This document shows, piece after piece, positions 1 to 64,000 of a stretch of 64,000 nucleotides of DNA. Source of the stretch: Planctomycetota bacterium (GTDB taxonomy: Bacteria > Planctomycetota > Planctomycetia > Planctomycetales > Planctomycetaceae); assembly GCA_038040225.1 (NCBI GenBank), contig JBBPIS010000024.1, positions 4,259 through 68,258 of the forward strand, in the 5' to 3' direction. Each line of letters begins with the position of its first letter. Positions within the stretch are counted from its first letter, which is position 1. The translations under genes and the position numbers were made by a program. The notes beneath the pieces were generated by a model. That model was not told where the DNA came from, did not search any database, and worked only from the letters and a program-made list of their open reading frames with translations.

Positions 1-367
1 GTCTGTAAGCGGGCGCATAGGGCTGCGCGTAATATCCCGGGCTGCCGTACCCGTTGAGGTAATTCCCGTCTCCGTAGCTGTATCCGCTGTTGGGGCGGAA
101 GTGATACGAGCTCTGCGAGCCATAGCCGTACGGGCCGTTTCCATAACCCGAATACGTGTGCGTGTACGTTCTGGGGCCGTACCCATATCTTGGTGCGTAC
201 GCCCGGTATCCCTGTCCGTATCCACCGTAGTAGCCCCGGCCGTACCCGTTGTATTGAACCCCACCCCGGCCGATGGTCAGCGATTGGGCGTGGGCGTTAC
301 TCTGCGGAGTGGCCAGCGTGAACAGGCCGACGGCGAGTACCGATAAGCAAAGTAGTCGTGTCATCAT
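1..367 (-). CDS. Gly/Tyr-rich secreted low-complexity protein (partial, runs off window start)
   Basis: Hand translation from ATG at 367: MMTRLLCLSVLAVGLFTLATPQSNAHAQSLTIGRGGVQYNGYGRGYYGGYGQGY..., open to position 2. AAGGGA RBS upstream; signal-peptide-like N-terminus. Not in the ORF track. Confidence 0.8.
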   Translation of the reverse strand, partial: MMTRLLCLSVLAVGLFTLATPQSNAHAQSLTIGRGGVQYNGYGRGYYGGYGQGYRAYAPRYGYGPRTYTHTYSGYGNGPYGYGSQSSYHFRPNSGYSYGDGNYLNGYGSPGYYAQPYAPAYR

Positions 368-415
368 TTGTCCCTTGTGAATCCATCACAGTTGAAGTTG
401 ATCGAACCCGCCCGA

Positions 416-452
416 TGTGGCACGGAGCACCTTGCGGCGACCCCGTGCCACA
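416..452. repeat. Intergenic palindrome (GTGG-ended, REP-like)
   Basis: TGTGGCACGG (416-425) pairs with CCGTGCCACA (443-452). Confidence 0.5.
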
Positions 453-465
453 GGAACGGAAAGCC

Positions 466-1269
466 TTACTCCGTCTTCGTCCGCTCGGTCCTGCTGATCG
501 CCACTTTCGGAGTGGCAGGAGCGTTCTGACGATTCATGCGCAGTTGCGCGAGTTGTTCCTTCGTGAGCACCTTCTCGATCTCCACCAGCTTGTCGGCTTC
601 CAGCGACACCAGTCGGGTGTGCAGACCCTGGATGTCACGGTTCAAGGAACGCAGTTGGGAGTGATATTTCTCCTGAACCTTGTCGGCCGCAGCCTCCTGC
701 TCGTCGGTGAGTGACACACCGATATGCGAGAGTACTTCCTCGTCTGCGGTGGCAGGCTTGGTGGTCTCCTCATTCGGTTTGACCGTTGCCTGATTGACCT
801 TGGTGCTCGTGGCCGCGATCGTCTTCTCGTGCTGGGCAGTCTTGCGCCGCTGGTCGCGCACTTGCTGACGCTGGCCATCGGTCAGGTTGTCCTCAATTGC
901 CGCCAGCAACGATGACTCCATCGCGATCGTTTGCATGTAGCGGTCGCCGAATTGCTTCCACACCGCGCCGAGCGACGCATCGTAGTTGCGAACAATCTCC
1001 TTAATCTGATCTTGCTGCTGGGCGGAAAGCTTCAGCTTCTCCAGGCACTCCGGAATCGCGGCTGATTCGGAATGAGCCTTGCCCTGAATCGCCGCCCCCT
1101 TGTTGGTCGGCTTGACCTCAGTCGCGGCTGGCTCCTTGGCAAAGGCCGGAGCGAGGGCCATGACGCCGGCGACCGCCAACAGACTCGACACACGCCTGAA
1201 ACTGAGGCGGTGCAGAGTGGCTACTCCGTTGGACTGCACATTGCGGAAACCTGTCATTGAAAGACGCAT
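466..1269 (-). CDS. Secreted helical protein, Spy/CpxP (LTXXQ)-like
   Basis: Signal peptide ending APAFA; repeated LSAQQ/LTDGQ/LTDEQ/LTKEQ motifs; GGAG 9 nt upstream of ATG 1269. Confidence 0.7.
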   Translation of the reverse strand: MRLSMTGFRNVQSNGVATLHRLSFRRVSSLLAVAGVMALAPAFAKEPAATEVKPTNKGAAIQGKAHSESAAIPECLEKLKLSAQQQDQIKEIVRNYDASLGAVWKQFGDRYMQTIAMESSLLAAIEDNLTDGQRQQVRDQRRKTAQHEKTIAATSTKVNQATVKPNEETTKPATADEEVLSHIGVSLTDEQEAAADKVQEKYHSQLRSLNRDIQGLHTRLVSLEADKLVEIEKVLTKEQLAQLRMNRQNAPATPKVAISRTERTKTE

Positions 1270-1350
1270 CGTGATCATCTCCATCCGTAAAGGTCCAAAA
1301 CACACCGAGCGGACATTCCGTCGGTGAACTCTCGCCGCTGTCGAGTGGCG

Positions 1351-1442
1351 AAAAAAAAGCCGACGCGGCAGAAGACTTGGAGGTCTTCCATCGCGTCGGC
1401 TTACTCACTAACGAGCCTTCCGGCGTGGGCCGGGCTGCTCTT
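1351..1442 (-). promoter_or_regulatory. Structured leader element, proximal copy (hairpin + conserved linker + intrinsic terminator)
   Basis: Minus strand GAGCAGCCCGGCCCACGCCGGAAGGCTCGTTAGTGAGTAAGCCGACGCG...CGCGTCGGCTTTTTTTT; near-identical to 1471-1561. Confidence 0.75.
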
Positions 1443-1470
1443 TATGTAGTCGTCCGAAGTCGAGTCACAA

Positions 1471-1561
1471 AAGAAAAAGCCGACGCGACAGAACACCCGG
1501 AGGTCTTCCACTGCGTCGGCTTACTTACTAACGAGCCTTCCGGCGTGGCCGGGATGCTCTT
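1471..1561 (-). promoter_or_regulatory. Structured leader element, distal copy
   Basis: Minus strand GAGCATCCCGGCCACGCCGGAAGGCTCGTTAGTAAGTAAGCCGACGC...GCGTCGGCTTTTTCTT; 120 nt offset from the proximal copy. Confidence 0.75.
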
Positions 1562-1815
1562 CATTGAGTCTTCCGTTGCGATTGAGGGGCGAGTTTCAAA
1601 CTCATGCATCCTCAACGTCGGTCACGGTACGCTTCCGGAACGGGAATAGCTAGGAGGTTGTTTTTTTTATTCTGAGATTGATAGCATTTCGCACGAATTA
1701 CTTTGAGAACCTGCAAACTTCCCGGGTTTTCACCCCAGTCTGCTGTCTGTCGTCTACCGACGGACACGTCGGGGGTCGCCATGAAAGCTGAAGTCACAAT
1801 GAGCATGAGGTCGCG

Positions 1816-2196
1816 GTGAAAACACAGGGTGAAATCGAAGCGGCGGTCAGCCATGGGATCTCGCGTTTTGAACAGGAGTACATGGGCCGTGGTCCGAAGG
1901 ACATCCAGACCCACCTGATTGGTGATCTGCTGGTGGTTCGACTGCACGGTGTGTTGACCGCAGCCGAACAGCAACTGGTCAAGACGCTCCTGCCCGAGAA
2001 GGGGCGGGATCTGCTCAAGCAAGTCCGCACCCAATTAATCGAACTGGCACGCCCCGTCATGGAAGCGATGATCGAGGCTGCCACCGGCGTCAAAGTGCTC
2101 AGCCTGCATCACGACATCAGCACCAGCACCGGTGAAGAAATTGTGCTCTTCACCCTGACCGAGGCACCCATGTTCCGTGAATCGAAGCATAAGTAG
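1816..2196 (+). CDS. DUF2294 / MpsC-like protein
   Basis: KTQGEIEAA...GRGPKDI...GVLT.AE...GRDLLKQVR..LIE...LHHDIST.TGEE pattern characteristic of DUF2294; GTG start with GAGG upstream. Confidence 0.85.
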   Translation: MKTQGEIEAAVSHGISRFEQEYMGRGPKDIQTHLIGDLLVVRLHGVLTAAEQQLVKTLLPEKGRDLLKQVRTQLIELARPVMEAMIEAATGVKVLSLHHDISTSTGEEIVLFTLTEAPMFRESKHK

Positions 2197-2443
2197 ACTT
2201 TCAACCGTCTCGATCTTCGGCCAACTCCGGGCAGCGTTCCACCAGGGATAGGGCGGCCCCGGCATCTCGCAAACCGATCATCCTGAATGACCTCGCGAAC
2301 TGCTTCTCGTCGAGTCGGAAGCCGAGATCAAAACAGTCGCTGCGGTTTTCGAGTCCTGCCATCGGATTGTCCACTGGCGATGATTGTCGATGGAAGTGCA
2401 GTCGTCACAGATGCCGTGCCAACCCAATGACTAACGATGTTGG

Positions 2444-2478
2444 AAAAAAAAGGACTCAGAGCGATTCGCTCCAAGTCC
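2444..2478 (-). terminator. Intrinsic terminator downstream of tRNA-Gln
   Basis: Minus strand GGACT-TG-GAGCG-AAT-CGCTC-TG-AGTCC followed by 8 T. Confidence 0.75.
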
Positions 2479-2525
2479 TCTCATCATTTCCGAATCGCAT
2501 CACTCACAATGTGAGTGCTGAAGAG

Positions 2526-2596
2526 TTGCCCGACGAGGATTCGAACCTCGACTAAGTGATTCAGAGTCACTCGTGCTACCGTTACACAATCGGGCA
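2526..2596 (-). tRNA. tRNA-Gln (anticodon CTG)
   Basis: Cloverleaf: acceptor TGCCCGA/TCGGGCA, anticodon arm AGTGA-CTCTGAA-TCACT, T arm CGAGG-TTCGAAT-CCTCG; CCA not encoded. Confidence 0.95.
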
Positions 2597-2843
2597 ATGT
2601 CACCTGGCCAAGGGGGGCCGGGCTGTCAATCGAGCCGCAGTTTTTGGTGGCGGGGCTCGGGTCGCGGAAGGGTGCGAAGTATACTCGCCTCCCCAGTTTT
2701 GCCAATTCCGAATGAGTAGTTTTTTGGTCTGGCACTTGGTGCGAATCCGAATTTGGCTTCGCAGTGCGGTCAAATCGACATCCGGACCGTGGTGCCAGGT
2801 GTCTTCCATCAGTCATCTCCATGATTCAGGGAAAGGTCTTCTT

Positions 2844-3641
2844 GTGGCAGACACCGATGAATTGTTTTCGGTTCGCGATCAGGTCGTGCTTGTTTCGGGG
2901 GGGAGTCGCGGCATCGGGCGTGGATTGGCGGAGGGCTTCGCCGCGCGGGGGGCTCGCGTGATCATCACGGGACGAGAAGAGTTGACTCTGAAAGAGGTGG
3001 CTCGCGAAATCACAGGCAGCTCGCACGCGGTGGACTTTGTGGTCTGTGACGTCTCCCAACCTGACGACGTGCCGCGACTGATCGAGACCGTTGTGACAAA
3101 GGCCGGACGAATTGACTCGCTGCTCAACGTGGCGGGAGTCAACATCCGCAAGCGGGTTGAAACCTACTCGGTCGAAGAGTACGACCACATTTTGAACATC
3201 AACCTCAAGGGAGCGTTTCTCGTCGCGCAGGCCGTTGGTAAACAGATGATCGCTCAGGGGGCGGGGGGGACGATCGTCAACATCGACTCGTTGAACACGT
3301 TTGCTCCGCTGATGGGCGTGCTGCCGTACGCGATGAGCAAGGCGGGGCTGGGCATGATGACGCGGGGGATGGGAATGGAGTGGGGCGTTCACAACATTCG
3401 AGTCAACGCGATTGCGCCCGGCTTCGTCCTGACCGACCTGACGCAGAAGCTGTGGTCCGATCCGACGATGCAGGCGTGGGGCCAGGCCAATACCCCGCTA
3501 AAACGGCTCGGCCGACCCGAGGACATGTTGGGGGCGGCCCTGTTCCTGACAAGTGCCGCGTCGGCGTACATGACGGGTCAGGTGATCTACGTGGATGGCG
3601 GAATCACCTGCGGCATGCATTGGCCGATCCCGCTGAATTGA
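2844..3641 (+). CDS. SDR oxidoreductase (gluconate 5-dehydrogenase/KduD-like)
   Basis: SGGSRGIG Rossmann motif, NVAG, YAMSK catalytic motif, IRVNAIAPG; GTG start at 2844 (track ORF over-extends into the tRNA). Confidence 0.9.
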   Translation: MADTDELFSVRDQVVLVSGGSRGIGRGLAEGFAARGARVIITGREELTLKEVAREITGSSHAVDFVVCDVSQPDDVPRLIETVVTKAGRIDSLLNVAGVNIRKRVETYSVEEYDHILNINLKGAFLVAQAVGKQMIAQGAGGTIVNIDSLNTFAPLMGVLPYAMSKAGLGMMTRGMGMEWGVHNIRVNAIAPGFVLTDLTQKLWSDPTMQAWGQANTPLKRLGRPEDMLGAALFLTSAASAYMTGQVIYVDGGITCGMHWPIPLN

Positions 3642-3705
3642 GGGTGCGCGTGCAGACAGAACCGGGGGCGGATGCCGCGCGTCCCGAAAGAAGGATTTGA
3701 GAGCG

Positions 3706-5340
3706 ATGCGCCGTCGAATGAATCGGCACGATCCGCAGGATCGTCACCGGTTCTGTTTCGAGTTTCTGGGGCACCCGCCATTTCCGGAGCTATGTTTCGG
3801 GCGGACGTTCCGATTGAGAGGCTCGCGGGTTTCTCGACTGCCGTCTGCCCGACGGCCTTTCGCCGACGTGGCATCACGTGGCGGAGACCGAACGATGTTT
3901 GCGTGGTTCCCAACCAAACGACCTCAGCCCCGACCGTTTCCTCGCGCGGACGAACGGCTCGCTCAAGAATTGCGAACCGCGCGAATCGGTCTCGACAGGC
4001 AAGTCTTCTGGGGGTTGATCGCCCAGTGGGCGGTTGTGTTGGTGGCAACGCTGGCCTTGTCGGCCGGTGTCGACTTCGCGCGCGTCGGCTTCGTGTGGTC
4101 GACATTGCTTCTGAATGGAGTCCTGACCGGAGTCCCGCTGTGGCTCGTGCTGCGCTCGCCGGGAGAACGATCGTCGCGTCTGGCGGTTGCCATCAGTCAG
4201 GGTTTGTTTTCGACGCTGCTTCTGTACGCAACCGCCGGTCGAGTGGAGACTCATCTGCACCTGTTCGCGTGGTTGGTTGTGTTGGCCGTCTACCGAGACG
4301 TTCGTGTCCTGATCGCAGCCGGTGCCGCGGCCATTGTCAGTCAACTGGTCGCAGGTCTGGTTGTCGGGTCACCCGAGATGGTTGCTGCCAACTTCAGCCA
4401 TCTTGGTGAACATGCGGTCTGGTTGATCGTGGAGACGACATGTCTGGCGACATTCATTCGCTTCAGCGTGCAGGCCATGTCCGATCTGGCGCGGCGCGAA
4501 GCGGCGCTTGAATCACTCAACAACAATCTCGAACGGAAGGTGGAACGCCGGACTCGCGAAATGTCCGAGAAGCTCGAAGCCCTGCATCGTGAGTACGCGG
4601 TGATTCAGGAAATCCGCGATCAGACGGACGTCGATGAGATGTCCGCTGTCAGGCAATTGTCGCAGTTGCGTCGCGACGTTTCGGCGCACGCGATGACTTT
4701 GATGGACACCACGTGGGGCTGGTCGGAGACCAGGTTGCCCGAGGCGCTTCGTCCCCACTGGCGCACGATCCGCGAGGCATCTCAGAACCTGCTGAGCCTC
4801 GTGGAGACATCGACCCCCGCGGACGATTCGCTCTCGAACTCACTGGTTGGTCTGCGAACGTTCAACTCGAAAACGCCCGCCGTCGAAGCCACTGTCGAAT
4901 CGAGCGTCGAATCATTCAGCCGGACGGCCCTGCTCCTGATCGACGATCCCGTGCAGGAGGCACTGGCCGTCCATTCGCTTTCGCAGGAGGGGTTCCGAGT
5001 CGACGTCGCTCACGGCGGGCCCCGCGCGTACTACTCGGCCATGCTGCGGAATTACGATTTGATCGTGATCGACATCGACCTGGCCAATGAGGAAGGCTTC
5101 GACACGATCGAAGCGCTGCGGTTGTTGCCGAACGGGATCGATGATTCCACGGGCGTGTTCGCCTTCTCCTCCGCCCGCACGCCGGATGCGGTGCTGCGTG
5201 GCACCCAACTCGGGATTGACGGATTCCTTGTGAAACCGATGAAACCGGAGTCACTACGGGCGGCGCTTGCGGGTCACTCTCACGCCGACTCGTCCCACGA
5301 GGTTCGCGTGGAGCACGAGGCCGTCGCCGCCGGTTCGTGA
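3706..5340 (+). CDS. Multi-TM sensor + coiled coil + receiver (REC) domain protein
   Basis: About six TM segments with VETHLHLF motif, LERKVERRT coiled coil, C-terminal REC (LLIDD...VIDIDL...LVKP); no HATPase boxes. Confidence 0.75.
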   Translation: MRRRMNRHDPQDRHRFCFEFLGHPPFPELCFGRTFRLRGSRVSRLPSARRPFADVASRGGDRTMFAWFPTKRPQPRPFPRADERLAQELRTARIGLDRQVFWGLIAQWAVVLVATLALSAGVDFARVGFVWSTLLLNGVLTGVPLWLVLRSPGERSSRLAVAISQGLFSTLLLYATAGRVETHLHLFAWLVVLAVYRDVRVLIAAGAAAIVSQLVAGLVVGSPEMVAANFSHLGEHAVWLIVETTCLATFIRFSVQAMSDLARREAALESLNNNLERKVERRTREMSEKLEALHREYAVIQEIRDQTDVDEMSAVRQLSQLRRDVSAHAMTLMDTTWGWSETRLPEALRPHWRTIREASQNLLSLVETSTPADDSLSNSLVGLRTFNSKTPAVEATVESSVESFSRTALLLIDDPVQEALAVHSLSQEGFRVDVAHGGPRAYYSAMLRNYDLIVIDIDLANEEGFDTIEALRLLPNGIDDSTGVFAFSSARTPDAVLRGTQLGIDGFLVKPMKPESLRAALAGHSHADSSHEVRVEHEAVAAGS

Positions 5341-5678
5341 TCGCGGAAAGGCGGCATCCTCCGCGCGAGTTTGCCGTCCAGCCCATTCCTTCTGAAACGC
5401 CCAATCGATTTGTCAATCGGGTCGTCACAGGAATCGCGTGCCTTCGTTGCTACAGGTCTTTGACGGTCCACAAGATCGGTTGTTACACTTCCCACGGTTC
5501 TTGTCCCGTCTCGCCAGACATTGCCCTGCATTTCGCTCGGGAGCCGAACGATGCCGTGTTCATCGGCAGTTGCATCGCGTGAGTGCCATTTCAGGGAAAC
5601 ATCCCCGTTAGAATGGGCGGCAGGACGTGCGTCCGACAACTTCACAGATCCTTCCTTCCGTTTGATTCGAGGTTGACC

Positions 5679-8600
5679 ATGACTGCGGATGGAAAAGCTG
5701 CGGTCACGGGAGCGGGCGCTCAGCCGCCAGAGTCTGTGACCGAAATGAAGTTGATCGGCAAGTACCAGATCGAAAAACGGATCGGTGCCGGCGGGATGGG
5801 AACGGTTTATCTGGCACGCGACACGCAACTGAAGCGGGTTGTCGCGTTGAAGGTGCTCTCCCGGGACAAGGCTCAAAATCCCACACTGGTCAAACGGTTC
5901 CAAGCCGAGGCTCAGGCGGCCGCCCAACTGCGCCACGACAACATCGTCGCGGTCTACGACTCGGGCGAGGCCGATGGCTACCTCTTCATTGCGATGGAGT
6001 ACGTCGAAGGGCAGGATCTGTTCGAGATGGTGCAGCGTCGCGGTGTGACGCCCGTCAAGCGGTCGATCGAGATTATCAAGCAGGTCGCGGCGGCACTGCA
6101 GCACGCTTACGAACAGAACATCGTCCATCGCGACATCAAGCCGTCGAACCTGCTGATTGCCCGCCACAACGGCATGGTAAAACTGACCGACCTGGGCCTC
6201 GCGCGTTCGGTCGATGACACGCTCGAAACGAACATCACCCGTGCCGGCACGACGGTTGGCACGGTCGACTACATGTCGCCCGAACAGGCTCGCAACAGCA
6301 AACTGGCCGACATTCGCAGCGACCTCTATTCGCTCGGCTGCACGTGGTACCACATGCTGACCGGGGAGCCGCCCTATCCCGAGGGGAGCGTCACCAACAA
6401 GCTGCAGGCTCACGCGATCAAGCCGATCCCCGATCCGCGCGCCAAGAACCCGAAAATCCCCGAGGGACTGACGGCCGTCTTGCAGCGCCTGATGGCCAAG
6501 AAGCCCGAGGATCGGTATCAGACTCCCGCCGAATTGCTCGACGATCTGAAGCACGCGACTCTGACGCACGGAGCCATCTCGCGCGAGATCCTGGGCAATC
6601 TTTCCGACTACGATCAGAAGACCGTCGGCCACGCCGGCGCCGCCTCGGACGATGAGGACGACGACGACGGATACGATGACGAAGACGACGATGACTACGA
6701 TGAGGCTGTCGAGGAACAGGCCACGCCGGACCATGTTCCGACGTCCTACGCACCGACTCGCCGCAAGGTGACGAAGGCCCCCCGCGAAACGGACGAGGAG
6801 GATGAGGTCGAGACTCACTCCACACCCACCCGATCGCGCGACTCCAAAGAGAATTCCGAACCGGCCGAAGTCGAGCGGCTTCGGAGCAACAAGCCCAAGG
6901 TGACGAAGGCCCCCCGCGAAACGGACGAGGAGGATGAGGCCGAGACTCGCTCCACGCCCAACCGATCGCGCGACTCCAAGGAGAATTCCGATCCGGCCGA
7001 ACTCGAGCGAGTTCGACGCAACAAGCCCAAGACGACAAAGGCCGCAGAAGAAGAGATCGCGGCCGATTCCCGGCACAGCTCTCCCAAGCCGCGCGATGCC
7101 AAGAGTGATCCCAAGCCGGCCGATTCGACTCCGGCGAAAGCCCGAAGCCACAAGCCGCTTCCTCCCAAACGGGAGCCGGTCAAAGAGGCGGGCGACGAAG
7201 TCAAGAAGGGGATCAGTCCCGAGACGCTTCGGTATCTCGGTGCCTTCTCGGGAGTCATCGTTGCCATCCTGGGGCTGGGTTGGCTGATCCAAGCCTTCAG
7301 CGGCAATGTCGGCTTCGACTCGAACCCATTCGCCGGTGCGCCAGATCCCAAAGCGGTCCAACAAGCCGCGGTGGCAAACCCCCCGCCGAATGCGAACACC
7401 AAGACGTCCGATCAGACGGCTGCCAAGGGCAACGACTCGGCAACCGCCGTCACGCCGACAGTGCCCGTCCGAGTGAACGCCCCGGTGGCCGAATTCGATG
7501 TCGAGGCGCTGCCCACATGGGCGTCAAAGGATGCCGAACCGACGGGCCTGCCGATTCGGACGGTCGGTCCGGGAGCCGCGTCGGAATCTCGCTTCCAGAC
7601 GCTCGACGAGGCTCTGCGCGCGCTGCCTCCCGCAGGCGCGATCGTGAAACTGGAAGGTGGTGGTCCGTTCCCGCTGTCGACGGTGGAGTTGAGCAACGTC
7701 AAGCGACTCGTGCTGATGTCGGCGTCTACGCAGGACAGGGCCGTGATTGCGCTCAAGCCGTCGGAGAACAACGGCACCGTCGGAATCAAACTGACCGACG
7801 GGATACTGGAGGTTCGCGGTATTCACTTCGCATTGGATCGCAATCAATTTCCGGGCGGCGCGAAAATTCTGGAGGTGGTCGACGGCCAGTTGTTCGTCCA
7901 GCAGTCGTCATTCACCGCCACGGGACCGGATTCCGTGGCGACGGTGGCGATGGTCGCCAGCAGCACTCAGGATGCGACCGTGGAACCGCGCCTCGCGCCG
8001 AGCGTTCTCGTCGATCGCGTCGTCGTGCGCGGCGACGGTCTGAAGGGGCTGGCCGTTCAGCGTGCGAACGTGGATGTCGTCGTGCGCGATTCGCTGCTGG
8101 TCACCGGTTCGGCGGCGGCGGTGGAGTTGACGGGCCATTTGACGGCGGGAGTTGCCGATGCCGTGACGCACAAGCCGCGGCGCATTGTGCGTGTGATTCG
8201 TTCGACGGTTTACAGTCGCCGGTGTGCCTTCGATTTGTCGACATCCTCCGACTCCGGCAGCAAGCCTCCGCGCACGGACATCGTGATGCAGGATTCGTTG
8301 TGCTGTGCGCAGGGAGTCGCCGAGAACTCCGCATTGATCCTGGCCGCGCGCTGGCCGCAGGTTCGATCGACAACCGAGAACTGGCTGACTCGACTGAAGT
8401 GGATCTCGAAGGGCTCGCTCTATCTGGGCTTTGAACAACTCGTCGATCTCGGTTCTGATTTCAAGGTTTCGGATGCCACGGCCTGGCAGCGCGTGTGGTA
8501 TGGCAAACACGACACCAGGCAGTTTCACAAGCTGACCTTTCCCGATGCGGCACCGGGCGACCTGAGTACCGTCTCGCCGCAGGAGTTCGAGTCCTCCTCG

Positions 8601-9989
8601 CTGGCCTACCGCGAGATCAAGTCGAGCAGCGGTGGCTTGCCCGGCTGCCCGGTCGGCAAGTTGTCGGTCCCCGACGCGATTTCCCAGCAACGCGCCGCCG
8701 TGATGGCGATGCGACCCCGTCTGCCCTTGTCCATCGTGAAGCCCGCCGAACCGGCTTCGGTCCGAAAGGTCGATCTGAAGAAGCAGGATCTTGGGCTGAT
8801 CCTGGGCAGCAATGATTGGCCTACCGGGACGCTGTTTGAAGCCTCAGGCAACGGCCTCTGTTCGATGTCGCCCGCGAAAGTTGAGGGCCGGTCGTTGCGC
8901 ATCGTCTTCCGCCAGATCGACGGCACTCCGCTGAGACTGCACGCCAGGACGAGTGACGGCAAGGCACCGGATGCGACGGCGCTGTTCTCGATCACCCGCG
9001 GTTCGCTGGAGTTGACGAACGCGGTTCTCGAATGTCCGGCCGCAGCCAAGTTGAGTGCTCCGCCGTGGATGATTCTCGCCAACGACGCGACGCTCATCCT
9101 GAACGGTTGCCGATTGCAGGGGTCCGAAGTTGACGGGCCTCACCAGCAGGGACTCATTCGATGGATGACTGCGGCACCGGCAGCCGGGGCCGCGCTGGCC
9201 GAACTGCCGGTTCTTTTTTGTCGGGACAGTTATCTGACCGGCTTCGGCTGCGGCATCCGTGTGGAATCGGGGCAGGGTCACATCGTGCTCAGGAACAGCA
9301 TCATCGCGATTCGCGGAGATGGTGCCGCAGTTCGGGGAGACTGTCTGGACCTGCGTCCCGTTCGCGCGGGGGACACGTTGCTCACGGCGGTCGATGCCGA
9401 ACACGTCACGTTCTCGGCGGGCGGTGCCGCGATCCGAGTGCAGGCCGTGACCGGCAGCGATCAGCCGGTCAGTTCGCCGTTGCGACTGTTCGTCGAACGG
9501 TGCGCCGTGGCGCCGCCGCTGGTGTTCAAGGCGGGTGAAGGGAGCGATGCCACGCTGGTCAGATGTGACGGGCCGGTGCTCGAACAGAAGCAGTTTGAGT
9601 GGTGGGGTGTCTCGAACGGCGTGGCGAAGCAGGTCGTTCAGTTCCTCCACCGCGAAGGGGATCCCTCCGGAGCCTCGGACAAGACGGGAGTCGCCGCGTG
9701 GCGTCAGACATGGGGCAAATCGAACGACGTGCGGATGCTGATCGGCGACAGTGGGGTCTACCTCGCGGGAGAACTGCCGATCAAATGGAAGGATTTGCGT
9801 CCGAGTTCATTCGAGTTGCATAAAAACTCCAAGGCGGCGACCTGGGCGGAAGGCAAGCCGATCGGCGCGAACGTGCGCGGCGTTGATGATGGCAGCATCG
9901 CGAAAAAGGCAGGGCCGGAACCGACGACAGGTACGAAGGCCGCGCCCGGCGCGACAGCTCCGACCCCCAAAAAGAATGTTGGCTTCTGA
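5679..9989 (+). CDS. Membrane-anchored Hanks-type Ser/Thr kinase with large C-terminal region
   Basis: IGAGGMGTV, VALKVL, HRDIKPSN, DLGLA, GTVDYMSPEQ; acidic linker; one TM (VIVAILGLGWLI); GAGG before ATG 5679. Confidence 0.92.
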   Translation: MTADGKAAVTGAGAQPPESVTEMKLIGKYQIEKRIGAGGMGTVYLARDTQLKRVVALKVLSRDKAQNPTLVKRFQAEAQAAAQLRHDNIVAVYDSGEADGYLFIAMEYVEGQDLFEMVQRRGVTPVKRSIEIIKQVAAALQHAYEQNIVHRDIKPSNLLIARHNGMVKLTDLGLARSVDDTLETNITRAGTTVGTVDYMSPEQARNSKLADIRSDLYSLGCTWYHMLTGEPPYPEGSVTNKLQAHAIKPIPDPRAKNPKIPEGLTAVLQRLMAKKPEDRYQTPAELLDDLKHATLTHGAISREILGNLSDYDQKTVGHAGAASDDEDDDDGYDDEDDDDYDEAVEEQATPDHVPTSYAPTRRKVTKAPRETDEEDEVETHSTPTRSRDSKENSEPAEVERLRSNKPKVTKAPRETDEEDEAETRSTPNRSRDSKENSDPAELERVRRNKPKTTKAAEEEIAADSRHSSPKPRDAKSDPKPADSTPAKARSHKPLPPKREPVKEAGDEVKKGISPETLRYLGAFSGVIVAILGLGWLIQAFSGNVGFDSNPFAGAPDPKAVQQAAVANPPPNANTKTSDQTAAKGNDSATAVTPTVPVRVNAPVAEFDVEALPTWASKDAEPTGLPIRTVGPGAASESRFQTLDEALRALPPAGAIVKLEGGGPFPLSTVELSNVKRLVLMSASTQDRAVIALKPSENNGTVGIKLTDGILEVRGIHFALDRNQFPGGAKILEVVDGQLFVQQSSFTATGPDSVATVAMVASSTQDATVEPRLAPSVLVDRVVVRGDGLKGLAVQRANVDVVVRDSLLVTGSAAAVELTGHLTAGVADAVTHKPRRIVRVIRSTVYSRRCAFDLSTSSDSGSKPPRTDIVMQDSLCCAQGVAENSALILAARWPQVRSTTENWLTRLKWISKGSLYLGFEQLVDLGSDFKVSDATAWQRVWYGKHDTRQFHKLTFPDAAPGDLSTVSPQEFESSSLAYREIKSSSGGLPGCPVGKLSVPDAISQQRAAVMAMRPRLPLSIVKPAEPASVRKVDLKKQDLGLILGSNDWPTGTLFEASGNGLCSMSPAKVEGRSLRIVFRQIDGTPLRLHARTSDGKAPDATALFSITRGSLELTNAVLECPAAAKLSAPPWMILANDATLILNGCRLQGSEVDGPHQQGLIRWMTAAPAAGAALAELPVLFCRDSYLTGFGCGIRVESGQGHIVLRNSIIAIRGDGAAVRGDCLDLRPVRAGDTLLTAVDAEHVTFSAGGAAIRVQAVTGSDQPVSSPLRLFVERCAVAPPLVFKAGEGSDATLVRCDGPVLEQKQFEWWGVSNGVAKQVVQFLHREGDPSGASDKTGVAAWRQTWGKSNDVRMLIGDSGVYLAGELPIKWKDLRPSSFELHKNSKAATWAEGKPIGANVRGVDDGSIAKKAGPEPTTGTKAAPGATAPTPKKNVGF
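6765..7040 (+). repeat. In-frame 132-bp tandem repeat (2 copies + start of a third) in kinase linker
   Basis: AAGGTGACGAAGGCCCCCCGCGAAACGGACGAGGAG at 6765 and 6897; AAGACGACAAAGGCC at 7029. Confidence 0.9.
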
Positions 9990-10008
9990 GTGAACCGCGA
10001 GGACGGCG

Positions 10009-11730
10009 TCACAGCTGCGACTGGCTGACGAGCGGGTGGTCCTCATCCAGGCGCGGCCAGGCGAGTGTGAACCGCGAGCCTTCGCCCAGGCGGCTTTCGA
10101 CCGCAATGTCGCCTCCGTGTTCGCGGATGATTTTCAGGCTGACGGCCAGCCCCAGCCCGGTGCCTCGCGCCCCCTTGGTCGATTCAAACACGTTGAAGAT
10201 CCGCGTGAGTTGGTCTTCCGGAATCCCGGGCCCATTGTCCGACACGGCCACCCACAGCATGTCGGACTCGGTGTGCAGGCCGGTTTCGACCAGAACGAGC
10301 GCCCGGTCGGAACCTTCGACGGCGTCGATGGCGTTGGTCACGATGTTCAACACCGCGCGGTGAATCCCCTCGGGGTCGAACGTACACATCGGCAGGTTCG
10401 CGTCGGGCTGGAATTGCAGATCAACCGAGCATTCCGCCGCACGCGCCTGCATCAACTCGACCACGTCGCTCACCGTCTCATTGAGCTGGGCAGGCACGAG
10501 GGCTGGCTGGCGCTCCTTGCTGAAGGTCAGCATGTCCATGACGAGGTGATAAATCTTGTTCTGGTTCTTCTCGACGACGTGCCAGCCCTTTCGCACGAGT
10601 TCCTCGTTGTGGTCGTTGAGTCCCATGTCGATCAGGTAGCTGCCGCCGCGCACGCCCTGCAGAATGTTCTTGATGTGGTGGCTGAGTGTCGCGATCGTCT
10701 GACCCATCGCCGCCAGTCGCTCGGCCTTGACGAAGGCCTGCTGATAGCGGTTGTTTTCGACGGCCAGGGCCGCCTGTCGTCCGATGGCAATCAGCAGCCG
10801 CAGTTGATCCTCGCGAAATCCACTCGCCTTCCCCTGCAACAGCAGCCGATCGGCCGGCGTGGTGATGTCGATGTAGATGACACCCATCAATTCTTGACGT
10901 CCCTGCATCGGAACGCACATCGCCTCGCGAATGCCCGCCTGCACGATGCTGCGTGCCGGGTCGAAGCGGCTGTCGTGCTGGGCGTCCGTCGTGCGCACGC
11001 CCTGGTTGTTCTTGAGCACATAGTCCACGATCGTGCGCGAGACCGGCATGCGCGAGCCGGGGTCGGCCGCCCCGCGCTGACTGGCCACTCGCGGACGAAT
11101 CTCGCCCGATTGCGGATCGGTCAGCAGCACGCACCCCCGATCCGCGCCGACCGCCTCAATGGTCAGGTCGAGGATGCGCTGGAGTGACTGGTCCATCGAG
11201 ACCGACGGCCTCACGACCTCCTCGGCGATCCGGTACAACACCGCCAGGTTGGACGGCGAGTTTTCTTCGCCGGCGGGAATCGATGGAGCCGAAGACGACA
11301 GAACCTGGCGATCGATCTCACTGACGATGCTCGATCGGTCGGCCGGGTCGTGCCTCTGCAAGAGGTGAACACGTTCGGCGACGGTGTGCGACAGGCTCTC
11401 CCGCTCGGCATCGGCGAACAACAGCAGCGTATGTCCCAACTGAATCAGATCGCCGTCAGCCAGCGAATGCGAGCGCACGGCCACGCCGTTCACCAGCGTG
11501 CCGTTCGAGCTGTTGCGGTCGGTCAGGACAAACGTGTCTTTCACCCGCTGAATCGTGGCGTGCAGCCGCGAGACCTCCGTGTCGAGGATGCGGACCTCGT
11601 TCTGGACGCCGCGTCCCATCGCAATGGGCTGCTCGCCCAATTCAAAGCGTGCGCCCTGTTCGACCCCCTGCACGACGAGTAGCGATGCTCTGTTCACGAC
11701 GACGATCCGAAAAGTCACTCGCGCGGTCAT
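10009..11730 (-). CDS. FHA-GAF sensor histidine kinase
   Basis: FHA (GR...VSRLHA...SSNGT), GAF, H-box LSHHIKN, N-box NIVTNA, DNGPGI, GTGLGL; no TM. Confidence 0.9.
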   Translation of the reverse strand: MTARVTFRIVVVNRASLLVVQGVEQGARFELGEQPIAMGRGVQNEVRILDTEVSRLHATIQRVKDTFVLTDRNSSNGTLVNGVAVRSHSLADGDLIQLGHTLLLFADAERESLSHTVAERVHLLQRHDPADRSSIVSEIDRQVLSSSAPSIPAGEENSPSNLAVLYRIAEEVVRPSVSMDQSLQRILDLTIEAVGADRGCVLLTDPQSGEIRPRVASQRGAADPGSRMPVSRTIVDYVLKNNQGVRTTDAQHDSRFDPARSIVQAGIREAMCVPMQGRQELMGVIYIDITTPADRLLLQGKASGFREDQLRLLIAIGRQAALAVENNRYQQAFVKAERLAAMGQTIATLSHHIKNILQGVRGGSYLIDMGLNDHNEELVRKGWHVVEKNQNKIYHLVMDMLTFSKERQPALVPAQLNETVSDVVELMQARAAECSVDLQFQPDANLPMCTFDPEGIHRAVLNIVTNAIDAVEGSDRALVLVETGLHTESDMLWVAVSDNGPGIPEDQLTRIFNVFESTKGARGTGLGLAVSLKIIREHGGDIAVESRLGEGSRFTLAWPRLDEDHPLVSQSQL

Positions 11731-11939
11731 GCCATCAAGTTGGCGAGCCGCCGCAACGGGCCGCATACTATCCGCGTGATCAGCACCTCTGACAACTGCC
11801 GGACGATGTTTTCGTCATCGCTGAGAGGATTGCGGCGAGCGGTCCGACTCGCAGGGAAAGCCGCTGGCCTGCCTGTCATCCGTCGAGTGCAAGTTGGATG
11901 TGACCTTGGACAGGCAAGCCGGCGGCTGACCCTGCGGAA

Positions 11940-12287
11940 TCACGCCGCCGCGTTTTCGTCCAGCAATTCCTCGATCAGTCGGACCAACTCGGGGTACTGG
12001 AACGGCTTCGCGAGGAATCGTTCGCCGTGGGCTGTGGAGGACGGGCGGTGCGATCCGAGGAGAACTCGCAGTGAATTCTGCCAGGGCGAGACCGTCCGCA
12101 GGGCATCGGGCTCCGCATCGAGATCGATCACAACGACCTCGGGGGACGAAGACGCATCGAGACGGGAGGCGAATCGATGGTTCCGATGGCGTCCGACCGA
12201 GGTTCCGCGCGGTTCGAGCACGGCCTTGAGCACGGTTTCCGTATCCGATGACCCGTCAATGACGAGCACGCGCGGCAATGAGTTCAC
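11940..12287 (-). CDS. Small atypical single-domain receiver protein
   Basis: RVLVID, VVVIDLD, LAKPF...ELV pattern; GTG start with AAGGA upstream. Confidence 0.6.
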   Translation of the reverse strand: MNSLPRVLVIDGSSDTETVLKAVLEPRGTSVGRHRNHRFASRLDASSSPEVVVIDLDAEPDALRTVSPWQNSLRVLLGSHRPSSTAHGERFLAKPFQYPELVRLIEELLDENAAA

Positions 12288-12472
12288 TCGGCCGTCCTTG
12301 CCTTGTAGAGTCGGGTGGTTTTCGCAAAGAACCACGCTCAATTTGCCGAGCCGATCCTTCGGCTCGTCGTTGCGGACGGGACTGTAGTCGGAAGCGAAAA
12401 ACCTGTCAAAACCAAGTTGGCATCGGAAAACACGGCTGCGAACGGCGAATGTGCGACGCGGGAATATCTGTT

Positions 12473-12520
12473 GTGGCCGACGCTGCCAGCGTCGGTTCGG
12501 ATGCTGGCAGCATCCGCCAC
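12473..12520. repeat. REPIN: inverted pair of GTGG-type REPs
   Basis: GTGGCCGACGCTGCCAGCGTCGG plus reverse copy GTGGCGGATGCTGCCAGCATCC. Confidence 0.75.
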
Positions 12521-12554
12521 GAAAGGACGCCGATTGATGCGCCGGCCTTTCCCC

Positions 12555-12839
12555 TCACATCAGCATCACGAGCCCGGGCAGTTCGCGGATTCGAGCGAAG
12601 ATGACCAGCACCTGCTCGGAGGATTCGATCCACGGTTCGACAGTGACCGCCACATGGCGGCCTCCCGTTGTGTGACGCAGGTCGTGGGGCGGGTCGAAGT
12701 CGTGAGACAGGGTTTCGCGCACCACGGCCACCACCCGCGCGGCGAACTCGTCCTCGCTGCGACCGATCGCCTTGAACAGGAATTTTCCGGGGAATTGATG
12801 AGTGGCGTCGAGCAGTTCTTGCGGAGGCAATTGACTCAT
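12555..12839 (-). CDS. DUF493 / YbeD-like protein (94 aa)
   Basis: MSQLPPQELLDATHQFPGKFLFKAIG...GGRHVAVT...VMLM, the C-terminal part of track ORF 12555..14054. Confidence 0.75.
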   Translation of the reverse strand: MSQLPPQELLDATHQFPGKFLFKAIGRSEDEFAARVVAVVRETLSHDFDPPHDLRHTTGGRHVAVTVEPWIESSEQVLVIFARIRELPGLVMLM

Positions 12840-13121
12840 GATTCGTCGAGTCCGAAGGGAATTGATTCGCGGACGAATCGTATCGCGCGGGCCTACCAAA
12901 CACGAACGCGGTTGATCGACGTTCGTCGGCACCCGTTCCACGCGGCAACCTCGCTTGCGAAACGGCTGCTGGGCGACAACACTAGCCGTCGATTCGACAT
13001 CCCGCTTCCAGAATATCCACCGATCAAATAGCCTTCTGTGGACCGTCGCAGTGAGTTGACCGGCTGACTGTTCGGGTGCGTCTTTGAACGGCGACTGGTT
13101 GCTCACTGGAATTGATCTGCA

Positions 13122-13967
13122 ATGAGGGGTCTTGGGTTGAACATCATGCAAGCGTTGGGTCGCAAGACCAAGGGCAAGGGCAAGGTTCCGCTGTACAACG
13201 AAGACGAGCGGGAGGGTCTGAGAACGGCTGGGCGGTTCAACGCTCAATTGATGGACTTTCTCAGGCCGCACGTCAAGGCGGGCGTCACCACCATCGAACT
13301 CGACCGGTTGGTGTACGAGTACACGCTGGATCACGGTCATACGCCCGCCTGTCTCGGATACAAGAACTACCCGAGCACCATCTGCACCAGCGTCAACGAA
13401 GTGGTCTGTCACGGTATTCCGAACCGCATGCCGCTGCGTGAGGGCGACATCGTCAACATTGACCTGACGACCATCGTCGATGGCTGGCATGGTGACTCTT
13501 CCGAAACGTTCCTGATCGGGCGGGTGGCCGACGAAGCCCGCAAGCTGGTGCAGGCCGCATTCGACTCGATGCACGTCGGCATCGACGCCATACAGGTCTA
13601 CGGCAAGCTGCTCGACATCGGCCGGTCGATCGAGCGGTTCGCCCGCGTCCGCGGTTACTCGGTCGTGCAGGAATATCAGGGCCACGGATTGGGTCGCGAG
13701 TTCCATCAGGAGCCGGGGGTGCCGCACTACGTCCCGAAGTCGGGAACCCCGAACCTGATGCTGGAACCGGGAATGTGTTTCACGGTGGAGCCGATGATCA
13801 ACGCCGGGACGTGGCGCACGATGCTCGACAACCGCGACAAGTGGACCGTGCGCACGATGGACCTGTCCCTGTCGGCTCAGTTCGAGCACACCATTCTCGT
13901 CACCGAGTCCGGTCCCGAGGTGTTGACCTACACGCAGAACGGACCACTGCCGGGACACAAGTTCTGA
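13122..13967 (+). CDS. map: Type I methionine aminopeptidase
   Basis: [48 protein letters not shown]. Confidence 0.95.
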
Positions 13968-13970
13968 TAG

Positions 13971-14046
13971 AAGGTTGAGGGTTGTAGAGGGAAGAGGGAT
14001 GCAAAGCCGGAAGATTTTCATCCCTCTTCCTTCATCCCTCAACCTT
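13971..14046. repeat. Purine/pyrimidine-armed long hairpin after map
   Basis: AAGGTTGAGGG/CCCTCAACCTT and GGAAGAGGGATG/CATCCCTCTTCC arms. Confidence 0.75.
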
Positions 14047-14165
14047 TTTCCCAACGGATTGTCACGTCCCCGTCACCGGGCTAAGATGCCGGGCACTGAA
14101 CAGAGCCTCATCCGGGGATGAGGTTTGATCGCCTCTCCGATTCCCGTGAGAAGGATCTTGCCATC

Positions 14166-15188
14166 ATGAGCGACCGGCTGAGTTGGATGCTCCTGTCGTT
14201 CCCGCTCCCTCAACTGGGCTCGCTGCGGATCCGTGTCAGTTGGTTTTTCCTGCTGCTGCTCATGGTGTACGCGGTCCGCTTTCCGGCGGTCCTGGCCCTG
14301 GCGGTGGTTGGAATCGTGTTGGTCTCCGTGCTGTTGCACGAGTTGGGACATGTCGCCGGGGCGCGACTGACGGGCGGATCGGCCAACGAAATCCATCTGA
14401 CTCCGCTGGGCGGACTCGCATTCGTGCAACCGGGTCGTGGCACGCTGGCCCAGGTGTTGACGACGGCCGCCGGACCTTTTGTCAATCTGATGATTTGCCT
14501 CGCTGCGTTTCCCGGCAGTTACGCTCCCGATGTCTTGTGGGGTGTGCTGAATCCGCTGGTCCTGCCCGTGGACCCCGTGGGTTCGTTGAGCGGAGACCGC
14601 CTGATGCGGGATCTGGGACTGATCACGTTCGCGGTCAACTGGCTGCTGCTGCTCATCAACCTGATGCCGATTGTGCCGCTCGATGGCGGTCACATGGTGA
14701 AGGCCCTGTTGGCGACTCGGATTCATCCCGAGTTGGTGAGCCGCGCCGCGTTTCAAGTCGGCGTGGTTTTCTCTGGCGTGCTGATGTTGGCGGGACTGTT
14801 CGGGGACTGGTCACCCATCGTTTTTGTCGGTGCCATCCTGATGGTCGTCAACGTGGTGCAGTTGTTTGAGGAACAGACCTCGGAATTGCTGGACGATTCG
14901 TTCCTGGGCTACGACTTCTCTGAAGGCTATACCAGTCTGGACCGCTCGGCTCCGGCATCGTCGACCCCGCGCGAAGCACGCCAAAGTCCGCTGCAGCGCT
15001 GGCGCGAACAGCGTCGACTGCGGCGCGAACAGGAAGAGCGACAGCAGCAGGCGGAAGCCGAACGCCAACTCGACAGCCTGCTCGCCAAGGTCCACGAGCA
15101 CGGAATGGCATCGTTGACCGCTCGCGAGCAACGTCTGCTGCAACAGGTCAGTGATCTGCTGCGCGAGCGGGGCAAGCGCCCCTCGTAG
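14166..15188 (+). CDS. Site-2 (M50) intramembrane metalloprotease with C-terminal coiled coil
   Basis: HELGH, AGPFVN, NLMPIVPLDGG; C-terminal LDSLLAKVHEHG..SLT.RE. Confidence 0.88.
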   Translation: MSDRLSWMLLSFPLPQLGSLRIRVSWFFLLLLMVYAVRFPAVLALAVVGIVLVSVLLHELGHVAGARLTGGSANEIHLTPLGGLAFVQPGRGTLAQVLTTAAGPFVNLMICLAAFPGSYAPDVLWGVLNPLVLPVDPVGSLSGDRLMRDLGLITFAVNWLLLLINLMPIVPLDGGHMVKALLATRIHPELVSRAAFQVGVVFSGVLMLAGLFGDWSPIVFVGAILMVVNVVQLFEEQTSELLDDSFLGYDFSEGYTSLDRSAPASSTPREARQSPLQRWREQRRLRREQEERQQQAEAERQLDSLLAKVHEHGMASLTAREQRLLQQVSDLLRERGKRPS

Positions 15189-15221
15189 GCGGAGCGGGAA
15201 ACAGAAGTCCCGAAAGCAACG

Positions 15222-15375
15222 TTCCAAAACTCAAGTTCCAAAAACCAAACGAATCCCCAATCTCAAAGACTGAAATCCCAAACCTCTCCACGCGCGGACC
15301 GCTCCGCTGCACAAGTTTGGAATTTGTCTTTTGGTGCTTGAGATTCGTTTGGTCTTTGGAACTTGAGCTTTGATT
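15222..15375. repeat. 7-mer-periodic long inverted repeat (CCAAAC/GAATC type)
   Basis: CTCAAGTTCCAAAAACCAAACGAATC versus GATTCGTTTGGTCTTTGGAACTTGAG; related to 23203-23349. Confidence 0.8.
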
Positions 15376-15708
15376 TTTCCGCCTCAGTTGTCGCACCGCG
15401 CTTGTTTCATAGTCATCGGCGACACTGCACCGGTGATGCGTGCGGTTCGAGCGGCAACGATTGCGACGGCGTCTCCCACCATTCCGGCCGCAGCGGTCGG
15501 ATGAGTTGTTCCGGTCGGACGGGGAAGAGAATCTCATCGCCTTGGCCCCGCGAGCCAACATCCGGTTGCGAGAGCCACGGTATGACCTAGAGTTGCGAGG
15601 ACACGATCTCTCCCCAAGCGGGATGGTTCGCCGCAATTCGACTCCAACGAAACGCGGTCTGACCATTCCGGCATTCGAGTTCGCCTTCGACTCGCTGGAA
15701 CATCGCAA

Positions 15709-17391
15709 ATGGCCGATTGGCTGTTCGACAATCCAACCACCGACACCGGTACGTTGGCCGTGATGGATGCCTGCCAGCATGCCACCGACGACGCGCCGCC
15801 CGCGGCCATGTTGCGCGAGTTCGCCGAGGCGACCGGTCTCCCTTGCCTGTGTCTGGATCGAGAACTGGGCCGCATTGTCGGACAGTCACATCCCGACATG
15901 CTGCCGTTCGTCCCGGCCGAGCTCCTGCAGCGATTGGAAGCGGTCTCGGCCATCGAGATTCGCAGGGTGGGCGAGCACCTCACGTCCTTCGCCTTGCCGC
16001 TGGCGACTGACGACCGGTTTGTCGTCGCCGGCTACGTGCTGCCGACGCGCGGGTCGCGACCGCCAGAATTGCTGCTCACCGCCATTGAGGCCGACTGGAA
16101 TGAAGCCCGTTTGAATGTATGCCTCGACTCCGTCCCCGTCTGCGAGGCGAAGTTGCTGCAACGTCTGCTCGATAGCGTGGGGCGCGAGTTCCGCCAGCGA
16201 CGACGCGAGGCCGAACTGCAACTGGAATTGAACGCCCTCAGCCAGCAGATCGACTACACCTACGAAGAGATCAGTCTGCTGCACCGACTGACGCACAACC
16301 TGCAGTTGTCGCGGCCGCGCGAAGAACTGGCCGACATGTGCGTGCGCGGTCTGCACGCCCTGATCGAAAGTGCGGGAGCGGTGATTTGCCTGGAAGACCC
16401 CGAGCACGGGATGCACTTCCTCATGCAGGGCCGTCTGCCATTCGATCAATCGGGACTGGCGAGACTGCTCGCACGCTTCGAACAACACGACTGGACCAAG
16501 CCGCTGGTGAAGAACAAGCTGCAGCACACGCTGCTTGGTGCGGACTTCCCCGGTTTGAAGAATCTCGTGATCGTGCCGATTGGCGACCCGCAGCACCGCC
16601 GTGGTTGGATCGTCTGCACGAATCTGCGGGGGGGACGCGACTTCGGATCCATCGAAGCCAACCTCGTCAGTTCCATCGCCACGATTCTCGGGACGCACGT
16701 GCGCAACATCGAGTTGTACGACGAGCACGACGATCTGCTGGTGGGCTTTGTGCGCTCCCTGGTTTCGACGCTGGATGCCAAAGACCCGTACACCCGCGGT
16801 CACAGCGAACGCGTCGCGCTGGTGGCGCGACGACTCGGCGAACAACTGGGACTCGAAGTGGGTGATCTCGACGACATCTATCTCTCCGGCTTGCTGCACG
16901 ACATCGGCAAGGTCGGAGTCGACGATCGAATTCTCGCCAAGCCCGGCCAGTTGACCGAGGAGGAGTTCCGACAGATTCAACTCCACCCGATGATCGGCTT
17001 CCTGATTCTGCAGCAACTCAAGAACCTCAAGTCGATTCTGCCGGGAGTGCGGAATCACCACGAGGCATTCAACGGCAAGGGCTATCCCGACAAGCTCAAG
17101 GGAGACGAGATCCCGCTGATGGCGCGGATCATCGCCGTGGCCGACAGCTACGACGCCATGGTCAGCGACCGCCCCTATCGCAAGGGGATGCCGATCGAGC
17201 GACTGGAGGACATCTTCCGCCGCGGTGCCAACGAACAGTGGGATCCGCGCGTGATCGAGGCGTTCTTCGTCGTCAAGGAAGACATCAAGCAGCTCTGCGA
17301 ATCCTACTCCCCCGCGCGAGGCAACCTGCTGCGCGAGAAGTCGACCAGTCGCTCCGGCATTCTCTCGGCGCGAACGCTGCTGCGGCAGTAG
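15709..17391 (+). CDS. GAF-like + HD-GYP c-di-GMP phosphodiesterase
   Basis: YTRGHSERV, LHDIGK, HHE, GYP, AVADSYDAM, RPYR all intact. Confidence 0.9.
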   Translation: MADWLFDNPTTDTGTLAVMDACQHATDDAPPAAMLREFAEATGLPCLCLDRELGRIVGQSHPDMLPFVPAELLQRLEAVSAIEIRRVGEHLTSFALPLATDDRFVVAGYVLPTRGSRPPELLLTAIEADWNEARLNVCLDSVPVCEAKLLQRLLDSVGREFRQRRREAELQLELNALSQQIDYTYEEISLLHRLTHNLQLSRPREELADMCVRGLHALIESAGAVICLEDPEHGMHFLMQGRLPFDQSGLARLLARFEQHDWTKPLVKNKLQHTLLGADFPGLKNLVIVPIGDPQHRRGWIVCTNLRGGRDFGSIEANLVSSIATILGTHVRNIELYDEHDDLLVGFVRSLVSTLDAKDPYTRGHSERVALVARRLGEQLGLEVGDLDDIYLSGLLHDIGKVGVDDRILAKPGQLTEEEFRQIQLHPMIGFLILQQLKNLKSILPGVRNHHEAFNGKGYPDKLKGDEIPLMARIIAVADSYDAMVSDRPYRKGMPIERLEDIFRRGANEQWDPRVIEAFFVVKEDIKQLCESYSPARGNLLREKSTSRSGILSARTLLRQ

Positions 17392-17444
17392 CCGCTCCGG
17401 GATAGTGCCACCTTCGTCAAACTGACCCACTACTCACCCGTCAC

Positions 17445-18494
17445 TCACGCCGGCTCGCCTTCGTCAGCCTTCTCAGCGGGTTCGGGTATCGCCAGTGAGA
17501 CCCCGATTCCAATCGCCAGTGCGACGGCGATCACGGCCAATGAGATCAGCGTGATTTCGCTCGTGCGATCCGTCGGCAGGAAGTCGTGAATCAGCATTTT
17601 GATGCCGACGAGAGCCAGGATTGCCACCAGCGAGAACTTCAGATAACGGAATCTGCCGAGCAGATCGGCCAGAGCGAAGTACAGGCTCCGCAGACCGAGG
17701 ATCGCAAACACATTCGAGGTGAAGACCAGAAACGAATCGTTTGTCAGGCCAATCACGGCGGGAATCGAATCGACCGCGAAGACGAGATCGGTCGTCTCCA
17801 CGATCACGAGTGCCAGGAACAGCGGTGTCATCGCCAGTTTGCCGTCCACCTTCGTGAAGAATCGATCCTGCACGAAGCTCGGATGGAGACGAAAGACCCG
17901 CCGAGCCAGTCGGACCATGAGACTGGTCTCGAAGTCGATCTCTTCGTCCCCCGCGAACAGCATCTTGATCGCTGTCGCCAGCAGGAACAGACCAAACACA
18001 TAAGTCATCCAGTGGAAGCGGTGAATCAGTTCCACACCGATGCCGATCATCACGCCGCGCATCACCAGCGCTCCGAGGATTCCCCACAACAGCACGCGAT
18101 GCTGGTAGGCGGCGGGAACCTGGAAGTAACCCAGCACCAGTGCGATCACGAAGATGTTGTCGACGCTGAGCGACTGCTCCAGGATGTAACCCATGAAGAA
18201 CATGATGGCCGCGTCGCGACCGTTCTTCGGCAGCAGCGAGGCTGTGTGAGCAGCCGCGTGCCCGTCGTGCGCCGCGTCGTCGACGCTCGGCGGGGCGTAG
18301 ACACCAAGTTGAAACCAGTGGCTCTCGTAGGCGAAGTAGACGAAGACCGTGAACAGCATGGCCAGGCAGAAGTAAACGGCCGTTCGCAGGAGGGCCGCTC
18401 GCGCCGTCAGGGCCTTCTTCTCTCCGCGCGTGAACAGTCCCAGATCGAACGCCAGAACCAACAGCACCAGCAGCACAAAAGCCGCCCAAATCAT
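17445..18494 (-). CDS. TerC/Alx family membrane protein
   Basis: EQSLSVDNIFV, QHRVLLWGILGALVMR, ETTDLVFAVDSIPA, TSNVFAILGLRSLYF. Confidence 0.92.
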   Translation of the reverse strand: MIWAAFVLLVLLVLAFDLGLFTRGEKKALTARAALLRTAVYFCLAMLFTVFVYFAYESHWFQLGVYAPPSVDDAAHDGHAAAHTASLLPKNGRDAAIMFFMGYILEQSLSVDNIFVIALVLGYFQVPAAYQHRVLLWGILGALVMRGVMIGIGVELIHRFHWMTYVFGLFLLATAIKMLFAGDEEIDFETSLMVRLARRVFRLHPSFVQDRFFTKVDGKLAMTPLFLALVIVETTDLVFAVDSIPAVIGLTNDSFLVFTSNVFAILGLRSLYFALADLLGRFRYLKFSLVAILALVGIKMLIHDFLPTDRTSEITLISLAVIAVALAIGIGVSLAIPEPAEKADEGEPA

Positions 18495-18646
18495 CTTCCG
18501 TCATCCTTCGGCAAAAGGCAGAGCGACTCGACGGCAACCATGCCTCCGGGCCGGATCAGCGGGGCCGAAGTATAGCGGCGGTCGACTCGTTTGCGCAGCC
18601 TGCCGGGAGAATGAAAACGCGCGAGAAGGGAACGCAGAACAGTTTG

Positions 18647-19102
18647 TCACTCATCCACGTGAGGTCTCTGTCGGCGTTGCTTTGTCTCGGCGTTCATCCG
18701 CTTGTCGGCGACGCGACGCCGTTTTGAGGCCTTGCTTGGTTTGGACTTCTTCCGCGGCTTCGGGGCCACCGCGACGGCGAGCAGCAGCTCGCGCAGCTTG
18801 TCCAGGCAATCCGTGACGTTCTTCAACTGGTCGCGGTACCGCTCGCTGCTCATCACGAGGTCGCCCTCGGTGGTGAGCCTCCGTTTGTAAGCGGCGACGA
18901 ACCGGTCCCGCACGTCGACCGGCAACCCTTCCGACTCGAACAGCGGCCACCGCAGCGTCACCTTCGAGTTCACCTTGTTCACGTTCTGACCGCCGGGCCC
19001 CGAACTGCGTGCAACCCCCCAAGCGAACTCGCGGCACGAGATCCGAATCCGGGGTGAGACCTCAACAATGTCAGAATCGGAGGGAAACATGGCAAATCGC
19101 AT
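18647..19102 (-). CDS. arfB: Alternative ribosome rescue peptidyl-tRNA hydrolase ArfB (YaeJ)
   Basis: RSSGPGGQNVNKVNSKV with GGQ; basic C-terminal tail; exact start uncertain. Confidence 0.9.
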   Translation of the reverse strand: MRFAMFPSDSDIVEVSPRIRISCREFAWGVARSSGPGGQNVNKVNSKVTLRWPLFESEGLPVDVRDRFVAAYKRRLTTEGDLVMSSERYRDQLKNVTDCLDKLRELLLAVAVAPKPRKKSKPSKASKRRRVADKRMNAETKQRRQRPHVDE

Positions 19103-19265
19103 TCGATGACAGACGTTTCATTTTCGAGTCACGCAGGCGGCATCCTGATTCGTGCGGTCTGCTCCGACAAGTCAGCCGTCCGGCGGGTTCACTCGGTGGA
19201 ACGATTTGGTGATCGGGCATAAACTCTCGCCGGACGGTTTCCACTCCCTCTAGGATCGGCAAGTT

Positions 19266-20552
19266 ATGTCCTTCCCTCGCATGATTCGTGTTCGTCAGAA
19301 GTTTGATGCCCGTCGAGTGGCGGATGTTCCGGGGGAGGTGCAGTCTCAACTCGCGTCGCTCAAGCTGGGTGAGACGATCCGCGCAGGGCAGACGGTGGCG
19401 ATCACGGCGGGAAGTCGTGGGATCGCGAACATCGGAAAGATCACTCGCGCGGCGGTCGATCACTTGAAGAGTCTGGGAGCCGTCCCCTTCATCGTGCCGG
19501 CGATGGGAAGCCACGGCGGGGGAACGGCCGAGGGGCAGACGGGGATTCTCGCGGGATACGGCATCACGCCCGAGGCGATGGGCTGCGAGATCCGGGCGTC
19601 GATGGAGACCGTCGTCGTCGATCACACGCCGCAGGGGATCCCGGTTCACTTCGACAAACACGCCTCGCAGGCCGACCATGTGCTGATCGCGGGGCGAGTC
19701 AAGCCGCACACCGGCTTTGTCGGCGACATCGAATCGGGCCTGCACAAGATGATGCTGATCGGCCTCGGCAAACACGCGGGAGCAAAGATCTATCATCGAG
19801 CCATCGCCGACTACAGCTTCACGGAGATCGTCACGGCCGTCGCCGCCGCGGTGATCAAGAAGTGCCGTGTGGTGGGAGGCCTCGCCATCGTCGAGAATGC
19901 CTACGACGAAACGGCTCTGCTCGAAGCGGTCCCGCCTGCACAGTTCTTCGAGCGAGAAAAAGCGCTGCTCAAGCTGGCCACTCAGTGGCTGCCTCGGCTT
20001 CCGTTTGCTTCCGCCGACTTGTTGATCATCGACCGCATCGGCAAGAACATGAGCGGTACCGGGATGGACACGAATGTCATCGGACGCAAGTACAACGACC
20101 ACGCCGGCACTGACAAGGATGTCGCTCGCTGTCGCCGCATCTTTGTCCGCGGGTTGACCGAGGAAACGCACGGTAATGCCACCGGCATCGGCATGGCCGA
20201 GTTCACCAATCAGCGAACGGTCGATTCGATTGACCAGAAGATCACGGTGATCAACTGCCTCACCGGCCTGCATCCGCCGGCCGCCATGACACCGATTGCC
20301 TTTGAGACCGATCGCGAAGTCGTCACGGCCGCACTGCAAACGGTGGGACTCGTCGAACCCCCGCAGTCGAGGGTCATCCAGATCTCGAACACGCTGCAAC
20401 TTGCCGAGTGCCTCGTCAGCGAAGCCTACCTCGCCGAACTCGCCGGGCGAGATGACCTCACCGCGCTGACCGAACCCACCGACATGACCTTCGACGACCG
20501 AGGCAACCTGCTCGACGTTGCGGCGGCGTCCCACGGATCGTCGCGCCACTGA
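19266..20552 (+). CDS. LarA/DUF2088 lactate-racemase-domain protein
   Basis: GSRGIANI, PAMGSHGG, RVKPHT.F, GMDTNVIGR. Confidence 0.8.
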   Translation: MSFPRMIRVRQKFDARRVADVPGEVQSQLASLKLGETIRAGQTVAITAGSRGIANIGKITRAAVDHLKSLGAVPFIVPAMGSHGGGTAEGQTGILAGYGITPEAMGCEIRASMETVVVDHTPQGIPVHFDKHASQADHVLIAGRVKPHTGFVGDIESGLHKMMLIGLGKHAGAKIYHRAIADYSFTEIVTAVAAAVIKKCRVVGGLAIVENAYDETALLEAVPPAQFFEREKALLKLATQWLPRLPFASADLLIIDRIGKNMSGTGMDTNVIGRKYNDHAGTDKDVARCRRIFVRGLTEETHGNATGIGMAEFTNQRTVDSIDQKITVINCLTGLHPPAAMTPIAFETDREVVTAALQTVGLVEPPQSRVIQISNTLQLAECLVSEAYLAELAGRDDLTALTEPTDMTFDDRGNLLDVAAASHGSSRH

Positions 20553-20565
20553 ATTCGTCGAACAC

Positions 20566-20649
20566 GTAGGGTGCGTGGAGTCTTCGTAACGCACCGGTTT
20601 GAGTTTGACCTTCGACGATGGTGCGTTCCGAAGACTTCACGCACCCTAC
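20566..20649. repeat. REPIN: inverted pair of GTAG-type REPs
   Basis: GTAGGGTGCGTGGAGTCTTCGTAACGCACC (20566-20595) and reverse copy GTAGGGTGCGTGAAGTCTTCGGAACGCACC (20620-20649). Confidence 0.85.
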
Positions 20650-20672
20650 TGCTTCGTTGAGAACCACGAGCC

Positions 20673-21344
20673 ATGCTGCCGATGTCATTTCTGTTGGCGC
20701 TGACGAGTTACCTCGCCGGCTCGATTCCGTTCGGGCTGATGATCGGCAGGGCCGTGAAGGGGGTCGATCTGCGGCAGCATGGGAGCGGCAACATCGGGGC
20801 GACCAATGCCGGCAGAGTGCTCGGCAAGAAATGGGGTCTGGTTTGCCTGGGGCTCGATGCGCTGAAGGGCTTGCTCCCCGTGGCGCTGCTGCCTCGATTG
20901 CTGTTTGGAGTGGATGAACCAGCGCTGGCTCATTTGACGGTGCTGGCGGGCGTCTCGACCATCGTGGGCCACATGTTTTCGTGCTGGCTCGGCTTTCGAG
21001 GCGGCAAGGGAGTGGCAACGTCGCTGGGCGTGGTCGCAATGCTCAGCCCGTGGGGCTTGCTCGCCGGAGCGATTGCGTTCTTCGGCGCGTTTGCAATCTG
21101 GCGGATCGTCTCGCTGAGTTCGATGATCGCTGCCGTCACCTTCGGGGTCTGCCAGTTGGCAATGCTCAGACCCTCGCCGTTCGCGGGCGAGACGTGGAGC
21201 CAGGGGCTGTTCGCCATCGCGGTACCGCTGCTGATCCTGTTCCAACATCGAAGCAACGTGCGGCGGCTGCTCCGGGGAGAGGAATCACGATTTGGAAAAA
21301 CGGTGGACGTGAAAGAGACGAGCGGGAAAGAAACGAAGGGCTGA
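20673..21344 (+). CDS. plsY: Glycerol-3-phosphate acyltransferase PlsY
   Basis: YLAGSIPFG, GSGNIGATNA.R, DALKG, GH.FS...F.GGKGVAT, HRSNV.RL..GEE. Confidence 0.95.
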   Translation: MLPMSFLLALTSYLAGSIPFGLMIGRAVKGVDLRQHGSGNIGATNAGRVLGKKWGLVCLGLDALKGLLPVALLPRLLFGVDEPALAHLTVLAGVSTIVGHMFSCWLGFRGGKGVATSLGVVAMLSPWGLLAGAIAFFGAFAIWRIVSLSSMIAAVTFGVCQLAMLRPSPFAGETWSQGLFAIAVPLLILFQHRSNVRRLLRGEESRFGKTVDVKETSGKETKG

Positions 21345-21384
21345 TGTCCTCCGCACGTGCCGACTCAAAGGGGGTACGTCCTGC

Positions 21385-21615
21385 TCAACAGACTTCGACC
21401 TCATTCATCACGAGGGCATCGTCGGCCGCTTCCATCGCGGCGTGAGTCACGAGTTGCTTGTTGTAATAAGTCGACGTGCGGCCCGAGATGATCACGCACC
21501 CATCAATGACGTGGACCCGCAGCCCACGGACTCGGCCGCCGGTTTTTGACTGCACCGCGAGTTCGATCTGTTCTGCCAGTACTTCGGGGCCGGGGACGAA
21601 CAACGTAGCACTCAT
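21385..21615 (-). CDS. Small BON-like domain protein
   Basis: GGRVRGLRV...ISGRTSTYYNKQLV.HA...NEVEV; AAGGAGG RBS upstream. Confidence 0.75.
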   Translation of the reverse strand: MSATLFVPGPEVLAEQIELAVQSKTGGRVRGLRVHVIDGCVIISGRTSTYYNKQLVTHAAMEAADDALVMNEVEVC

Positions 21616-22131
21616 GACAATCCTCCTTGAAAACCAACTGCCTCGCGGGAGACGGCACTTCCGTCGTAACACCCTTTGAGGCTTGAAACCATTCGTCTCG
21701 CAGCGAGCACGAATGACGAGCGACCTTTGGAACCGACTGGTGATGTGGAAGTAGTTCGTGGCTCACATCCCATGCGGCTCACGAAACCCTCAACAAATGT
21801 GACCAACAACGAACAGAGATTCGTGAATGGGCTTCCCTGCACCCGTTTCAACCTCCCTGTTACACTGACTCACGATTATTTGCCAGCTTGAAACGGTGTT
21901 TGGCGATTCAGGACTCGGATCGACAAGATGCATTGGCCCGGCCAGCCCTGCCTGCTCGACGCGACAACAAAATACCCAACGCTCGTGTTGATCGTCAAAC
22001 ATAATCTTCGTAACCGGCCAGAATTCTGAAGATCGCCCCGCCGAAAAAAGCTGACTGAGTTGACGAGGCAACGCAGGCAAGACTGCCTCGCTCAAGTGAA
22101 ATGACCTGCCCGCTCATCGAGAACACCCGAC

Positions 22132-23190
22132 ATGCAAGACGTCCCCCTTCAGTTCCTCAAGGATCTGCTTCACGCCCCCAGTCCGTCGGGTTATGAACGA
22201 CCCGTGCAGGATGTGGTCCGTCGATTTGCGAAGGGCTTCGCCCATGATGTGAAGACCGACTGGCATGGCAATGTGGTGGCGTCAGTCAACCCGACAGGTT
22301 CGCCGCGCATCATGCTGGCCGGTCATTGCGATCAGATTGGACTGCTGGTCAAGCACATCGACGACAAGGGCTACCTGTGGGTCCACGCCATCGGAGGCTG
22401 GGATCCTCAGGTGTTGATTGGCCAGAACGTGCAGGTCTGGACGAAGGGCGGTCCCGTGGCGGGAGTGATCGCGCGAAAGCCGATTCACCTGCAAACGCCC
22501 GACGATCGCAAGACGGTCGCCGAGATCAAGAACCTGTGGGTCGACATCGCCGCGAAGGACGAAGCCGAAGCGCGGGAGATCGTGGCCATTGGCGATCCGA
22601 TCACCGTCGCACTGGGTTTTCGCGAACTGAGGAACGGCTTCGCCGCAGCCCCCGGCATGGACAACAAGGTTGGGGCTTGGACCGTGATGACGGCTGCCGA
22701 ACGAGTCGCGAAGGGGAACCCCAAGGCAGCCGTCTTCGCCGTCTCGACTGTTCAGGAAGAGATCGGCCTGCGCGGGGTGCAGACCAGCGCATTCCAGATC
22801 GATCCGCAACTCGGCATCGTGGTGGATGTGACTCACGCGACCGACTGCCCAACGATTGATGAGACTCAATTCGGACGGATCAAGGTCGGAAAAGGCCCCG
22901 TACTCTATCGCGGTCCCAACGTGAACCCGGTTGTGTTCGAGCGGCTTGTTGAACGAGCGAGCGCGGCTGAGATCCCCGTTCAGATCAACGGCCTCGCGAC
23001 CGCGGCGAGCAACGACGCGGCCGAACTGCAACTGACGCGCGGCGGCGTCGCCACGGGACTCGTCTGCATTCCCAACCGTTACATGCACAGTCCCGTTGAA
23101 GTGGTGTCGCTCAACGACCTTGATCAGGCTGCCGAGTTGATCGCCCGATTCTGCCTGTCTGTCGATGCGACGAGCGACTTCACACCGTAG
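22132..23190 (+). CDS. M42 family metallopeptidase
   Basis: AGHCDQIG, DNKVG, QEEIG, DVTH, RYMHSPVE. Confidence 0.92.
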   Translation: MQDVPLQFLKDLLHAPSPSGYERPVQDVVRRFAKGFAHDVKTDWHGNVVASVNPTGSPRIMLAGHCDQIGLLVKHIDDKGYLWVHAIGGWDPQVLIGQNVQVWTKGGPVAGVIARKPIHLQTPDDRKTVAEIKNLWVDIAAKDEAEAREIVAIGDPITVALGFRELRNGFAAAPGMDNKVGAWTVMTAAERVAKGNPKAAVFAVSTVQEEIGLRGVQTSAFQIDPQLGIVVDVTHATDCPTIDETQFGRIKVGKGPVLYRGPNVNPVVFERLVERASAAEIPVQINGLATAASNDAAELQLTRGGVATGLVCIPNRYMHSPVEVVSLNDLDQAAELIARFCLSVDATSDFTP

Positions 23191-23202
23191 AGCCGTAAAA
23201 CG

Positions 23203-23349
23203 GAAATCCCAAGCACGAAGTTCCAAACACCAAACGAATCTCAAATCCCAAACAATCGAAATTCCAAACGGCTCCGTCGGGGACGTTTCTGTCATTGAGA
23301 TTTGGTGTTTGTGATTCGTTTGGGCTTTGGTCCTTGAAGTTTGGAGTTT
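23203..23349. repeat. 7-mer-periodic long inverted repeat (CCAAAC/GAATC type)
   Basis: CCAAACACCAAACGAATCTCAAATC versus GATTTGGTGTTTGTGATTCGTTTGG. Confidence 0.75.
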
Positions 23350-23433
23350 GTCCGCCGCCCGTTGCCACGATTCCGAATCATTTGCTAGAGTCCGTCGCTC
23401 CCATCACGATTCCGCAGGAGGCTTTGGCCACAC

Positions 23434-24225
23434 ATGGCACGATTCACACAGGCCGATTTGATGGAACTCAACAAGTCGTTTGAGGACCGTTCGCCGGAGG
23501 ACCTGCTGCGCTGGACGAAGGTCGTCTTCGGCGAGCGGGTTGTCGCCCTGACCGCCATGCAAATGGCGGGCAGCGTCGTCTGTCACATGATCAGCGCGAT
23601 GAAGCTGGGCATGAAGGTGGTGTTCGTCGATACGGGCGTCAATTTCCAGGAGACACTCGACACGCGCGACCGCCTCGCCCGCGAGTACGGGCTGGAGATC
23701 ATCACGCTGCATCCCCAGCAGACGATGGAAGAGCAGACCAGGCAACACGGAGTCCTCTATCTGTCACCCGAGGGCCAGAAGCAGTGTTGCGACATGCGGA
23801 AGACCGAGCCGCTGCTGGCGACGCGCGGGCAGTTCGACTGCCTGATTGGAAGCCTGCGCCGCGCCGAGGGGGGAGCCCGCGGCGGCTGTCCGATTCTCTC
23901 CGTCGATCCGCCGATGAACTGCGTGCGAATCAATCCGCTCGCCAACTTCAGCAACGACGAGATGGACACGTATGTTGCCGACCACAACGTCATCGTCAAC
24001 CCGCTGCATGAGCAGGGTTTCTCGACGATCAGTTGCAACCGCTGCACGACGCCTGTGCTTCCGAACGAACCCAAGCGAGCCGGCCGCTGGCGACACCTCG
24101 GCCCGTGGTCTGTTTACTGCGGCATCAATCCGACGGACCTCGCCGGCGGAACGTCCCTCGCCATCGACATCCCCCAGGAACTAATCGACCGCCTCCTTGG
24201 CCGCACCACCGACTTCAGCATCTAA
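23434..24225 (+). CDS. cysH: APS/PAPS reductase (CC...CxxC Fe-S type)
   Basis: [32 protein letters not shown]-terminal YCGIN. Confidence 0.88.
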
Positions 24226-24240
24226 CCAATTCATGACCTC

Positions 24241-24264
24241 GTAGATGAGTTCGCAAGAACTCAT
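24241..24264 (+). repeat. Single GTAG-type REP-like hairpin
   Basis: GTAG-ATGAGTTC-GCAA-GAACTCAT. Confidence 0.6.
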
Positions 24265-24377
24265 TTCCTGATCGTGTGCTGGGAGGAATCAAACGGGGGC
24301 CGAATTGCAGTTGTCGCGCGGTTTTGCTATCTCCCGCGCCGCTTTTACGACCGCAGACGCCACCGGGAGTCGCTGAC

Positions 24378-25514
24378 ATGGTTTCACAGGGAAGTGGTCG
24401 CCCTCTCGGCGGTGCTCAACGGGAAAGCAGGATTGCTGTCGCTCCTTCGGCCTCTGAGACTTCCAGGACCACGGCGGACTCGTTGATTGACGTGCTTCAA
24501 CAGCGAGGTTTCGAAGCCGAACAGGTGCGCGACGGTGATTCGTCCGCGCAGCAGGCCGGGCTGTTGATCCTGGTGGGACATGGAATGGATTTCCCACGTT
24601 GGGCGGCTCAGTTTGTCGAGCCAACACCGCGACCGCGCACGTTGCTGTGGCAACTGGAGCCGCTGCCGCCGCCGGGGACGACGGATGGCATGCACGCGAT
24701 TGGGCGGCAGATCGCCCGGGCGGGGTGGCAGGAATGCATTGGTGGGCCGGGGCGTTTCTTGGAAGGCCGCGTGCCATTGCCCCGAGTGGTTCGGGGTCTC
24801 GTGCGGCGTTGGCATGCAGCGAGATTGCGGCGAGAACTGCTTCGGGTTGGCGGTCATGAGTGGGATTTCGGCGCGGGGTGCATGATGCAGAACGCGATTT
24901 GGTTGCACACACATGCGATCGGGCCGAGCCGCTGGATTGACGACCTCGTGTGCAGCCTGCCGACTCGGGTGGAGTATCTGCGGGAGCAGGGGATCCCGTC
25001 GCGTTTTGTACCGGTCGGATACCACCGTCTGTGGGGAGAAGACCGTCAGCGGCCGCGCGACATCGACATGCTGTTCATCGGCCGACTGCGTGCGATTCGA
25101 CGTGCGAGGCAGGTGCGCGCCGTGGTCGGACGGCTCAATCGGCTGGGCTTCAAAGCCGTCATCGCTCCGCTGGAGACGTTGGGAGAGGCTCGGACCGAGT
25201 TGCTGAGCAGAACGAAGATTGTGCTGAATATATTGAACTTCCCCTGGGAGTTTCCCGGCATGCGGTTACTGATGGCGATCGGCTGTGGAGCGTTGGTCGT
25301 TTCGGAGGTGTGCGCGGATACGCGCCCGTGGATTGCCGGAGAGCATTTCGTTCCCGTGACGAGTTCGACAACCGTCGAAACATTGGTTTCTTTGTTGAAC
25401 GACGATTCGTGTCGCGAGGCCCTGGCGCGGCGAGCTCGTGACTGCCTGCTCGCACAGAACACAATGGCGCATTCGGTGGACCAACTGCTGATCAAGGCCA
25501 GATCCTGCTGCTGA
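24378..25514 (+). CDS. Glycosyltransferase-like protein (GT-B, CgeB-type C-terminus)
   Basis: RDIDMLFIG, LSRTKIVLNI, MRLLMAIGCGALVVSE; ATG 24378 chosen. Confidence 0.7.
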   Translation: MVSQGSGRPLGGAQRESRIAVAPSASETSRTTADSLIDVLQQRGFEAEQVRDGDSSAQQAGLLILVGHGMDFPRWAAQFVEPTPRPRTLLWQLEPLPPPGTTDGMHAIGRQIARAGWQECIGGPGRFLEGRVPLPRVVRGLVRRWHAARLRRELLRVGGHEWDFGAGCMMQNAIWLHTHAIGPSRWIDDLVCSLPTRVEYLREQGIPSRFVPVGYHRLWGEDRQRPRDIDMLFIGRLRAIRRARQVRAVVGRLNRLGFKAVIAPLETLGEARTELLSRTKIVLNILNFPWEFPGMRLLMAIGCGALVVSEVCADTRPWIAGEHFVPVTSSTTVETLVSLLNDDSCREALARRARDCLLAQNTMAHSVDQLLIKARSCC

Positions 25515-25675
25515 CGCCCCGCCGGTGCCCGGCGGCGTGCTGTTCAGTTTTCTCGCAACTGGCCAAGGTCCGAATTCCATGTTGGCTCAATCGGTCAATT
25601 CTGTTACAGGACCGCCACGAACAGCGGTCGCTTCGTGCGCACGTGGGAATGCTCATTCCATGATGGGTTGCAAAG

Positions 25676-26887
25676 TTGGTTTCAGACAGCCGGGTCTCGA
25701 TTCCTGTGTACCGTCCCGCCATTGGTCCGGAAGATCTTGCGGCTGTGGGACAGGTGTTGCACGGGCGCTGGCTGGGTCCGGGGGAGCAGACCCGGCAGTT
25801 TGAAGATCGGGTGCGGGCACTCGCGGGCACGCGGCACGCGATCGCGGTCAGCAGTTGCACCGCCGCACTGCACTTGGCGCTGGAGGCGCTGGACCTTGAG
25901 ACGGGCGACGAAGTCATCGTGCCATCGTTGACGTACTGCGCGGACGTGCAGGCGATTCTGGCGGCGGGGGGCACTCCGGTCTTTTGCGAGGTGAGTCCCG
26001 AGACCCTGAACCTCGACGCCGACGACGCATTGGCGCGAATCACTTCCCGCACGCGAGCCATCTTGCCCGTGCATTTCGCCGGACAGGTCTGCGATATGGA
26101 ACGCCTTTGGGCCGCCACGCGGGAAGCGGGAATCGCTCTGATTGCCGATGCGGCGCATGCCTTCGGATCGTCGCGGACCGGGCGTCCGGTCGGGCAGTTG
26201 GCTGACGCCACCTGTTTCAGCTTTGGTCCGCTCAAGAACATCACCTGTGGTGATGGCGGTGCCATTACCACGGACGATGATGGACTGGCAGAACGAGTCG
26301 CACGGCGCCGGCAATTGGGATTCGCCTCCGACACTTGGACGCGGCTGACTCAGCAGCGGACCGGGAAGTATGCGGTGATCGATCACGGATTTCGGTATCA
26401 CCTGAATAACCTTGCCGCGGCATTGGGGCTCAGCCAACTTTCCAGGCTGGAGAGCTTTCGACAGCGTCGTCTCACGCTGGCGAAGTTCTACGACCGGGCG
26501 TTTGCGTCGTTGCCGAACCTCTGCTTGCTGGTGCGTTGCGATCTCGAAGCATTTCCTCACATGTATGTCGTGCGAGTGCTCGACGGAAGCCGCGATGCGC
26601 TGGTCGAGCACTTGCAGCAACAGCGAATCGAAACCGCTGTGCAGTATCCGCCGAATCATCTTCAACCGGCCTTCGCTGCATTCGGGCAACCGCTGCCTGT
26701 CACGGAGCAACTGGCTGAGCAGATCGTGTCGCTGCCATTCTTCGTCGAGATGACCTCGGCGGAACAACAGTGTGTGATTGCAGCGGTCGTGGAATTCATG
26801 CGGTCCGACACGGTCAGCGGCAGCGACAGTTCGTGCATCCCGATGGTCGCCGATTTCGCGGCGCGGGAGGTTCCGCATGCAGCCTGA
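25676..26887 (+). CDS. DegT/DnrJ/EryC1/StrS PLP-dependent sugar aminotransferase
   Basis: SSCTAALHLAL, PVHFAG, DAAHAFG, SFGPLKNITCGDGG, GFRYHL. Confidence 0.93.
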   Translation: MVSDSRVSIPVYRPAIGPEDLAAVGQVLHGRWLGPGEQTRQFEDRVRALAGTRHAIAVSSCTAALHLALEALDLETGDEVIVPSLTYCADVQAILAAGGTPVFCEVSPETLNLDADDALARITSRTRAILPVHFAGQVCDMERLWAATREAGIALIADAAHAFGSSRTGRPVGQLADATCFSFGPLKNITCGDGGAITTDDDGLAERVARRRQLGFASDTWTRLTQQRTGKYAVIDHGFRYHLNNLAAALGLSQLSRLESFRQRRLTLAKFYDRAFASLPNLCLLVRCDLEAFPHMYVVRVLDGSRDALVEHLQQQRIETAVQYPPNHLQPAFAAFGQPLPVTEQLAEQIVSLPFFVEMTSAEQQCVIAAVVEFMRSDTVSGSDSSCIPMVADFAAREVPHAA

Positions 26888-27539
26888 CCGTGGTGTTGCG
26901 ATTCAGAAGGTGCTGATCCTGGGGACGCGGGTCTTCGCTGAGGAAGTCGCCGATCTCGTGCGCGAGACGCCGGGTCTCGAATTGGCGGGGTTCGTCGAAA
27001 ACCTGGAGCCCGACCGTTGCCGGGAGCAGCTTGACAGCCAGCCGATCTACTGGATCGATGACTGCCGACCGCTGGCAGCGGACCACCGAGCCTTATGCGG
27101 CATCGGGACCACGCACCGCCGACGGTTTGTCGATGCAGCGGCCGAGCGGGGCCTGTCCTTCGCCACGTTGGTGCATCCGACGGCTCGTGTTTCACTGACA
27201 ACGCCGCTGGGTTCGGGCTGCATCATCAGCGCTGGAGTGATGATCGCCGCCAAGAGTTCGCTGGGCGAACATGTGATTGTCAATCGCGGCGCCCTGATCG
27301 GACATCACACGACGATCGGAAGCTTCACGACGATTGGCCCGGGGGCCAACATCGCCGGCAGATGCCGCATCGGACAGGGAGTGTATGTGGCGATGTCGGC
27401 GGTCGTGATTGACGGCACCACCATCGGTGACGGCAGCGTGGTCGGGGCAGGTGCGGTCGTCACCAAAGACGTTCCGCCGCACACGCAGGTGATGGGCGTG
27501 CCGGCTCGCATCGTCAAAGAGAACATTGAAGGTCGATGA
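26877..27539 (+). CDS. NeuD/PglD-like hexapeptide-repeat sugar acyltransferase
   Basis: TLVHPTA, HHTTIG, IGDGSVVGAGAVVTKDVP, GVPAR. Confidence 0.9.
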   Translation: MQPDRGVAIQKVLILGTRVFAEEVADLVRETPGLELAGFVENLEPDRCREQLDSQPIYWIDDCRPLAADHRALCGIGTTHRRRFVDAAAERGLSFATLVHPTARVSLTTPLGSGCIISAGVMIAAKSSLGEHVIVNRGALIGHHTTIGSFTTIGPGANIAGRCRIGQGVYVAMSAVVIDGTTIGDGSVVGAGAVVTKDVPPHTQVMGVPARIVKENIEGR

Positions 27540-27585
27540 GGCCGGAAATCCGTCGTCGCTCCATTGGCGCTTCCGAGTTGCAAAC

Positions 27586-28434
27586 ATGCCTCCACTGATC
27601 ATCAACGCGGCTTTGACCGGCATGGTCCCCACCAGGCGGGACAACCCGCATGTGCCGATTTCGCCGCGGGAGATCATTGCCGACGCCAAACGCTGTCGTG
27701 ACGCGGGGGCGACAATCGTGCATCTGCACGCGCGGGAGAACGATGAGTCGCCCAGCTATCGCCGAGAGATTTACGCCGAGATCTTCGCCGGAGTTCGTGC
27801 CGAGTGTCCGGAGTTGTTGATCTCGGGCTCCTGCAGCGGACGGACGTTCGGTGAGTTCTGGCAGCGCAGCGAAGTCTTGTCGTTGGATCCGGAGTTTGGC
27901 TCGCTGACGTTGGGCTCGCTCAATTTTCCGACTCAGCCGTCGATCAACTCGCCCGACATGATCCAGCAACTGGCGGCCGCGATGTCCGCCCGCGGCATCG
28001 TGCCGGAGTTGGAATTGTTCGACCTCGGCATGGCCGAATACGCTCATTTCCTGATCCACAAGGGAGTGCTGCGCCCGCCGTTCTATGCGAACATTCTGCT
28101 CGGCTCGCTGGGGACGCTCGCCGCGACTCCCGACAACTTGTGCCTGATGATCCGTGCATTGCCCCCCGGCACGACGTGGTCCGCGACCGGGATCGGTCGA
28201 TATCAGTTCTTTATCAACTCGTTGGCCGTCACGATGGGCGGTCATGTTCGCGTCGGACTGGAAGACGCGATCTACTACGACTGGGACAGCAGGCAGCCGG
28301 CCACCAACGCCGGCTTGATTGACCGGGTCGTTCACCTGGCTCGCGCGGTCGGACGCGACATCGCCTCCCCCGGGCAGACCCGTGCGATCATCGGCCTCTT
28401 GTCTCCGCCGGCAACCGTCCGCTCCGCGGCGTAG
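27586..28434 (+). CDS. Beta-keto acid cleavage enzyme (BKACE/DUF849, Kce-like)
   Basis: NAALTG, VHLHAR, GSLNF, PELELFD, GGHVRVGLED. Confidence 0.9.
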   Translation: MPPLIINAALTGMVPTRRDNPHVPISPREIIADAKRCRDAGATIVHLHARENDESPSYRREIYAEIFAGVRAECPELLISGSCSGRTFGEFWQRSEVLSLDPEFGSLTLGSLNFPTQPSINSPDMIQQLAAAMSARGIVPELELFDLGMAEYAHFLIHKGVLRPPFYANILLGSLGTLAATPDNLCLMIRALPPGTTWSATGIGRYQFFINSLAVTMGGHVRVGLEDAIYYDWDSRQPATNAGLIDRVVHLARAVGRDIASPGQTRAIIGLLSPPATVRSAA

Positions 28435-28586
28435 GCCCGTGACACATGACGGTTCTTCAGGAGATCGGGAGAATCAAAGGGGCCAGGAGTCGTAGATTTC
28501 CTTCCTTGGATCGTCTCGAGATCGATCAGCGAGCGCCGCTTGCGAACGAGCAAACTGGATCGTACGGGATGCGATGTTCCCTGCGA

Positions 28587-29453
28587 TCAGACTTGCAGGT
28601 GATCGAGGGCATCGACCGGCGACATCAGGTAGCTGATGTAGAACGGCCCGAACTCGGCGTACTTGGCCGAGGCGGTGTCGAAGCGCATCGTGTAGACGAT
28701 CTCTTTGATGTACGCCGGGTTTCGTCCCCAGAGAGTGACGCCCCATTCCCAATCGTCGAAGCCCGTCGAGGCCGTGATGAGTTGCGAGGCCTTGCCGGCG
28801 AACTTCATCCCGCTCGTGGCGTGCTCGGCCATCAGGGCGGATCGTACGCTGAACGGCTCGGTAAACCAGTTGGCGATCGGATGGCGGGCCTTGTTCATCG
28901 GGTAGAAACAGGTCACGGGCCACGCGGGGAAATCGGGGCACAGTCGCTGCTTGTTCATCATCGGCAGGCGCTGTCCGTACGCGGCGACCTTCGCAGCGTA
29001 GGCCGGATCGTCGGGTGAGACTCCTTCGCGTTGCAACCGCTCCGAGTACTGTTCGATCGTCGGAACGTACTCGGAGATTTCGGTGATCGATACGAACGAG
29101 TAGGTCGGGATCAGGACCGAGCCGAGCGGACTCGAACGGACTCCCTGGCGAATGCCATCAATCAGCAACGGGTCGGGGTCCATGACCATCAGGCCGAGAT
29201 CGGCCTTGTGACCGGAGACGACCGACGTCTGCAACCGTTGCGGCGCGCCGGGCCGCGCCGGGTCGAGCAGATGCGTCAGGACTTCACGCCCCTCGACGAC
29301 TTGTTCTTCAGACAACTGCCTCAGCGCGGCTTGATCGACGCGATAGTAGAGATGCAGGCAGTGCCAGCCTTCGGAAAGTTTGATGCTCGGTTCGGGCAGG
29401 GCTTGAGGTGCATGAGTCGGTCGGGTCACAGGCGGGGTTCCATTCACAGTCAT
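28587..29453 (-). CDS. chdC: Coproheme decarboxylase (chlorite dismutase family)
   Basis: EGWHCLH, CFYPMNKAR, EH..SG.KF, STGFDDWEWGVTL, MRFD.ASAKYAEFGPFY; start moved downstream of the REPIN. Confidence 0.85.
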   Translation of the reverse strand: MTVNGTPPVTRPTHAPQALPEPSIKLSEGWHCLHLYYRVDQAALRQLSEEQVVEGREVLTHLLDPARPGAPQRLQTSVVSGHKADLGLMVMDPDPLLIDGIRQGVRSSPLGSVLIPTYSFVSITEISEYVPTIEQYSERLQREGVSPDDPAYAAKVAAYGQRLPMMNKQRLCPDFPAWPVTCFYPMNKARHPIANWFTEPFSVRSALMAEHATSGMKFAGKASQLITASTGFDDWEWGVTLWGRNPAYIKEIVYTMRFDTASAKYAEFGPFYISYLMSPVDALDHLQV

Positions 29454-29462
29454 AGTGGGTTC

Positions 29463-29533
29463 GTGGCGGACGCTGCCAGCGTCCATCGACAACCAAATGC
29501 AAAGCTCACGCCGACGCTAGCAGCGTCGGCCAC
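29463..29533. repeat. REPIN: inverted pair of GTGG-type REPs (same family as 12473)
   Basis: GTGGCGGACGCTGCCAGCGTCC and reverse copy GTGGCCGACGCTGCTAGCGTCGGC. Confidence 0.75.
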
Positions 29534-29566
29534 GATGTCGCGAACGTGGAGCCTCCGAGTCTTCGG

Positions 29567-29941
29567 TTACTCGTCGTCCATCGATTTCTGTTCGGACTTG
29601 GGATAGCCGGCCCACACGAGCGGCTTGGCGGCCATCGCCAGCTCACCTTGTTCCAGAACTTTGAGAACTTGCTGGACGGTCATGTTCGTGGAGAGTTCCT
29701 TCTTCAGTCTCTGAACGACCTCGGGTGGGACGCAGTTTTGGCCCTTGCCGGCATCACCCTCGACGAACGCTCGCTTCTGGTCGAAGACGGCCCAGAAGAT
29801 CGTTCGTTCGTGGTTCTTGGCACCATCGCGACTCTTGACCGCCGCGCCGCCCTTGCTGCGGTTGCCGTTGACGCGGTACATCTCCCGACGTTCAAAGATG
29901 ATGGCGATGACATTCCAGTCTTTTGTGCCAAACCAGCTCAT
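29567..29941 (-). CDS. Hypothetical protein (124 aa)
   Basis: Globular-looking composition, typical codon usage, GGAG upstream of ATG 29941. Confidence 0.7.
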   Translation of the reverse strand: MSWFGTKDWNVIAIIFERREMYRVNGNRSKGGAAVKSRDGAKNHERTIFWAVFDQKRAFVEGDAGKGQNCVPPEVVQRLKKELSTNMTVQQVLKVLEQGELAMAAKPLVWAGYPKSEQKSMDDE

Positions 29942-30275
29942 GGAACCGCTCCTGTTGGATCGAACTCCCAAACTCGGGACGTTTGTACCAACCTACTGTG
30001 GTTTTCGCCACGACCCGCCCGATGGGACTTCCTGATGGGATTGTGCGAGGATTTGAAGAGGCGTGTCTCGTTGAAGTGGCTCAAGAATCGCGCGGTTGAA
30101 TGGCCCTGAAGTCCGGCTTTTCGGAAAGCCGGACTTCTCTCCGCGCGGCAATCTCCCGGAATGAAGTCCGGCTGACAAAGCTAAACCGGACTTCAGCCGT
30201 ATTGCGGGAAACGCCGCCAGTCACGAGACTGGCCGACCTCACTGCGACCGGACTCTTGGAAGGCACTCGTTCCAC

Positions 30276-32111
30276 ATGTCGATGGCTGATTCTTCCGCCG
30301 CTGGGAATCGACGCGATGGAGTGGCGTGGCCGGTTCAGGTCGCCGCGTGGTCTCTCGGGCTGGCCGCGTGCATCGTGGGGATGCTGGGATTGGTTGCCGA
30401 ATGGGAACCGGGACTGGCAACCGCGCAGCTTTTCCTGATGGTGACCGCGCCCATCATCGTGATGCTGCCCGAGCGAAAGAGAGTCAAGACGACGGAGGCT
30501 CTTCCACCTCGCAGCGGCCTCACGGTTGACTGGTCTCTCGCGCTGTTGTGCGGTGTCGTTTCACTGGCCGTGAGCGCAGGAATTGGTTCCCGGATCGGAG
30601 ACCTGCCGCCGGCGTACCACGACGAGTACAGCTATCTCTTCCAGGCCAAGACGCTGCTGGCCGGCCGGTTTTCGTTTCCCAGTGTTCCCGTCCGTCCCGA
30701 GCTGTTCGATCAGATGCACGTTTTGAACGAAGGCCGGATGGCCTGCCGCTTTTATCCGGGGACCGGCTTGTGGCTGGCCCCCTTCGTGGCGCTGGGCCAT
30801 CCGTATTGGGGACCGCAGCTGGCCGGAGCGATCGCCACGATGCTGATCTATTGGACGGGACGTGAACTCGGCGGGCGAGTCGTCGGCTTCGTGGCGAGCC
30901 TGACGATGGCGCTGTCGCCGGGCATCGGACTGTTCGGCAATCTGCTGCTCGCCCATCATCCGACGCTCGTCGGTTTGTCGGCGTTCTTGCTGGGAATTAT
31001 TCGACTGCGGCGAACGCGTTCAGGTTGGGATGCGGGACTCGCGGGAGTCGGCCTCAGCTACGCCATGCTTTGCCGGCCGATGACGGCGGCGGGAGTTGGC
31101 CTGCCGTTCGGTCTGGATGTCCTTTGGTGGCTGATTCGAGGCGGTGAGTCTGCTCCCGCCGATCGCGCTGCGCTGTCGGGTGAACCGCCGGAAGGACGTC
31201 CTGCGCGGCGAGTTCCGGTGCTGCTCGGTTTGGGCCTGCCGCTGGTCTGTGGCTGGTGTGTGATGCTCGCGTACAACCGCGACGTGACGGGTGACTGGCT
31301 CACGTCGCCGTATCAGCTTTACACGGAAATCTACACGCCGCGCCATGTCTACGGGTTCAACAACGTCGTGCGCGGCGAGCAACATCTCGGGCCGAAGGTC
31401 ATCGACCATTACGACCGCTGGACCGAGAATCTCACGCCGTCGCTGGCCGCGTCCAATGCGTTCATTCGCTGGGTGGCAAGCTGGATCTGGACGGTGGACG
31501 TTCTGCCGCTGTTGCTCGCAGCGGTGATCGTGGTCGGTTCCGCCGGACGGCTCGATCGCCGGTGGCTGCTCGTGGCGGCGGCGATTTTGAGTCTGCATGC
31601 CGTTCACGTTCCGTACTGGTACGTCGGGATCATGGGTTGGCATTACGTGTTCGAGTCTGCGCCGCTCTGGTGTCTGTTGCTGGCGGCGGCGACGCGGAGC
31701 CTGTTCGCCGCGTGGACCGATACTCGCCACAGTGGCCTCAAGATTTGGTGGCTTTGTTTGATCGGGCTGTCTCTCGCCGGAAGTTATTTCGGCCTGGCAG
31801 GGCTTTGGCAGCCGCGGATCGAACGTGGAATCAATACCATCGCTCATCCTCGCCGTCAGCAGGCGGAAGTCCGTCGCTGGATCGAAGCCTCGGTGACTGA
31901 GCGACCGGCGTTGGTCTTGATCGATCAGCACGAGACCGAAGCCAGTCATCTGGATTTCATCACCAACGAACCGGGCCTCGCTTCGGCGATTTTGCTCGCA
32001 CGCCTGCGCGCCGGAGTGACCGATCTCTCGGAAATCGCCCGCGACTTTCCTGATCGATCCGTCTACGTGGCGTCACCTCATCGGAAGTCGATCCGGCGAG
32101 TAAGGCCCTGA
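30276..32111 (+). CDS. GT-C/PMT-like integral membrane glycosyltransferase
   Basis: HDEYSYLFQA loop after the first TMs, many TM helices, C-terminal soluble domain. Confidence 0.7.
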   Translation: MSMADSSAAGNRRDGVAWPVQVAAWSLGLAACIVGMLGLVAEWEPGLATAQLFLMVTAPIIVMLPERKRVKTTEALPPRSGLTVDWSLALLCGVVSLAVSAGIGSRIGDLPPAYHDEYSYLFQAKTLLAGRFSFPSVPVRPELFDQMHVLNEGRMACRFYPGTGLWLAPFVALGHPYWGPQLAGAIATMLIYWTGRELGGRVVGFVASLTMALSPGIGLFGNLLLAHHPTLVGLSAFLLGIIRLRRTRSGWDAGLAGVGLSYAMLCRPMTAAGVGLPFGLDVLWWLIRGGESAPADRAALSGEPPEGRPARRVPVLLGLGLPLVCGWCVMLAYNRDVTGDWLTSPYQLYTEIYTPRHVYGFNNVVRGEQHLGPKVIDHYDRWTENLTPSLAASNAFIRWVASWIWTVDVLPLLLAAVIVVGSAGRLDRRWLLVAAAILSLHAVHVPYWYVGIMGWHYVFESAPLWCLLLAAATRSLFAAWTDTRHSGLKIWWLCLIGLSLAGSYFGLAGLWQPRIERGINTIAHPRRQQAEVRRWIEASVTERPALVLIDQHETEASHLDFITNEPGLASAILLARLRAGVTDLSEIARDFPDRSVYVASPHRKSIRRVRP

Positions 32112-32176
32112 ACGTGGAAGGGGCCCTGAGGTTGTTGATCAATGGATCGACGAGTGGCTCGCTGACCCGGCACCGC

Positions 32177-32224
32177 AAAGAAAAGAAGCGGGCTTGTTGT
32201 GACAGGCACAACAAGCCCACTTCT
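32177..32224 (-). terminator. Intrinsic terminator of the Cys-rich gene (likely bidirectional)
   Basis: GGGCTTGTTGTG-ACAGG-CACAACAAGCCC with a T tract on the minus strand. Confidence 0.8.
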
Positions 32225-32283
32225 CAAGTACCAACTCCACGTCATTCATGCGAAGCACGAGGACGTGCGGCAAACCTGAAAAA

Positions 32284-32589
32284 TCAGGTCGCTGGCTTCG
32301 GAGCGTTTTCAACTGGCGGCTGAGGAGCAGCGGCCGGAGCGGCGGCAGCAGCAGCCGCGCCATTTGTGGCACTGCAACCGGAAGTGCAGCCCGTGGCGCA
32401 AGGAGCGGCCGTGGCACAGCAGGTCGCGGCTGGTGCACAGCAGCTCTGGCGCTGCGTGTGGCAGCAATTGGTGCGTGCTGGCCGGCAGCATCGCTGCCGA
32501 GCACAACAACGACCGGCTTCAGCCGTGTCGGGGCTCATCGCAAATCCAGCAACACCAAATGCCAACGCCAAACCAAACAAACGAGTCAT
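32284..32589 (-). CDS. Small secreted Cys-rich protein
   Basis: AAGGAG RBS; signal peptide ending AEA; five CC pairs; Ala/Pro tail; own terminator. Confidence 0.8.
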   Translation of the reverse strand: MTRLFGLALAFGVAGFAMSPDTAEAGRCCARQRCCRPARTNCCHTQRQSCCAPAATCCATAAPCATGCTSGCSATNGAAAAAAAPAAAPQPPVENAPKPAT

Positions 32590-32937
32590 ACTAATCTCCT
32601 TCAAACTTGACACAGATTTCAAACACAGGCCGCCGACCCTCGGCGGACCAACCTCCCGCAGCAGTTCTGTCCTTAGACCGTTCTACGCGAGGAATTCTTT
32701 TGGGCTGACTGGGGGAACTACTCCAAGTTTCCCTTCGGGGAGGTTGCAGAATATCGGCATGAATCTGGTTGTCAAACGACCGGGGGAAGTTTTCTTGAGA
32801 TTGAGGATTGGCGAAGATTGACCAAATCTTGACATTCGTGCCGAATTACTCTTTCGCATTCGGTGCAGATTGAGGTGACTTGCCACTTCGCGGGTGGATG
32901 GCGACATGCGTATTCTGAGCACGTGTGACGGACTCTT

Positions 32938-33828
32938 ATGGAGCGCGATCCAATCGTGGCCGACAACTTTGCAAACCGCATGTGGTCTTTTGAAGGATTC
33001 TGTCGTGACTTGGGATCGATCCCCCTCATCATGGGAATCGTCAATATCACGCCGGACAGTTTCTCGGATGGAGGCCGATTCCTCGCGCCTGAGGCCGCGC
33101 TCGAACATGCCCTGAGTCTGGCGGACGAAGGGGCCGACATCCTTGATGTGGGGGGCGAGTCGACTCGACCGGGAGCCGACGCCGTGTCGCTCGACGAAGA
33201 ACTTCGTCGCGTCATTCCGTTGATCGAGCAACTCGTGCACAGAACCGACGTCCCGATCTCGGTCGATACGTCCAAGGCAGAGGTGGCGCGTCAGGCATTG
33301 CAGGCGGGTGCCCGAATCGTCAATGACATCTCGGGCCTCCGCTTCGATCCCAAAATGATCGAGGTCTGCCGCGATGCTCGGTGCGGAGTCGTGGTGATGC
33401 ACATGCAGGGCACTCCGCAAACGATGCAGATCGAGCCCCGCTACACCGATGTCGTGGAGGAGATTTGCGAGTACTTCAAAGAGCGTCTGCAAACGCTGGG
33501 TCGCGGCGGAATCGATGCCGAGCGAATCGTCCTCGACCCGGGAGTCGGCTTCGGCAAGACGGCTGAACACAATCTGGAGATTCTCTCGCACATCGCCCGC
33601 TTCCGCGCGTTGGGCCGGCCGGTCCTGATCGGCCACTCACGAAAGCGGTTTCTGAAGAAGATCATCGGTCGAGACGTGGACGAGAGCCGGTTTGGAACGG
33701 TCGGTGTCTCAGTGGCACTCGCGCAGCAACACATCGACATCGTGCGAGTTCATGACGTGGCCGCCAACCGGGATGCGATTGCTGCCTATCGCGCAGTGTG
33801 CCGGTCGCTCCACACGCCGGACCGTTAG
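32938..33828 (+). CDS. folP: Dihydropteroate synthase
   Basis: MGIVNITPDSFSDGG, GGESTRPG, SVDTSK, NDISG, LDPGVGFGK, SRKRF, RVHDV. Confidence 0.96.
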   Translation: MERDPIVADNFANRMWSFEGFCRDLGSIPLIMGIVNITPDSFSDGGRFLAPEAALEHALSLADEGADILDVGGESTRPGADAVSLDEELRRVIPLIEQLVHRTDVPISVDTSKAEVARQALQAGARIVNDISGLRFDPKMIEVCRDARCGVVVMHMQGTPQTMQIEPRYTDVVEEICEYFKERLQTLGRGGIDAERIVLDPGVGFGKTAEHNLEILSHIARFRALGRPVLIGHSRKRFLKKIIGRDVDESRFGTVGVSVALAQQHIDIVRVHDVAANRDAIAAYRAVCRSLHTPDR

Positions 33829-34607
33829 AGTTCTCCGCCGGACCTGTCGGACCACCACGGCAGGCTGACTCCGCCATCGATGGTCAGCGTACTGCCCGTG
33901 ACATAGTCCGCGTCGTCGCTGAGCAGGTACGCCACCGCCTTGCCGATTTCGTTCGGTTGTCCGAGACGCTTCCACGGCAGCTTTCTGGCACCGGCGGCCA
34001 GTTGTTCCTCGGTGAAAAACTTTCGCTCACCGGGGGTGTCGATCCAGCCCGGATGGACGATGTTGACCCGAATGCGATGCGTTGCCAGTTCAATCGCGGC
34101 CGTTCTGGACATGTGGTCGATCGCCGCCTTGGCCATGTTGTAGGCCATCGCGGTCGGAACCGGGATGACGGCGTGAGGCGAGCTGATGATCACGATCGAG
34201 CCTCCCTGCCCCTGCTTGACCATCTGAAGTGAGGCGGCTCGCAGACCGTAGAACGCCCCCCACATGCCGACATCGATTGTCCGGCGGAAGCCGTCGAGAT
34301 CGGCCTCGATCATGAGTTGCCGGTCGCTGTAGACCGCATTGGACACGAAGAGGTCGAGACTGCCGAACTCTGCCGCTGTCTGGGCGACCATCTCCTCGAC
34401 CCGCTCCCGATTTGAAACGTCTCCCTGAAGGGTAATCGCCCGGCTGCCGGATCGTCGTACGACGTCGGCGACTTCCTCGGCCTCGCCCTGATGAGAGTTG
34501 TAGTTGATCGCGACGTTCGCCCCCGCCTTGCCGAGTTCCTCGGCACAACCTCGACCGATTCCGCGCGACGCTCCCGTCACCAAGACGTTCCGACCCTTCA
34601 GGTTCAT
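33825..34607 (-). CDS. SDR oxidoreductase (glucose 1-dehydrogenase-like)
   Basis: TGASRGIG, YNMAK, IRVNIVHPG. Confidence 0.9.
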   Translation of the reverse strand: MNLKGRNVLVTGASRGIGRGCAEELGKAGANVAINYNSHQGEAEEVADVVRRSGSRAITLQGDVSNRERVEEMVAQTAAEFGSLDLFVSNAVYSDRQLMIEADLDGFRRTIDVGMWGAFYGLRAASLQMVKQGQGGSIVIISSPHAVIPVPTAMAYNMAKAAIDHMSRTAAIELATHRIRVNIVHPGWIDTPGERKFFTEEQLAAGARKLPWKRLGQPNEIGKAVAYLLSDDADYVTGSTLTIDGGVSLPWWSDRSGGEL

Positions 34608-34733
34608 TCCCGCGCCCTTTCAAGACAGCTTTGGTTTGCCAACCAAGAACACTCAATCTCTCACCCATCAAAAGCAAAGCCCGACTTGATCGCAAGTCGG
34701 GCCAAACTTTGAATGTCGCGTCACCAACGGCAT

Positions 34734-35066
34734 CTACGCCGAGAAGCTACTGCCGCAGCCGCAACTTTTGACCACATTCGGGTTGTCAAACTTGAATCCG
34801 CGCTGATTCAACTCGTCCTTGAAATCGAGCGTTGTGCCGTCGAGGTACAACGAACTCTTCTTGTCGACGGCGACCTTGATCCCGTGCTGCTCGCTCACCT
34901 GATCCTTGGCCGCATCCGTCGAAGTGTCGAATCCGAGCGAATACTGGAATCCGCTGCATCCTCCGGCCGCGACGCCAATGCGCAGAACCGAAGTTTCGGG
35001 GAGCTTTTGCTCACCCATGACACGCTTGATCTCACCAGCCGCTTTTTCGGTCAACATCAGAGCCAT
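34734..35066 (-). CDS. HesB/IscA family A-type Fe-S carrier
   Basis: GGCSG..Y, FKFDNPN, CGCGSSF. Confidence 0.93.
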
Positions 35067-35819
35067 TTTTGCAATCTCCTAGAATCCAGAAGCATCACAG
35101 CCGAACTACCTCGCCTGCGACGACGAAGACTATACCCGAGTCCACCCAAAAGCAACGAAGGCTTCCGCAGTGTCGGGCCACAGATGAATTGTCAGGACGG
35201 TTCCCACAGGTTGGGAAAGCCGGCCATGACCGGGTTGGGCAATCCTCCCTGCCGAAGCCGGTGCAGCCGGGATTGCGAGAAGGAATTGGTCGCCATCGTT
35301 CGGCGATGCAGAACTTCAACGTGGTCGCCGCACGAGTGGCCGTATTACCTCACTCGCCACAACTGTTGAAGCACGTTGGCACGGCCATTCGATTCCGGGC
35401 TGAAACAATCTGATAAGGGATTGAACTCGCCAATTTTTTATTCGATGGGGCCTGGTGCGACGCAAGTGGTGTTCTCCGTTACTGCTATCGCCCAAAAACG
35501 GTGTCTCGCTGCCGGTTGACAACTTGTAAAGGCCGCCAGATTCAGGCATGGCCGCTGCTAATCGTGTCTGTCGCCTTGTGGCACTAGACGCCCCCCTGAC
35601 TGGCCAGTCATTCGCATGGTTGACGTGCGAAACATCCGTCGGCGTTTGAATGTTTCGAGTGGCGATTCACGAGTCGATTCGGGAACTCAGATCGCGAAGG
35701 ACCGATTCTCGCGGACCTCCGTTTGGCGACGGAAACCGCGTTGATGTGCAGGTGGCACGAGCCTCCCGGAAACTGTTCACACCTTCATTTCAAACACTTG
35801 GGTACTGAGGAGCATTGGC

Positions 35820-36140
35820 ATGTTGAAGAAACTGTGGAACGACGAAGCGGGATTGATTGTCTCGGCCGAACTGGCCTTGGTGCTGACGATCGGCGTGCTC
35901 GCCATGGTCGTCGGACTGAGCGAAGTGGCCGTCGCGGTTAACACCGAACTGAATGACATCTCGAATGCGTTTGGCTCGCTGAGCCAGTCCTACGCCTACA
36001 GCGGCTTTCAGGCGATCGACCACTGTAAGCCGAAGAGTTTTGTGGCAGGCTCGCGGTTTACGGACGCCCACGATGACTGCGACAACAACACTTCTTGCGA
36101 TCTTGTCGGCGGCGTTCCGGACTCCGTGACTTGTGGTTGA
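35820..36140 (+). CDS. Flp/Fap-like pilin-type small protein
   Basis: LWNDEAG|LIVSAEL followed by a hydrophobic helix; GAGGAG RBS. Confidence 0.75.
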   Translation: MLKKLWNDEAGLIVSAELALVLTIGVLAMVVGLSEVAVAVNTELNDISNAFGSLSQSYAYSGFQAIDHCKPKSFVAGSRFTDAHDDCDNNTSCDLVGGVPDSVTCG

Positions 36141-36352
36141 TCCGCTCAGTCAACCCGGTTGACAGTTTGGCAACGCGGCCTTGGCAAGAAATGCTTCACG
36201 CAACAATGTGAGATGGCGGTTCCGGCAGGCGATCAGAACTCATTCGGTCACGATCTCGACGCAACGCGATCCGCGGATCTTCCGCACGCGTTGCGTCGGA
36301 TCGTTCTTTGGAACCACCTGGTGCGTGCCGCGGTGGAGTCAGGCGCACCGAC

Positions 36353-36595
36353 TCACGACTTGCGATAGCCCAACTCGGCCATGACGTCGTAGAGTTCTTC
36401 AAACGTGATGAACCGGCGGCGGTGACGCAGCTTGTACTGATCGACCGCCTCGGCCAACTCCGCGATCTCGGGGCGAGTCGCACTGACCGACGCACTGAAC
36501 TGGCGCCGTTCGGGACCCGCCTCGCGGCCAGCCTCCAAGCCGGCACGTCGATCGACAAAGGATCGCGAATTCTGTTGTTCGAGCACCGTTTGCAT
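36353..36595 (-). CDS. Small conserved-looking hypothetical protein (80 aa)
   Basis: GGAGG RBS; FVDRR...PERRQF; ELAEAVDQYK..HRRRFIT.EEL..V...LGY. Confidence 0.75.
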   Translation of the reverse strand: MQTVLEQQNSRSFVDRRAGLEAGREAGPERRQFSASVSATRPEIAELAEAVDQYKLRHRRRFITFEELYDVMAELGYRKS

Positions 36596-36747
36596 TACGA
36601 TTCCTCCCGGTTTGGATTTGACCAAGGCAAGCCTAGGTCACGATCTGCGACTCGGCAAACGGTTTTCTCCGCTCGCGGCTCCGTGCCATCCGTATTTCTC
36701 CGGCGGAGCGGTCTTTCCCAGGTTGGGCTTCTCGATATCGGATCGAC

Positions 36748-37743
36748 ATGGCAACGAAAATCACGATTCTCGGTGGTGGCGCGATGGCAACGGCGTGCTC
36801 GGTTCTGCTGGCCGAGCATCCCGATCAACAGGTGGCGATCTGGGCTCGGACGCCCGAATACGCCGAGCAAATGCAGCGCGACCGCGAAAACAAGCGGCTC
36901 CTGCCCGGTGTGCGCCTCCCCGACAACGTCTCCATCACGTCGGACATCGAGCGAGCCGTCGCCGATGCCGAATACCTCGTCGCTGCGATCCCGACTCAGT
37001 TTCTGCGAGTCAGTCTGCAAGAAGTTCGCAAACATCTGTATCGCCAGCTTCCGGTCATCAGCGTCATCAAGGGGATCGAGAACTCGACCTTCATGCGGCC
37101 GAGCGAGATCATCGGCGAAGTGCTCGGCGGTCGTGCGGTCGTTGCGCTGAGTGGCCCCAGTCACGCCGAAGAGATTGGTCGCCGCCTCCCCGCCACGGTC
37201 GTCGCAGCCAGCGGCGACTTGGGCCTCGCCCGGCAGGTCCAGCGGATGTTCAACACGCAGCGATTCCGGGTCTACACGAATCTGGACCTGATCGGTGTGG
37301 AGTTGGCTGCCGCCTTGAAGAACGTCATCGCCATCGCGGCCGGGATTTCGGATGGCCTTGGCTACGGCGACAACGCCAAGTCGGCGTTGATGACGCGCGG
37401 CCTGGTCGAGATGACTCGATTCGGCCTGCGGTTCGGTGCCGAACCGTCGACCTTTACCGGTCTTGCCGGGATGGGTGACCTGATCACGACCTGCGTCAGT
37501 CAGTACGGTCGCAACCGGCATGTCGGCGAGCGTCTCGGCAAGGGCGAGACCATCGAGCAGATTCTCGCCAGCATGGAGTCCGTCGCCGAAGGGGTCGCCA
37601 CCGCGAAGAGCGTCTTCGATGTGGCCGAACAGGAAGGGATCGAGATGCCGATCATGAGCGAGGTTTACCGAGTCCTCTACGAAGCCAAGTCTCCCGCCGA
37701 TGCCACCAACTCGCTGATGCTGCGGCCCCTGCGCGCGGAGTGA
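36748..37743 (+). CDS. gpsA: NAD(P)H-dependent glycerol-3-phosphate dehydrogenase
   Basis: LSGPSHAEE, ALKNVIAIAAG, GDNAKSAL, GMGDLITTC.SQYGRN, VAEG. Confidence 0.95.
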   Translation: MATKITILGGGAMATACSVLLAEHPDQQVAIWARTPEYAEQMQRDRENKRLLPGVRLPDNVSITSDIERAVADAEYLVAAIPTQFLRVSLQEVRKHLYRQLPVISVIKGIENSTFMRPSEIIGEVLGGRAVVALSGPSHAEEIGRRLPATVVAASGDLGLARQVQRMFNTQRFRVYTNLDLIGVELAAALKNVIAIAAGISDGLGYGDNAKSALMTRGLVEMTRFGLRFGAEPSTFTGLAGMGDLITTCVSQYGRNRHVGERLGKGETIEQILASMESVAEGVATAKSVFDVAEQEGIEMPIMSEVYRVLYEAKSPADATNSLMLRPLRAE

Positions 37744-37866
37744 GGATTGGTGCGTCGGAGATTCGTGGCTCCCCCCGCGTTGCCGCGTTGTTTGATCCGA
37801 ACCCGCGTTTGCCCGTTCGGGTGGCCATCAGTTCGACAAACTCACTTCTCCCGTGAGGACCAAACC

Positions 37867-38514
37867 ATGACAACCCTCTTCCTCGTCTGTGCCCTGTTCG
37901 GTGGAACGCTGCTGATTTGTCAGACGGTCATGACGTTGATCGGCCTCGGCGGCGATCACGACTTTTCCCACGATGGCGGGGACCATGACCTTGATCACCA
38001 TCTGGGCGGCCACGATGCGAGTGGAGCGTCTTCGGGAACGAATCACGATGCGGCCTCGTCCGCTCAACACGACTCGACCTGGTTCTTCGGAATCGTCACG
38101 TTGCGGACGGCCGTGGCCGCGCTGACGTTTTTCGGGTTGGCGGGCATGGCGGCGCAATCGAGTGACCTTTCGCCCGTCCCTTCGCTGGCGATCGGTGTGC
38201 TGGCCGGGTTCTCCGCGATGTACGGTGTCCATTGGATGATGAGGCAGATTTCGCGGCTCAAAACCGACGGTAGCGTCCGTATCGACAATGCAGTCGGCAT
38301 GACCGGCACGGTCTATCTGCGAATCCCCGGGCACCTCGGTGGCGCGGGCAAGATTCAACTCAACCTCCAAAACCGGACCGTAGAGTTGTCCGCATGGACC
38401 GATCGGTCCGAGATTGCGACGGGAGCGACAGTCCTCGTCACTCGAGTCGTCGGTCCCGATTCCGTCGAAGTGGCGATCTCCAACGCCCCCGCTCCGACGG
38501 CTGCTGCAACGTAG
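37867..38514 (+). CDS. NfeD-like membrane protein with C-terminal OB fold (flotillin partner)
   Basis: TM helices, His-rich loop, GTVYLRIP..GKIQ C-terminus; directly upstream of an SPFH gene. Confidence 0.8.
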   Translation: MTTLFLVCALFGGTLLICQTVMTLIGLGGDHDFSHDGGDHDLDHHLGGHDASGASSGTNHDAASSAQHDSTWFFGIVTLRTAVAALTFFGLAGMAAQSSDLSPVPSLAIGVLAGFSAMYGVHWMMRQISRLKTDGSVRIDNAVGMTGTVYLRIPGHLGGAGKIQLNLQNRTVELSAWTDRSEIATGATVLVTRVVGPDSVEVAISNAPAPTAAAT

Positions 38515-38659
38515 AACCGCGCCAGACAAAACCAAAGACTCTTGGCGAGCCGGGCAGCGTCAGCGCCCGGACTCCGTGATGAAGAGTCCGGGGGCTGACG
38601 CCGCCCGGCTCACCAGATTCTCGACCGAATCGACCGCTCCCCACGAAAGGGCCAACGCG

Positions 38660-40330
38660 ATGACTTCGCTCTTCCTCGCCGCCATCGAAGACTCCTTCAA
38701 GGGAGCCAACTTCTGGTTCTCCATGATCTGGGTTTTCATAGCCATCATGGCCTTCAGCTTCGTGATGCTGCTGGCCAACCGGTTCAAACGCTGTCCGAGC
38801 AATCGCATCCTCGTGATCTACGGCATGGCGGGCAAAGGTCAGGCCGTGAAGTGCTATCACGGTGGAGGCACCTTCGTCTGGCCGCTGATTCAGGACTGCG
38901 ACTACCTCAATCTCGAACCGATTCAGATCGAGATCCCTCTTCGCGGCGCACTGTCGTCCGAGAACATCCGCGTCAACGTGCCGAGCGTCTTCACCGTCGC
39001 GATCGGCACGACGCCCGAGGTCATGAACAACGCGGCCATTCGTCTGTTGGGCCTGAAGCGGGTCGATGTCGAGAAGCAGGCGCAGGAAATCATCTTCGGG
39101 CAACTCCGCCAGGTGATCGCCTCGATGCGCATCGAGGACATCAACAAGGATCGCGACACGTTCCTGTCGCACGTCCAGAACTCACTCGAACCAGAGCTGA
39201 AGAAGATCGGCCTGGTCCTGATCAACGTCAACATCACCGACCTCACGGACGAGTCGGGCTACATCGACGCCATCGGCCAGAAGGCCGCATCGCAGGCGAT
39301 CCAGCAGGCGCGCGGTGACGTCGCCGAACAACTGCGGCTCGGTGAAACGCGAGTCGTGGCGGCCAACCGCGATCAGCTCATTCAGGTCAGCAACGCGACC
39401 AAGGAACGAGACATCGGCGTGCGCGAGGCTGAACGCGAACAAGCCATTCGACTGGCCGAGTTGGAGAAGGAGAAGGAGATCGGTATGCACGCCGCCTCCC
39501 GCGACAAGGCGATCCGTCTGGCCGAGATGGCGAAGGAGCAGCAGATTGCCGAGCAGACCGCCGGGTTCGAGAAGGAATCGCAGGTCAAGACCGCCGAGCG
39601 TGAGATGCGTGTCAGAACGGCCGACGCCAACGCGGCGGCGATCGAAGGTGAAAACCTGGCCCAAGCCAAGATTGCGGCCTCGAAGGCGGAACTCGCCGTG
39701 AAGAACGCCGAGGCTTACCAAGTCTCCGAGACGCGCAAGCGCGAAGCGGAAGGCTCGGTCCTCGAAGCGCAGAACCGCGCGATGACGAAGGCCGCGCTGG
39801 CGGATGCCGAACGTGTCGAAGCCGAGAAGCGTGCGGAGTTCGAATCGGTCGCCAAGGCCCACAAAGCCACAACAATCGTCGAAGCCGAGGCCGTCGCAGA
39901 ACGGAGACGGATTGAAGCGGAAGGCGATGCCAAGGCGATCTTCGTCAAACTCGAAGCCGAAGCCCGCGGTCAGTACGAAATCCTCGCGAAGAAGGGCGAG
40001 GGCTTCAAACAGATCATCGACGCCTGCGGTGGTGCCCAACAGGCGTTCCAGTTGCTGATGCTCGAACACATCGACGCGATGACGGCCGCGTCAGCCACCG
40101 CGATCTCGAACATCAAGTTCGACAAGATCGTCGTCTGGGAAGGTGGTGGAGCCAACGGATCGAGCAGCACCGCGAACTTCCTGCAAAACATGACCCGCTC
40201 GATGCCGCCGATGATGCAGGTCTTGAAGGATGTCGCCGGGATCGAACTCCCCGACACGCTGCTCAAGGTGTCACCCGACTCATCGCACGCGGCGATGGAA
40301 TCCGGACAGCCAGCGGTATCCGCCACTTGA
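38660..40330 (+). CDS. Flotillin-family SPFH protein
   Basis: N-terminal TM, GGGTFVWP, GQLRQVIA, IGL.LINVNI.D..D; long AEA/EAE coiled coil. Confidence 0.92.
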   Translation: MTSLFLAAIEDSFKGANFWFSMIWVFIAIMAFSFVMLLANRFKRCPSNRILVIYGMAGKGQAVKCYHGGGTFVWPLIQDCDYLNLEPIQIEIPLRGALSSENIRVNVPSVFTVAIGTTPEVMNNAAIRLLGLKRVDVEKQAQEIIFGQLRQVIASMRIEDINKDRDTFLSHVQNSLEPELKKIGLVLINVNITDLTDESGYIDAIGQKAASQAIQQARGDVAEQLRLGETRVVAANRDQLIQVSNATKERDIGVREAEREQAIRLAELEKEKEIGMHAASRDKAIRLAEMAKEQQIAEQTAGFEKESQVKTAEREMRVRTADANAAAIEGENLAQAKIAASKAELAVKNAEAYQVSETRKREAEGSVLEAQNRAMTKAALADAERVEAEKRAEFESVAKAHKATTIVEAEAVAERRRIEAEGDAKAIFVKLEAEARGQYEILAKKGEGFKQIIDACGGAQQAFQLLMLEHIDAMTAASATAISNIKFDKIVVWEGGGANGSSSTANFLQNMTRSMPPMMQVLKDVAGIELPDTLLKVSPDSSHAAMESGQPAVSAT

Positions 40331-40458
40331 TGTACATTGCCGAGTCTCATCCATCACGAATGGCAATGGCCCCCGGTTGCTTGAAAGCAGGCGGGGGCCT
40401 CCGTTCTGACAGGGCTCTCACGCGGACTTCCCGCTCCTTCACCGAACCAAGGCCGAGG

Positions 40459-40887
40459 TCACGGCCCGGCCAGCCAATCCTCCACGTGCAGTTTGGCGAT
40501 CACTTCAAAGTCCCGCAGGTTGCGGGACAACAGTGTGGCATCATGGGTCAACGCGATGGCGGCGATCTTCTAGTCCATCACACCCCTGCGACGGTGCTCC
40601 TTCCGAAGCCGTTCAAACTCAGCAGCCGCGCGCTGGTCGAAGGGGAGCACTTCCCACTTGGCGAAAAAGTCGAACAGGCTCACCAGCCGAGTGTAGTACG
40701 GAACCTGCGCTGGTCCCGCAGGATGGCGATGAATCTCAGCAAGCCATCCTCGGCACTGCTCTTCGAGTGTGATCGCGGTGACGGCAACCGCGGTCAGGGA
40801 CTGCTCCAATCGAAGCAACAGCGGTTCCGCCAGCGGTGAGTCTTCGTGCTGCAAGACGGAGATGTGATCCGAGTCCAGCACGATCAT
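40459..40887 (-). pseudogene. vapC: PIN/VapC toxin interrupted by in-frame TAG at 40570-40572
   Basis: MIVLDSD...EE...LPFD...VMD*KIAAIALTHDATLLSRNLRDFEVIAKLHVEDWLAGP; the canonical VapC C-terminus continues in frame for 36 codons after the stop. Confidence 0.8.
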
Positions 40888-41093
40888 GATCCGGCCTGCT
40901 GACGATCCTCTTCGCGGATGCGATGTCCCGCCTCGATGATCTCCTTCATGACGGGATCATTCCGAAACATCCCAACGGTGCGCCGCCAGTCCTTGTTTGG
41001 AGTCGCAGCCCGTTCGTCGGCGCGGCTGCTCACCATGACCCGCATCTGTTCTTCCAGACGGGCCACACGCTGTTCCAATGTTTCGATCACCAT
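40884..41093 (-). CDS. Putative antitoxin
   Basis: 69 aa, LEQRVARLE...DWRRTVGMF; ATGA overlap with the PIN gene start. Confidence 0.75.
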   Translation of the reverse strand: MVIETLEQRVARLEEQMRVMVSSRADERAATPNKDWRRTVGMFRNDPVMKEIIEAGHRIREEDRQQAGS

Positions 41094-41110
41094 GCTTGTG
41101 TCTCCCGGCG

Positions 41111-41164
41111 CCCCGTCGGCGGAGCGGCTGGACTACTGTAGTCTGGTCGCTCCGCCGACCAGAC
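41111..41164. repeat. Back-to-back pair of GTAGTC-type REPs
   Basis: Minus GTAGTCCAGCCGCTCCGCCGACGGGG (41136-41111), one T, then plus GTAGTCTGGTCGCTCCGCCGACCAGAC (41138-41164). Confidence 0.75.
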
Positions 41165-41237
41165 GGCGGAACGAGTCATTCCCTCAGCGAGAGGTATAAC
41201 TGGTCGCCCCTGCCGACTCAACGGGTGTTGAGCGATG

Positions 41238-42992
41238 TCACACCGAGGTCTGCGGCTTCGCGTCGAACAGCCGGCTGACCAGTTCGCGCGGTGGGGGCGA
41301 GGTGACAAGACTCACGAGGATGCCCGCCGTGGCAGAGGCCAGCATCCCCCACAGCACGGGATCGAGACCCAGGACGTAATACGGACGCAGCAGTCCGACC
41401 GGGCCGATCAGCGGATCGGGGCCGAGAATACTTAGCACCGTCTCTTGCAGCGACGACTTCACCTCGGCGGCGGTTGCCCAGTTTTGGGTGATCCCCGCCA
41501 GATAGAGGCCGATGTGAACGACGAAGCCCGCCGCCATCGCGGACAAAACTCCCGGGGCCGTCGCGCGTCGCCAGTAACACGCCATCAGGACCGGCGTCAT
41601 CATTGAGGCCGCACCGAGCGAACTGCTCAACACGACGAGAGCCTGCAAATACTGAGGCGGCCTCAGCGCGACAACCACTCCAAACAGACCGACCCCCACC
41701 ATCGAGATCGTTGTCGCGCGGCGAACCTGCAGTTCGGTCGCCTTCGGATTCCACAGCCTCACGTAGATGTCCTCGACCAGCCCCGACGCGATCACCAGCA
41801 CGAAGCAGCTTACTGACGCCATGATTGCGCCGAACGGAGCCGCCAGAATCAGACCGCTGATAAACTGACCGAACGGCAGGCCCTGCGTCACAAACAGCGA
41901 CATGCGCGGGATCACCTCGTCCGACTGCTTCAGGGTCAGATCGGGCAGCAGCGTGTGGGCCGCGATGCAGACCATGACCAGCGGGATGTAGATGCAGCAG
42001 TTGTAGCAGGCCAGCAGAAAGATCGACTTGCGCATCACCCCCGTGTCGTGCGCCGCCATGACTCGCACCATGCTGGCCGGCGACGAGAACCCTGAGAAGA
42101 CCCACAGACAGAACATCGAGACGGCGAGGCTTGGCGGGAGGAAGTCTCTTCCGGCCGGACTGTAGCCGGGTCCGAAAGCGATGTCGGGTGACTTGTGCTC
42201 CATCGCGAATCGCGTCGCCTGTTCGAGGCCCCCCGCCATCGGCACGGCGAGACAAACGAGAAGCAGCACGCCGATGAACATCATCACGCTCTGAAACAGG
42301 TCGGTCCAAACGGACGCCAAGAATCCACCGATCAGCGTGTAACCGACGACTGTCACCGCGAACACGATCAGCCCAATCACATACTTGACGTACTCGGGAT
42401 CAATGCGCCATTTCTCACTTTTCTTGGCAATCGGCTCGCTGCTTGAAGATGCGGCTTCCGGCTCCTCTTTGACATCTTCCGTCAGCGCTAACATGCCGCT
42501 TCCCGGCCAGGCGTGCTTCATGATGGTCGCTCCCGCCTTGAACTGGGCGAACATCGTGAACGACAGACAGCAAATGATGAGCAGTGACGCGGCGAGGCCG
42601 ACGCGCCAGTCATCGAACCGCGACCGCATCAGGTCGGGAACCGTCAGGGCGTTCGTCTGCCGACTGAGATGCGACAGCCGCTTGCCAACAATGGCGAAGC
42701 CGGTCAGCGGGACCATCATGTACGCGCCGATCCACAGCAGCACGATCCAGCCGAAGCTGAACACCAGCGACGGAAAACCCATGAACGTCCCGCCACTCTG
42801 TACGGTCGCGGTCAAAGCCAGTGCCCACGCCCCGAGGCCCCGGTTGCCGAGGAAGTAGCCCTCCATGAACTTCTTCTTGTCGATCGCCTTCTGCGCCAGT
42901 GTCCCCAGCCAGACCGAGGCGACGATGAACAGAATGAGCGCCAGCAGGACGGCGAATCCGGGCGAGGGTGTTGCTGCGGCAGCCAACGGCAT
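41238..42992 (-). CDS. Sodium:solute symporter (PanF/PutP-like)
   Basis: GYFLGNRGLG, SGGTFMGFP, YTLIGGFLASVWTD, LAAPFGAIMASV; ATG 42992. Confidence 0.9.
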   Translation of the reverse strand: MPLAAAATPSPGFAVLLALILFIVASVWLGTLAQKAIDKKKFMEGYFLGNRGLGAWALALTATVQSGGTFMGFPSLVFSFGWIVLLWIGAYMMVPLTGFAIVGKRLSHLSRQTNALTVPDLMRSRFDDWRVGLAASLLIICCLSFTMFAQFKAGATIMKHAWPGSGMLALTEDVKEEPEAASSSSEPIAKKSEKWRIDPEYVKYVIGLIVFAVTVVGYTLIGGFLASVWTDLFQSVMMFIGVLLLVCLAVPMAGGLEQATRFAMEHKSPDIAFGPGYSPAGRDFLPPSLAVSMFCLWVFSGFSSPASMVRVMAAHDTGVMRKSIFLLACYNCCIYIPLVMVCIAAHTLLPDLTLKQSDEVIPRMSLFVTQGLPFGQFISGLILAAPFGAIMASVSCFVLVIASGLVEDIYVRLWNPKATELQVRRATTISMVGVGLFGVVVALRPPQYLQALVVLSSSLGAASMMTPVLMACYWRRATAPGVLSAMAAGFVVHIGLYLAGITQNWATAAEVKSSLQETVLSILGPDPLIGPVGLLRPYYVLGLDPVLWGMLASATAGILVSLVTSPPPRELVSRLFDAKPQTSV

Positions 42993-43107
42993 TGAAAAAC
43001 TCCTCACGAATACCACCGAGACCTCGAATGACGATCCCGCGAAATCTTGTCGTTCTACTCGCAATTCAAAGACAGACGACCGAACCAATGGATGAAGCCA
43101 AATCCTG

Positions 43108-43248
43108 ACCACTGATGGCACGGATTTCACAGATGGCACTGATGAAGCGGGAGGCGAGGATGGTTCTTGATCTTCGTCTTACTTGATCTTCGTCTTACTT
43201 GATCTTCGTCTTATCTGTGACATCCGTGAAATCTGTGCCATCAGTGGT
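43108..43248. repeat. Long inverted repeat enclosing a 3x16-bp tandem repeat
   Basis: ACCACTGATGGCACGGATTTCACAGATG / CATCCGTGAAATCTGTGCCATCAGTGGT; CTTGATCTTCGTCTTA x3 at 43166-43213. Confidence 0.85.
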
Positions 43249-43286
43249 TCTGGCGATTTTTCTTGGCGGCCGCTTTTCGGACCCAA

Positions 43287-43550
43287 CTACGAATCCAAGT
43301 CCTCATCCTTCATGAAGCCGAACGCGAACCAACCCGATGCGGCAGTACAGGCGGCCCATGGGACGATCATGCCCCAGAAGACCCAGTCGGGAAATCCGAT
43401 CACGAACGTCAGCGACTTGGGATCGCGACCGTAGCCGTAGGTCGTGCAAATGCCCACCGACCAGAGCAGCGCGACAAACCAAATGGCCACCGCGACAAGT
43501 GCCTCACGCCGCGCGGACCGGATCAGCGGATGTTCGTTGGTCTCTGGCAT
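43287..43550 (-). CDS. DUF997/YhdT-like two-TM protein
   Basis: ARREALVA...GFPDWVFWG..VPW...KDEDL; upstream of an SSS gene as in yhdT-panF. Confidence 0.85.
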   Translation of the reverse strand: MPETNEHPLIRSARREALVAVAIWFVALLWSVGICTTYGYGRDPKSLTFVIGFPDWVFWGMIVPWAACTAASGWFAFGFMKDEDLDS

Positions 43551-43789
43551 CGCGATCATTCCTCTCCATGCGAACTCGCCTGAATCCACCTCAAGTTGTT
43601 GTTGGACGACAGCCGCACGAGCCTAACCGAACGATTCGCGAAGAGCCACCGGCGGTTGACGACTCCTCGCGCCGTCTTCTGATTTCCGCATCACTCCTGA
43701 CAGACTCAGCCCGTTGGTTGACGGTCGCTTTGTCGTCTCCCTAAACTCAGCCCCCATTCCATTCGACCTGCTCAAGAAGGGCTCCGATC

Positions 43790-45064
43790 ATGTCTCACTC
43801 ACGCGTGATGTGGCTGTGTTGCACCGCCCTGCTGGCGGCGTTCGTCGTCGTCGGCTGCAAACCCCCTGCGGCCGGTCCCGGTGGCAAGGGCAAGACCGGC
43901 AATGGCACAGCACCGTCCGGCGGGCATCCGAACACGATCAAGATCGTGTCGAGTCTGCCTCGCACGGGGAGTGCCAAGCAGCAGACCGACACCATCGTGA
44001 ACGGCATCAAGATGGCCATCGACGAGGTCGGTGCCAAAGTGGGCGACTTCACGATCGAGTATCTCGACCTCGACGACGCGACCGCGTCCGCCGGGCAATG
44101 GACCGCCGAGGCCGAGACCGCGAATGCCGACCAGGCGGTCAAAGACAACGACGTGATGGTCTACATCGGCACCTACAACAGCGGTGCCGCCAAGATCTCG
44201 ATGCCGATTCTGAACCGCTCCCAATTGCTGATGGTCAGCCCGGCCAACACCTGGCCCGGACTGACCAAGCCCGGCAGCGGAGACCCCAGCGAACCGCATG
44301 TCTATCGTCCCACAGGCAAAATCACCTACGTGCGAGTCGTCCCGGCCGATGACCTGCAAGGAAGCCTCGCCGCCGAATGGGCGAACGACATGAAACTGAA
44401 GAAGGTCTACATCCTCGACGACAACGAAGTCTACGGCCGAGGCATCGCCAACCTGTTCGAGGAGCGAGCCGGTGAGATCGGCCTGACGGTGCTGGGTCAC
44501 GAAAGCATCGACGCGAAGTCACAGGAGTTCAAATCGCTGATGATTTCGATCAAGGCCAAGAATCCGGACCTGATCTACTTCGGTGGCACCACGCAGTCGA
44601 AGGGCGGTCAGATCGCCAAGGACATGGTCGCCGCGGGCCTCACCGCCAAGCTGATGGTTCCCGACGGCTGCATGGAGGAGGCGTTCATCACCTCCGCCGG
44701 AGCTGAAAACCTCAACGACCGCTGCTTCGTGACGTTCGGTGGCCTGCCACCGGAAAAGCTGACGGGCGCGGGGCAAGTCTTCGTCGAAAAGTACGAGGCC
44801 AAGTACAAAAGCAAACCCGAAGCCTACGCAATCTACGGCTACGAAGCGGCGAAGGTGGCGTTGGAGGCGATCAAGCGCGCCGGCAAAAAGGATCGCGCCG
44901 CGATCACTCAAGCCGCGCTCGGCATCAAGGATTTCGACGGCGCTCTCGGCAAGTGGTCGGTCGATGCCAACGGCGACACAACGATGAAAGTCCTCAGCGG
45001 CAACACGGTCAAAGACGGGAAGTTTGAATTCGTGAGATTGCTTGGTCAGCCGGAGTCCAAGTAA
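43790..45064 (+). CDS. livK: Branched-chain amino-acid-type ABC substrate-binding lipoprotein
   Basis: Lipobox VVGC; IGTYNSG, VSPANT, RVVP.DD.QG, DD.EVYG.G, AIYGYEA. Confidence 0.88.
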   Translation: MSHSRVMWLCCTALLAAFVVVGCKPPAAGPGGKGKTGNGTAPSGGHPNTIKIVSSLPRTGSAKQQTDTIVNGIKMAIDEVGAKVGDFTIEYLDLDDATASAGQWTAEAETANADQAVKDNDVMVYIGTYNSGAAKISMPILNRSQLLMVSPANTWPGLTKPGSGDPSEPHVYRPTGKITYVRVVPADDLQGSLAAEWANDMKLKKVYILDDNEVYGRGIANLFEERAGEIGLTVLGHESIDAKSQEFKSLMISIKAKNPDLIYFGGTTQSKGGQIAKDMVAAGLTAKLMVPDGCMEEAFITSAGAENLNDRCFVTFGGLPPEKLTGAGQVFVEKYEAKYKSKPEAYAIYGYEAAKVALEAIKRAGKKDRAAITQAALGIKDFDGALGKWSVDANGDTTMKVLSGNTVKDGKFEFVRLLGQPESK

Positions 45065-45101
45065 AAGTTTGACGGCGACAACGTCAGCAAAAGGAGACAG
45101 C

Positions 45102-45275
45102 ATGCAAGTCGAGCTAACCGGGGAAGACATCCAGACTCTCATCGAATCACTGCGCTACTCGAAGCAGCGTGTGGAGGATGCGCAGGGCACGCCACCGACG
45201 GTAAGAAAAGAAAACTTGGCTCGAATCGAATCCGCAGCGATCAAGCTGCGAAATGTCGGAACGAGCTCTAAGTAA
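45102..45275 (+). CDS. Small hypothetical protein (57 aa)
   Basis: AAGGAG RBS; amphipathic helical sequence. Confidence 0.6.
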   Translation: MQVELTGEDIQTLIESLRYSKQRVEDAQGTPPTVRKENLARIESAAIKLRNVGTSSK

Positions 45276-45342
45276 GTCCAGAAGGGTGTGTGGAGTCCTC
45301 GAAGCCGGTGGGTCACCTGCCAACCATTGGGAGTACGTTGTC

Positions 45343-45555
45343 ATGACTGGTTCCCGAGAGGAGTTGATTCGCTTGATCGAGCAGTTGAGCGAAGCCGACC
45401 CTGAATTGCGTCTGGGCCAGATGCTCACCAACCTGGCCACATTGGCGCGTGGTCCGCAGCCCGAGTCCGTGTGGGATTGCGAGGACGACGAACTGGTCGC
45501 GGCAGCCCAACGATTGCTGACTCGGATTCAAGAGTGCCAGACTGTGGTGGCTTAG
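45343..45555 (+). CDS. Small hypothetical protein (70 aa), weak DUF1040-like PELRLGQ motif
   Basis: GGGAG RBS; MTGSREELIRLIEQLSEADPELRLGQML. Confidence 0.6.
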   Translation: MTGSREELIRLIEQLSEADPELRLGQMLTNLATLARGPQPESVWDCEDDELVAAAQRLLTRIQECQTVVA

Positions 45556-45614
45556 AGGCATTTCAAAACCAACTGTACCATCTGGCAGCCCGTTCAATTC
45601 AGGGAGGTGGAAAG

Positions 45615-46379
45615 GTGGCTCGGAACGATCAGCGTCGGCAGAAGAAGTTGGAAGCGAAGCGAGTCAAACGCAAAGAACAACTGCGGGATGTTTCTCGCTT
45701 GAAATCGAGCGGGATTGGCGAACGCATGTTGGCGGGATGTCGCTGGCCGATCACGGAGTCGCGTGTTTCGGGCAGCATCTGGGAGAATGGGATCGGATAC
45801 GCGGTCTTGGTTCGGCGTGGGCCCGGTGGAACGACCGCGATAAGTTTGTTCCTGTTGGATGTCTACTGCCTGGGGGTCAAGGACGTTGTGGCGAAGGTTG
45901 AGCCGGAGCACTCTATCTCTGTCATGCTGGCAGGGTTGAATGACAATGGAACCCGTTGGATCAAGGTGTCACCGGAACACGTTCGGAAACTGGTTGAAAG
46001 TTCGATGGGATATGCCCTGAAACTGGGATTGGCTCCGCATCGTGAATGTGCCGCGGCGATGAAATTGTTCGGTGACATTGATGCTTCACAATGTTCGACC
46101 GAATTCGTCTTCGGCTGTGAGGGGAAGCCGCGTTACATCTCCGGTCCCAATGACAGCGCCGCGCGGAGCATGGCTGTCATCGACATTCTCAATCGGACAT
46201 GCGGTCCGGACGGGTTCCATTACTACGCTCACGTAGACAACCCCGGAAATCTGATCCCGTTCGAAGACGAATGGGATGACGACGAACAAATGAATCTCGA
46301 TGAGGACGAGCCTGAAAGGGAATCAGAAGTGGATGTCGCATCGGCGGCTCGGCCCGTCGATGCTGACCGCGCGGAATAA
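45615..46379 (+). CDS. Hypothetical protein with basic N-terminus and acidic C-terminus
   Basis: GGAGG upstream of GTG 45615; 254 codons. Confidence 0.7.
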   Translation: MARNDQRRQKKLEAKRVKRKEQLRDVSRLKSSGIGERMLAGCRWPITESRVSGSIWENGIGYAVLVRRGPGGTTAISLFLLDVYCLGVKDVVAKVEPEHSISVMLAGLNDNGTRWIKVSPEHVRKLVESSMGYALKLGLAPHRECAAAMKLFGDIDASQCSTEFVFGCEGKPRYISGPNDSAARSMAVIDILNRTCGPDGFHYYAHVDNPGNLIPFEDEWDDDEQMNLDEDEPERESEVDVASAARPVDADRAE

Positions 46380-46420
46380 TCGGAGCGGTACGGATAATTC
46401 ATACAATGTCAGGAAGTCCT

Positions 46421-46619
46421 GTAGTGTGCGTGGAGTCCTCGGAGCGCACCATGTGAGGCGACACGTCACGCGATGACATTAGGCGAGCGGCAGGAAAGAA
46501 CTTACCGGCTGACGTCCGTCCAGTGCCCCGTACGCTTCGGAGCGTCCGTGTCACTCTCGGTAAGGCCGCTCCTGCCGCTTGCCTTAGATGTTGCGTTTCG
46601 AGGACTCCACGCACCCTAC
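46421..46619. repeat. Large REPIN (~200-nt hairpin) of the GTAGGGTGCG family
   Basis: GTAGTGTGCGTGGAGTCCTCGGAGCGCACC ... GAGGACTCCACGCACCCTAC; inner arms TAGGCGAGCGGCAGGA/TCCTGCCGCTTGCCT and CTTACCG/CGGTAAG. Confidence 0.8.
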
Positions 46620-46643
46620 GATGACACGGACCACAACCAACCG

Positions 46644-47603
46644 ATGCTGTTTCTACTCCTCGCCGATGCTGCCAGCCCTTCCGCGTGGGAGCAGTTTCTT
46701 CAGCATTGCCTGATCGGTTTGACGACCGGTTCGCTGATCGCGCTGATCGCCCTCGGTTACACGATGGTCTATGGGATCATCGGGTTGATCAACTTCGCGC
46801 ACGGCGATCTGTTCATGCTGGGGGCGTTTCTCGCGCTGACGTTGCTGACGGCGATGGGTGTCGCGGGGCCGGATGCCTCGGCGAGCGGGGCGATGGCGGG
46901 GCTGGCAGTTTGTTTTCTGATCGTGCCCGTCTTTTGTGGCGGCTTGAATTGGGCGGTCGATCGGATCGTCTACAAGCCGCTGCGGAACGCACCAAAACTC
47001 GCACCGCTCGTGTCGGCCATCGGCGTCTCGTTCATCTTCATGAACGTCGGTCTGCTGTGGGGTGGTGCGGCCGACTTGAACTTCCCGAAGCTCGTTTCCG
47101 AGCAAAGCGTTTGGGGGGTGTCGGTCATTCAGTTCACGCTGAAGGACTTGCTGGTGATCGTCGTCACCGTGCCGATCATGGTGGGGCTGACGTTGTTCGT
47201 GAAGTTCACGCGGCTTGGCAAGGCGATGCGCGCCGTGGAGCAGAATCCGGTGGCGGCTCAACTGATGGGGATTCACGTCGATCGTGTCATCGGCGCGACG
47301 TTCGTAATCGGAGGCTCTCTGGCGGGAGTGGCCAGCGTCGTGTACGGCCTTTACATCAACACGATCAGTTTTCAGATGGGCTTTCAGAACGGACTGTATG
47401 CGTTCACGGCGGCGGTGCTGGGCGGCATCGGCAAGCTGCCGGGAGCCGTCCTGGGTGGACTGATCATCGGGTTGGCCCGCTCTCTCGGTTCGGCCTACAT
47501 CGGTGAGCGTTGGACCGGGGCGCTGATCTTCGCGATCCTGATCGTGATCCTCATTTTTCGACCTGCGGGCCTGCTGGGACGCTCGACACAGGACAAGGTA
47601 TGA
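46644..47603 (+). CDS. livH: Branched-chain amino-acid ABC permease
   Basis: ALIALGYTMVYGIIGLINFAHG, GKAMRA, AAVLGGIG.LPGA. Confidence 0.92.
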   Translation: MLFLLLADAASPSAWEQFLQHCLIGLTTGSLIALIALGYTMVYGIIGLINFAHGDLFMLGAFLALTLLTAMGVAGPDASASGAMAGLAVCFLIVPVFCGGLNWAVDRIVYKPLRNAPKLAPLVSAIGVSFIFMNVGLLWGGAADLNFPKLVSEQSVWGVSVIQFTLKDLLVIVVTVPIMVGLTLFVKFTRLGKAMRAVEQNPVAAQLMGIHVDRVIGATFVIGGSLAGVASVVYGLYINTISFQMGFQNGLYAFTAAVLGGIGKLPGAVLGGLIIGLARSLGSAYIGERWTGALIFAILIVILIFRPAGLLGRSTQDKV

Positions 47604-47622
47604 ACCGGCAACCGAGCAAAGT

Positions 47623-47717
47623 AGTGAAAAGTGAGGAGTGCAAAGTGCAAAGTGCAAAGTTACGGAGTGAACGACACACTTTGCACTTTGCACTTTGCAC
47701 TTCTCACTTTGCACTTT
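47623..47717. repeat. 7-mer-periodic inverted repeat (GTGCAAA)n/(TTTGCAC)n
   Basis: GTGCAAA x3 versus CTTTGCA x4, between livH and livM. Confidence 0.85.
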
Positions 47718-47790
47718 CTTCATACGCTTTCGCACGAAACTCAAGTGCGACTAACCAAGACTCGCATCCTCTTTTCGGTCGGGGGTGCCA

Positions 47791-48915
47791 ATGAAATCTT
47801 CTTGGCTCTCGCTCTTGAAACCCCTCCTGCCCGAACTGGTCGGGCTGCTCGTCCTGCTGTTGTTTCCAATTCTGCCGCTCGGCTGGCGATGGCTGCATCT
47901 GCCCGAGGTGATTCTGTTCGTCCCCGTGCAGGAAGTGCTCGACCGGGTGGCGGGCCAGCTTCCGATCATCTTCATTTTGACGATCCTCGCACTCGGGCTG
48001 AACGTGGTCGTCGGGTACACCGGCCTGCTGCACTTGGGAATGGGGGCGTTCTTCGGCATCGGCGCGTACCTCACCGGGATTCTCACCATTCCGGGGTATC
48101 CGTTTGAGTGCGGCTTCTGGCTCGCGCTGGTGTTGTCCACGTTCGGCGCGGCGCTGGCGGGAGTGATGCTCGCCGCGCCGACATTGCGGTTGCGCGGAGA
48201 CTATCTCGCGCTGGTGACGCTCGGCTTCGGCGAGGTCGTCCGGTTTTCGCTCCGCAATCTGGAAGAGATCACCGCCGGCACGAGGGCTCTCAACCCGATC
48301 CCGCCTCCGAATCTGACGTGGCTGGGGCTCACGCCGGGAAGTTGGAGCGACGACATGCGGCCGTTCTACTACCTGTGTCTGGTGATGCTTGCGGGGATGG
48401 TGTGGTTGTTGCGAAACCTCGAACGCTCGCGGCTCGGTCGAGCGTGGGTGGCAATTCGAGAAGATGAACTGGCGGCCACCTGCATGGGGATCAATGCCGC
48501 GCGAGCCAAACTCGCGGCCTTCGCGGTCGGGTCAGCGTTGGCCGGATTGGCCGGCAGCCTGTACGCGACGAAGCTCACCACCACGGCCGGTCCCGACGCC
48601 TACGACTTCAACCGCTCGATCATCGTGCTGGCGTGCGTGATCCTCGGCGGATTGGGGAGCATTCGCGGTGTCATCGTCGGTTCGTTCCTGCTCGTCGGCT
48701 TCGACAACGTCTTTGCCCCGATGCTCGACGGGATCATGCAGAAGGCGGCTGAGAGTGCATCCCAGAAATGGGACCTCAAACTGACCGACAATCCATTCCT
48801 GAAATTCACCAACTGGCGGTTGATGATCTTCGGTCTGGCGCTGGTGCTGATGATGCGGTACCGCCCCGAGGGCCTGCTCCCCTCCAAACGCGAATCCCAC
48901 GGGGAGGCAGTCTGA
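47791..48915 (+). CDS. livM: Branched-chain amino-acid ABC permease
   Basis: GLNVVVGYTGLLHLG, LRLRGDYLALVTLGFGE, SRLGRAW.AIREDE.AA..MGIN. Confidence 0.92.
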   Translation: MKSSWLSLLKPLLPELVGLLVLLLFPILPLGWRWLHLPEVILFVPVQEVLDRVAGQLPIIFILTILALGLNVVVGYTGLLHLGMGAFFGIGAYLTGILTIPGYPFECGFWLALVLSTFGAALAGVMLAAPTLRLRGDYLALVTLGFGEVVRFSLRNLEEITAGTRALNPIPPPNLTWLGLTPGSWSDDMRPFYYLCLVMLAGMVWLLRNLERSRLGRAWVAIREDELAATCMGINAARAKLAAFAVGSALAGLAGSLYATKLTTTAGPDAYDFNRSIIVLACVILGGLGSIRGVIVGSFLLVGFDNVFAPMLDGIMQKAAESASQKWDLKLTDNPFLKFTNWRLMIFGLALVLMMRYRPEGLLPSKRESHGEAV

Positions 48916-50411
48916 TGGCCCTGCTCTCTCTGCGCGGACTCACCATGCGGTTCGGCGGCCTGACCGCCGTCAGCGGCTTCGATCTGGAGGTCGAGCCGCT
49001 CAAGATCTATTCCATCATCGGACCCAACGGCGCCGGCAAGACCACGGCGTTCAATGCCATCACGGGCATCTATGCTCCGACGAGCGGAGAAATCGTCTTC
49101 GACAATCGCGAACTCCGCCGCCCGCCGACGTGGCACTTGTACGCCACCTGTGCCGTCGTGGCGATCGCGACTGGGTTGGGCCTGATGCTGATGACGGCCA
49201 ACATCGACACGCTGTGGCGAGTGGCGATCAAGAACAACAACGACGACGAAGCGCGGCAGCAACCAACGTCGGCGGCCGACTTCGCGAAATACGACTCGAA
49301 CTCGGATGGCCAGGTGTCGTTGAGCGAGTTGACCGACGGAGCAGCCTTGAAACCGGAGGGGCTGCTCGCGCGAGGCGACGACAACGGCGACGGGCAACTC
49401 AGTCGAACGGAGTACCTGCGAGCAGAACGCTGGCGGTTCGACTGGCCCAACGCACGGCGCGATGCGGCGCGGCAACTTCGCGGCGAGCCGGGCCTCGTCC
49501 GGCGAGGGAGCCGCTGGCAGATTGTCCCCGCGACCAGCAACCGTCTGCTGGCGACCGCTCCCCATCTCAAGCAAGCGCTGGTGACGCGCGACAACCATGC
49601 CGAGGCGGTCGCGCTCTCTCGCGGAGACTGGAGGCCGATCGAGCGTGATGGCAAGCAGGTCTTCCTCTCTGCCGATGGTCAACGAGAACTGTTGTCGGCT
49701 CCCGATGCAGACTCCGCCAAGATCAAGCTGGCTCAATTGAAAGAGGTCGCGGCTGAACAGACGACTCACCGCCGCAACCAGTGGCTCGCGCTGTTGGGAG
49801 GCATGCTGGTGGGCGGTCTGGGAACGTACTCGGTCTGGCAGCGATCGCGACGGACTCCCGATGTGATCGCCCTCGCCGGGATCGCCCGCACGTTTCAGAA
49901 CATCCGGCTGTTTCAGAACATGACCGTGCTGGAGAACGTGCTCGTCGGGATGGACCGCAGCTTCTCACCCAATCTGTTCGGCATGTTGTTCCATACGACG
50001 GCCCAGCGGCTTCAAGAGACTCAACGGCGTGCGCGGGCCAGGGAAATCCTCGAGTTTGTCGGCTTGGGCCTCAAACAAGAAAACCTCGCCAAAAACCTGC
50101 CGTATGGCGAACAGCGGCGACTTGAGATCGCGCGGGCGATGGCGGCGGAGCCAAAGCTGCTGCTGCTCGACGAGCCGGCCGCGGGCATGAACCCGACCGA
50201 GTCAGAAGAACTGATGCACCTCATCCGGCGGATTCGCGACACCGGCGCGACCGTGCTGCTGATCGAGCATCACATGAAACTGGTCATGGACATTTCCGAC
50301 CGGATCGCGGTGCTGGACTACGGCCAGAAGATCGCCGAGGGAACGCCGGCCGAAGTCCGGGCCAATCCCCGAGTCATCGAAGCGTACCTCGGCAAGGAAG
50401 ATGTCAGTTGA
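48915..50411 (+). CDS. livG: ABC ATPase LivG with ~240-aa internal TM/EF-hand insertion
   Basis: [37 protein letters not shown]; insertion at about 49120-49850. Confidence 0.9.
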
Positions 50412-50422
50412 AGAAGGAAGCG

Positions 50423-50540
50423 ATTGCAAAATGACAATTGGTAATTGCGAATTGCAAAATGGAAGACGAAAAGAGCGACCTCCGCCGCTGCCCCTCTTCT
50501 TCAATTTGCAATTTGCATTTCGCAATTACCAATTCGCAAT
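50423..50540. repeat. 7-mer-periodic inverted repeat (ATTGC/GCAAT type)
   Basis: ATTGGTAATTGCGAA / TTCGCAATTACCAAT, between livG and livF. Confidence 0.85.
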
Positions 50541-50585
50541 GTCCTCCCTCCTCACCGCCCCAACCTCATCGAAAGCCCAGGAACC

Positions 50586-51299
50586 TTGGCCAAACTGCTG
50601 ACCATCGAACAACTGCACGCCGGCTACGGGCCGATTGAGGTTCTCAAGGGGATCTCGATCGAGGTCAACGAGGGCGAGATCGTCACCATCATCGGGGCGA
50701 ACGGTGCTGGTAAGACGACGACGCTGATGACTGTCTCGGGTGCCATCAAGGCTCGCGCCGGCCGGATCGTCTGGTCGGGCCGTGAGATTCAAAACCTTCC
50801 GCCGCATGAGATCGTTCGACTCGGTCTCTGCCAGTCACCGGAAGGCCGCAAGATTTTTCCTCGGCTGACGGTGTTGGAGAATCTGGAACTCGGAGCCTAC
50901 ACCCGCCGCGACAAGGCCGGGATTCAGAAGGACATCGATCACGCTTACGAACTGTTTCCGATCCTGAGCGAGCGCAAGGCCCAGCTTGGTGGCACGCTCT
51001 CGGGCGGCGAGCAGCAGATGTTGGCGGTGGCCCGCGCCCTGATGGGGCGACCGAAACTGTTGCTGCTCGACGAACCGTCACTCGGGCTGGCTCCGCTCAT
51101 CGTGCTGAAGATCTTTGAAGTCATCCGCCGACTCAACGCCGAAGGGATGTCGGTGCTGCTGGTCGAACAGAACGCGCGGCTGGCTCTGAAGCTGGCTCAT
51201 CGCGGCTACGTGATGGAAACCGGCAGCATCACCATGAGCAATTCGGCCGACGTGCTGCTGAACGACCAGCGCGTGAAGGATGCGTACCTGGGCGAGTAG
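50586..51299 (+). CDS. livF: ABC ATPase LivF
   Basis: GANGAGKTT, QSPEGR, LSGGEQQML, LLLDEP, LVEQN; TTG start 50586. Confidence 0.92.
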   Translation: MAKLLTIEQLHAGYGPIEVLKGISIEVNEGEIVTIIGANGAGKTTTLMTVSGAIKARAGRIVWSGREIQNLPPHEIVRLGLCQSPEGRKIFPRLTVLENLELGAYTRRDKAGIQKDIDHAYELFPILSERKAQLGGTLSGGEQQMLAVARALMGRPKLLLLDEPSLGLAPLIVLKIFEVIRRLNAEGMSVLLVEQNARLALKLAHRGYVMETGSITMSNSADVLLNDQRVKDAYLGE

Positions 51300-51309
51300 C
51301 GGTGACCGA

Positions 51310-52029
51310 TCAGGATTCGCCCGCAGAAGCGGCCTTCTCCGCCGCCAGTCGTTGCTTCCTGATCGCAAGTCGATGCTGATACCACTCCCAGAAAGGAGGG
51401 AGCAGCGAGATGCCGACGATCGCCACCATCACCATCTCGAAGTTCTTCTGCACGATGGACAGGGTGCCGAAGTAGTACCCGAGCAGCGTGAAGATCAGCA
51501 CCCACACGATGCCGCCGACCACGTTGTAGAGGGCGAAACGGCGGTAATCCATCGCGCCGATCCCGGCCACGAACGGCGCGAATGTTCTGATGATCGGAAC
51601 GAACCGCGCGAGGATGATCGTCTTGCCGCCGTATTTGTCGAAGAATCGCTGCGTCTTTTCGAGATGTGCCTGCTTGAGGAACGGCAGCCTGCCGCTGAAG
51701 GCTCGCGGGCCGATCCAGCGCCCGATGGCATAGTTGACCGTGTCGCCCAAGACGGCGGCGATCATGAGCAGCGGCAGCAGCCACTCGATGTACAGCGTCC
51801 GGTCCGCCGCGAAGGCCCCCGCCGCGAACAGCAGGGAGTCCCCCGGCAGGAACGGAGTCACGATCAGGCCGGTCTCGCAGAAGATGACCGCGAACAGGAT
51901 CGCGTGCGACCAGACACCGTACTGAGCGACGATCTTCTTGAGTTCATCGTCGAGGTGAAACAGGAGATCGAAGCTCCACCAGAACAACTCGACCAGACTG
52001 TTGAACCACTGACTGAGCATTTCCATCAC
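51310..52029 (-). CDS. DedA family membrane protein
   Basis: FCETGL...FLPGDSLLF, GDTVNY.IGR, ARFVPIIRTFAPFVAG. Confidence 0.93.
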   Translation of the reverse strand: MMEMLSQWFNSLVELFWWSFDLLFHLDDELKKIVAQYGVWSHAILFAVIFCETGLIVTPFLPGDSLLFAAGAFAADRTLYIEWLLPLLMIAAVLGDTVNYAIGRWIGPRAFSGRLPFLKQAHLEKTQRFFDKYGGKTIILARFVPIIRTFAPFVAGIGAMDYRRFALYNVVGGIVWVLIFTLLGYYFGTLSIVQKNFEMVMVAIVGISLLPPFWEWYQHRLAIRKQRLAAEKAASAGES

Positions 52030-52054
52030 GTCGATCGTCCTTGATTGCCTGAGT

Positions 52055-52128
52055 CGTGGAGTAGGTTTTCAACCCGCCCGTGACCTCTTGGAAAAACGAA
52101 CTCGGGCAGGTTGAAACCCCACCCCACG
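52055..52128. repeat. REPIN-like inverted pair (GGTTTCAACC family)
   Basis: CGTGGAGTAGGTTTTCAACCCGCCCG / CGGGCAGGTTGAAACCCCACCCCACG. Confidence 0.7.
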
Positions 52129-52147
52129 CCCCTTGTTCAACAGACTG

Positions 52148-53866
52148 TTACTTGGCGGGCGGTTGAGAATCGACGGCCTTCGTTGCCGGTTGCACAACGG
52201 CGTTCGGCTTGCCTGCCAGACCGAGTTGCTTCATCAGCTTCGGGACTTCTGCAATCGAGGTCGCCGTCGCCGCGATCGAGAAGAACAGGCCGGCCATGAT
52301 CAAGGAGATGCGGCGAGTCCAACTCGGCCTGATCTCATTCGGCAGCAGCGTGCTGTTGACGGCCACCACGTGCCAGCAACTGAAGCCGAGCGCGAAGTTG
52401 TAGAGCATTCCGGAAAAGATCAGCAACGCGTTGGCATCCACGAAGACCAGCATCACCATGCCGCAGATCGCGTAGACGCACAGCACACCGAAGTAGAGTT
52501 TGCCGATGTGCTTGGTGTCCCATTTCCGCAGCGACGGAAGAGCTGTCCAGCAGACATCGACCCAGCGCCGCAAGACGCCATCGGCCGTCGAGACCATGCT
52601 CGTCATCAGCACCAGCAGACCGCAGAACATCGTCATGTACCAGAAGAACGGGCCGAATGTCGGACCGGCCGCTTCTTGAACCCCGCCCGCTGTCATCGCC
52701 GACGCCAGGTTCTTGTCGTCCAGGACCGTGCCGCGCGCCAGGAACTGGACCGACAACATGCTCGGCAGCGCGATGCCGAGGAAGCAGGCAGGCATCCAAA
52801 TGCAAAGCTGCTCGCGCTGGACGTGGCCGAGCCACCCCTTCCAGCGCTCCAGCGACTCATGTGTGACTTTGAAGACCATCCCCACGTGAGACAGCTCGAT
52901 CGCGTGCCCCCCCACGATGCTGGGGATCGCGCCGACGTGCTTGCCCATTCCCCAACCCTGCTCGCGCGTGAAGTTGCTGATCGGCGTATTCGTCAGCCCG
53001 CCGTTGCCCGAGATCGCCACCATCGAACCGAGCAACCCGATCACGGTCATGTCGATCAGTGGCCAGCTGCGACCGTCAAACAGCGCCGAGAAAACATTGT
53101 CAGTGTTCGGTCCCAGTTCGGGTTCGCCCTCGTCGCGCTTGCCGTTGTGGTTGGCATCCCCTTCCGGCGGAATGGGGACGGTCCCCACCTTCAGAAAACC
53201 GGTGCTGATTTCGACCCAGGTCGCGGGCTTGGAATAGAAGACGGCCAGAAACATCAGGAAGCCGAGCACCACCACCAGCTTGAAGGCCATGATCGCTTTG
53301 ATCGAGTTGTAAACCTTGCCGCCGACCAGCAGCGGCAGCAACACGGCGAGAAACATGCCGCAGCCCAACATCGTCACGAACATCTTATCGTCATCGACCT
53401 TGAGGTCGGGCATGCGCTGGTTCAACATCGCGAAGAGCGGGATCGCGGCACTCGACGCCAGATACGGCAGAAACGAACCGCAGTCGAGCAACAGATAGAC
53501 GCACAGCCAAAACATCGGCCCCGGCAGCGTGCGGAACTTGCCCGTGAAGATCGGCTCGCCGGTGTAGAGGGCATAGCGGCTGATCTCGATGTTGTAGATG
53601 ACCTGCCCGATGATGCTGAACGCCGACAGCCACAACAGCGCCGGCCCGAAGCGAGCCGTGACCTGTGGACCCGTCAGCCACTCGCCACCACCAATCGCAG
53701 CGGCGGCCATGACGACGCTCGGCCCAATGATCGCAGTCCAGTTGCGCCAGCGAAAAACGGGAGACTCGGGCAGCTCGCCTCCATCCCAGCGGGGCATCTG
53801 TTGAGACCCCGGATGTGGCGGGAAGTTGGTGGCAGTTTCAGCGGCCTTCGCGGTCGAGTCAGACAT
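52148..53866 (-). CDS. NRAMP-like (APC superfamily) transporter
   Basis: IGPSVV....AIGGGEW..GP, N.EI.RY..YTGE; about 11 TM. Confidence 0.8.
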   Translation of the reverse strand: MSDSTAKAAETATNFPPHPGSQQMPRWDGGELPESPVFRWRNWTAIIGPSVVMAAAAIGGGEWLTGPQVTARFGPALLWLSAFSIIGQVIYNIEISRYALYTGEPIFTGKFRTLPGPMFWLCVYLLLDCGSFLPYLASSAAIPLFAMLNQRMPDLKVDDDKMFVTMLGCGMFLAVLLPLLVGGKVYNSIKAIMAFKLVVVLGFLMFLAVFYSKPATWVEISTGFLKVGTVPIPPEGDANHNGKRDEGEPELGPNTDNVFSALFDGRSWPLIDMTVIGLLGSMVAISGNGGLTNTPISNFTREQGWGMGKHVGAIPSIVGGHAIELSHVGMVFKVTHESLERWKGWLGHVQREQLCIWMPACFLGIALPSMLSVQFLARGTVLDDKNLASAMTAGGVQEAAGPTFGPFFWYMTMFCGLLVLMTSMVSTADGVLRRWVDVCWTALPSLRKWDTKHIGKLYFGVLCVYAICGMVMLVFVDANALLIFSGMLYNFALGFSCWHVVAVNSTLLPNEIRPSWTRRISLIMAGLFFSIAATATSIAEVPKLMKQLGLAGKPNAVVQPATKAVDSQPPAK

Positions 53867-54166
53867 GGGAGCGCATTCATTGGAGCAGGAGACAAGTTCA
53901 ACCGGAGTCCACCCAGAAGAGGAGCGACACACGGGCCGACGATGTTAGTCACTGCCCCCACGGGATGCGAGCATCGGTGACGGCGAATCGGTTGCCACGA
54001 CACAGATCAACCGATGTGTGGAGCGATGCCGCTCGCTTGGCAGTCTTTCCGATGGCCTCTACGATATGCCCCGAAAGACGCTTGGCGGGGACGCGACAAC
54101 GGATCACCCCCGTTCGACTTTGCAAATTTCTTCAGATCCGGCGGAACAACGAAAGTATTCTCGATC

Positions 54167-55366
54167 ATGGCCAAGCAGACGATCGCCGATGTCCCAGTCT
54201 CCGGCAAGGCCGTTCTCATGCGGTGTGATTTCAACGTGCCACTCGACGACGCACAGCAGATCACCGACGACCGACGCATCACTGAGGCACTTCCATCGAT
54301 CAAGTCGGTCCTCGATCGCAGTGGCCGAGTCATCCTGATGAGCCACCTCGGGCGACCCGAAGGAAAAGACCCGGCCGCAGACGCCAAGTACAGCCTCGCA
54401 CCGGTGGCGACTCGGTTGAAGGAGTTGCTCGGCTGTTCGGTCCACTTCGCGGCGGACACGGTTGGTGACGAAGCGAAGGCCAAGTCGGCCGCCCTCCAGA
54501 ATGGCGAGGTCTTGCTGCTTGAAAACGTCCGCTTCAACAAGGGGGAGAAAAAGGGAGACCCCGAGTACGCCGCGGTCCTCGCCGCGATGGGCGACATCTA
54601 CTGCAACGACGCCTTCGGCACGTGCCATCGCACGGAAGGCTCAATGGTCGCCGTGCCGAATGCCATGACCGGCAAGCCCAAGGTCTGCGGGTTCCTCGTC
54701 GAAAAGGAAATCAAGTTCCTGTCGGAAGCCATCGCCAAACCGGCCCGCCCCTTCGTGGCGATCGTCGGTGGCGCGAAAGTCTCGGACAAAATCAACGTCA
54801 TCCAAAACCTGCTGGCGATTTGCGACAAGGTGCTCATTGGTGGAGCGATGGCCTACACCTTCTCGCTCGCGCAGGGTGGCAGCGTCGGTCGCAGTCGCGT
54901 GGAGAAGGACAAGGTCGATCTCGCGAACGAACTGATCGCCAGTGGAGGCGACAAACTGCTGCTGCCGCTCGACACTCACTGCGGCGACGATTTCAGAGGG
55001 ACGTGCAACAAGCAGGTCGTTCCCGCCGGCAAGATTCCCGATGAGGGAAGTTGGGAGGGCTTCGACATCGGTCCCGCGACGATCGCCAAGTACGAGGCGG
55101 TCATCAAGTCGGCCAAGACCGTCGTCTGGAACGGCCCGATGGGTGTGTTCGAGATGCCGCCGTTCGACGCCGGCACGCGAGCCGTCGCCGAAGCGATTGT
55201 CGCGAGCGGTTCGGTCAGCATCATCGGCGGAGGCGACAGCGCCGCCGCGATCCAGGAGTTCGGCCTGGCAGACAAGGTGACCCACGTGAGCACCGGAGGC
55301 GGTGCCAGTTTGGAAATGCTCGAAGGCAAGAAGTTCGTCGCCGTCGAACTGCTCGACGACAAATGA
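54167..55366 (+). CDS. pgk: Phosphoglycerate kinase
   Basis: [47 protein letters not shown]. Confidence 0.97.
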
Positions 55367-55394
55367 GGGGGTTCTTCGCGGACTTCTTTCCGGT

Positions 55395-55454
55395 CCCCTC
55401 GCCCCGGCGGGCACCGCCGCTTCGGTGGTCCGGAGAGAGGGTCAGGGTGAGGGG
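55395..55454. repeat. CCCTCxCCC / GGGTGAGGGG intergenic palindromic repeat
   Basis: CCCCTCGCCCC...GGAGAGAGGGTCAGGGTGAGGGG with an inner hairpin. Confidence 0.6.
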
Positions 55455-55493
55455 TCTTCTGCGTTTTTTGGCCTTTCAGAAGGGAACGTCGCC

Positions 55494-55853
55494 ATGATCG
55501 CCACACCTGACGTCTCCGAACCCGAGGCTCAAGTCCGGCCGAAGCACCGCGCGGAACCATCGAAGACCAAACCCAGGAAGCAGCCGCAGTACGCCGTCAT
55601 CGTCCTCAATGACGACCTCCACACCTACGACTACGTGATCGAAGCCCTTTGTCGAGTCTGCGGCCACTCGGTTGTGAGCGCGTACCAACTCGCCAAGGAA
55701 GTCGACGAGACCGGCCGCGCGATCGTCTGGACTGGCACGTTGGAACTGGCGGAACTGAAGCGCGACCAACTCCGAGGCTTCGGCCCCGACACCTACGCCC
55801 GCCAACCGGTCGAGTTTCCGCTGGGAGTCGTCATCGAACCACTCCCCGCGTAG
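55494..55853 (+). CDS. clpS: ATP-dependent Clp protease adaptor ClpS
   Basis: YAVIVLNDDLHTYDYV, EVDETGRAIV, E.AELK. Confidence 0.88.
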   Translation: MIATPDVSEPEAQVRPKHRAEPSKTKPRKQPQYAVIVLNDDLHTYDYVIEALCRVCGHSVVSAYQLAKEVDETGRAIVWTGTLELAELKRDQLRGFGPDTYARQPVEFPLGVVIEPLPA

Positions 55854-55872
55854 CACATGTTGCCGGCATGTG
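55850..55872 (+). repeat. GTAG-type REP-like hairpin overlapping the clpS stop
   Basis: GTAG-CACATG-TTGCCGG-CATGTG. Confidence 0.45.
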
Positions 55873-55933
55873 AGTCTTTGTCCTAGCAGTTTGTGCCACG
55901 TTCGACCGAGTGCAAGTCAGGGGGCTGGTTGCA

Positions 55934-56374
55934 ATGTTCACCATGATTGCGTCGCTGCTTGACAGACTGCTGCGGCCGGGCAGGGACTGGGTACTCGTGT
56001 CGGTCGCAATGTACTTGCTCGCTTGCGTGCTGCCAGCCATTAACATCGGCTCCGCTCGGATTTCAGGCTTTGAATGCCTGATCTCAATGATGTTTTTCCA
56101 CCCGTCATGGTGGGCGAATCCGACCTACTTCGTGGCCGTCATCGCTTCGCTGCTGAACCGCACCCGCACCGCAGTCGTCTTTGCCGTCGTGGCCGCTCTG
56201 CTTGCGGTGTTCTACATTTTGGAGGGGTTCTACAATCATGGTGTGACGCAAACGATGAACGGTCTGGAGCCGGGCTGCCACGTGTGGATCGCGAGCCTGC
56301 TGTTGCTGGCGTGGCATGAACTCTGGCGGCAATGGCAGAAGAGCCTGGACCGCGGACCCGATGAGTCCGCGTGA
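55934..56374 (+). CDS. Small four-TM hypothetical protein
   Basis: Hydrophobic segments, WWANP motif. Confidence 0.65.
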   Translation: MFTMIASLLDRLLRPGRDWVLVSVAMYLLACVLPAINIGSARISGFECLISMMFFHPSWWANPTYFVAVIASLLNRTRTAVVFAVVAALLAVFYILEGFYNHGVTQTMNGLEPGCHVWIASLLLLAWHELWRQWQKSLDRGPDESA

Positions 56375-56410
56375 GGCCTCGCCGGTTCAATCGACTGCTT
56401 GCCAATGAAG

Positions 56411-56440
56411 CGACCCGGCGGTCCATTGATCGCCGGGTCG
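56411..56440. terminator. Hairpin between convergent genes
   Basis: CGACCCGGCG-(10 nt)-CGCCGGGTCG; weak U tract. Confidence 0.5.
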
Positions 56441-56482
56441 TTGTCATGAAATCAGGTGGCGATGTCTATCGACAGCCGTTGA

Positions 56483-57139
56483 CTACTGAGCGTTCTTGCT
56501 TCGTGGTCGATTGCCGCCGAACGGCTGAATCTCACCCTTGAACGGTTCGCCCACCAGCTTCTCCCATGCCTTCTTCTGATCGTCCTTGAGAAGGGCCAGC
56601 ACCTTGTCGCCCGTGTCTTTGCGAAGGGTTTCGAACTTCTTGCGAGCTTCCTCGCGGTTGCCGTCGCCACCCGCACCTCGGAACTGCTCACGCAACGCGG
56701 ACGTGAAGCCGTCGGCGATTTCCTTGACCTTGACCTGTTGATCGTCGGAGAGTCCGACTTCCTTTGCTACCTCAGGGCGAGCGAGTGCCAAGGGGCCGGC
56801 CTGCTGCAGCACGATTTCCTTCAGACGCTTCGACTGGTCGGCGCTCAGAATTCCAGCCACATCCTTGTCGGCTGTCTGACGAGCCTCTTCAAACTTCTTC
56901 CGTGCTTCCTCACGGTCTCCACCACCGCCGCCGAACGATTCTCGCAACTTCGCCCCGACCTGCTTCAATTTCTCGATCTGATCCGCCGACAGCTTCAGTT
57001 CGTCCTGAACGGACTTCTGCTGGACCAGCGTCGTACCCGAAATCGCACCAACTCCACCTCGTCCGCCTTGGGCAAACGCCTGGCCGACCATCAGTTGCAG
57101 GACCATTCCCGCCAGAACCCATCGCAGTGCCTTGAACAT
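56483..57139 (-). CDS. Secreted Spy/CpxP-like helical repeat protein
   Basis: Signal peptide ending AFA; VQDELKLSADQ, LSADQ.KRL.EI, EVGLSDDQ; GGAG RBS. Confidence 0.8.
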   Translation of the reverse strand: MFKALRWVLAGMVLQLMVGQAFAQGGRGGVGAISGTTLVQQKSVQDELKLSADQIEKLKQVGAKLRESFGGGGGDREEARKKFEEARQTADKDVAGILSADQSKRLKEIVLQQAGPLALARPEVAKEVGLSDDQQVKVKEIADGFTSALREQFRGAGGDGNREEARKKFETLRKDTGDKVLALLKDDQKKAWEKLVGEPFKGEIQPFGGNRPRSKNAQ

Positions 57140-57276
57140 CGCCTGTCTCCTGAGAGCTTGAGAGTGATTCGCGGCCTCGGCCAACATGGGCACGGGAGGG
57201 AGCCGCACGGCGATTCAGTGTAGCTCGGTCGCACCGGAGTTACAGGGTGCGAAGCAACTCGACTTGGATGAGCGAC

Positions 57277-57314
57277 AAAACAAACAGGCCGCATGGCGTC
57301 CCATGCGGCCTGTT
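57277..57314 (-). terminator. Intrinsic terminator
   Basis: 14-bp perfect stem AACAGGCCGCATGG-CGTC-CCATGCGGCCTGTT, T-rich tail on the minus strand. Confidence 0.8.
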
Positions 57315-57341
57315 CCAGTCCCCTTGTTCAACGTGAATCGC

Positions 57342-57530
57342 TTACCGACGGAGCCCACCAAACAGGGCCGCATTCTTGCGGCGCTCGAGTTCCATCAATC
57401 GGGAGAAAAAGCCATCTCCCCGGGCGACCGTGGTGCCGTTGCCATTGACGACCTGTCGCCGGGCGGCTTGTGCCTCACCCGTGACGAGGACCATCGCCGC
57501 CAGAGCGGCCAGAATCAGAAAGCTGCGCAT
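57342..57530 (-). CDS. Small secreted peptide (62 aa)
   Basis: AAGGA RBS; signal peptide ending AQA; GFFSRLMELERRKNA. Confidence 0.7.
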   Translation of the reverse strand: MRSFLILAALAAMVLVTGEAQAARRQVVNGNGTTVARGDGFFSRLMELERRKNAALFGGLRR

Positions 57531-57893
57531 CAGGTGTTGTTCCTTTTTCAAGAGGGGTCGATTCGAACGTCAGAGTCATCGCTCCCGCCACCGGCCGGGG
57601 ACCGCGACCCCGACCGGCAGAATCCGCCAGATGACTGGCTGCCCCTAGCTTCGGCCAGTCTCGACGAGTGAGGCGACTCGTTCACCCGCGATTCGGCAAT
57701 TTTGGCCGGACCCGTTCCACGAGTTTCGATGACGTTGAGCCAACCGGTCGCACGGGGGCCTTCCCGTTTCAGCAGTCTCGCCGATCGAAGCCGTCGGCAA
57801 ACTTCCGCTAATCATACCGACAGTCATAGACATCCCCGCTCGCCCAATGCTCGTTTCATCACCGCATGGTGCAGAAGCGACGGGCGACCACAT

Positions 57894-58976
57894 TCAACTC
57901 AGCTTCTTGAGCTTCGAGATCCGCCCCGTGCCGACCCACTCGGCGACGAAGATGCTGCCGTCGGCGGCGAAGCAGGCATCATGCGGGTGGACGAACTTGC
58001 CGTCCTGCCATTTCGATTTGTCGCCACGAATGCCGCCACCGTCCTTGCCGGTGACTCGGGCCACATCGTCGCCGAGCCGCGCCACGACTTCGTTCTTCTC
58101 GTTGAGCAGCGTCACCCGCGCGTGCAGTTCCGGCACGACCAGCAGGTTCTTCCACGTCTCGCAGTTCGCGGGGAGGCCGTAGCCCTTGAGCGTCTCCACG
58201 TATTTGCCGTCCATCGTGAAGTATTGCAGCGTGTGGTTGGCCCGGTCACAGACGACGATCGACGGCGTGCGGCCGGCTCGCTTGTCGATCCAGACGCCGT
58301 GTGGCGTGTTGAACTGTCCGTTTCCAGGCCCGGGACCGCCGAAGTGTGAGACCCACTTGCCGTCCTTGTCGAACCGATGGACCACGAACGCGCCGTAGCC
58401 ATCGGCGAGCAGGAACCCGCCGTCGTCAAGGAACGCGAAATTCGTCGGCATGAACCGGTCGCGGCCCCACACTTTCGCCCGCTTCGTGTCTTCCTCGGCG
58501 GCATACACGCCCGACTGCATCGGCGCGTACTGCTCCCAGACGGTCTCGCCCTTCAGCGTCATCTTCGCGAACGACTTCACCTGCTGGTATGAGCAGACGT
58601 AGAGGAACTCTTCCGACCCCTCCTGTCGAATCTCGACTCCATGCCCGCCCCCTTGGAACCGCTCGCCGAACGCGCGGAGGAACTTGCCTTCGGAGTCGAA
58701 CACGAAGATCGACGGATGGTCCTTCAAATCCTCGCGGCCTTCGTGGATGACGTAAAGGTTGCCGGACTTGTCCACCGCGACGTTGTGCGTGGTCTGCCAG
58801 GTGTACTTGTCGGGAAGCTGCGGCCACTCGTGCTGGACCTCGAACTTGTGTTCGCCCTCACCGACGATGAGCGGTTTGTCGGTCTTGCCCTGCGCGTGAA
58901 TGGCGGGAGCAGCCACGAGGGCGGCGGTCCCGGCAGCGGCAGTTGACAGAAATTGGCGGCGCGAAAGTGACATCAT
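57894..58976 (-). CDS. Tat-exported NHL-repeat beta-propeller protein (PAL-like)
   Basis: SRRQFL Tat motif; HNVAVD, FNTPHG, VCDRANH, FVHPHDACF. Confidence 0.85.
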   Translation of the reverse strand: MMSLSRRQFLSTAAAGTAALVAAPAIHAQGKTDKPLIVGEGEHKFEVQHEWPQLPDKYTWQTTHNVAVDKSGNLYVIHEGREDLKDHPSIFVFDSEGKFLRAFGERFQGGGHGVEIRQEGSEEFLYVCSYQQVKSFAKMTLKGETVWEQYAPMQSGVYAAEEDTKRAKVWGRDRFMPTNFAFLDDGGFLLADGYGAFVVHRFDKDGKWVSHFGGPGPGNGQFNTPHGVWIDKRAGRTPSIVVCDRANHTLQYFTMDGKYVETLKGYGLPANCETWKNLLVVPELHARVTLLNEKNEVVARLGDDVARVTGKDGGGIRGDKSKWQDGKFVHPHDACFAADGSIFVAEWVGTGRISKLKKLS

Positions 58977-59221
58977 CAGTTCCTTGTGCAGAGAGTCTGA
59001 AAGGGCTTCTGAATCGGCAGAGGAATCGTCGGAGAGTGAATACTCGCTTCGATTGGCCGCAGTTCTACTTCACCGATACCCGCTGCGAAAGTGCTGCTGG
59101 TGAGTTGTCTGCTTCCGAGTGCTGGCTCAGACATGTAACGCTCTTGCGTTCTTGGAATAGGCGGAGAATTCGCCTCCTGTGAGCAGCAGCCATCAGTTCC
59201 AGATTCAGCGGGAGCCTCATC

Positions 59222-59534
59222 ATGCTCAGATCCGTTCGGATCGCGTTCGGAATCCTCTGTTTGGGCAGTCCGTCGGCGTTTGGTGATGCCGGAACGCAGA
59301 CACCAGCAGCCGACACGGATTCCGGTGAAGCCGTGGTCCGTCAGACCATCGAACGGAGCTTGCCGTTCATCCAGTGTAGGGCGAGCGGTGGTTCGAGTCC
59401 ATAAAGTGCGGTTCGTGTCATCAAGTGTCACTCATTTCTGGTCGCTGTATGCCGCCGTTGATCGCTGGTTCGCGGTGGCGGTGATCGGTCTGGCCGAGAC
59501 GATACCACGCACCGTCGAGGACGAACGGCCATGA
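59222..59534 (+). pseudogene. Frameshifted, truncated paralog of the downstream prenyltransferase-repeat gene
   Basis: Signal peptide + VRQTIERSLPFIQ, then frame shift to GERWFESIKCGSCHQ, then another shift to FWSLYAAVDR; the neighbour reads VEKGLFYIERQSMVWWKENKCVSCHEG. Confidence 0.6.
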
Positions 59535-59654
59535 CGTGTTCGCCAATGCTGATTCTGATTCGTCGCGGCAGTTCGACGGCAGCCGCGTTTCGCTGGAACA
59601 CGGCTGGCCCGCACTCGGTCAAACACGGCCACACTTCTGTTCTGGAGGCATGAC

Positions 59655-60782
59655 ATGCGATCCCACCTTGCAGCCCTCTTCCTGCTGTTATTGCCCGTGG
59701 GAGTATTCGCGGAGTCGGCAGACCAGCCGACTTCGACTGCGGCGACTCCGGCAGTTCTGCAACTGGCGGTGGAGAAAGGGTTGTTCTACATCGAACGGCA
59801 GAGCATGGTCTGGTGGAAGGAAAACAAGTGTGTTTCCTGCCACGAGGGGCCGATGCTCCTCGTGGCACACATCGTCGCGAAAGAACGCGGCGTGCCGATC
59901 GATCAGCGGAAGCTCGACTTCTGGAGCGAGCGTTGGGTATTCAAGGGGGCGGTCACCAAGGTCCGCAAAGACGGGAAGACCGACACGGTCGGGACGCTGG
60001 CGTTGCCCTGGCTGTTTCTTTACCGCGAGCGCGAACAGGAGCAATCCGCGTCGAGAGCGAAAGCGTTCGGTGAGTTGTTTCGCGAACTGGCGAAGAAGTC
60101 ACAGGCTCCCGCCGGCGATTGGGGTCCAGACAACCGGTTGAACTACACGTCTTGGATCGTGCTGTCGCTGGCTGAGCTGGAGCAGTCCAAGTTGCCGTTC
60201 GAGCCGAAACTTCGTGAAGAGATCGCGGCGAGCCGCCAGCGCACAGAGACATGGCTCGAATCGCAGACGCTCCCATCGCCGGGGAAGACCGAGGAACTCG
60301 CCGGTTGGGTCGCCTACGAACACGCTTGCGGTCACAAGGAGCGAGCCAGGCTGCTGCTGGACGAACTTTTGGCCCGGCAGCAGCCCGGTGGCAGTTGGGG
60401 CATGACCAAGGACGAACAGGCGCACAACCTGGTTACCGGCGTGGCCCTGTTGTCGTTGAAGCGGTGCGACGTGCCCAACGAGCATCCGGCCGTCGTCAAA
60501 GCCCAACGATTCCTGCTCGACGGTCAGGCCGCGGACGGTCGTTGGCCGACGAAGGGACGTTATTTTCATACGGAACGCGAGGATCCGCCGGTCGAAGCGT
60601 GGGCGAGCGGACTCATCGTCACCGCCCTCTGCGCGACGCTACCCCCGCTGCCGGCAGACACCAAACCACTCTTCACCCGCGATCCCAAACTGGTTGAAGA
60701 AACCGACAAGCTCGCCCTCGAAGCCGCCGAGGGCTATTCCAGCTTCGACTACGAGGGAGATCCCACGCTGGACTCACCCTGA
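59655..60782 (+). CDS. Secreted prenyltransferase/squalene-cyclase (QW) repeat protein with CxSCH motif
   Basis: CVSCH; QAPAGDW, QQPGGSW, QAADGRW repeats; GGAGG RBS. Confidence 0.75.
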   Translation: MRSHLAALFLLLLPVGVFAESADQPTSTAATPAVLQLAVEKGLFYIERQSMVWWKENKCVSCHEGPMLLVAHIVAKERGVPIDQRKLDFWSERWVFKGAVTKVRKDGKTDTVGTLALPWLFLYREREQEQSASRAKAFGELFRELAKKSQAPAGDWGPDNRLNYTSWIVLSLAELEQSKLPFEPKLREEIAASRQRTETWLESQTLPSPGKTEELAGWVAYEHACGHKERARLLLDELLARQQPGGSWGMTKDEQAHNLVTGVALLSLKRCDVPNEHPAVVKAQRFLLDGQAADGRWPTKGRYFHTEREDPPVEAWASGLIVTALCATLPPLPADTKPLFTRDPKLVEETDKLALEAAEGYSSFDYEGDPTLDSP

Positions 60783-60817
60783 AACGCGGGGTCATCCGAC
60801 CAGCAATGAGTTTATTC

Positions 60818-61171
60818 TCAGCGCGGCGGGATGTAAGTGTTGGTCAGCTTCGCGTAATCCTCGCGCACGGGGCTGAAGACATCCAGGACGAGAACCGGAC
60901 CGCCAACCGCGACCGCTCGATGCGGGACGTGTGGCGGGATTAGAAACATCGCACCCGCCTCGCAGACTCGCGTCTCGTCGCCGATGGTCAGTTCCAGCCT
61001 CCCGCGAATCAGCATCCCTCCCTGCTCGTGCGGGTGCGAGTGCAGCGGCACCTCGGCCCCGTCGTCCATTTCGAGGTACGACAGCATCAGATTCTGACCA
61101 AACGGCGTGCGCATCCGGCAGCCGGGCACGGGCGAGATCGGTTCGATGTCGTCGATGTTGATGAAACCCAT
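60818..61171 (-). CDS. Cupin domain protein
   Basis: PLHSHPHEQ.G...G, IPPHVPH, DVFSPVREDY. Confidence 0.9.
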   Translation of the reverse strand: MGFINIDDIEPISPVPGCRMRTPFGQNLMLSYLEMDDGAEVPLHSHPHEQGGMLIRGRLELTIGDETRVCEAGAMFLIPPHVPHRAVAVGGPVLVLDVFSPVREDYAKLTNTYIPPR

Positions 61172-61282
61172 GGAAACTCCTGACAGATTGATGCGGCGGA
61201 AGAATGCGTGTGAACTTGGCGAGCCGGGTGCCGTCTGGACCGAATCGCACAGACCCCTGACATTGGTGACGGGAGTGTGTGA

Positions 61283-63136
61283 TTACGACCCGAGTACCCG
61301 ATCAAACAGTTCATACGCCAACTGCCGCATTTCGGGCGGGAAGTCGTGTTCGCAGTCGGGGTGTTCGATGAGCAGCCGCTCATCGTGGCCGTACAGTTTG
61401 AAGACCGGACGGGCCGCCGCCGCGATGCGGTCCACGCTGGCAGCCTGAAAGTTGTGATCCTTCACCGGAGCGATGATGAGAACGTGGCGCGGAGCCAGCG
61501 CACCGATCAGCTCGTGAAAGTCGAACGGGATCTCGGCGAGGCGGCCCCGATAATCGGCCAGCCGCAGCATGTAGCGGGTCTGGCACCAGCCCTTCTCGGG
61601 GTGCCAGTTCTTTTCGTCGCCGCTGTAGTAGTCGAGGTACGAATCCAGCCCGCAACTCGACACGACGGCGTGGATGCGGTTGTCGAACAGGGCGGTGTAG
61701 ACCGAGTTGTGGCCTCCCAGCGAATGGCCGATCGCGCCGAACGAGTTCTTGCGAACGAACGGCAGCGTTTCGAGCAGGTCCAGCCCGCGGATGTTGTCCC
61801 ACACCGCCTTCAGGGTTCCGCTCTGCCAGCCGAGGGCGTTCACGTCGGGCTGGTACTTGGCGAGCAGCGGATAGTTGGGGGCGAGCGTCACGTAGCCTCG
61901 CTCGGCCAACTCGGCGGCGTACTGGCGGTTCGGGCGCGTGCCCAGGCCGACGACCGTGCCGTGACCGACCGTGTTGTCGGTCCCGTGCAAACAGAGAACG
62001 GCGGGATGCGGCCTGGCTCCCGCCGCGAGAGCCGTCTTCGGAATGCAAAGGTAGGCGGGGACGCGCGATCCGGGCTCGGACTGGTACGTCACCAGGCGAC
62101 GGACATAGCTGCCGCAATCGACTTCCTCGTCGAGTTGCATGTCGAGCGGACAACGTTTCTCTCGCCCGGGCAATCGCCCCATGACAGACTCGGCCCCGCG
62201 AATGATCTCGGCACGGCGCTGCTGCCAGTCGTCGAGCGTCGTCACGAATCGCGTCTCATTTATCCAGTCGCGATGGAGGAGCAGGTTGCCGCGAGGGAGA
62301 CGCGGCTGCGGTGACAACGGCCTTCGATCCGCGAAGACGATCTCCTGGCGAGACCGGTCAATCCCGATCAGGCCCCGCGTCAGAGGGTCGAACGCGATCC
62401 CCTGCCCCGTGAATGGGATCGTTTGCCGTTCGACAAGTTCCAGGACCTTGCCTGCGGTCGGAATTCGCAACCGGAACAGAACCGAATCGTCGTGCCCCGT
62501 CACAGCCAGCAGCCCGTCATGCCAGATGCCACCCGACAGGCTCGACCGGCGCAGCTCCTTCACCACAGCAGCGGGATACGTCCAGCGTGCGATCTCCTTC
62601 CACTGATCGTCGAACTGAACGAGGAACGTCTGGCCGTTGTCGTCTCCGTAGCGGGCGAAGTTGCACCACCAATGGCCCGCGTGTCGAATGGCCCACGTGA
62701 GGCTGCCACCGAAGTTGCCAAATTCCTTGAACCGCGACAGCGTCATCGTCGCCGGGTCCAGCACCATGATCTCGCTTTGCTCGGGAGTCTTCGGGTAGTT
62801 CGAGTGGGCGCAGTACAGACGCCCCTCAAATACAAAGCCGCTGTTCAGATGAGTTGCCTTCTCACCGGTGTTGGTTGCGATCTTGTCGCCCGTTGTCCGG
62901 TCGTACTTCGCAACGACCGAGTTCGCGATGGCATAGACAAACTTGTCGTCGGCCGCCGCCGCCTGATGAGCCTCCGTCGCCGGGAAGGATCGCGCGCGCG
63001 GCCAACTCTCCGACGAAGCTTCCTCCGCATGGACTGCAACGGTTGTCAGCAGGGCCGCGATGAACAGGCAAGATACGAAGAGGCGACCCCTACTGTAGTC
63101 TTGTCGCTCCGCCGACAACACGCCTCGCCGTGGCAT
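61283..63136 (-). CDS. Secreted two-domain protein: beta-rich N-domain + alpha/beta hydrolase
   Basis: Signal-like helix; PAVLCLHG, IGHSLGGH nucleophile elbow, HDF; ATG 63136. Confidence 0.8.
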   Translation of the reverse strand: MPRRGVLSAERQDYSRGRLFVSCLFIAALLTTVAVHAEEASSESWPRARSFPATEAHQAAAADDKFVYAIANSVVAKYDRTTGDKIATNTGEKATHLNSGFVFEGRLYCAHSNYPKTPEQSEIMVLDPATMTLSRFKEFGNFGGSLTWAIRHAGHWWCNFARYGDDNGQTFLVQFDDQWKEIARWTYPAAVVKELRRSSLSGGIWHDGLLAVTGHDDSVLFRLRIPTAGKVLELVERQTIPFTGQGIAFDPLTRGLIGIDRSRQEIVFADRRPLSPQPRLPRGNLLLHRDWINETRFVTTLDDWQQRRAEIIRGAESVMGRLPGREKRCPLDMQLDEEVDCGSYVRRLVTYQSEPGSRVPAYLCIPKTALAAGARPHPAVLCLHGTDNTVGHGTVVGLGTRPNRQYAAELAERGYVTLAPNYPLLAKYQPDVNALGWQSGTLKAVWDNIRGLDLLETLPFVRKNSFGAIGHSLGGHNSVYTALFDNRIHAVVSSCGLDSYLDYYSGDEKNWHPEKGWCQTRYMLRLADYRGRLAEIPFDFHELIGALAPRHVLIIAPVKDHNFQAASVDRIAAAARPVFKLYGHDERLLIEHPDCEHDFPPEMRQLAYELFDRVLGS

Positions 63137-63199
63137 CAAAGGTGATCGGAACGCCGCCGTCGTGAACAAGCCGTCCCGTCGACGGAGCGACGGGACTAC
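63095..63199. repeat. REPIN of the GTAGTC family
   Basis: Plus GTAGTCTTGTCGCTCCGCCGACAAC (from 63095) and minus GTAGTCCCGTCGCTCCGTCGACGGGAC (63199-63173). Confidence 0.75.
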
Positions 63200-63221
63200 G
63201 GTAACGTCCGATGCGTGCATC

Positions 63222-64000
63222 TCACTCGCCCTTCTTCCCGAGACAGTACAGCCACTCCTGCCGCTGGCCCTCCGACTGCGTGGCGACGCGGTGATAGATG
63301 CGGCCTCCGCAAATGGTCGGGGTCGCGAAGACGATGTTACCGAGTTGGTTCTCGCCCACCAGTTTGAAGGCGGCCGGGTCGGCTTTGAAGATGAACGTCT
63401 TCCCCTCTTCGTTGGTGGCGAAGATGTGTTCGCCCACCATCACGGGCGACGAACTGAATGTCCCGCCGAGGCGTTTCGTCCACTGCTCCTGACCGGTGTC
63501 GCTCTTCCAGCACATGGCCACGCCCGCATCGAGCGTCGCGTACAAGTAGCCGTCCCGGACCAGCATCGACGGAACGTAGACGCGCGAGCCGTTCTCCCAC
63601 GCGACCTTGCCCGAACCGTCGGCCTTCACGGCGGCGAGATGATTCTTCGGGTAGCCGCCGCTGGTGTAGATGTGCGTCCCGTCGGTGACGGTCGAGGTCA
63701 CGCATTCCTCCGTCGAGCCTTTGATCTCCCACAGGATGTTGCCGGTCCGCGGGTCGAAGCTCGTCACCAGATCGCAGCCCGTGAACAAAACCTGATCCCT
63801 TCCGGCGATCTTCAGAATGATGGGCGACGTGTAGTTGGGGAGCTTCGGCCGCGGCTGCTTCCAGACCAGCTTGCCAGTCGCCCGTTCGAGGCCCGCAATC
63901 GCGCCCGCCCCGCCCTTGTTGTCGGCCGACACGATCACCAGTGAGTCGTAAAGAGCCGGGGATGAACTGAAGCCCTGATGCAGCACGTAGTCGGTGATTT
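63222..64000 (-). CDS. PQQ-like beta-propeller repeat protein (partial, starts beyond window)
   Basis: SSPAL, GKLVWK, YTSP, G...WE, FSSSPV, TPTI repeats; frame open to the window end. Confidence 0.85.
   Translation of the reverse strand, partial: ITDYVLHQGFSSSPALYDSLVIVSADNKGGAGAIAGLERATGKLVWKQPRPKLPNYTSPIILKIAGRDQVLFTGCDLVTSFDPRTGNILWEIKGSTEECVTSTVTDGTHIYTSGGYPKNHLAAVKADGSGKVAWENGSRVYVPSMLVRDGYLYATLDAGVAMCWKSDTGQEQWTKRLGGTFSSSPVMVGEHIFATNEEGKTFIFKADPAAFKLVGENQLGNIVFATPTICGGRIYHRVATQSEGQRQEWLYCLGKKGE

Follow-up and report, generated by a model that had tools for sequence, protein, structure and literature searches.

A gene of the DUF2294/MpsC family and a structured leader RNA that ends in an intrinsic terminator are tightly linked across Planctomycetota, and comparative sequence analysis of this pair makes DUF2294/MpsC a strong candidate for a new kind of transcription-termination regulator. 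The widespread DUF2294/MpsC family, which is without an assigned function, thereby gains a testable role as the partner of a new leader RNA of this type. In detail, the analysis defines the leader RNA itself, a switch helix (P0) proposed for it, and the regulon of genes in front of which it is found. The window referred to in the following is the whole stretch of 64,000 nucleotides of planctomycete DNA that was analyzed.

The DUF2294/MpsC gene of the window (mpsC1, positions 1816-2196, plus strand) stands divergently to two tandem leader units of 110 nt (positions 1349-1578, minus strand). This arrangement had been noticed in the first-pass annotation together with an AT-rich spacer, and both were confirmed: the G+C content of the spacer (1655-1720) is 33%, compared to 61% for the window. 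The product of mpsC1, a protein of 126 amino acids and the candidate trans-acting regulator of the leader, shows a full-length match to the Pfam family PF10057, covering residues 3-115 of 126 with an E-value of 1e-36 and a score of 125.8 bits, well above the gathering cut-off of 23. Its GTG start codon agrees with the conserved MKTQ start among the orthologs, which share 74-87% identity and span Planctomycetia and Phycisphaerae. An alignment of 53 orthologous intergenic regions revealed a conserved box TTGGTATnAT at the position of a putative extended -10 element (TGaTAGCAT, 1679-1687, plus strand), which would be part of the mpsC1 promoter. The same alignment shows the conserved boxes CTTGCnTT and TACAAT at the -35 and -10 positions of a predicted sigma-70-like leader promoter on the minus strand (1624-1652; -35 TAGCTA at 1652-1647 and -10 TACCGT at 1629-1624, 17 nt apart), and these boxes probably function as a promoter. 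The conserved sequence GTTTGAAAC located 5' of unit A was not retained as an ECF-type promoter, because the conserved boxes suit the sigma-70 promoter farther upstream; GTTTGAAAC sits within a 5' hairpin predicted for the nascent RNA in front of unit A (TTGAGG...CCTCAA, 1582-1614, minus strand), which is found at the same place in the orthologs with a different sequence.

Behind the tandem leader, the minus strand carries a first putatively gated gene (466-1269) for a secreted protein with LxxxQ-rich repeats, the open reading frame and the signal peptide being assigned by reading, and a second one (1-367) for a Gly/Tyr-rich secreted protein, which runs past the window edge and comprises 131 amino acids on the contig. 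The label "Spy-like" given to the first protein in the first-pass annotation finds no support in Pfam, since this protein (268/279 aa) has no match at E<=0.01, including LTXXQ/Spy. Beyond the window edge, the row of minus-strand genes continues with a CsbD-like gene, which was assigned by reading and has no Pfam match, a BON-domain gene with a weak match under the Pfam cut-off, a second DUF2294 paralog (mpsC2; PF10057, E=1e-19, 70.9 bits) and a csrA paralog (PF02599, E=3e-12). Further neighbors of the locus encode an SDR protein, tRNA-Gln, a hybrid sensor, a Ser/Thr kinase, and secreted proteins. Adjacent genes for NuoL-like and DUF2309 subunits, by which an MpsABC/DabAB pump is recognized, were not found at the locus, and, as had been noted before, no transporter gene is adjacent.

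The 5' untranslated region of mpsC1 contains a hairpin CCGACG-GACA-CGTCGG (1757-1772, plus strand), which had been put forward as evidence for autoregulation on account of a stem core shared with the leader terminators. The hairpin is indeed present, but the meaning attached to it was not borne out, since it occurs at chance frequency and is unconserved. Perfect 6-bp hairpins are found once per 357 nt in the window, so that an intergenic region of 236 nt should hold 0.66 of them by chance, and the hexamers CCGACG (56 copies) and CGTCGG (57 copies) are 3.6-fold over-represented in the 64 kb. Furthermore, neither of the two closest orthologous loci (L080 and L081) has this hairpin, which is placed outside the system here. 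A further CCGACG word around position 1620, located at the predicted start site or 5' of it, was likewise rejected as unconserved.

Leader unit A (1469-1578, minus strand) consists of a 5' box CGGAAGACU, a hairpin named P1, a linker AGUAAGCCGACG, and a terminator with a stem at 1477-1522 followed by a U-run; it scores 114.2 bits with covariance model R1 and folds with -52 kcal/mol (z=-3.9). The second tandem copy, unit B (1349-1459, minus strand; terminator stem 1357-1402 and U-run), reaches 111.3 bits and -52.2 kcal/mol (z=-4.2). In each unit, the small hairpin is followed by a GC-rich stem of about 20 bp and five to eight U residues (U5-U8), and both units are thus predicted to end in intrinsic (Rho-independent) terminators. 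A simple terminator scanner missed both of them because the stems are long and imperfect; folding and covariation were used instead. Among 123 sequences, covariation is seen at 18 of the 22 pairs in the terminator. For the leader as a whole, compensatory changes occur at 31 of 37 pairs, and 94.3% of the cells are paired, a level reached by none of 500 shuffles, while slid controls gave 32-48%. Rfam 15 detected nothing but a tRNA within positions 1-4000 at E<=1, so the leader matches no Rfam family, and the same holds for a variant of it found in other Planctomycetota (variant B, in contrast to variant A of the window). Judged by these searches, the leader is a previously uncatalogued structured RNA with two variants, which are described by two covariance models.

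The predicted fold of nascent unit A comprises the 5' hairpin, a short helix P0 between the 5' box and the linker, and P1. The cells of P0 are pairable to 89% in variant A and to 85% in variant B, the covariation score of variant-B P0 exceeds that of 497 of 500 shuffles, and between the two variant classes CGG/CCG is swapped for GGC/GCC. Within variant A, no covariation of P0 could be obtained because both strands are invariant.

That the RNA and the protein belong together is indicated by their distribution. In 61 related genomes, the counts for both, RNA only, PF10057 only and neither are 26/2/4/29 (p=7e-11, without correction for phylogeny), and the co-occurrence suggested in the first-pass annotation is therefore clearly different from independence. 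Taken separately and equally uncorrected, genomes outside the genus give 5/0/4/19 (p=0.0013), and those inside the genus p=7e-7. Across 301 genomes sampled from the phylum, comparison of either RNA variant (A or B) with PF10057 yields 19/1/7/274, again without phylogenetic correction, and the 275 PF10057-negative genomes among them contain no match to variant B and a single one to variant A. The positives of model R3 are partly circular, since its training set was made up of sequences adjoining mpsC. Three genomes (G027, G028 and G115) have good motif copies and no PF10057 gene, so MpsC is not strictly required for retention of the RNA.

The position of the RNA relative to the gene is nearly fixed. 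Across the phylum, 68 of 80 MpsC1 loci have the RNA upstream on the opposite strand, at a distance of 107-563 nt (median 215) from the start codon, and this divergent arrangement is far above chance. A second leader copy just 3' of mpsC1 is present in 12 loci, and tandem doublets of the leader occur in nine related loci. In other lineages, mpsC is followed by a co-directional near-consensus promoter (TTGACA-N17-TATAAT) and then by the variant leader. In both layouts, mpsC adjoins the leader and lies outside its control, as expected of a trans-acting factor. In addition, a tree of the proteins shows that their clades follow the RNA variants.

The genome harbors a third paralog, a receiver-DUF2294 fusion (REC, E=1.5e-22; MpsC, E=5.7e-27, 94.4 bits), in which MpsC is the sole output domain; the DUF2294 domain therefore acts as a signaling or regulatory output. 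The AF2 model of MpsC1 (pLDDT 90.3) has an alpha/beta fold, for which a Foldseek search of the PDB gave nothing significant (best E=0.023, TM 0.37), and a PDB sequence search with MpsC1 gave no match. Thus, no RNA-binding fold is recognized and the fold itself reveals no function. Apart from PF10057, and REC in the fusion, no Pfam domain was detected in the MpsC proteins, ANTAR included. With pI values of 6.3 and 5.2, respectively, MpsC1 and MpsC2 are slightly acidic proteins. A full-text literature search for the function of YbcI or DUF2294 yielded nothing useful, the one paper in which DUF2294 is mentioned being unrelated. Taken together, the proposal that DUF2294 regulates the leader is partly supported: co-occurrence, near-fixed adjacency and the receiver fusion speak for it, whereas the supposed autoregulatory hairpin dropped out.

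Eight dispersed leader units were found in this genome. The commonest first gene behind a leader is mpsC2, which takes this position in at least 29 of 118 cases, about 45 nt past the terminator, and often has a csrA paralog behind it. The gap between terminator and co-directional reading frame is tens of nucleotides in many copies, up to a few hundred elsewhere, and about 1.2 kb at one copy (C17). Genes behind variant A form a heterogeneous set of stress and signaling functions without a common substrate, while those behind variant B in other Planctomycetota include PEP carboxykinase (PEPCK), SbtA and NuoL/DabB-like genes as well as a PFOR-like gene assigned by reading only; a NuoL-like gene 3' of mpsC was seen in another lineage only (L166). 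None of the eight copies of this genome lies in front of a carbonic anhydrase, DabAB or SulP gene. The variant-B cargo near mpsC fits the idea of a CO2 response and lends it indirect support, a link that was not seen in this genome.

From these data we infer that MpsC binds the RNA, that it favors antitermination and that it does so in response to a signal. The DUF2294 gene would be the regulator half, and the new structured leader the other half, of a conserved two-part control. Transcription of the leader would start from the sigma-70-type promoter, and the small irregular hairpin P1 would form, directly followed by the long intrinsic terminator, so that termination ahead of the downstream genes would be the default. 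The conserved 5' box UCGGAUGACU may pair with the conserved linker AGUAAGCCGA, which takes in the first four bases of the terminator 5' arm. The resulting P0, a short helix with a purine-rich internal loop, would be the first to form on the nascent RNA and would preclude pairing at the terminator base. MpsC1, expressed from a divergent promoter of its own and for this reason ungated by the leader, would bind the platform of P0 and P1; with P0 kept closed by the bound protein, the U-run would be detached from the remaining hairpin and RNA polymerase could read through. The same leader in front of other genes would constitute a regulon of eight units in this genome, in which MpsC2 as the usual first gated gene may provide feedback, the receiver-MpsC fusion may be the entry of two-component input, and the two tandem units of the window may act as a tighter gate. 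Binding of MpsC to the leader, by which the short antiterminator helix is held, is our best reading, and we give it about an even chance of being correct.

An unlikely alternative is a self-sufficient ON riboswitch, in which a ligand or ion would stabilize P0/P1 and block termination, with DUF2294 being a functionally related neighbor of a sensor- or enzyme-like kind. Such a device would explain why the conserved bases are those of the unpaired 5' box, the internal loops and the linker, similar to small aptamers, and why three genomes retain the RNA where the DUF2294 gene is absent. The variant-B cargo, chemically coherent with PEPCK, SbtA, NuoL-like and, by reading, PFOR-like genes, would suit it too, as would the weak Foldseek matches of MpsC1 to Bet3/TRAPPC3, uL23 and H-NOX, which include small-molecule-binding folds (H-NOX and Bet3/V4R-like). 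However, it leaves unexplained why one gene family stands beside the leader and outside its control in 68/80 loci, why this family is fused to a receiver, and why protein clades match RNA variants, and it is at odds with the heterogeneous variant-A cargo.

Improbable, in our view, is the possibility that the CsrA paralog is the actual RNA binder, which would contact the 5'-box GGA and the terminator arm that contains GA, and that DUF2294 modulates CsrA by protein contact. In this genome, as in 29 of 80 loci, csrA comes after mpsC2, the two genes form one read-through frame at one locus (L156), and in G028, which lacks MpsC, a leader copy is located immediately 5' of a csrA paralog. The 5' box UCGGAUGA also resembles GGAUG, the CsrA SELEX core. 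The GGA is outside any hairpin loop, though, a GGA box is missing from variant B, and no csrA was seen in variant-B loci. Moreover, 2-14 CsrA paralogs are present in all 61 genomes, with or without the motif, which made the family uninformative as a co-occurrence marker.

DUF2294 could also be a DNA- or RNA-polymerase-binding factor at the shared intergenic promoters, with the RNA regulated separately or working as a fixed attenuator. We regard this as quite improbable, although divergence from the target at a fixed distance is a typical arrangement for the genes of DNA-binding regulators and the REC fusion would equally suit a DNA-binding output. The 53 aligned intergenic regions conserve two promoters only and no operator-like box, the dispersed regulon members share the RNA and not an upstream DNA site, the near-consensus promoters of variant B point to control after initiation, and the protein shows no helix-turn-helix or other DNA-binding fold. 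Finally, free-standing trans-acting sRNA genes, for instance for protein titration, are very improbable, since their own promoter and efficient-looking terminator at each locus and their multiple, sometimes tandem, copies, as in Rsm/Csr sponge RNAs, are set against co-directional reading frames within tens of nucleotides of many terminators (about 45 nt for mpsC2), the fact that an unsystematic look at these gaps revealed no conserved promoter separate from that of the leader, and the second unit of the tandem pair having no promoter of its own.

Extending the antitermination reading beyond this locus, we tentatively propose, with somewhat less than even confidence, that MpsC is a new family of RNA-binding antiterminators, stand-alone or receiver-fused, which co-evolves with leader-terminators. 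In most Planctomycetota, protein and RNA would govern genes of inorganic carbon and of the PEP-pyruvate-oxaloacetate node (PEPCK, SbtA, Dab-like); in the Schlesneria-type lineage, the pair would have expanded, perhaps with horizontal spread, to a regulon of stress and signaling genes under post-initiation control. If binding is confirmed, a new family would join the short list of bacterial antitermination factors (HutP, ANTAR, PyrR, TRAP, BglG), and it would become apparent by what means Planctomycetota, a group with poorly known gene regulation, control stress and inorganic-carbon genes once transcription has been initiated. It would also hint at the role of mpsC beside the bicarbonate pumps of Firmicutes, where the long-unexplained presence of the gene would be accounted for by an RNA-binding antiterminator.

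Several known systems invite comparison. MpsC of the S. aureus mpsABC locus and YbcI of Bacillus subtilis belong to PF10057 as well, and lineages with variant B again show a link to inorganic-carbon genes (SbtA, NuoL-like, PEPCK), but in the window no transporter is adjacent and the products of the gated genes are of a secreted or stress type. The connection between mpsC and MpsAB, taken as known in the first-pass annotation, holds for staphylococci and not beyond them, and deletion of mpsC in S. aureus caused no phenotype, and mpsC was judged to be outside MpsAB function (PMC6689103). As regards Csr/Rsm systems, whose target RNAs present several GGA motifs in hairpin loops, a csrA paralog is located in the operon, and the leader has one invariant GGA, positioned in a single-stranded box or in P0 and not in a loop; variant B has none.

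Transcriptional ON riboswitches with small aptamers include the guanidine, fluoride and Na+/Li+ classes, and tandem arrangements occur among them. The leader resembles these in its compact aptamer-like domain coupled directly to an intrinsic terminator, its tandem copies and its diverse cargo; it differs in matching no Rfam family and in its linkage to a specific protein family, a partner that riboswitches can do without. PyrR, TRAP and BglG/SacY work on the same principle, in that a protein decides whether the antiterminator or the terminator of a leader forms, and pyr operons have serial attenuators. Protein folds and RNA motifs are unrelated to those found here, however, and TRAP and PyrR promote termination, while the leader studied here would be subject to antitermination. 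Parallels also exist to the ANTAR regulators EutV, AmiR and NasT/NasR, which combine a receiver with a small output domain, act on several leader-terminator targets per genome and antiterminate through a structure overlapping the terminator 5' arm, as is proposed here. In contrast to their two hexaloop hairpins, the leader shows a single irregular hairpin, the loop of which varies, together with conserved single-stranded boxes; the ANTAR domain is absent and most MpsC copies stand alone without a receiver.

HutP of the Bacillus subtilis hut operon is a small ligand-activated protein encoded just 5' of a leader or intercistronic terminator that is overridden by its binding to RNA. Differences from HutP are that MpsC matches PF10057 only and has no significant PDB neighbor, that no run of UAG triplets was seen in the leader consensus by reading, and that mpsC is divergent here instead of co-transcribed, with the leader dispersed as a regulon. 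The gene order of variant B, with mpsC followed by promoter, leader-terminator and cargo, comes nearest to the HutP layout.

The DUF2294 gene of the window, mpsC1 (1816-2196, plus strand), encodes a protein of 126 aa with a full-length match to the Pfam family MpsC/DUF2294 (E=1e-36). It is located divergently to a leader on the minus strand (1335-1580), in which a 120-nt unit is directly repeated (two copies, 88% identical over an 83-nt core repeat), and the spacer between 1655 and 1720 has a G+C content of 33% vs 61% in the window. Apart from a hairpin considered below, the layout described in the first-pass annotation, a DUF2294 gene divergent from a tandem terminator leader, is real. The window represents C24:4259-68258 of a genome of 8.24 Mb which, judging by its closest relatives, belongs to a Schlesneria/Planctomyces-type planctomycete. 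Downstream of the leader, the minus strand carries a secreted-protein gene (466-1269) and a gene for a Gly/Tyr-rich secreted protein that runs past the window edge. Beyond the edge, the same gene row comprises a CsbD-like gene (identified by reading; no Pfam match), a BON-domain gene (weak match, under the Pfam cut-off), the second DUF2294 paralog MpsC2 (PF10057, E=1e-19) and a CsrA paralog (PF02599, E=3e-12). Downstream, mpsC1 is closely followed by a tRNA-Gln (CTG) gene (2525-2596, minus strand). Upstream, an ORF of 12 codons (ATG..TGA; 1781-1819, plus strand) overlaps the GTG start of mpsC1 with its final GGTGA, an arrangement that may provide translational coupling. In the alignment as read, L080 and L081, the closest relatives, also appear to have it, with the same overlap of stop and start, and more distant mpsC1 orthologs have a plain ATG start without this ORF.

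The leader RNA represents a genuine structured element that occurs in multiple copies. Each unit, in minus-strand orientation, is composed of a conserved 5' box, an irregular small hairpin (P1) and an intrinsic terminator, namely a G+C-rich hairpin of about 20 bp with a U-run behind it (folding z=-3.9 and -4.2 vs shuffles). Eight units are present at seven sites of this genome, and with the covariance model R1 built from them, some congeners gave as many as dozens of matches and others gave none. An alignment of 123 leader sequences (79 loci) has 94.3% paired cells, compared with 32-48% in slid controls, and 31 of 37 pairs show compensatory changes, which none of 500 shuffles reached. The consensus of this window-type RNA (variant A) reads UCGGAnGACU, P1 with a variable loop, GGnGGC..GUU..AGUAAGCCGACG and the terminator; Rfam holds no matching family. 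Among the copies of this genome, the one at C65:9760-9902 (L030), ahead of an ice-binding-like/SdrD-like gene, is incomplete in the available sequence because of a masked N run within its terminator.

The association of RNA and DUF2294, suggested earlier as a check, was supported by counting genomes with both, RNA only, PF10057 only or neither. These numbered 26, 2, 4 and 29 among 61 relatives (Fisher test, p=7e-11), 21, 2, 0 and 10 within the genus (p=7e-7), and 5, 0, 4 and 19 outside it (p=0.0013). Even more telling with respect to coupling is the position of the RNA. In 68 of 80 loci with MpsC1 orthologs (74-87% identical), taken from a species-representative genome collection and covering Planctomycetia and Phycisphaerae, the RNA is encoded on the other strand at most 700 nt upstream of the mpsC1 start codon, with a median distance of 215 nt and 180-245 nt in most cases. 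A second, co-directional copy just downstream of mpsC1 was found in 12 of these loci, and tandem doublets as in the window in nine. Only two back-to-back promoters are conserved in the aligned intergenic regions, namely a predicted leader promoter CTTGCnTT-N17-TACAAT, about 45 nt before the model start and separated from it by a hairpin of variable sequence, and a predicted mpsC1 promoter with the extended -10 element TTGGTATnAT. Altogether, distribution and synteny strongly support a functional coupling of DUF2294 and the RNA.

Some records deserve separate mention. Three genomes (G027, G028, G115) keep the RNA and have no PF10057 gene. The congener G028 harbors at least four well-scoring copies (C20:1-7000; C124; L196, L197), two of them back-to-back at the usual place of mpsC1 and another directly preceding a CsrA paralog. 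Planctomycete-type MpsC1 with leader also occurs in records labelled Verrucomicrobia, Bacillota and Methanomassiliicoccaceae (L126, L141, L156), which are probably mis-binned metagenome contigs.

Autoregulation had been proposed from the hairpin CCGACG-GACA-CGTCGG, which is indeed present at 1757-1772. The window contains one perfect 6-bp hairpin per 357 nt (0.66 expected in the mpsC1-leader intergenic region) and a 3.6-fold over-representation of CCGACG/CGTCGG hexamers, and this hairpin is absent from both nearest orthologous loci; for these reasons, it does not serve as evidence for autoregulation.

Behind variant A leaders, an MpsC2-type paralog is the first ORF for at least 29 of 118 copies, starting about 45 nt past the terminator, and a CsrA paralog follows MpsC2 in 29 of 80 loci. 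The conserved core therefore consists of mpsC1, the divergent promoters, the leader, mpsC2 and csrA. In L156 (273-905, minus strand), mpsC2 and csrA read as a single frame of 211 aa, either a natural fusion or an assembly frameshift. The remaining cargo belongs to stress and signalling functions and includes KaiC, a hybrid histidine kinase, GGDEF, PP2C and a sigma-54 activator, as well as Band 7, fatty-acid desaturase, Transgly_assoc, OmpA-collagen and ice-binding-like proteins and several DUFs. Further cargo of this genome, identified by reading except for the DAO-Rieske match, comprises metal-binding proteins, an LxxxQ-repeat protein, a DAO-Rieske oxidoreductase and an ice-binding-like protein. 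The copy at C56:23383-23493 precedes genes for a 180-aa secreted protein and for two cytochrome-like proteins with CxxCH, along with the cytochrome c nitrite reductase genes nrfH-nrfA, all of them assigned by reading (L025, 4384-8660). On contig C17, a homologous 180-aa gene lies 1.2 kb from a leader, before Cys-rich, YHS/TRASH-like and HMA-like metal-binding genes.

Among 301 sampled genomes of the phylum, PF10057 was present in 26 and variant A RNA in eight, seven of which were also PF10057-positive. Inspection of the 19 PF10057-positive genomes devoid of this RNA revealed that most have weak RNA matches adjoining mpsC, as a rule directly downstream of it. The layout of this variant B is mpsC, a near-consensus TTGACA-N17-TATAAT promoter, a variant leader (GGCAGAU, a GGGGG hairpin, CUGC, GAAGAUAGGCCGGC and a terminator) and cargo. 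Covariation was seen in 14 of 25 pairs, and Rfam gave no match. The corresponding model R3 matches 13 of the 301 genomes, each of which carries PF10057, and gave no hit in the 275 PF10057-negative genomes, a result that is partly circular because the training sequences came from beside mpsC; it also detects additional copies elsewhere in the same genomes. The cargo, confirmed by Pfam at L160, L172, L171, L166, L164 and L169 and otherwise identified by reading, includes GTP-type PEPCK (L160; by reading L161, L162, L174, L189), ATP-type PEPCK-like genes (L172; by reading L173), SbtA (Sbt_1, E=1.7e-123), a NuoL/DabB-like subunit, argininosuccinate synthase, DUF4914 and a PFOR-like gene (by reading).

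In the phylogeny, B-type diversity encloses a tight clade (100/99) of A-type MpsC1, so that protein clades track RNA variants; MpsC2 is a distant paralog group. The MpsC1 clade, which spans two classes, is short-branched within more diverse MpsC, and the RNA is likewise uniform, which suggests that the whole module either spread horizontally in recent time or is under unusually strong constraint. Within the MpsC1 clade falls the third PF10057 gene of this genome, a REC-MpsC fusion of 302 aa (C301:50-955; L031; REC E=1.5e-22, MpsC E=5.7e-27, no further Pfam domain). This fusion identifies the MpsC domain as a regulatory output. Relatives have similar frames of about 300 aa close to leader copies; on the short contig C301, the neighboring gene encodes a secreted protein of unknown function.

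With regard to mechanism, base pairing between 5' box and linker is possible in a helix (P0) of CGG/CCG, a purine-rich A.G/G.A-type internal loop and ACU/AGU, and the CCG of the linker is among the first bases of the terminator 5' arm. Folding of leader unit A up to mid-terminator gave P0 closing P1. In variant A, 89% of cells are compatible with P0 pairing, without covariation because both strands are invariant, and in variant B 85% are, with some covariation; CGG/CCG in one RNA class is exchanged for GGC/GCC in the other. If P0 were held, the rest of the terminator hairpin would be detached from the U-run. Separation of the hairpin from the U-run should weaken intrinsic termination, so that a factor clamping the P0/P1 platform would act as an antiterminator, and two serial units would give a tighter gate. 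The best candidate for this clamp would be MpsC1, since in both layouts it adjoins the leader without being controlled by it, the fusion to a receiver marks MpsC as an output domain, variants of the RNA go along with those of the protein, the leader regulon is multi-copy, and the strong promoters imply control after initiation. Against MpsC1 speak its pI of 6.3, a confident AF2 model (pLDDT 90.3) with no significant PDB neighbour, and the three genomes with RNA and no PF10057 gene. Rival explanations are a true riboswitch and a CsrA paralog as the leader-binding factor. The presence of CsrA cannot discriminate among the rivals because all 61 genomes carry 2-14 genes of this family (8-14 within the genus, 2-12 elsewhere in the class). 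DUF2294 as a DNA-level regulator and leader units as free-standing sRNAs are further rivals. RNA binding and antitermination by DUF2294, as proposed earlier, is the best reading of the mechanism, with chances that we consider about even.

A full-text literature search returned a single, unrelated paper with a mention of DUF2294 and no paper assigning it a function. The idea of a response to CO2 or bicarbonate is not visible in this genome, where none of the leader copies precedes carbonic anhydrase, DabAB or SulP genes, but it is echoed in sister lineages by the PEPCK, SbtA and NuoL/DabB-like cargo of variant B. The link between MpsC and MpsAB, which the first-pass annotation had named as known, is only partly correct: it holds only in staphylococci, and deletion of mpsC in S. 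aureus was without phenotype (PMC6689103).

Follow-up and report, generated by a model that had tools for sequence, protein, structure and literature searches.

A DegT aminotransferase, a NeuD/PerB/VioB-type acyltransferase and a GT-B glycosyltransferase make up the textbook trio for glycans bearing N-acyl amino sugars. In PerA/PerB of Caulobacter (GDP-perosamine), VioA/VioB (dTDP-viosamine) and PglE/PglD (bacillosamine), the DegT enzyme is followed by a PglD-like N-acyltransferase, which uses acetyl-CoA and has no enzyme for the cleavage of beta-keto acids (BKACE) as partner. Non-acetyl groups can be found in association with dedicated genes: the modified-viosamine island of Pseudomonas syringae harbors KAS III, ACP and reductase genes for a 3-hydroxybutanoyl group, and the tetronate genes of Vibrio cholerae O1 form a dedicated acyl-donor branch in an amino-sugar locus. 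In the Arn pathway (aminotransferase ArnB, N-formyltransferase ArnA), an N-acylated 4-amino sugar is passed on to the glycosyltransferases ArnC (GT2) and ArnT (GT-C).

Kce, the BKACE of lysine fermentation, is a zinc TIM-barrel enzyme converting a beta-keto acid and acetyl-CoA into acetoacetate and a new acyl-CoA. Solved BKACEs display a single entry channel filled by acetyl-CoA, the barrel being capped, and the catalytic base of PdKce is E171 (PMC11961710). The homologue BsfD acts in a biosynthetic route, the flavophos phosphonate pathway, where acetyl transfer and decarboxylation of a phosphonate keto acid replace retro-Claisen cleavage and no acyl-CoA is released (bioRxiv 10.64898/2026.01.15.699783). 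BsfD has a Phe at the position of Kce Tyr145, a 20-residue insertion in the loop after strand beta-3, and an Arg in this loop near the distal anionic group of the substrate (bioRxiv 10.64898/2026.01.15.699783). In the literature, no paper tying BKACE to glycans was found.

A four-gene block and the segment that carries it

The DNA analysed here, referred to as the window, is a stretch of 64,000 nucleotides from a Planctomycetota bacterium. Four intact + strand genes occupy 24378-28434, in the order glycosyltransferase, DegT, acyltransferase and BKACE; the preliminary description had listed the same co-oriented genes, and all four lie where it placed them. The acyltransferase gene shares its first 11 nt with the end of the DegT gene, stop included, and 46 nt separate it from the BKACE gene. 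Gene boundaries are identical in an independent gene call (Logan contig), whose choice of start for the first gene is the GTG at 24492. The features are as follows.

23434..24225, + strand: PAPS-reductase-domain protein, ancestral left boundary gene (PF01507, E 1.9e-33)
24228..24377, no strand: left edge of the insert, non-coding leader before the first cassette gene, set by the end of congener homology
24281..24301, + strand: left imperfect direct repeat GGGAG(G)AATCAAA(C)GGGG, found by eye and by fuzzy search
24378..25514 (ATG) or 24492-25514 (GTG), + strand: predicted CgeB/YkvP-like GT-B glycosyltransferase (PF13524)
25676..26887, + strand: DegT/DnrJ/EryC1-family PLP sugar aminotransferase (PF01041, E 5.5e-106)
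26877..27539, + strand: NeuD/PglB/VioB-type left-handed beta-helix sugar N-acyltransferase (TIGR03570)
27586..28434, + strand: zinc TIM-barrel enzyme of the BKACE family (DUF849; PF05853, E 6.7e-84), from a clade linked to acyltransferases
28435..28579, no strand: right edge of the insert, non-coding, after the BKACE stop, set by the return of congener homology
28467..28484, + strand: right imperfect direct repeat with 2-3 indels relative to the left copy, found by fuzzy search
28587..29492, - strand: chlorite-dismutase-family protein, ancestral convergent right boundary gene (PF06778, E 1.7e-44)

DNA comparison with 32 congeners shows that the four genes form a species-specific inserted segment of ~4.35 kb (24228-28579), and the recognition of the block as a 4.35-kb insertion is new here. 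Homology with congeners ends at ~24225-24227, which is the end of the PAPS-reductase gene, and restarts at ~28580-28587, where the chlorite-dismutase-like gene has its 3' end. The two flanking genes (74-89% and 79-94% DNA identity in congeners, respectively) abut one another there, and in three empty sites (G028, G029 and G016) they are 50-257 bp apart. BKACE was not found in any of the 32 congeners searched, nor in the 56 same-family genomes searched, and is present in a single copy in its own genome. Judged by the empty site in close relatives, the block is probably a horizontally acquired cassette; the other usual marks, namely a mobility gene, a tRNA or a deviant composition, are missing. 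No integrase or transposase ORF lies within 24228-28579, no tRNA, integrase or Rfam match was found at either edge (24228..24377; 28435..28579), and the GC content of the insert (0.62) is that of its surroundings. The weak direct repeat flanking the block is missing from the three empty sites, and its exact core has 1 match in the window vs 0.04 expected; it is of uncertain significance and could be due to chance. Two further + strand ORFs, 28446-29018 and 29031-29606, were set aside as shadows of the chlorite-dismutase gene, having no family match.

The four-gene arrangement exceeds chance, since two further phyla or classes show it with unchanged gene order and strand, namely in a Verrucomicrobiota MAG (L030) and a Phycisphaeraceae MAG (L031), and since the block is one inserted unit. 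No dehydratase gene is found within it, and neither a reductase nor a gene for making a beta-keto acid is present in the cassette. Candidate suppliers of a keto sugar are encoded elsewhere in the genome, where RmlB passes its cut-off and further SDRs resembling 4,6-dehydratases are found.

Enzymes of the amino-sugar trio

The first gene matches PF13524 (Glyco_trans_1_2) with its C-terminal part only (47 bits vs a cut-off of 25), and in its Atlas clusters PF13524 is found in 92-100%. Foldseek with its AF2 model, of moderate pLDDT (69.7), retrieves GT4/GT-B structures exclusively, such as BshA, PimA, PglA and SdgB (prob 1.00, E ~1e-6, TM 0.4-0.5). Family profile and modelled fold together point to a GT-B glycosyltransferase of the CgeB/YkvP-like kind, and homologues come first in the cassettes of L030, L031, L043, L047 and L048.

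The DegT protein scores 355.3 bits with PF01041, covering nearly the whole profile (positions 3 to 359 of 360), and carries the motif SFGPLK...GDGG, which we take to be the Schiff-base lysine site of the family. Its closest solved structures are ArnB 1MDO (236 bits), TlmJ and the perosamine synthases. It falls under all NCBIfam equivalog cut-offs (PseC, ArnB, WecE, DesI, LegC), the best being PseC (298.7 vs 423.5) and ArnB (288.8 vs 631) with the remaining ones lower, so that its regiochemistry and nucleotide carrier are not assigned from families. Besides this distance to the ArnB cut-off, the locus differs from the Arn pathway in having no ArnA. The ArnT/PMT-like membrane protein 1.8 kb away corresponds to the nearby GT-C enzyme of the preliminary description: the ORF does exist at 30276-32111 (611 aa, polytopic) and a GT-C call is plausible for such a protein (archaeal STT3, E 0.0037), but it scores below the Pfam threshold for PMT_2 (22.5 vs 26.1 bits). 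Being kept in congeners without the cassette, it is ancestral and outside the block.

Regarding the acyltransferase, TIGR03570 is matched above its cut-off (178.6 vs 160.8 bits), and the closest solved structures are PerB 4EA7 and VioB 7TXP (phmmer 84-87 bits). Its catalytic His (H143) is the counterpart of PerB His141 and does not vary among 10 homologues (alignment A1). As in the PerA/PerB, VioA/VioB and PglE/PglD pairs, the DegT gene thus precedes a PglD-like N-acyltransferase with the same catalytic His; identities to these systems are, however, low, they have no BKACE partner, and the present block differs in containing no dehydratase.

The BKACE and its active site

The BKACE matches PF05853 along the entire profile (positions 1 to 274 of 274), with 281.9 bits where 24.8 are required. 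The putative Zn ligands are H46, H48 and E226, which correspond to H46, H48 and E230 of Kce; E143 corresponds to Kce E143 and PdKce E171, and Kce S82, R222 and D227 are aligned as well. The ligands and the catalytic Glu are invariant in 124 homologues; by sequence, the catalytic core is intact. Similarity to Kce is otherwise limited, with just 189 bits to 2Y7D, and the substitutions from Kce comprise E14 to Val, T106 to Ser, N108 to Thr, Y145 to Phe and A86 to an invariant Arg. The protein lies under all NCBIfam equivalog cut-offs, including those of the Kce and 3-oxoadipate:acetyl-CoA acetyltransferase profiles (the pair NF052387 and NF053568), with 252.1 vs 382 for the former and 230.7 vs 350 for the latter; on these scores it is assigned to neither named function.

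A clade signature can be defined, consisting of M13-V14-P15, S84, R86, S106, T108 and F145. The Phe145 is found in all 124 clade members, at the place of the Tyr lying near the CoA sulfur in Kce (Tyr145) and PdKce (Tyr173). It is shared with 3NO5, 3CHV and BsfD, and since several other BKACEs carry Phe it is weak evidence, not decisive for activity. Arg86 occurs also in the structural-genomics BKACEs 3NO5 and 3CHV; as an invariant residue of the loop that follows strand beta-3, it hints that the distal group of the substrate may be polar or anionic. The loop insertion of BsfD is missing, as the alignment to Kce is free of gaps over residues 3-105. Because the channel of solved BKACEs is occupied by acetyl-CoA, the keto acid has to be small (PMC11961710), and a free small-molecule substrate is therefore favored over a nucleotide sugar.

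Neighbourhoods of the clade and proposed role

The preliminary description had proposed that the BKACE may supply a non-acetyl acyl-CoA for an N-acyl sugar, and had suggested looking for a recurring association of BKACE, DegT and acyltransferase, whose lack would speak against this idea. The association proves to be conserved, so the idea withstands this check. Besides the two cassettes of identical order (L030, L031) and a permuted form (L048), an acyl-CoA acyltransferase is adjacent or fused to the clade BKACE at ~30 of 34 loci, usually with a glycosyltransferase. These acyltransferases span two unrelated folds, with a NeuD/hexapeptide enzyme adjoining the BKACE in L011, L022, L034, L035, L050, L053, L054, L058 and L059, and a GNAT in L013, L015, L017, L019, L020, L025, L027-L029, L032 and L049. 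As both folds require an acyl-CoA donor, this replacement of the partner counts for an acyl-donor role. BKACE-PglD (P0122, P0125), hexapeptide-BKACE (P0126) and GNAT-BKACE (P0124, L051, L052) fusions can also be found, all of them with the clade signature.

Three distant BKACEs of the same phylum (34-40% identity) serve as an internal control: they have neither the signature nor acyltransferase or glycan neighbours, and lie next to TPP-enzyme/carboxyltransferase, class-III aminotransferase or eCIS genes. This bears on the reading in which the BKACE would be an ordinary catabolic enzyme, of the lysine fermentation, carnitine or 3-oxoadipate type, merely travelling with sugar genes. While its top NCBIfam matches are Kce and 3-oxoadipate:acetyl-CoA acetyltransferase and R86 is common to 3NO5 and 3CHV, the scores fall far under both equivalog cut-offs, the acyltransferase linkage or fusion recurs across phyla, and the BKACEs in catabolic contexts lack the signature. 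Furthermore, no partner gene of a catabolic pathway lies nearby, the genes around being those of a glycan, and Kce Glu14, which reportedly binds the substrate amine, is replaced by Val. A catabolic role is thus very improbable.

The remaining clade loci (n=4) have no acyltransferase nearby: in L023 the BKACE neighbours are sulfotransferase/sulfatase genes, in L047 only a glycosyltransferase is found within 1.5 kb, L061 is a BKACE-sulfotransferase fusion, and in L062, a Streptomyces camelliae plasmid, the BKACE is part of a rosB/ribC cluster, flanked by ribA and a SAM methyltransferase. A BKACE-GT4 fusion (P0121) further indicates a linkage to glycan tailoring generally, beyond acyl transfer. 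Conversely, L043 and L044 harbor CgeB-GT/NeuD/DegT cassettes with no BKACE on the contig. Their NeuDs are 60-61% identical to that of the window, which is closer to them than to the BKACE-linked NeuDs of L030 and L031, and which shares 79-85% identity with the NeuDs preceding the BKACE in L011 and L022. No residue pattern separating BKACE-linked from BKACE-free NeuDs was found in the alignment.

Considering these data, it can be hypothesized, with about an even chance of being right, that the four genes entered the genome together by horizontal transfer, as a 'plug-in' cassette for an N-acylated 4-amino sugar on a surface glycan, with the BKACE as acyl-donor branch. A keto-sugar nucleotide from elsewhere in the genome (e.g., from RmlB) would be aminated by DegT, most likely at position 4 because its nearest relatives are ArnB and perosamine synthase. 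The amine would then be N-acylated by the NeuD/PerB/VioB-type enzyme and the sugar passed to an acceptor by the CgeB-like GT-B. By the Claisen/retro-Claisen chemistry of its family, the BKACE would convert a small beta-keto acid and acetyl-CoA into acetoacetate and a non-acetyl acyl-CoA, to be consumed by the acyltransferase; with no gene for the beta-keto acid in the cassette, its substrate must be a common metabolite. The data show what the genes encode, their insertion, the conserved cassette, the clade-specific linkage and fusion of BKACE to acyl-CoA acyltransferases and an intact catalytic core, whereas we infer which way the BKACE reaction runs, that its product passes to NeuD, amination at position 4 and a place on the cell surface. 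The proposed scheme resembles the P. syringae and V. cholerae loci in joining an amino-sugar N-acyltransferase to non-acetyl acyl-donor genes; unlike these, which use ACP-, fatty-acid-synthase- or ligase-type enzymes, one BKACE with CoA chemistry would suffice.

Several observations speak against a donor role. Succinyl- and malonyl-CoA, the obvious products of common beta-keto acids, are already plentiful in cells, and the clade includes acyltransferase-free loci and sulfotransferase or GT fusions, alongside BKACE-free three-gene cassettes. The missing gene for a beta-keto acid counts in the same direction, as does, weakly, the Phe at the Kce Tyr145 position, which is shared with BsfD and its non-canonical chemistry.

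Alternatively, the BKACE might be a tailoring enzyme whose substrate is not a free keto acid but an acyl group already bound to the sugar. NeuD would, for example, add a malonyl group, which the BKACE would C-acetylate and decarboxylate in a BsfD-like manner to give an N-acetoacetyl sugar. If so, this sugar would be the precursor of the common N-3-hydroxybutanoyl decoration. GT4 and sulfotransferase fusions are expected of co-tailoring enzymes sharing one scaffold, cassettes with a very similar NeuD but no BKACE fit an optional later step, and malonyl-CoA is universal, making an extra precursor gene unnecessary. The Phe shared with BsfD at the Kce Tyr145 position agrees with such a role, but is equally found in the ordinary BKACE structures 3NO5 and 3CHV. 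Tailoring is nevertheless unlikely, as the sole channel of solved BKACEs is full of acetyl-CoA and the capped barrel leaves no space of nucleotide-sugar size (PMC11961710), and the cassette has no reductase.

It is likewise rather doubtful that the cassette and its relatives make another product, for instance a glycosylated or amidated small metabolite, with the BKACE supplying or removing a beta-keto acid or acetoacetate and the acyltransferase link being indirect. Pointing to such a product, the context found most often in planctomycetes, GNAT / RimK-like ATP-grasp(s) / BKACE / GT2, includes no aminotransferase, a signature-bearing member occurs in the roseoflavin-type gene set of the Streptomyces plasmid, and no flippase, polymerase or initiating transferase adjoins the cassette of the window. 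The textbook trio argues for the N-acyl amino-sugar glycan instead, as do the neighbouring GT2s, which resemble the polysaccharide GT2s TuaG, EpsE and EpsD. In addition, one of the ATP-grasp neighbours belongs to PF14397 ('sugar-transfer associated'), and the BKACE-PglD fusion P0125 sits inside a large multi-GT cluster.

A horizontally acquired cassette at a variable site

The genes for a glycosyltransferase (GT)-like protein, a DegT aminotransferase, a NeuD-type acyltransferase and a BKACE, an enzyme that cleaves beta-keto acids, form a real, compact, horizontally acquired cassette. The preliminary description had listed four co-oriented genes between 24378 and 28434, and this proved correct in every detail; all four are intact and on the + strand. 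Their boundaries are reproduced by the gene calls of a Logan contig, and an independent gene call gives an alternative start of the GT-like gene, a GTG at 24492.

Genes of the cassette
24378-25514, +, GT-like protein; PF13524 Glyco_trans_1_2 (CgeB/YkvP type), 47 bits (cut-off 25), C-terminal part only
25676-26887, +, DegT-family aminotransferase; PF01041, E 5.5e-106
26877-27539, +, NeuD/PglB/VioB acyltransferase; TIGR03570, 178.6 against a cut-off of 160.8; start overlapping the DegT stop by 11 nt
27586-28434, +, BKACE; PF05853, E 6.7e-84; 46 nt after the acyltransferase

An AF2 model of the GT-like protein, built on a five-sequence alignment and of moderate quality (pLDDT 69.7), matches solely GT-B/GT4 glycosyltransferases, e.g., BshA, PimA, PglA, and SdgB. 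The solved structures closest to DegT, which falls under all NCBIfam equivalog cut-offs, are ArnB, TlmJ, and perosamine synthases, and those closest to the acyltransferase are PerB and VioB, whose catalytic His is kept. Each of the four genes belongs to a known family, and none reaches an equivalog cut-off that would name the sugar or the acyl group. Promoter and terminator scans gave signals not above shuffled expectation.

The 8.24-Mb genome of the window contains one copy of the BKACE. Searches of 32 congeneric species, of 27 other genera belonging to the class, and of 20 more genomes of the same family from the phylum sample found no match to it. When positions 21000-34000 were searched at the DNA level against the 32 congeners, homology extended up to 24227 and resumed from 28580, with none between these positions among the matches listed. 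Three congeners (G028, G029, and G016) have an empty site, with 50-257 bp separating the PAPS-reductase gene from the chlorite-dismutase-like gene on a single contig. The closest relative, G006, with 89-94% DNA identity in the flanks, carries at the same site (L041 = G006:C502; L042 = G006:C43) defence-like TIR, Roc-COR/LRR, and STAND-HEAT genes and no sugar cassette; these different genes indicate that the intergenic site (window 24226-28586), bounded by the PAPS-reductase gene on one side and the chlorite-dismutase-like gene on the other, is a variable hot spot. The GC content of the insert is that of its surroundings, and no tRNA, integrase, or Rfam element was found in it. A repeat search found no clean flanking repeat at its ends. 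A weak, indel-bearing imperfect direct repeat of 18-21 nt, GGGAG(G)AATCAAA(C)GGGG, was spotted by eye at 24281-24301 and 28467-28484; it is missing from the empty sites of the three congeners and may be a recombination scar or a chance occurrence.

The preliminary description also placed a GT-C membrane enzyme nearby, at 30276-32111. The ORF exists and encodes a polytopic membrane protein of 611 aa, but its PMT_2/STT3-like match is below threshold and it lies outside the cassette; with 72-84% DNA identity in congeners, whether or not the cassette is present, it counts among the core genes of the genus. Immediately downstream of the insert, a convergent gene of the chlorite-dismutase family occupies 28587-29492, and the + strand ORFs across this interval were rejected as its shadows. 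Both this gene and the GT-C-like gene were rejected as cassette members, being conserved in cassette-free congeners. A chlorite-dismutase-family gene (L031 1191-1946) is also found about 2 kb upstream of the four-gene cassette of a Phycisphaeraceae MAG, together with a UDP-sugar pyrophosphorylase (PF01704); this is probably a coincidence, since the chlorite-dismutase-like gene of the window is ancestral.

Neighbourhoods of the BKACE clade

Homologues of the window BKACE number in the thousands, the nearest being 66-83% identical and mainly from Planctomycetota MAGs. Their neighbourhoods came from three independent sources: encoding contigs with precomputed Pfam hits, named species-representative genomes scored with a tblastn panel and Pfam, and 400 genomes sampled evenly from the phylum. 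The association of BKACE with DegT and an acyltransferase, whose recurrence the preliminary description had proposed to check, is conserved across distant lineages, and the pairing of BKACE with an acyltransferase takes several architectures.

Architectures of loci (L) and longer homologue proteins (P) of the BKACE clade
Type A: CgeB-like GT / DegT / NeuD / BKACE, order and strand kept; window, L030, L031; permuted in L048
Type B: NeuD / BKACE / GT2; L011, L022, L053
Type C: GNAT / 0-2 RimK-like ATP-grasp paralogues / BKACE / GT2; many Pirellulales contigs (L013, L015, L017, L019, L020, L028, L029, L032)
Type D: DegT / hexapeptide / WbqC / BKACE behind a GT41-TPR gene; Methylobacter (L035)
Type D: BKACE / hexapeptide; Saprospiraceae (L034)
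Fusion: BKACE-PglD; P0122, P0125
Fusion: hexapeptide-BKACE; P0126
Fusion: GNAT-BKACE; P0124, L051, L052; adjoins PF14397 'sugar-transfer associated' ATP-grasp
Fusion: BKACE-GT4; P0121
Fusion: BKACE-sulfotransferase; P0123

An acyl-CoA acyltransferase is adjacent or fused in about 30 of the 34 BKACE-clade loci, which are not all phylogenetically independent, whereas the variety of architectures and fusions is. Within type A, the GT, DegT, NeuD, and BKACE proteins are, respectively, 32, 51, 56, and 66% identical to those of the window in a Verrucomicrobiota MAG (L030), and 29, 55, 55, and 65% identical in the Phycisphaeraceae MAG; in two type B loci (L011 and L022), identities reach 79-85% for NeuD and 82-83% for BKACE. 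The DegT homologue of the Verrucomicrobiota MAG (L030 5070-6344) aligns over 379 residues by tblastn, but the ORFs listed there include none as long, which suggests that an in-frame stop or a frameshift interrupts the gene or that the assembly is in error.

The commonest planctomycete context combines a GNAT, one or two RimK-like or PF14397 ATP-grasps, the BKACE, and a GT2 without aminotransferase (L013, L015, L019, L020, L028, L029, L032, L051, L052), the GNAT and the BKACE being fused in two of these genomes. This set looks like an undescribed amide-forming sugar-decoration module.

An acyltransferase is missing from four BKACE-clade loci. On a Streptomyces camelliae plasmid (L062; NZ_CP115301.1, 95041-113856), ribA and a class I SAM methyltransferase flank a BKACE that is 54% identical and carries the complete clade signature, and rosB, ribC, ribX, and a gamma-glutamyltransferase adjoin them; this roseoflavin-type gene set, without acyltransferase, resembles the case of BsfD, a BKACE homologue of the flavophos pathway whose product targets lumazine synthase. 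In a Pirellulaceae MAG (L023 3269-6256), a sulfotransferase and a sulfatase are found upstream of a clade BKACE, and the BKACE-sulfotransferase fusion (P0123 / L061) comes from a JGI metagenome. No relative was found in viral contigs scanned with the window BKACE.

Active site and clade signature

The first 105 residues of the window BKACE align without gaps with Kce, a solved BKACE (2Y7D). The Zn ligands H46, H48, and E226, the catalytic base E143 (the counterpart of E171 in the relative PdKce; PMC11961710), and S82, R222, and D227 are all kept. In contrast, E14, T106, N108, Y145, and A86 of Kce are replaced by V, S, T, F, and R. The clade signature, M13-[V/I]14-P15, S84, R86, S106, T108, and F145, is invariant or nearly so among 124 homologues, covering every architecture and every fusion. 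The phylum sample also contained three BKACEs that are more distant (34-40% identity) and are without the signature; their neighbours are a TPP enzyme with a carboxyltransferase, a class-III aminotransferase, or eCIS genes. The linkage to acyltransferases and glycosyltransferases is therefore a property of the clade and not of the family: this is an uncharacterised, signature-defined BKACE clade functionally tied to acyl-CoA-dependent acyltransferases and glycosyltransferases. The window enzyme retains the catalytic residues of the family, and with such partners an ordinary catabolic role is very unlikely.

R86 is located in the loop after strand beta-3, where BsfD has the Arg that contacts the distal phosphonate of its substrate (bioRxiv 10.64898/2026.01.15.699783). 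By analogy, the substrate of the clade BKACE may bear a polar or anionic distal group. The main rival explanation, which we consider unlikely, has the BKACE act on an acyl group already attached to the sugar, with acetyl transfer and decarboxylation of the BsfD type. In solved BKACEs a single entry channel is filled by CoA (PMC11961710), which favours a small free substrate.

A putative acyl-donor branch

The best-supported reading, which sharpens the idea of the preliminary description and which we rate at an even chance, is that the BKACE supplies an acyl-CoA to the N-acyltransferase of an amino-sugar pathway. The DegT/NeuD/GT trio resembles PerA/PerB, VioA/VioB, and PglE/PglD in mode of action. 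DegT would aminate a keto sugar that the host itself provides, the PerB/VioB-like enzyme would N-acylate the amino sugar, and the GT-B enzyme would transfer the N-acylated sugar, while the BKACE would convert a small beta-keto acid and acetyl-CoA into acetoacetate and the acyl-CoA used by the acyltransferase. As candidate sources of the keto sugar, the host genome encodes RmlB above cut-off, plus other dehydratase-like SDRs. The strongest argument for a donor role is that hexapeptide and GNAT acyltransferases, two structurally unrelated folds, are both found adjacent and fused to one BKACE clade and share the need for an acyl-CoA donor. The estimate is no higher because the cassette contains no keto-acid precursor gene, because BKACE-free three-gene cassettes exist (L043 and L044, with NeuD 60-61% identical to that of the window), because four loci are acyltransferase-free, and because the clade fusions to GT4 and sulfotransferase point to glycan tailoring in general. 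An alignment of BKACE-linked and BKACE-free NeuD enzymes revealed no discriminating residue. A second rival, in which the cassette product is a non-glycan small molecule, is quite improbable.

More speculatively, the signature-bearing clade might be an unrecognised glycan-tailoring enzyme with new carbon-carbon chemistry, either providing hexapeptide and GNAT sugar N-acyltransferases with an acyl-CoA otherwise absent from the cell (made, e.g., from a common beta-keto acid such as oxaloacetate or malonate semialdehyde) or acting directly on a sugar-bound malonyl-type group, the product being an N-acyl amino sugar undescribed in bacterial surface glycans; this broader proposal is rather doubtful.

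N-acyl groups other than acetyl on amino sugars influence antigenicity, surface chemistry, and recognition by phages and the immune system, and the routes to such groups that are known to us go through ACP- or ligase-type enzymes. The viosamine island of P. syringae and the tetronate genes of V. cholerae O1, which we take to be precedents for a dedicated acyl-donor branch, also rely on enzymes of these types. A literature search found no link between BKACE/DUF849 and glycan or amino-sugar pathways, and the NetSyn preprint, which treats BKACE contexts, names neither aminotransferases nor acetyltransferases as neighbours. If the acyl-donor reading is true, a one-enzyme CoA route via BKACE would add a new source of acyl diversity in glycans, and a large uncharacterised DUF849 branch would gain a function. 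With a compact four-gene cassette in one species and the site empty in congeners, which serve as the empty-site control, the cassette is directly testable, in an unusually clean setting.

In the large glycan cluster that surrounds one BKACE-PglD fusion (P0125) on an ENA contig, a free-standing PP-binding carrier protein lies immediately upstream of the fusion, an AMP-binding/PP-binding enzyme and GNATs further upstream, and a DegT, four GT2s, and a methyltransferase downstream, a hint that the acyl chemistry of some relatives is more elaborate.

Follow-up and report, generated by a model that had tools for sequence, protein, structure and literature searches.

ATPases of ABC importers are textbook peripheral, soluble subunits, and all signals between them and the outside are generally assumed to pass via the permease. 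What role, then, might be played by a folded domain flanked by two membrane-type helices that is inserted into the ATPase domain of a LivG-type protein, and does the ATPase chain itself leave and re-enter the cytoplasm? Here, we address this question for a livG gene of a planctomycete, located in a window of 64,000 nucleotides that comprises the whole stretch of DNA analyzed and to which all nucleotide positions refer.

A LivG-type ATPase with a split NBD

Upon translation, livG proved to be a single unbroken frame of 498 amino acids, whose ATG overlaps the stop codon of livM by one base (TGATG, 48913-48917).

48915..50411, + strand: livG, LivG-type ABC ATPase with insert (498 aa), the only LivG of the genome
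48915..49124, + strand: N-terminal part of the NBD (aa 1-70) with A-loop F13, Walker A (36-43) and the ABC-beta strands
49854..50408, + strand: C-terminal part of the NBD (aa 314-498) with a helix, Q-loop Q328, signature, Walker B, H-loop and the BCA_ABC_TP_C tail

The product contains Walker A (GPNGAGKT, residues 36-43), Q-loop (RTFQ, Q328), signature (YGEQRR, 397-402), Walker B (LLLLDEP, 415-421), and H-loop (IEHH, 450-453) motifs and the A-loop residue F13, all of which are invariant in 64 relatives. The Pfam ABC_tran match (PF00005) is split in two stretches, and the LivG-specific C-terminal motif BCA_ABC_TP_C (PF12399) was detected at residues 471-496 with 56.3 bits against a cut-off of 25.5. 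LivG is the best NCBIfam model for this frame, by 93 bits over UrtD; the match, split by the insert, reaches 293 bits and remains below the equivalog cut-off of 362 bits of this 255-position model (NF008449). Judged from its sequence, the gene belongs to an ABC importer of the HAAT family (Liv-type), for which it provides the single ATPase of the LivG type; the host is a Schlesneria-like planctomycete. Since the genome (8.2 Mb, 99.9% complete) contains exactly one LivG, the inserted form must be the working LivG.

The operon order livK-livH-livM-livG-livF is shared by distant insert-bearing members of the family.

43790..45064, + strand: LivK/LivJ-like substrate-binding protein (Pfam Peripla_BP_6, 136 bits)
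46644..47603, + strand: LivH-type permease (Pfam BPD_transp_2, 152 bits; NCBIfam LivH, 243 bits)
47785..48915, + strand: LivM-type permease (Pfam BPD_transp_2, 156 bits; NCBIfam LivM, 214 bits)
50586..51299, + strand: LivF-type ATPase without insert (NCBIfam LivF, 271 bits, aligned from ORF residue 51)

For the product of 43790..45064, the top-scoring NCBIfam model is that of the branched-chain amino-acid binding protein, yet its 108 bits fall far short of the cut-off (477). It carries an N-terminal hydrophobic segment with a lipobox (...VVGC) and is probably a lipoprotein. LivH probably starts at M58 of the ORF 46473-47603, residue 74 of which aligns with position 7 of the NCBIfam LivH model, and the probable start of LivF is the TTG at 50586.

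Canonical planctomycete LivGs extracted for comparison are 252-273 amino acids long, with 46-52 residues separating Walker A from RTFQ; in the product of 48915-50411 this interval measures 289 residues. Where aa 70-314 are located here, canonical LivGs have a loop of 6-10 residues. The original prediction had described an uninterrupted LivG frame with intact catalytic motifs and, in contrast to the usual soluble NBD of ~255 residues, an insert of ~240 residues between Walker A and the Q-loop. All of this was confirmed, including the exact coordinates of the putative helices and EF loops upon retranslation, with the originally marked TM1 segment of 21 residues at aa 73-93 (nucleotides 49131-49193). 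The insert, 243 residues long, follows the last ABC-beta strand (aa ~67) and precedes the helix ahead of the Q-loop. In the AlphaFold2 model of full-length LivG (pLDDT 90.4, pTM 0.71), the two halves of the NBD come together in the usual NBD fold, with TM-scores of 0.86-0.91 versus LptB, and superposition on LptB and MJ1267 gave target-normalized TM-scores of 0.82-0.91. According to this model, the NBD is split but intact, and its fold survives the insert.

Membrane-type helices of the insert

The insert is composed of TM1 (aa 73-94), a folded domain of 195 residues, and TM2 (aa 290-308), in this order, and was predicted by AlphaFold2, when modeled alone, with a pLDDT of 93.7 and a pTM of 0.81.

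49131..49196, + strand: TM1 (aa 73-94), from Kyte-Doolittle (KD) and Hessa values and AlphaFold2 helix 73-94
49203..49232, + strand: conserved helix of 10 residues just past TM1, from family alignment and AlphaFold2
49245..49430, + strand: Schlesneria-specific EF-hand pair (aa ~111-172), from Pfam, orthologue alignment and Foldseek
EF loop 1, 12 residues: aa 127-138, starting at nucleotide 49293
EF loop 2, 12 residues: aa 155-166, starting at nucleotide 49377
49431..49781, + strand: family-wide core (aa 173-289), from AlphaFold2 elements and family alignment
49782..49838, + strand: TM2 (aa 290-308), glycine-rich, then the conserved W308-Q-R-S-RRTPD

TM1 has a KD 19-residue mean of 2.01 and a summed Hessa apparent free energy of -0.1 kcal/mol. 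It was found, charge-free over 19-22 residues, in nearly all of ~86 family members, with a KD mean of ~2.4-2.47 (maximum 3.06) across the family and a summed Hessa free energy below 0 in 85% of members. The short helix behind it contains D98 and W101, nearly invariant family-wide, and is retained even in minimal forms with a 40-aa loop. TM2 of the protein studied here is only marginally hydrophobic (KD mean 1.29, summed Hessa apparent free energy +3.0 kcal/mol); the corresponding family values are ~1.8-1.9 and a median of +1.0 kcal/mol. Its conservation is pronounced: in 64 sequences, G296, G300, and G303 are each conserved at 90% or more, W308 and R312 are invariant, and R310 is invariant or nearly so. 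Bona fide LivH and LivM helices encoded in the same operon range from -1.5 to +3.9 kcal/mol on the Hessa scale, which includes the values of both TM1 and TM2, and the same scan detected no hydrophobic segment in LivF. Each helix is bordered by aromatic residues and arginines, and a glycine zipper is present in TM2. In the AlphaFold2 model, residues 265-310 form one continuous helix that joins the last repeat of the core to TM2. Membrane insertion of TM2 would depend on help from TM1 or from partner helices.

Around the two helices, positive charges show a weak and not decisive inside bias (6.7 K+R in the cytoplasmic flanks versus 5.7 in the outer ones, p = 0.002); the segment directly preceding TM2 is basic (HRRNQ), and the predicted outer domain is arginine-rich. 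We infer that the helix pair is inserted into the membrane and that the domain is exposed outside the cytoplasm. Both NBD halves must be cytoplasmic, and therefore the folded domain would be periplasmic if the helices span the membrane; placing the domain between the helices outside the cytoplasm is the most economical topology. The proposal of an integral-membrane NBD with an extracytoplasmic Ca2+-binding domain thus stands with regard to a conserved pair of membrane-type helices enclosing a domain with EF loops, while the location of this domain has the rank of the most economical topology.

EF-hand pair and core of the insert domain

EF-hand-like loops at 49293 and 49377 had been noticed from the start, and both rank above Pfam cut-offs and show the canonical ligand pattern. 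EF-hand_5 (PF13202) scored 26.8 bits with the whole protein and 29.7 bits with the insert alone (gathering cut-off 25.9), and EF-hand_1 (PF00036) scored 25.7 bits with the insert alone (cut-off 25.4), whereas the pair model EF-hand_7 (PF13499), at 21.9 bits with the insert alone, stayed below its cut-off of 30. Each loop fits the 12-residue consensus with D1, D/N3, D5, G6, a hydrophobic residue at position 8, and E12. Across 14 orthologues, the ligand positions hardly vary, if at all; orthologue P0022 has a degenerate first loop. AlphaFold2 modeled a helix-loop-helix pair resembling a calmodulin lobe with a pLDDT above 90, and Foldseek matched this region in the PDB to calmodulin, troponin C, SCaMC, CDPK, NCS-1, and other EF-hand proteins, several of them with an rmsd of 1.6-3 Å over 56-61 columns (E 0.02-0.1). 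This EF pair would most likely bind Ca2+.

In the family alignment, the EF pair is missing in all distant insert-bearing members, Gemmataceae relatives among them; it is an addition made in Schlesneria only, to a family of inserts that is far older and more widespread. Since this family exists without the EF pair, Ca2+ binding cannot explain the membrane threading of LivG. Paired canonical EF loops were found in 21 other ORFs of the genome, and 17 of these possess signal-peptide-like N-termini according to a crude heuristic, which was also positive for 25-39% of 600 random long ORFs. The occurrence of EF pairs mostly on exported proteins of this genome suggests an outside location of the LivG domain as well.

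The core begins with a helix, which is followed by two beta-beta-(beta)-alpha repeats; the final helix extends into TM2. A profile search of 1.84 billion proteins retrieved only 99 cluster representatives, nearly all of them LivGs; the few long non-LivG matches were weak and repetitive and lacked informative domains. Nothing in the core exceeded the Pfam threshold, neither in the product of 48915-50411 nor in 96 relatives (E <= 0.001), and Foldseek against the PDB returned no fold match for it, only the EF-hand part being matched. SPOR and DUF2188 were considered as identities of the beta-beta-alpha repeats and rejected: the best scores, obtained with long relatives, were sub-threshold (20.8 versus 22 for DUF2188, 17.9 versus 21 for SPOR), and the protein studied here gave none. 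No conserved polar or catalytic residues were identified in the core in the family alignment. The conserved residues are hydrophobic, a pattern that would speak for conservation of fold, not function.

Conservation and origin of the insert

Conservation of the insert extends to 21 close and ~65 distant homologues, and more than 20 assemblies independent of each other contain the 498-aa frame, at identities of 55-86%. Among 10 Schlesneria orthologues, dN/dS amounts to 0.12-0.39 for the TM helices, 0.05-0.33 for the EF pair, 0.11-0.26 for the core, and 0.08-0.11 for the NBD; by this measure, the insert is under purifying selection. Invariant throughout the insert family are the glycine motif of TM2, the W-x-R-x-RRTPD cytoplasmic anchor, and the short helix after TM1. 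In a tree calculated from NBD-only sequences, 28 of 30 insert-bearing LivGs formed one split (support 99/94) versus 37 canonical LivGs, and in this phylogeny a single main origin of the helix-pair insert within Planctomycetota is shown. All taxonomically named relatives are planctomycetes, named ones being a minority of the database matches.

The TM pair is not confined to the gene studied here, and among insert-bearing LivGs the predicted outside loop varies from ~40 to ~390 residues, differing in length even between sister sequences. Minimal forms keep only TM1, ~40 residues, and TM2. Growth of the outer loop from 40 to 390 residues via small repeats, and via EF-hands in one genus, represents a neat example of modular evolution confined to one insertion site. 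The sub-cut-off score of insert-bearing genes with the LivG equivalog model is a warning for annotation.

The proposed membrane threading of LivG and alternative explanations

We favor, with a rough probability of 0.6, the explanation that LivG is threaded through the membrane, with an intact split NBD, a periplasmic folded domain, a helix pair lying on LivH/LivM, and structural Ca2+ in Schlesneria. The chain would leave the NBD after the last ABC-beta strand (aa ~67) as TM1 and form the 195-aa folded domain, and the glycine-rich TM2 would bring it back, ending four residues short of the small helix that leads to the strand of the Q-loop. The outer domain would be two-layered, with an old core of the planctomycete clade, made up of the helix past TM1, a second helix, and the two repeats, and with a genus-specific canonical EF-hand pair, and its last core helix would continue into TM2 as a stalk. 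As pure speculation, the helix pair might pack on LivH/LivM, so that LivG would become an integral part of the membrane sector; TM2, with ~20 residues from the membrane edge to Q328, might couple the outer face to the Q-loop as a short, stiff link; and the outer domain might be a neighbor of the site where the lipoprotein binding protein docks. In Schlesneria, Ca2+ would most likely stabilize this domain, the usual structural role of the ion in extracytoplasmic EF-hands, with modulation as a possible secondary effect.

A regulatory role of Ca2+, as envisaged in the original prediction, would make the periplasmic EF-hand domain a sensor that gates ATP hydrolysis and uptake from outside via TM2 and the Q-loop. 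Relatives of Schlesneria come from peat bogs and from streams fed by glaciers, habitats with Ca2+ so low that occupancy could vary, and two canonical invariant EF loops as well as the distance of ~20 residues from the end of TM2 to Q328 agree with such a sensor. However, the EF pair is confined to one genus and the insert occurs without it in ~65 other lineages; as a one-genus add-on, it cannot provide the insert family with its function through Ca2+ gating. Furthermore, the commonly structural nature of extracytoplasmic EF-hands and the degenerate first loop in P0022 argue against gating. A precedent for Ca2+ responses mediated by a periplasm-facing EF-hand protein is EfhP (PMC4053335; PMC9132961), and we still regard Ca2+ gating of LivG as unlikely. 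In a broader variant, the LivG ATPase would be a transmembrane signaling device, in which outer events license hydrolysis directly via TM2 and the Q-loop and not through the permease alone. The outer event might be that the loaded binding protein docks or, in Schlesneria, that the EF-hands become occupied by Ca2+. We consider this variant doubtful; if true, it would give ABC importers a new way of coupling across the membrane, besides the coupling helices of the permease.

It is quite unlikely, in our view, that the helices do not cross the membrane and that the insert is a cytoplasmic regulatory or oligomerization domain on a helical hairpin stalk. Such an arrangement would accommodate the marginal TM2 of the 48915-50411 product, the weak positive-inside signal, the basic residues before TM2, and the arginine-rich insert, and AlphaFold2 is blind to membrane versus solvent. 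However, TM1 is strongly hydrophobic and charge-free in nearly all ~86 members, both helices lie within the range of real LivH/LivM helices and have aromatic/arginine flanks, TM2 has its glycine zipper, and EF-hand pairs of this genome are mostly on exported proteins; moreover, the minimal forms, two helices plus a 40-aa loop, make little sense as a soluble regulatory domain. In a further explanation, ATP-driven NBD movements might be transmitted outward through the TM2 stalk to drive the periplasmic domain, e.g., in ejection of the emptied binding protein or in an action on the envelope like that of MacB or FtsEX. The continuous helix 265-310 from the last repeat to TM2, the very short link to the Q-loop region, the evolutionary plasticity of the outer loop, as expected of a lineage-specific effector, and the weak SPOR-like and DUF2188-like matches in long members are in line with outward transmission. 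Considering that the core lacks conserved polar or catalytic residues, that minimal forms nearly lack an outer domain, that the SPOR matches are below threshold, and that the operon is that of an ordinary importer with a binding protein, we judge this explanation improbable. Finally, the unusual length alone might be taken as a sign of an assembly error, a chimeric ORF, or a LivG gene turned pseudogene by foreign DNA. The recurrence of the 498-aa frame, 55-86% identical, in over 20 assemblies of independent origin, dN/dS far below 1 in every part, no composition break found across the insert, no intein or transposase signatures found with Pfam, and the status as sole LivG of a 99.9% complete genome leave an artefact or decay with a negligible chance; misassembly, originally named as a possible refutation, is ruled out by conservation, dN/dS, and composition.

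Comparison with known systems

In the papers covered by full-text searches, neither a membrane hairpin described for LivG or another importer NBD nor a LivHMGF structure was found, and no such architecture was found among PDB chains by sequence or by fold, in agreement with the initial impression that it is not a characterized one. The best match by both sequence and fold is canonical LivG, including MJ1267 (HAAT, TC 3.A.1.4; NF008449; PDB 1G6H, 1GAJ). It shares the motifs with the YG(D/E)QRR signature, the BCA_ABC_TP_C tail, and the partners LivH, LivM, LivF, and a Peripla_BP_6 protein, but is a soluble protein of ~255 residues in which the stretch between Walker A and the Q-loop motif measures 46-52 residues, as opposed to 289 here.

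LptB is the next-closest NBD and, as part of LptB2FGC, the closest relative solved inside a full transporter. The extra TM helix of LptC, a non-permease subunit, packs between permease helices and modulates ATPase activity. By analogy, this accessory helix may be the best functional counterpart of the LivG helices, although it belongs to a separate protein instead of the NBD and LptB2FGC is an exporter/extractor, not a binding-protein-dependent importer. In Type VII ABC systems (MacB, LolCDE, FtsEX), a periplasmic domain is tied by long stalk helices to the cytoplasmic ATPase cycle. There, however, the helices and the periplasmic domain are on the permease polypeptide and no solute is imported, and no homology of the LivG insert to parts of these systems was detected with Pfam, with Foldseek against the PDB, or among 96 relatives. 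The regulatory insertion in NBD1 of CFTR (aa 404-435) falls within the ABC-beta part of a domain that is otherwise intact and is considered to modulate coupling; it is short, disordered, and cytoplasmic, lies between strands 1 and 2, and has neither membrane helices nor a folded domain. It resembles the LivG insert in being lineage-specific, in affecting the ABC-beta part, and in leaving the NBD otherwise intact, but differs in that the LivG insert has membrane-type helices and a folded domain.

The EF-hand pair is reminiscent of EfhP (PA4107) of P. aeruginosa, predicted to be anchored in the inner membrane and to face the periplasm, with loops at 88-99 and 115-126 spaced by 15 residues (PMC4053335). 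Specific binding of Ca2+ by EfhP has been reported (PMC9132961). EfhP and related bacterial EF-hand pairs, e.g., calsymin, possess two canonical 12-residue loops 15-16 residues apart, and the spacing in LivG is 16. This likeness is one by description: EfhP is small, free-standing, and anchored once, at its N-terminus, whereas the LivG pair is nested in the insert of an ABC ATPase.

In this conserved and selected clade, the ATPase chain itself would leave and re-enter the cytoplasm beside the Q-loop, with a folded domain outside. Threaded LivGs would thus be a natural system for studying the coupling of binding-protein docking to ATP hydrolysis, the tuning of ABC transporters by accessory helices, and the folding of a split P-loop domain around a membrane hairpin.

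Other features of the operon

Ahead of its core, LivM has ~60 residues with one hydrophobic segment, compared to ~116 residues in the E. coli model. A role of the LivG hairpin as a substitute for missing N-terminal LivM helices was considered but found no support, given that canonical planctomycete operons show the same single LivM segment in what is a rough comparison, many loci being incomplete and start codons uncertain.

Two spacers of the operon contain repeats able to fold into hairpins.

47620..47725, + strand: long hairpin in the livH-livM spacer with GTGCAAA heptads, from RNA folding
50412..50545, + strand: hairpin in the livG-livF spacer with TTGCAAA-type repeats, from RNA folding

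Folded as RNA, the first reached -61.1 kcal/mol (z = -10.1) and the second -43.6 kcal/mol (z = -4.5). In the livH-livM spacer, matches to the GTGCAAA heptad repeat numbered 7, with 0.01 expected.

The insert-bearing livG gene and its operon

The Liv-type genes of the window are all co-directional, and the livM stop codon overlaps the livG ATG (TGATG).

Liv-type genes and spacer in the window
43790-45064, + strand: Peripla_BP_6 binding protein with lipobox (Pfam)
45065-46640: spacer between the binding-protein gene and livH, about 1.4-1.5 kb, ORFs without family match
about 46644-47603, + strand: livH (family profiles)
47785-48915, + strand: livM (family profiles)
48915-50411, + strand: livG (translation, family profiles)
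about 50586-51299, + strand: livF (family profiles)

The partner subunits of LivG all score below the NCBIfam cut-offs, and two ORFs in the spacer before livH (45253-45555, 100 aa; 45471-46379, 302 aa) gave no Pfam or NCBIfam match. Translation of livG yielded one open 498-aa frame, uninterrupted as originally predicted, with the putative membrane helices TM1 (aa 73-94) and TM2 (aa 290-308) and the two EF-hand loops (aa 127-138 and 155-166) located exactly as described. Pfam splits ABC_tran in two, with the best C-terminal stretch starting at aa 321, recognizes the LivG tail motif, and places EF-hand_5 just over the gathering score. The top NCBIfam model is LivG, at 293 bits versus an equivalog cut-off of 362, which is missed because the match is split. 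Alignment to MJ1267 (PDB 1G6H) is interrupted between query residues 75 and 315, placing the insert after the last ABC-beta strand and ahead of the short helix that leads into the Q-loop strand. By its motifs, the LivG tail motif and its operon, the nucleotide-binding domain (NBD) is that of a LivG; the protein departs from canonical LivG in scoring under the equivalog cut-off and in lacking a soluble single-domain architecture.

For practical purposes, misassembly, an objection raised with the original prediction, and a pseudogene can be excluded. The insert is shared by independent close relatives, no composition break was seen at it, and the genome (8.24 Mb, 99.9% complete) holds no second LivG. 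Among ten orthologues, dN/dS was low, indicating purifying selection, in the two helices (0.12-0.39), the EF-hand pair (0.05-0.33), the rest of the insert (0.11-0.26) and the NBD (0.08-0.11).

Predicted structure of the insert

Full-length LivG was modeled by AlphaFold2 from a 64-sequence alignment (mean pLDDT 90.4, pTM 0.71). In this model, the two NBD parts reassemble as a normal NBD (target-normalised TM-score of 0.82-0.91 versus LptB and MJ1267), connected to the insert by linkers of just 4-5 residues. TM1 corresponds to helix 73-94, which is followed by a short helix (97-106), and TM2 forms the last 19 residues of a continuous helix, 265-310. The insert modeled alone (aa 95-289) reached a pLDDT of 93.7 and a pTM of 0.81.

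Elements of the insert-only model
119-126, 136-141, 147-154, 164-170: helices of the EF-hand lobe
177-188: helix after the EF-hand lobe
193-234, 242-289: two beta-beta-(beta)-alpha repeats

The PDB entries matched by Foldseek were EF-hand proteins, calmodulin, troponin C, and the SCaMC regulatory domain among them, and the matches covered only the EF-hand part; several had an rmsd of 1.6-3 A over 56-61 columns at 24-31% identity (E 0.02-0.1); the beta-beta-(beta)-alpha repeats had no match there. On both sequence and model fold, the pair qualifies as predicted EF-hands. Conserved residues of the core (aa 173-289) are hydrophobic, which fits a putative scaffold or contact surface better than an enzyme.

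A family of insert-bearing LivG proteins

A search with the insert region retrieved 89 proteins, including 21 close relatives (55-86% identity, mostly exactly 498 aa) and about 65 distant "LivG" proteins of 346-645 aa. In long homologues, a survey of which was proposed with the original prediction, the TM pair recurs, and the outer loop varies in length. Ten genome loci of the close relatives carry the label Schlesneria or Planctomycetota MAG, and livK-H-M-G-F operons also house distant members. In the family alignments, the EF-hand pair (residues ~111-172) is confined to the Schlesneria group; in all other members, a conserved helix after TM1 (consensus LWRAAIKRN) leads via F175...YLRG directly into the two repeats. 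Four or five such repeats occur in the long members P0034, P0037, and P0047, whose DUF2188 and SPOR matches lie below threshold; no other Pfam domains were found in 96 distant members. In a set of 1.84 billion proteins, the core profile matched just 99 cluster representatives; in nearly all of these, the match started near residue 95 of a LivG, and the remaining few matches were weak and uninformative. Family-wide, the most conserved insert positions are G296, G300, and G303 in TM2, then W308, R310, R312, R313, T314, and D316, together with W101, following TM1.

The EF module is itself still in flux among Schlesneria proteins: a third EF-hand loop (DENGDGQLDRVE) lies between the two in P0017, and the inter-loop linker is longer by 24 residues in P0014 and P0015. 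A second hydrophobic helix pair was observed in P0041, P0043, P0052, P0053, P0059, P0062, P0063, P0065, and P0069-P0071, about 30-80 residues after the Q-loop (e.g., locus L014, 6001-7422), approximately where the helical subdomain has its classical LivG-specific insert, so that four membrane-type helices would sit in one NBD.

Distribution and origin

In a sample of 201 Planctomycetota genomes, 80 had a LivG-like match, and the 60 best loci were extracted. At 37 of these 60, LivG was canonical, with Walker A and RTFQ 46-52 residues apart (one more had 70), and inserts of 122-404 residues occupied this interval at 10. The short forms consist of TM1, a ~40-residue loop keeping LW.AAI and F/PW..A, and TM2. 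In a maximum-likelihood tree restricted to the NBD parts, one split (UFboot 99, SH-aLRT 94) held 28 of the 30 sequences with an insert, with all 37 canonical sequences on the other side, and loop length differs greatly between sisters (e.g., 233 versus 137, 228 versus 151). These patterns indicate essentially a single origin of the hairpin; the outer loop has since grown and shrunk repeatedly, with EF-hands added in Schlesneria. Two outliers outside the main clade, L023 (genome G029) and L045 (G088), carry inserts at the same site that appear unrelated, one is rich in Ala and brings the Walker A-RTFQ interval to 128 residues; the other brings it to 186 and has three hydrophobic segments. This site may be a hot spot tolerating insertions. 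Of 9 further genomes sampled from the organism's taxonomic family, 7 had no LivG-like match at E <= 1e-25, so the Liv system is patchily distributed among its close relatives.

Membrane topology and possible role

We favor, at a probability of roughly 70%, a LivG threaded through the membrane with the insert domain outside. Since both NBD halves are necessarily cytoplasmic, either both helices span the membrane or neither does. TM1 is uncharged across 19-22 residues in nearly all of ~86 family members (19-residue Kyte-Doolittle mean 2.4-2.5), and its summed apparent insertion free energy (Hessa) is below 0 in 85% of them; for the glycine-rich TM2, the family median is +1.0 kcal/mol. In the window LivG, the values of -0.1 (TM1) and +3.0 kcal/mol (TM2) are within the range of the LivH/LivM helices of the same operon (-1.5 to +3.9), and no such hydrophobic segment occurs in LivF or, apart from its signal sequence, in the binding protein. 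Signal-peptide-like N-termini were detected in 17 of 21 other ORFs of the genome with paired canonical EF loops, versus 25-39% of random long ORFs by the same scoring. The EF loops are spaced by 16 residues, compared with 15 in Pseudomonas aeruginosa EfhP, a protein predicted to have an inner-membrane anchor and periplasmic EF-hands (PMC4053335). Against membrane threading speak the marginal TM2 of the window LivG, the basic residues immediately before it, and the small positive-inside bias (6.7 versus 5.7 K+R).

In a threaded LivG, the hairpin would pack on LivH/LivM, joining LivG to the membrane sector; TM2 (glycine zipper, RSRRTPD anchor) would provide a short stiff link to the helix/strand bearing Q328, and the outer domain would lie near the docking site of the lipoprotein binding protein. 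In Schlesneria, Ca2+ would most likely stabilize the outer domain. Ca2+ sensing by the predicted EF-hands is conceivable but cannot account for the EF-less majority of the family. The original interpretation is partly supported: the sequence analysis backs a LivG NBD with a membrane-type helix pair and a predicted EF-hand domain probably outside the cytoplasm, but not gating of uptake by Ca2+. A further idea, that the hairpin stands in for N-terminal helices that LivM has lost, found no support when tested.

In the full-text library searched, no paper described a membrane hairpin within LivG and no LivHMGF structure was found, and the architecture was absent from PDB chains in sequence and fold searches. 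The protein would be a membrane-threaded ATPase of an ABC importer, and the nested predicted EF-hand pair is what sets the window LivG apart.

Other features of the operon

A DedA/VTT-domain membrane protein gene directly follows livF (51310-52029, minus strand), and another adjoins a distant insert-bearing liv operon (L013, 8168-8857), so this may be a conserved neighborhood. The livH-livM spacer contains a near-perfect hairpin of ~33 bp (47620-47725) with arms of tandem GTGCAAA heptads, a pattern with 7 matches in the window versus 0.01 expected; the RNA fold of this hairpin has an energy of -61.1 kcal/mol (z = -10.1). Within the operon, the hairpin may serve mRNA processing or stability, or it may be a REP-like repeat. 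A second long hairpin, of TTGCAAA-type repeats (50412-50545; -43.6 kcal/mol, z = -4.5), lies in the 174-nt livG-livF spacer and resembles the first in design but not in sequence.
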